Below, piece by piece: positions 1-64,000 of a stretch of DNA of 64,000 nucleotides (position 1 is its first letter; the number at the start of each line of letters is the position of its first letter). The stretch is from Escherichia coli. Its GTDB lineage: Bacteria > Pseudomonadota > Gammaproteobacteria > Enterobacterales > Enterobacteriaceae. The position numbers and the translations under genes are program-made. Below the pieces are notes generated by a model. The model ran no database searches and was not told the DNA's origin. It saw nothing but the letters and a program-made list of their open reading frames with translations. The stretch lies in NCBI RefSeq assembly GCF_024298765.1, contig NZ_CP101210.1; one strand, written 5' to 3'.

Positions 1-14935: not shown

Positions 14936-16216
14936 ATGAGTAAGTCTGAAAATCTTTACAGCGCAGCGCGCGAGCTGATCCCTGGCGGTGTGAACTCCCC
15001 TGTTCGCGCCTTTACTGGCGTGGGCGGCACTCCACTGTTTATCGAAAAAGCGGACGGCGCTTATCTGTACGATGTTGATGGCAAAGCCTATATCGATTAT
15101 GTCGGTTCCTGGGGGCCGATGGTGCTGGGCCATAACCATCCGGCGATCCGCAATGCCGTGATTGAAGCCGCCGAGCGTGGTTTAAGCTTTGGTGCACCAA
15201 CCGAAATGGAAGTGAAAATGGCGCAACTGGTGACCGAACTGGTCCCGACCATGGATATGGTGCGCATGGTGAACTCCGGCACTGAAGCGACGATGAGCGC
15301 CATCCGCCTGGCCCGTGGTTTTACCGGTCGCGACAAAATTATTAAATTTGAAGGTTGTTACCACGGTCACGCTGACTGCCTGCTGGTGAAAGCCGGTTCT
15401 GGCGCACTCACGTTAGGCCAGCCAAATTCGCCGGGCGTTCCGGCAGATTTCGCCAAACATACCTTAACCTGTACTTATAACGATCTGGCCTCTGTACGCG
15501 TCGCGTTTGAGCAATACCCGCAAGAGATTGCCTGTATTATCGTCGAGCCGGTGGCAGGCAATATGAACTGCGTTCCACCGCTGCCAGAGTTCCTGCCAGG
15601 TCTGCGCGCGCTGTGCGACGAATTTGGCGCGTTGCTGATCATCGATGAAGTGATGACCGGTTTCCGCGTAGCGCTAGCTGGCGCACAGGATTATTACGGT
15701 GTGGAACCGGATCTCACCTGCCTCGGCAAAATCATCGGCGGTGGAATGCCGGTAGGCGCATTCGGTGGTCGTCGTGATGTAATGGATGCGCTGGCCCCGA
15801 CCGGTCCGGTCTATCAGGCGGGTACGCTTTCCGGTAACCCGATTGCGATGGCTGCTGGTTTCGCCTGTCTGAATGAAGTCGCACAGCCGGGCGTTCACGA
15901 GACGCTGGATGAGCTGACAACACGTCTGGCAGAAGGTCTGCGGGAAGCGGCAGAAGAAGCCGGAATTCCGCTGGTGGTAAACCACGTTGGCGGCATGTTC
16001 GGTATTTTCTTTACCGACGCCGAGTCCGTGACGTGCTATCAGGATGTGATGGCCTGTGACGTGGAACGTTTTAAGCGTTTCTTCCATATGATGCTGGACG
16101 AAGGTGTTTATCTGGCACCGTCAGCGTTTGAAGCGGGCTTTATGTCTGTGGCGCACAGCATGGAAGATATCAATAACACCATCGATGCTGCACGTCGGGT
16201 GTTTGCGAAGTTGTGA
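14936..16216 (+). CDS. hemL: Glutamate-1-semialdehyde 2,1-aminomutase
   Basis: 426-aa [29 protein letters not shown]...; class-III aminotransferase. Confidence 0.96.
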
Positions 16217-16221
16217 TGATT

Positions 16222-16250
16222 TTGCCTCGCCCACCGGGCGAGGCATTCTA
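16222..16250. terminator. Bidirectional terminator between hemL and fhuB
   Basis: Dyad gcctcgccc-acc-gggcgaggc directly after the hemL stop and before the convergent fhuB stop. Confidence 0.6.
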
Positions 16251-18233
16251 TTAACGGCTCTGCTTTCTCAACAAATAGATAAAATATGGCGCGCCGATAA
16301 AGGTTGACAGCAGCCCCGCCGGGATCTGGAATGGAAACAATACCATCCGCCCACACCAGTCAGCGAACACCAGCAGTAAACCACCCACCAGCGCCGAAAT
16401 TACGATGTGTGGCATCGTCCGTCGAAAACCCATCATCCGCGCAATATGCGGTGCCATTAAACCAACAAAACTCAACGGTCCAATAGTCATCGTCGCGGTC
16501 GCCGTCAGGCAAGCCGCTAATAGCAGCAGCGCAATTCGCGTCGGCGTCAGCGCCATTCCCACGGCTCGTGCGGTATCACCTCCCAGCGGTAAAATGGTCA
16601 GCCAGCGGCGGCACAGCGGGGTAATCGCCAGCAAAATTACCATCACAATTCCCGTGCGCCAGACCTGCGCATCGGTCGCGTTGTAGGTCGAACCGGAAAT
16701 CCAGGTCAGAACTTGCGCCATTCGCGGGTCACCACTTGCCTGCAACATCATCAAAAGCATGGTGAACGCGGTACTTAACGCCATCCCCGCCAGTAACATG
16801 CGGTGTGGAGAAAATCCACCGCGTCCGGCGGCGATCATAATGATCAACAGCGTCACCGCCGCCCCGAGACTACCCGCGGGTAACAGCCAGCCAAAGGCAT
16901 TACCCGGCACCAGAAACAGCATTAACACCACGCCAAACGCCGCGCCGGAGCTAATCCCCAGCACTTCCGGGCTTGCCATCGGGTTGCCGGTCAGTCGCTG
17001 AATAATACAGCCCGCCACCGCCAGCATGACGCCCGCAAACAGCGCCGCCATAATTCGCGGCCAGCGCCAGGGCATCAAATCCTCGAGCAACGCCCCGCTA
17101 GCCCACGTCCAGCCGTGCGCATCACGACCAAACGACAGCGCTACCACCACAGCCATCAACAGCAGCACGCCGCCCGCGAGGGCAAACGCCAGCACATGTT
17201 GGCGTTCAGCCGCGACACGATCGTTGACCTTCATATCCGGCGCGCTAATGCTGCGTAAACGCGGCAGCAGCCACAGTAGCAGCGGCGCACCGATCAACGC
17301 AGTGACCGAACCGGTGGAAACTTCCATCCACACGCGAGTCAGCCAGAGGATGATTTGATCAGAAAGCCACAGAATTAACGCACCAATCAGCGACGCCAGC
17401 ATTAACCGTGGCAGCAGACGCCGCGCCCCCAGCATTTTTGCCAGCAGCGGCGCGAACAACCCGATAAAGCCGATAATCCCCACTGCATTCACCAGCAGCG
17501 CACTGATGACTATCGCCAGCGACAGCGCCGCCAGACGCGCCAGCGACAAGGCCAGACCGAGATTGCGCGCCACGCCATCATCAAGCCCCATCAGGGTTAA
17601 CGGGCGAAGTAGCAATAACGTCAGCATCACGCCGCCCAGCAGCTGCGGCCATAAACGCTCAACGCCGCCCCAGTCGGTTTGCGTCAGCGTTCCGGTGCTC
17701 CACAGGAACATGCTTTGCAACTGGTCATGATGGAAGATAACCAGTAACTGATTGATTGCCCCACAATAAAGGCTCACTACCAGCCCCGCGAGGATCAGCG
17801 TTACCGGCGAAAGCCGTTTCCCCCACGCGACGCCAAAGACAATTAAGCCAACAACGCAAGCCCCTGCCAGCGCAGCAAACTGGCTCGCCATAGCACCTGG
17901 GATCGCCCAGAGCGTGGTGACGGTAATCCCCAGTTGCGCGCCTGTTGCAACACCCAACGTCGTCGGTTCCGCCAGCGGGTTACGCAGCACTTGCTGAAAC
18001 AGCACGCCCACCAGCCCCAGGCCCGCGCCTACCAGTAGAGAAATCGCCAGACGCGGCAACAAGCTGTAGTGAAAAATCATCTGCTCGATGACGTCAATAT
18101 CCGGCGACCAGGCGGCCTGCGCCCACTGGCTACGCGGCAGCGCCTGCGAGAAGTTCATCCAGGTCAGTGCCGTAGCGACAATCACTAACAGCGCCAGCAA
18201 TAACGCAGGAAAAAGCGCAATTCGTTTACTCAC
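16251..18233 (-). CDS. fhuB: Ferric hydroxamate ABC transporter permease
   Basis: 660-aa duplicated FecCD-type permease; GTG start; GTGA overlap with the fhuD stop. Confidence 0.94.
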   Translation of the reverse strand: MSKRIALFPALLLALLVIVATALTWMNFSQALPRSQWAQAAWSPDIDVIEQMIFHYSLLPRLAISLLVGAGLGLVGVLFQQVLRNPLAEPTTLGVATGAQLGITVTTLWAIPGAMASQFAALAGACVVGLIVFGVAWGKRLSPVTLILAGLVVSLYCGAINQLLVIFHHDQLQSMFLWSTGTLTQTDWGGVERLWPQLLGGVMLTLLLLRPLTLMGLDDGVARNLGLALSLARLAALSLAIVISALLVNAVGIIGFIGLFAPLLAKMLGARRLLPRLMLASLIGALILWLSDQIILWLTRVWMEVSTGSVTALIGAPLLLWLLPRLRSISAPDMKVNDRVAAERQHVLAFALAGGVLLLMAVVVALSFGRDAHGWTWASGALLEDLMPWRWPRIMAALFAGVMLAVAGCIIQRLTGNPMASPEVLGISSGAAFGVVLMLFLVPGNAFGWLLPAGSLGAAVTLLIIMIAAGRGGFSPHRMLLAGMALSTAFTMLLMMLQASGDPRMAQVLTWISGSTYNATDAQVWRTGIVMVILLAITPLCRRWLTILPLGGDTARAVGMALTPTRIALLLLAACLTATATMTIGPLSFVGLMAPHIARMMGFRRTMPHIVISALVGGLLLVFADWCGRMVLFPFQIPAGLLSTFIGAPYFIYLLRKQSR

Positions 18234-19120
18234 GCTTTACCTCCGATGGCGTTATCCAGAATACGCACAAAGTGCATTGCAGAAAGCGTCGCACCATAGA
18301 ACCAGACCGCCGGAACGCGCTGAAAGCGTCCGGCGCGGACAAACGGCATGGCCTGCCACAGCGGGGTTGCCATTAGCGCATCCATGTCTTTGCTGTTGTC
18401 GTGATCAAAACAGAGCACATCAACGTCTTTATACGCTGCCAGACGATCGATACTGACGGCGGTACTGCCCCAGAAGTTGGTTTCCCCTTGCCAGGCATTT
18501 GGGATGCCGTACTCATCGAGAATTTCCTGGAACAAGCTGTTTGGACCGAAGACCAACATATGGCGCGGATCGATAAGCGTCGTCAGCAATAACGGGCGCG
18601 CACCACGCTTCACAAAGCGGGGTTTCATGCTGCGGATAAAGTCTTCATAGTGCGCTAAATGCGTTTCTGCTGCGCTTTGCAGGTTAAGTAAATCTGCCAT
18701 TTCCGTCAGTGATTTACGCGCCATCGCCAGTGGCTGTTTGCCGTCGCTGAAGTTAAATCCGCGCCCCGGCGCAATACGTGCCAGCATTTCTGGTGAAGGG
18801 CCATATCCTGCCGACCAGATCATAAACGACGGTTTCATTTCGGTCAGCAGTTCAAGGTTGGGTTCTGTACGCAAACCAACGTCAATCACTGAGTCCGGCA
18901 ATGGCGGTTCGCTGACCCACAGGCGATAGTTGATGGTGTCCGCCACGCCGTAAGGCACGATGCCGAGCGCCAGCAGTAATTCCACCGGCAACCACTCCAG
19001 CGCCACAATACGATTGGGATCAATAATCGCCGCGTGGGCGGTATTCATCTGCCATAACAACGGAGAAAGCGCCATCGCCGTTAACAGTCGGCGGCGCGAA
19101 ATAAGAGGTAAGCCGCTCAT
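18230..19120 (-). CDS. fhuD: Ferric hydroxamate periplasmic binding protein
   Basis: 296 aa from the ATG at 19120 (MSGLPLISRRRLLTAMALSPLLW, Tat-like signal); ATGA overlap with the fhuC stop. Confidence 0.93.
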   Translation of the reverse strand: MSGLPLISRRRLLTAMALSPLLWQMNTAHAAIIDPNRIVALEWLPVELLLALGIVPYGVADTINYRLWVSEPPLPDSVIDVGLRTEPNLELLTEMKPSFMIWSAGYGPSPEMLARIAPGRGFNFSDGKQPLAMARKSLTEMADLLNLQSAAETHLAHYEDFIRSMKPRFVKRGARPLLLTTLIDPRHMLVFGPNSLFQEILDEYGIPNAWQGETNFWGSTAVSIDRLAAYKDVDVLCFDHDNSKDMDALMATPLWQAMPFVRAGRFQRVPAVWFYGATLSAMHFVRILDNAIGGKA

Positions 19121-19917
19121 CAATAAACAAAACTCACAGGTGCAGCACCCGCCGGATGCGGCAGAATACCCATCGGGATGCCATAAATCATTTCGAGGGT
19201 TTCGCCGCGCATAATTTCCGCAGGCGTTCCCTGAGCAATCATTTCACCACCGCGCAGGGCGACCAGATAATCACAGTAGCGCGCAGCCATATTAATATCG
19301 TGCAGCACGGCAATGACCGTCAGACCACGTTCCTGACTTAAACGATGCACCAGCGCCAGCACATCAACCTGGTGGGCGATATCCAGCGCCGAGGTCGGTT
19401 CGTCGAGCAACAGACAACGGCTATCCTGCGCCACCAGCATAGCGATCCACGCCCGCTGACGTTCGCCGCCAGAGAGACTATCGACCAGCCGATGCGCCAG
19501 CGGTTTTAAGCCAACCAGCGAAATCGCCTCTTCGACCTTTTCGCGATCTGCCGCACCAAAGCGCCCCAGTGCGCCATGCCACGGGTAACGACCAATCGCC
19601 ACCAGTTCACGCACGGTCATCCCTTCTGCCGGAGGAAGCTGCTGCGGCAAATAAGCCACTTTGCGGGCGAACGCTTTGCTGCTCCAGCTTTCCAGCGGCT
19701 GGGCATCAAGAAGAATTTCGCCTTCCGACGGTGGCTGATGACGGCCAAGCATTTTGAGCAGAGTGGATTTACCAGAACCGTTGTGACCAATCAAACCAGT
19801 CACTTTCCCGGCAGGAAAGGTTAACGACAGCGGATGCAAAAGCGTGCGCCCTGGCACACGAAAGGAGATATTACGCAGTGCAAAAGTGGTATCGGAATGA
19901 TTCGTGTATTCCTGCAT
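19120..19917 (-). CDS. fhuC: Ferric hydroxamate ABC transporter ATP-binding protein
   Basis: The ATG at 19917 gives 265 aa beginning MQEYTNHSDTTFALRNISF, with Walker A GHNGSGKST and the LSGGERQR signature. The track ORF is extended. Confidence 0.93.
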   Translation of the reverse strand: MQEYTNHSDTTFALRNISFRVPGRTLLHPLSLTFPAGKVTGLIGHNGSGKSTLLKMLGRHQPPSEGEILLDAQPLESWSSKAFARKVAYLPQQLPPAEGMTVRELVAIGRYPWHGALGRFGAADREKVEEAISLVGLKPLAHRLVDSLSGGERQRAWIAMLVAQDSRCLLLDEPTSALDIAHQVDVLALVHRLSQERGLTVIAVLHDINMAARYCDYLVALRGGEMIAQGTPAEIMRGETLEMIYGIPMGILPHPAGAAPVSFVY

Positions 19918-19967
19918 AACAGCCAACTTGTGAAGCGGGCACGGAAATCCGTGCCCCAAAGAAAAAA

Positions 19968-22157
19968 TTAGAAACGGAAGGTTGCGGTTGCAACGACCTG
20001 ACGTTCTGCGCCCCAGAAGCAGCCATAGGTCTGGAAGCAACTGGCAACATACTCACGATCGAGCAAATTGTTGACGTTCACAGCAAGGCTGGATCCCGCC
20101 ATACCAAAGCGTGCCAGATCATATTTTACAACAGCATCCATTACAGCTGCGCTACCCACTTTAAAAGTGTTCGCCGGATCACCATAGCTGGAACCAATAA
20201 AACGACCACCTGTTCCCAATGTTAAACCAGAAAGCGGCCCTTCATTGAAGGTATAATCCCCCCAGAGAGATGCCATATGCTCCGGTACTTGTTCTGGAGT
20301 TTTACCTTTGAGATTGGTGTCTTTGGTGTATTCCGCATCTGTGTAGGTATAAGAAGCCGTCAAGTTAATATTGGCATTTAACGCCGCTTTTGCTTCAAGT
20401 TCCACACCACGAGCGCGAATCTCACCTGCTGGGACTTGCGCTAACGGGTTTGTTGGGTCTGCTGTCAGGTTATTTGTTTTCGTCAATTGATAGACTGCGC
20501 CCGTAACAACGACCGGCATATCATTCGGAACATATTTTACGCCAGCTTCATACTGTTCACCTTTCGATGGCTTATAGGAAACGCGCGGGTTGCTCCACAG
20601 ATCGAAAGCACTCGGTTCAAAGGACTGGCTATAACTAAAGTAAGGTGAAATACCATTATCGAATAAGTAGTTTACACCACCGCGCCAGGTGAACTGATGA
20701 TCATTACGCTCAATATAACCTTCAGTCGGCGTATAAGAGTTTTCACGAACAGTGGTCGCTTGCTTAGACCAATCGTAGCGTCCCCCCAGAGTGAATACCC
20801 ATTTATTCCATTCCGCCTGATCCTGAACATAAATACCTGTTTGTTTGCTTTCATTCATTTGGTATGGCTCTGCGTTACCAAATGCAAAGTATTCAGGATG
20901 ATATTTGTTATAAAGATCGATGGATGGTGCAGATCCAAAGCTGGCATTGATATCATTGCGCATACGCATGAAGTCTACCCCTGTCAGCAAAGTATGCTCG
21001 ACTTCACCTGTAGCAAATTTACTTTCAAGTTGGGTATCAACGCTAAAGTTTTGCAGACGCTCATTATCCACCACTGTCCCGCGGTTTAGGGTATGACCAT
21101 CGCTGGCAATCCCTGTGCCATAAACACTTTTCTGTGAGGTTTTCATTTCACTGAAACGCAGATTCTGACGCACGGTGAAGGTGTCATTAAAACCATGTTC
21201 AAAACTATATCCCACCATTTTCTGGTTACGGGAGTATGTATTATTCGATGCACCTTCATTGAAGTCAGTCGGTAGACGCTTACCATTAGGCAATGGCTCA
21301 ACGGTCCCCTCTTTCGGCAACCAACCGTAATAACCCGTTTCTGGTTCGTTCTGAAAATAGGACAGGAAAGTAAAATTGGTTTTGTCGTCTGGACGCCATG
21401 AGAATGATGGAGCAATGGTATAACGCTGAGATTCAGAGTTTTTCTGCTGTTCGTTTGTTGAGCGTGCGAGGCCAGTCAAACGGTAGGAGAACTCACCGTT
21501 ATCATCCAGCGCATCACTGAAATCGAATCCGGTCTGAAACAGATTATCCGTCCCCATTTTAAACTGAATTTCTTTCAGGGGTTCAGTTGTCGGACGCTTA
21601 CTCACCATAGAAATAATCCCACCAGGATTACTTTTCCCATAGAGAACAGACGTCGGCCCGCGCATCAGTTCAACCCTCTCGAGCATGTAAGGATCAATCA
21701 CAGCATCGTTATAAAAGTTGCCCTGAAGTTTTAGTCCATCAAGGTAGTTATTTTGATTCAGACCAACAGATGAGAAACCACGAATGATAACAAAATCATA
21801 TGTATTAGAAGCACCACGACTGCTAACCGTAACGCCAGGTGTATAACCTAATGCTTCTTTTACAGACTGAAATTGATGCATCTGTATCTCTTCATTTGTC
21901 ACAACCGAAATAGACTGCGGCGTTTTTTCAATTGGTGTATCCGTTTTAGTCGCAGTAGCAGAGTGCTTCGCCGCAATAGTTGCAGCAGGCCCCCATGCGC
22001 TTTCTTGCGGCGCAGGTGCAGCGGTAACGGTGATAGTGTCTTCTTTCGGTTCAACCGCTGCCTGTGCATAAACAGACATGCCGCTAACCGCTGTGGCTAC
22101 TACAACTGCGATTTTACGCAGTGAGTGTTTTGGCTGAGCAGTTTTGGAACGCGCCAT
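19968..22157 (-). CDS. fhuA: TonB-dependent ferrichrome outer-membrane receptor (divergent allele)
   Basis: 729-aa ORF. The signal peptide and N-terminus (MARSKTAQPKHSLRKIAVVVATAVSGMSVYAQAAVEPKEDTITVTAAPAPQESAWGPAATIAA) and the C-terminal TonB-box-receptor end (GAERQVVATATFRF) match FhuA. Central loop segments differ from the K-12 sequence as I recall it. Confidence 0.9.
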   Translation of the reverse strand: MARSKTAQPKHSLRKIAVVVATAVSGMSVYAQAAVEPKEDTITVTAAPAPQESAWGPAATIAAKHSATATKTDTPIEKTPQSISVVTNEEIQMHQFQSVKEALGYTPGVTVSSRGASNTYDFVIIRGFSSVGLNQNNYLDGLKLQGNFYNDAVIDPYMLERVELMRGPTSVLYGKSNPGGIISMVSKRPTTEPLKEIQFKMGTDNLFQTGFDFSDALDDNGEFSYRLTGLARSTNEQQKNSESQRYTIAPSFSWRPDDKTNFTFLSYFQNEPETGYYGWLPKEGTVEPLPNGKRLPTDFNEGASNNTYSRNQKMVGYSFEHGFNDTFTVRQNLRFSEMKTSQKSVYGTGIASDGHTLNRGTVVDNERLQNFSVDTQLESKFATGEVEHTLLTGVDFMRMRNDINASFGSAPSIDLYNKYHPEYFAFGNAEPYQMNESKQTGIYVQDQAEWNKWVFTLGGRYDWSKQATTVRENSYTPTEGYIERNDHQFTWRGGVNYLFDNGISPYFSYSQSFEPSAFDLWSNPRVSYKPSKGEQYEAGVKYVPNDMPVVVTGAVYQLTKTNNLTADPTNPLAQVPAGEIRARGVELEAKAALNANINLTASYTYTDAEYTKDTNLKGKTPEQVPEHMASLWGDYTFNEGPLSGLTLGTGGRFIGSSYGDPANTFKVGSAAVMDAVVKYDLARFGMAGSSLAVNVNNLLDREYVASCFQTYGCFWGAERQVVATATFRF

Positions 22158-22178
22158 TGGTATATCTCTGATGTAAAG

Positions 22179-22214
22179 TGAATGATAACGTAAACGAGAA
22201 TGATTATTATAAAG
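22179..22214 (-). promoter_or_regulatory. Fur box / fhuA promoter region
   Basis: Minus-strand sequence tataataatcattctcgtttacgttatcattca resembles the GATAATGATAATCATTATC Fur consensus, immediately upstream of fhuA. Confidence 0.5.
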
Positions 22215-22336
22215 ATGAGATAATATTCGAAACGCTGGCGGGTTCGCAAGCAGTACGCAATATGCGCATTCCTGAAGGGTTAATAAACAACCAGATGAAA
22301 AGAAAGGGTTAATACTTTGGGTGGGATGTTATTTTA

Positions 22337-22359
22337 CCGGATGGCTACTCGCCATCCGG
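22337..22359 (-). terminator. Hairpin downstream of mrcB
   Basis: Dyad ccggatggc...gccatccgg just past the mrcB stop. Confidence 0.45.
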
Positions 22360-22376
22360 TATGTCACGCTTAGACG

Positions 22377-24911
22377 TTAATTACTACCAAACATATCCTT
22401 GATCCAACCGGCTACACCGTCGCTGTCTTTCTGCTCTTGCTGAGCAGGTTGCTGTTGCGGCTGTTGCTGCGGCTGAGAAGACTGATCAAACGGATTGCCT
22501 GACGGCTGCTGCTGCATCTCACTCTGCTGGCACAGCGATTGCGGATCGCTGGTCCAGACCGGCAAGACACGCATGCCACCGCTGCAAACAAAGTTGCCGT
22601 CGTAGTCCACGCCCATATCTGCAATATCTTCTGGCGGAACAAGATTCAGCGGTGTTGGCGTCTGGTTAGCCAGATAACGCTGATAAATCGACATTGCCCC
22701 GCTGGCTCCATACAATTTGGTCGGTTGGTTGTTATCACGGCCTACCCAGGTGATGGTCACCGTACTGCCGTCAATGCCCGCAAACCAGGTATCTACGTTA
22801 TTGTTGGTAGTCCCTGTTTTCCCTGCCAGATGCAGGTTCGGGTATTTCGCCCCAAGCTGACGCCCCGTACCACGTTGTACCACCTGCTGCATGGTCCATA
22901 GTGTCAGATACGCCGCCTGCGCCGGAACAGCGCGTTCCGCCTGCGGGAAGCTCTGATACAGCACTTTGCCATCTTCCGCAATTACCGAACGCAGCGCAGA
23001 AAGCGGTGCACGGTTACCGCCGCTGGCGATAGTCTGGAATGCCTGCGCCACTTCGATTGGCGTTAAGTTCAACGCCCCCAGCAGCATCGCCGGAACCGGA
23101 TGCAGCTGATCTTTCGGTACGCCCAGTTTAATCCAGGTCTCCGTAACCGCAGGCAGCCCCAGCGCCATCCCCAGATTCACCGTCGGCACGTTCATCGAAC
23201 GGGTCAACGCATCCACCAGCATCACTCTGCCGCTTTCGCTATAACGACGGTCATCGTTCTGCGGTGACCAGACCTGGCCATTCGGCTGACGTAGCGCGAT
23301 TGGCGCATCCGCAATCCACGTGTTCAGGCGATAGATTTTCGGCTGGCTTAAGGCCGTCAGATAAGTCGCTGGTTTTGCAAGGGAACCAATCGAACGACGC
23401 GCCTGCATCGCACGGTTGTAGCCCGCAAACTGCGGCTCAGAACCACCAACCATCGCACGAACTTCACCACTAAAGCGGTCGACGACCACAATCGCGGTTT
23501 CAAGATCGCTCAGCTTACGCTGTTTCTTCAGTGCCGGAATGCCTTCCACGGCGGCTTTTTCTGCCGCGTCCTGGGCCACCGAGTCAAAGGTAGTGAAGAT
23601 CTTCACGCCGGAGAGATCTTTTACCTTATCGCCCAGTTTTGCCTGCAACTCCTGACGCACCAGTTGCATAAAGGCTGGCTGAGGAGAGATCACCCCACCG
23701 CGCGGCTGAACACCCAGCGGACGTGCACTCAACATGTCATAGAGTTCTTGATCAATAATCTGTTGCTGTTGCAGCAGACGCAGCACCAGATTACGTCGCT
23801 CCAGCGCCAGTTTCGGGTTACGCCACGGGTTGTAGATGGACGCCCCTTTCACCATACCGACTAACAGCGCCTGCTGATCGAGGCTTAGCTCTTCTACCGG
23901 GCGACCAAAGTAATACAAGCTCGCCAGCGGGAAGCCGCGGATTTCGTTATCGCCGCTCTGACCGAGATACACCTCGTTCATATACAGCTCAAGAATACGG
24001 TCTTTGCTGTAACGCGCGTCCATGATCAGCGCCATGTAAGCTTCGTTCGCTTTACGCCAGTAAGAGCGCTCGCTGGAGAGGAACAGGTTTTTCACCAGCT
24101 GTTGCGTCAGCGTACTCGCACCCTGCACCGTGCGTCCGGCGGTCAGGTTTGCCAGCACCGCACGTCCGATGGAGTAGAGACTGATCCCATCATGCTCGTA
24201 AAAATGACGGTCTTCTGTCGCCAGCAAAGTATCCACCAGCAAATCAGGGAAACCACTGCGCGGCACAAACAGACGTTGCTCACCGTTTGGCGAGGAGATC
24301 ATGGTGATCAGGCGCGGATCAAGACGGAAGAAACCAAACTGACGGTTGTTCTCCATATTGACGATCGTCGCCAGATGATCGCCATCAAAGGTCAGACGTG
24401 CACGCACCTGCCCTTCTTTACTGTCCGGGAAATCAAACGGACGGCGGATCATCTCAATGCTGTTGGCCTGCACGGTAAATTCGCCAGGACGGGTCATTTT
24501 CGACACCTGACGATACTGGGTCGCCTCCAGCAGCTTCACCATCTCGTTCTTGCTGATGGTCATGTCTGGCTCAAGGTTGACCATCCGGCCATAAACTGCC
24601 GCGGGCAGTTGCCAGACCTTACCATCAATACGGCTGCGAATTTTTTGATCGAGATAAACGCCGTAAATGGCGATCAGCACGGCAAAAACGATAGCCAGTT
24701 TTAGCAGCAGCCATAGCCAGCCGCGTTTGCCACGAGGCTTACGCCCTTTGCCTTTGCCCTTACCTTTGCGCGGCATCGGTTCTTCATCCTCATAGTCATC
24801 ATAATCGTCGTAATCATCGTCATCTTCGTAACGACGACGGCTTACCTTTTGTTTGACCGGACGCGTCGGTTTCCCTTTGCGTCCAATTGGCTCGCGGTCA
24901 TTCCCGGCCAT
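22377..24911 (-). CDS. mrcB: Penicillin-binding protein 1B (bifunctional glycosyltransferase/transpeptidase)
   Basis: The ATG at 24911 gives 844 aa beginning [45 protein letters not shown]. The track ORF has 5 extra codons. Confidence 0.95.
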
Positions 24912-25004
24912 GCTTTTTCTCCGCAATATTCAGGCGCAAAAGCCCGATTTTCTGTTCTTCTGTTGCAAGACAGAAGAAGATATCTCTCAAATTTACTTTG
25001 ATCT

Positions 25005-64000: not shown

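Follow-up and report, generated by a model that had tools for sequence, protein, structure and literature searches.

An Escherichia coli fhuA allele with native ends and a divergent, AT-rich gene body that matches the published E3 class

As a receptor for phages, colicin M, microcin J25 and siderophore-antibiotic conjugates such as albomycin, FhuA serves as a standard model, and nearly all mechanistic work on it has been carried out on the K-12 type of the protein. A FhuA cluster named E3 has been described in E. coli (Wang, Chen, Hu, Zhu, White, Koster 2018, Infect Immun 86:e00573-18; bioRxiv 10.1101/320069), and the replacement of one fhuA allele by another is documented for ST410 (Feng et al. 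2019, Commun Biol, PMC6715731). The genes of other E. coli outer-membrane proteins, among them ompC, ompA, ompF and lamB, likewise come in a small number of separate loop types, which recombination passes from strain to strain independently of the strain phylogeny (PMC12175518). Here we describe the fhuA allele in a stretch of 64,000 nt of E. coli DNA (the window; contig NZ_CP101210.1). We put at about 0.8 the probability that it is a functional fhuA of the published E3 class, with codons 64-709 swapped by homologous recombination with a diverged FhuA lineage.

The gene is an intact fhuA at the ordinary E. coli locus. Its open reading frame starts with ATG on the minus strand and heads an intact fhuACDB operon in the same gene order as in K-12 (hrpB-mrcB-fhuA-fhuC-fhuD-fhuB-hemL), with flanks that are 92-100% identical to K-12 per 100 nt. 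In a phmmer search the 729-aa protein matched the crystal and cryo-EM chains of FhuA over residues 34-729 (8A60, 8A8C, 1BY3 and 2FCP; E = 0, 1162 bits), and both PF07715 (plug) and PF00593 (barrel) are recorded for the 90% cluster that contains it. The exact protein is already catalogued (WP_000124376.1), and the 100% identical gene of strain 104 bears this accession with the RefSeq label 'ferrichrome porin FhuA'. Residues 1-63 are those of K-12, including the TonB box DTITV at residues 40-44, and the C-terminus (...TFRF) ends in an aromatic residue. The gene and its three segments have the following window coordinates:

19968..22157, minus strand: fhuA coding sequence, assigned to the E3-type ferrichrome outer-membrane transporter; 729 codons plus stop (ORF list)
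21969..22157, minus strand: E. coli-type 5' segment, codons 1-63, with signal peptide (22059-22157), TonB box DTITV (22026-22040) and N-terminal periplasmic segment; 100% nt identity to K-12, pS = 0
20031..21968, minus strand: divergent, putatively imported core, codons 64-709, taking in the greater part of the plug and almost the entire barrel; GC 0.44, GC3 0.405; 69% nt and 74% aa identity to K-12, pS 0.78, pN 0.168
19968..20030, minus strand: E. coli-type 3' segment, the final 20 codons and the stop; one difference from K-12, at 20028, which is polymorphic among carriers

The first 189 nt of the gene are identical to K-12 and the last ~60 nt nearly so, while the identity of the core varies between 52 and 86% per 100 nt (~69% across 21968-20031). 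The edges are abrupt, with the first mismatch at gene nt 190 (21968) and the last type-specific difference at 20031, and they are the same in all six E. coli carriers compared, whose flanking backgrounds differ. Against K-12, pS reaches 0.78 over the 433 synonymous sites of the core but is 0.00 in codons 1-63, which rules out chance as the cause of the divergence. Since the plug and the strands are also only ~76% identical and the silent sites are saturated, codons 64-709 represent a separate gene lineage enclosed by E. coli-type ends. The 5' segment has a pS of 0.36 to Salmonella and tracks the species rather than the allele type. Base composition changes together with identity: in 300-nt windows GC is 0.41-0.47 within fhuA and 0.53-0.62 in mrcB and fhuCDB. 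The whole gene has a GC of 0.458 and a GC3 of 0.41, compared with 0.512 and 0.535 in K-12 fhuA, and GC3 is 0.56-0.70 in the neighbouring genes and 0.54 in the K-12 allele at this same locus. The GC3 of the core (0.405) is the lowest among 82 homologues, and its 4-fold sites are shifted to A/T.

The original prediction, made from the letters of the window, had described a mosaic allele with K-12-like ends and a divergent, AT-richer centre, and the steps in identity, silent sites and sliding-window GC bear this out. Its approximate extent of the centre (20200-21900) was slightly too narrow (21968 to 20031), and the length of 747 aa that it gave for the K-12 precursor, against 729 aa here, proved to be that of the K-12 type.

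The core turned up in 561 (10.3%) of the 5,426 complete genomes of E. coli, at 98.3-100% identity, always chromosomal and in single copy. It is not a recent arrival, because its internal diversity within E. coli amounts to 1-2.8%. That the allele class is published and this common had escaped the original prediction.

The differences from K-12 are greatest at the outer face of the barrel, where we distinguish the following features:

21240..21335, minus strand: loop L3, residues 275-306, conserved; 31 of 32 residues as in K-12, including the ferrichrome contacts Y244 and W246
21093..21107, minus strand: tip of loop L4 (ASDGH), with a 17-residue deletion relative to K-12 and the Cys318-Cys329 pair gone; 18% identity over the loop (alignments)
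20868..20915, minus strand: tip of loop L5, 8 residues shorter than in K-12; 26% identity
20721..20747, minus strand: tip of loop L6, 5-residue insertion (YTPTE region); 22% identity
20568..20615, minus strand: tip of loop L7, rewritten and 2 residues longer (FDLWSNPRVSY); 19% identity
20439..20459, minus strand: tip of loop L8, DPTNPLA against DPEGSFF in K-12 (F557L, F558A), equal length (alignments)
20019..20039, minus strand: C-terminal cysteine pair CFQTYGC, kept (K-12 mature C692/C698) and invariant in 82 homologues

Identity to K-12 is 18-29% over the tips of L4-L8, 76-77% in strands and plug, ~75% when the plug is taken with the periplasmic turns, and 97% in L3. Mature residues 221-270, the L3 stretch, match K-12 at 100% of positions in the protein despite a pS of 0.67 there, and Y244 and W246 are invariant across the 82 homologues. 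In L4 the peptide GIASDGHTLNRGTVVDNERLQ aligns to GVCSDPANAYSKQCAALAPADKGHYLARKYVVDDEKLQ of K-12, with mature residues 321-337 deleted, Cys318 replaced by Ala and Cys329 lost; residue 352 at the tip is S, N or G among the six E. coli copies. An AlphaFold2 model of the allele, built on a 41-sequence alignment, had a mean pLDDT of 53.6 (plug below 50) and was too poor for loop geometry or fold comparison; from it we took only the strand boundaries of the barrel that had pLDDT 60-89, and these agree with the published ranges of L7 and L8 (552-558 for L8; PMC10373560).

The shortened, cysteine-free L4 foreseen from the sequence is thus present. Changes in other external loops had been predicted as well and occur in L5, L6, L7 and L8, but the divergence extends beyond the loops into plug and strands. 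Pairwise alignment with K-12 FhuA gave no near-identity across L4-L8, and GC is not uniform across the gene region. L4 had further been named as the loop of T1, T5, phi80 and colicin M; this holds for T1, for which L4 is critical, and partly for phi80, but L8 is the main determinant for T5, phi80 and SO1-like phages, according to two reports from which these loop phenotypes are quoted second-hand (PMC10373560; PMC9586334). L8 is likewise rewritten in this allele. In pb5, 23 of 27 hydrogen bonds are made to EL4, EL5 and EL8 (PMC9586334).

From this residue pattern it is reasonable and plausible to expect that sensitivity to T1, T5, phi80 and colicin M would be altered, and a change in albomycin sensitivity with ferrichrome uptake kept is likewise plausible. 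Salmonella Typhimurium LT2 is sensitive to ES18 and resistant to T1, T5 and colicin M. These phenotypes were considered as a proxy for the E3 type and dropped, since LT2 may carry a different FhuA type; Degroux et al. describe their Typhimurium FhuA as at least 96% identical to the laboratory E. coli protein, and it would on that account be S1-like. The literature yielded no experimental phenotype of E3- or S2-type FhuA, which Wang et al. 2018 say remains to be verified, and papers that deal with Cronobacter phages, a Salmonella Tequintavirus or the prediction of receptors had nothing on the allele type.

Eight of the ten ferrichrome-contact residues that we checked are kept (R81, G99, Y116, Y244, W246, Y313, F391 and F693); the list, which includes R81, G99, Y116, Y244 and Y315 (Braun 2024; PMC11658791), goes back in part to crystal-structure papers. 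The two exceptions, Y315T and Q100L, are both common within the clade, with Thr in 26 and Leu in 24 of the 82 homologues. Because the hydrogen-bond donor Y315 is replaced by Thr and Q100 by Leu, ferrichrome affinity or substrate preference could differ from K-12. The core is under strong purifying selection, as seen from a pN/pS of 0.030/0.81 against Salmonella S2 and from the six E. coli copies, where 74 codons vary only synonymously and 14 vary in amino acid. We infer that hydroxamate siderophore uptake is kept by the allele.

The allele belongs to a clade of short-L4 proteins of ~724-745 aa that also includes Salmonella S2 and some Citrobacter, Superficieibacter, Lelliottia and Kluyvera, and the loop set is common to these genera nearly residue for residue. 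However, the silent sites of the core are saturated against K-12, against the Salmonella S2 type and against every other sampled genus; no homologue from outside E. coli differs by less than 0.56 at 4-fold sites, and the nearest non-E. coli DNA has only ~80% nt identity. No donor was found in a scan of 100,044 species, with a single genome per species, and of 5.8 billion proteins, a search that would miss a donor species represented by a genome with another allele. The saturated silent sites, together with the junctions shared by six copies, argue for an old import of the core rather than for evolution of the loops in place or a recent transfer from Salmonella, and the A/T shift of these saturated sites suggests a donor of lower GC than E. 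coli and Salmonella. The core thus seems to derive from an unsampled and probably lower-GC lineage.

The closest protein relatives are found in Salmonella, whose 729-aa FhuA falls in the same 90% cluster with 94-95% aa identity. The S. enterica S2 protein (cluster representative P0001) has the same length, a core 94.9% identical, nearly the same L4-L8 and also Q100L and Y315T, so that at the protein level a recent horizontal transfer of the S2 type would come to mind, which would also agree with the published proposal that fhuA has often been exchanged since the species split. The DNA makes it very improbable: core identity is just ~80%, pS is saturated, the 4-fold difference of 0.68 exceeds the species background (0.50 between the K-12 type and Salmonella S1; 0.45-0.49 in flanking genes), and GC3 is 0.405 against 0.562. 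Codons 1-63 of S2 are Salmonella-like. For the Salmonella locus examined, the silent-site data led us to reject it. The same data led us to reject positive selection on the loops alone, and we consider it even less probable that an ordinary E. coli fhuA diverged rapidly in place under phage-driven selection with no recombination. It would fit the report that fhuA is positively selected in E. coli, the concentration of divergence at the loop tips and the three states of L4 residue 352 among six copies, but it fails to explain saturated synonymous sites across the core even where the protein is unchanged, the abrupt steps in identity, the divergence of plug and periplasmic turns as well, and the presence of the same loop sequences in other genera.

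An ancient balanced polymorphism deserves more weight, though we still regard it as unlikely. Both FhuA types would then predate the split of E. coli and Salmonella and have been kept since, with the core never imported and the flanks homogenised within each species. In its favour, each of the two species does have both types, with protein identities of 93-95%, codons 1-63 group by species and not by type, the internal diversity of the core is that of a long residence in E. coli, and long-term balancing selection is expected to leave just such a sharp peak of divergence limited to one gene. Yet the K-12 type and S1 differ only at background level while the allele is saturated to S2 and equally far from everything, and ~100 million years in E. 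coli should have equilibrated its composition, in contrast to the GC3 of the core and its neighbours. A low GC3 could in principle also result from evolution in place under reduced recombination instead of foreign origin.

On the reading that we favour, homologous recombination exchanged codons 64-709 with crossovers in the conserved ends of the gene, and because the crossovers fell there the signal peptide, TonB box, promoter and FhuCDB partners stayed native. The product would keep the same plug-and-barrel machinery and the essential L3, with a changed outer surface on L4-L8. These are the loops used by the K-12-specific phages T1, T5, phi80 and SO1-like, and probably by colicin M, so the allele might escape predators tuned to the common FhuA type while keeping hydroxamate siderophore uptake, and a rare-receptor-type advantage might then hold it at ~10% of E. 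coli. We tentatively propose, at somewhat less than even odds, that the allele is a distinct FhuA 'receptor serotype', invisible to K-12-defined T1, T5, phi80, SO1-like phages, colicin M and microcin J25, with phages of its own, acquired from an unsampled AT-richer enterobacterial donor and kept at ~10% by rare-type advantage. If so, host ranges predicted from receptors assigned in K-12 would be wrong for about a tenth of E. coli, strains of the ST410 lineage among them. In any case ~10% of sequenced E. coli, including ancestral ST410, display another FhuA surface, and FhuA type should for this reason be a variable in phage-therapy host-range prediction and in the design of Trojan-horse antibiotics.

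Compared with K-12 FhuA (E1; 1BY3, 2FCP, 8A8C, 8A60; 747 aa), the allele shares the locus, operon, signal peptide, TonB box, plug-barrel organization, C692-C698 disulfide and a nearly identical L3, but is 74% identical overall and lacks the C318-C329 disulfide of L4. Its assignment to E3 was made by matching the features described by Wang et al. 2018. E3 is without the insertions that E1, S1 and E2 have in L4 (Indel 3) and in L5 (Indel 4), and 17 and 8 residues are missing at these loops here; it has insertions in L6 (Indel 5) and in L7 (Indel 6), where this allele has 5 and 2 additional residues; and it does not have the insertions specific to E4, at Indel 1 in L3 and Indel 2 in L10, nor does this allele, where the two segments are 31 and 30 residues long as in K-12. 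E3 groups with Salmonella S2 and not with S1/E1, and the core here is 94.9% identical to the 729-aa and 75.7% to the 747-aa Salmonella type. Both E3 and this allele occupy the native fhuACDB locus of E. coli, with no structural difference between them.

The allele class and its likely meaning have thus been in the literature since 2018, and our finding is a rediscovery. Wang et al. inferred frequent recent interspecies exchange from protein trees, whereas the silent sites analysed here indicate that the E. coli type has not been shared recently with Salmonella or another sampled genus. What is added is that silent-site and composition data oppose such exchange for the E3 type and point to an unsampled donor, and that the junctions are set at codons 64 and 709. 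In ST410, the 'alternative allele' WP_000124383.1 of the non-clone strains (Feng et al. 2019) belongs to this allele class and is ancestral; L087, annotated with this accession, has a core 98.7% identical to the one here. The event in the ST410 clone ran in the opposite direction, with an E3-type allele replaced by a K-12-like type (PMC6715731), and the E3-type allele probably moves among E. coli lineages by homologous recombination. Finally, mosaic omp genes swap individual hypervariable regions (PMC12175518), while the unit in fhuA is nearly the whole gene body.

The gene stands in the usual E. coli gene order (hrpB-mrcB-fhuA-fhuC-fhuD-fhuB-hemL) and was taken from the ORF list as:

19968-22157, minus strand, fhuA ORF of 729 aa

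Its product is matched across the entire mature length by the FhuA structures 8A60, 8A8C, 1BY3 and 2FCP (phmmer E=0, 1162 bits). In 300-nt windows GC is 0.41-0.47 within fhuA and 0.53-0.62 in the adjoining genes, while 100-nt sliding identity to the K-12-type locus (L001, with MG1655 coordinates) steps abruptly from 92-100% in both flanks to 52-86% within fhuA. The first 189 nt are exactly those of K-12 and mismatches begin at gene nt 190 (window 21968); at the 3' edge, the last difference common to all carriers lies at window 20031. The AT-richer, K-12-divergent centre of the original prediction is thus borne out by GC, sliding identity and codon-level edges, although its real boundaries are slightly wider than the proposed ~20200-21900; the feature is real, and the observation was accurate and its interpretation sensible. 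A listed 306-aa TTG-initiated ORF (19120-20040, minus strand) that overlaps the final 73 nt of fhuA represents fhuC extended upstream in frame; fhuC in RefSeq has 265 aa and starts at window 19917, 50 nt past the fhuA stop.

Pairwise alignment with K-12 FhuA (74% global identity) also upheld the predicted change of the external loops, here L4-L8. In L4, mature residues 321-337 (17 residues) are gone, Cys318 is replaced by Ala and Cys329 is deleted; L5 is 8 residues shorter, L6 is 5 longer, L7 is rewritten with 2 residues added, and the L8 tip reads DPTNPLA instead of DPEGSFF. The Cys692/Cys698 pair at the C-terminus is retained, and mature residues 221-270, including loop L3, are 100% identical. 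The alignment was partitioned by barrel strand boundaries from an otherwise poor predicted model, which place loop tips at mature 318-339, 502-515 and 552-558, in agreement with the ranges published for L7 and L8.

Table. Identity of the window FhuA to K-12 FhuA by segment
N-terminus (codons 1-63): 100%
Plug: 77%
Barrel strands: 76% (periplasmic halves 83%, outer halves 69%)
Periplasmic turns: 75%
Loop tips L4-L8: 18-29%
L9: 62%
L3: 97%

Across the core (codons 64-709, window 20031-21968) pS to K-12 is 0.78 and pN 0.168; even the 50 residues over which the proteins are identical have a pS of 0.67, and the first 63 codons have 0.00. Divergence of the loops in place under phage pressure is ruled out, because silent sites are saturated in the plug and in unchanged segments as well, which phage-driven loop change alone does not explain. 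Judged by these silent sites, the native ends of the gene are joined to a core from a different gene lineage.

Table. Core comparisons (protein identity; pS; difference at 4-fold sites)
K-12 type vs Salmonella 747-aa S1 (L090): 92.6%; 0.62; 0.50
Window allele vs Salmonella S2 (L083): 94.9%; 0.81; 0.68
Window allele vs K-12: 74.3%; 0.78; 0.67
Window allele vs S1: 75.7%; 0.81; 0.70

In the flanking genes mrcB, fhuC, fhuD and fhuB, E. coli and Salmonella differ by pS 0.56-0.61 and by 0.45-0.49 at 4-fold sites. The K-12 type and S1 show such background-level divergence in their silent sites, as expected of ordinary orthologues, whereas silent sites between the window allele and S2 are saturated although protein identity is high. 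Among the non-E. coli homologues none is nearer to the window allele than 0.56 at 4-fold sites; this value and the saturation against S2 exclude a recent transfer from Salmonella or any sampled genus. The 4-fold sites of the window allele are shifted towards A and T (A 0.22, T 0.38, vs A 0.09-0.14 and T 0.27-0.32 in K-12, S1 and S2), and the allele has the lowest GC3 (0.405) among 82 homologues. On the best reading, the core was imported from an unsampled lineage that belongs to the same FhuA clade and has a lower GC; this import would be old enough for species-level diversity to accumulate. Ancient balanced polymorphism is a minority alternative; the unameliorated composition fits poorly with residence in E. 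coli from before the Salmonella split.

In a scan of one genome per species (100,044 species), the closest proteins outside E. coli come from Citrobacter sp. (93%), Superficieibacter (92%), Lelliottia nimipressuralis (91%) and Kluyvera intermedia (89%), and some of these species carry a 64-66% FhuA type in other genomes. Identity to the window protein is 91% and 64% for the FhuA of two genomes filed as L. nimipressuralis (L007 and L072), and 84% and 66% for that of two filed as Trabulsiella odontotermitis (L010 and L064), so deep within-species fhuA polymorphism extends beyond E. coli and Salmonella. The loop set is common to the clade nearly residue for residue, and L4 without the cysteine pair (43 of 82 homologues) is the slightly commoner state in the sample. 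In the protein database the window protein (UniRef A0A0J2BBS1_ECOLX, on at least 1000 contigs) shares one 90% cluster with a 729-aa Salmonella enterica FhuA (94% identical). This 90% cluster (representative P0001) also includes 265-aa FhuC from Salmonella and Klebsiella, presumably a clustering artefact, e.g. chaining via fused fhuA-fhuC gene calls.

Of 5,426 complete E. coli genomes, 561 (10.3%) have the core at 98.3-100% identity. In every one of these carriers it is present once, on the chromosome, and no plasmid-borne copy occurs; humans, chickens, dogs, cattle and pigs are among the hosts. A whole-gene search was concordant (562 genomes at >=95%). Both junctions are identical in six E. 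coli copies (window, L086-L089 and L003), while the upstream flanks are K-12-like in L087 and L089 and different in the window, L086 and L088, which fits a single original mosaic that later spread to other E. coli backgrounds through homologous recombination. The six cores diverge by 1.0-2.8%, and their 74 synonymous-only vs 14 amino-acid-variable codons indicate purifying selection. Loop tips hold 4 of the 14 variable residues, and residue 352 in the L4 tip (codon at window 21102-21104; Ser, Asn or Gly), the sole three-state position, may hint at ongoing selection on the shortened L4.

Between hrpB and mrcB (24960-25057) the window lacks ~100 bp found in K-12, probably a REP-type intergenic element whose presence varies by strain; mismatch counts here are 112 in L087, equal to K-12, and an intermediate 62 in L089. 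A second variable intergenic element lies between fhuB and hemL (16118-16384), where the window lacks ~120-140 bp found in K-12; L088 and L003 have K-12-like counts, and L086, L087 and L089 match the window. In L003 (E. coli SCPM-O-B-8794, NZ_JAATUR010000035.1), positions 1-~3860, upstream of about window-equivalent 22300, are unrelated to mrcB/hrpB (116-160 mismatches per 200 columns), so the fhuA upstream neighbourhood there is rearranged or interrupted.

The window ORF is intact. Its signal peptide and TonB box are native, L3 is conserved, pN/pS is low, and the partner genes fhuCDB are likewise intact. At other presumed ferrichrome contacts, W246, Y313, F391 and F693 are unchanged and Leu replaces Q100. 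Four of the five hydrogen-bonding residues of Braun 2024 (R81, G99, Y116, Y244 and Y315; PMC11658791) are kept and Y315 is Thr; Thr315 (26 of 82 homologues) and Leu100 (24 of 82) are both typical clade states. We infer that hydroxamate uptake is retained. Loop-deletion and structural studies of K-12 FhuA show that T1 relies on L4, phi80 partly on L4, and that T5, phi80 and SO1-like phages need L8 (PMC10373560), while 23 of the 27 hydrogen bonds of the T5 receptor-binding protein pb5 involve EL4, EL5 and EL8 (PMC9586334). Since L4, L5 and L8 are all replaced, F557 and F558 included, T1, T5, phi80 and SO1-like phages have likely lost recognition of the window FhuA.

The window allele belongs to an already described, common class. 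Wang et al. (bioRxiv 10.1101/320069; Infect Immun 2018) divided E. coli FhuA into clusters E1-E4, with K-12 in E1, and Salmonella FhuA into S1 and S2; by its loop indels and its grouping with S2, the window allele is of the E3 class. A later study (PMC12175518) counts FhuA among 21 'mosaic' outer-membrane protein families. Other E. coli FhuA types of 749 and 752 aa (~90% identity to K-12; at least 1000 contigs for some of them), and 92 E. coli genomes whose fhuA matches just the first ~470-650 nt of the core at 71-73%, probably represent the E2 and E4 clusters. WP_000124383.1, the allele named by Feng et al. (PMC6715731) for other ST410 strains, is annotated on L087, a carrier with 98.7% core identity to the window. 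Our literature search found no paper testing an E3- or S2-type FhuA phenotype; Wang et al. (10.1101/320069) advanced phage escape, together with between-species fhuA exchange, as a proposal. The silent-site analysis of age and origin extends past the published protein trees.
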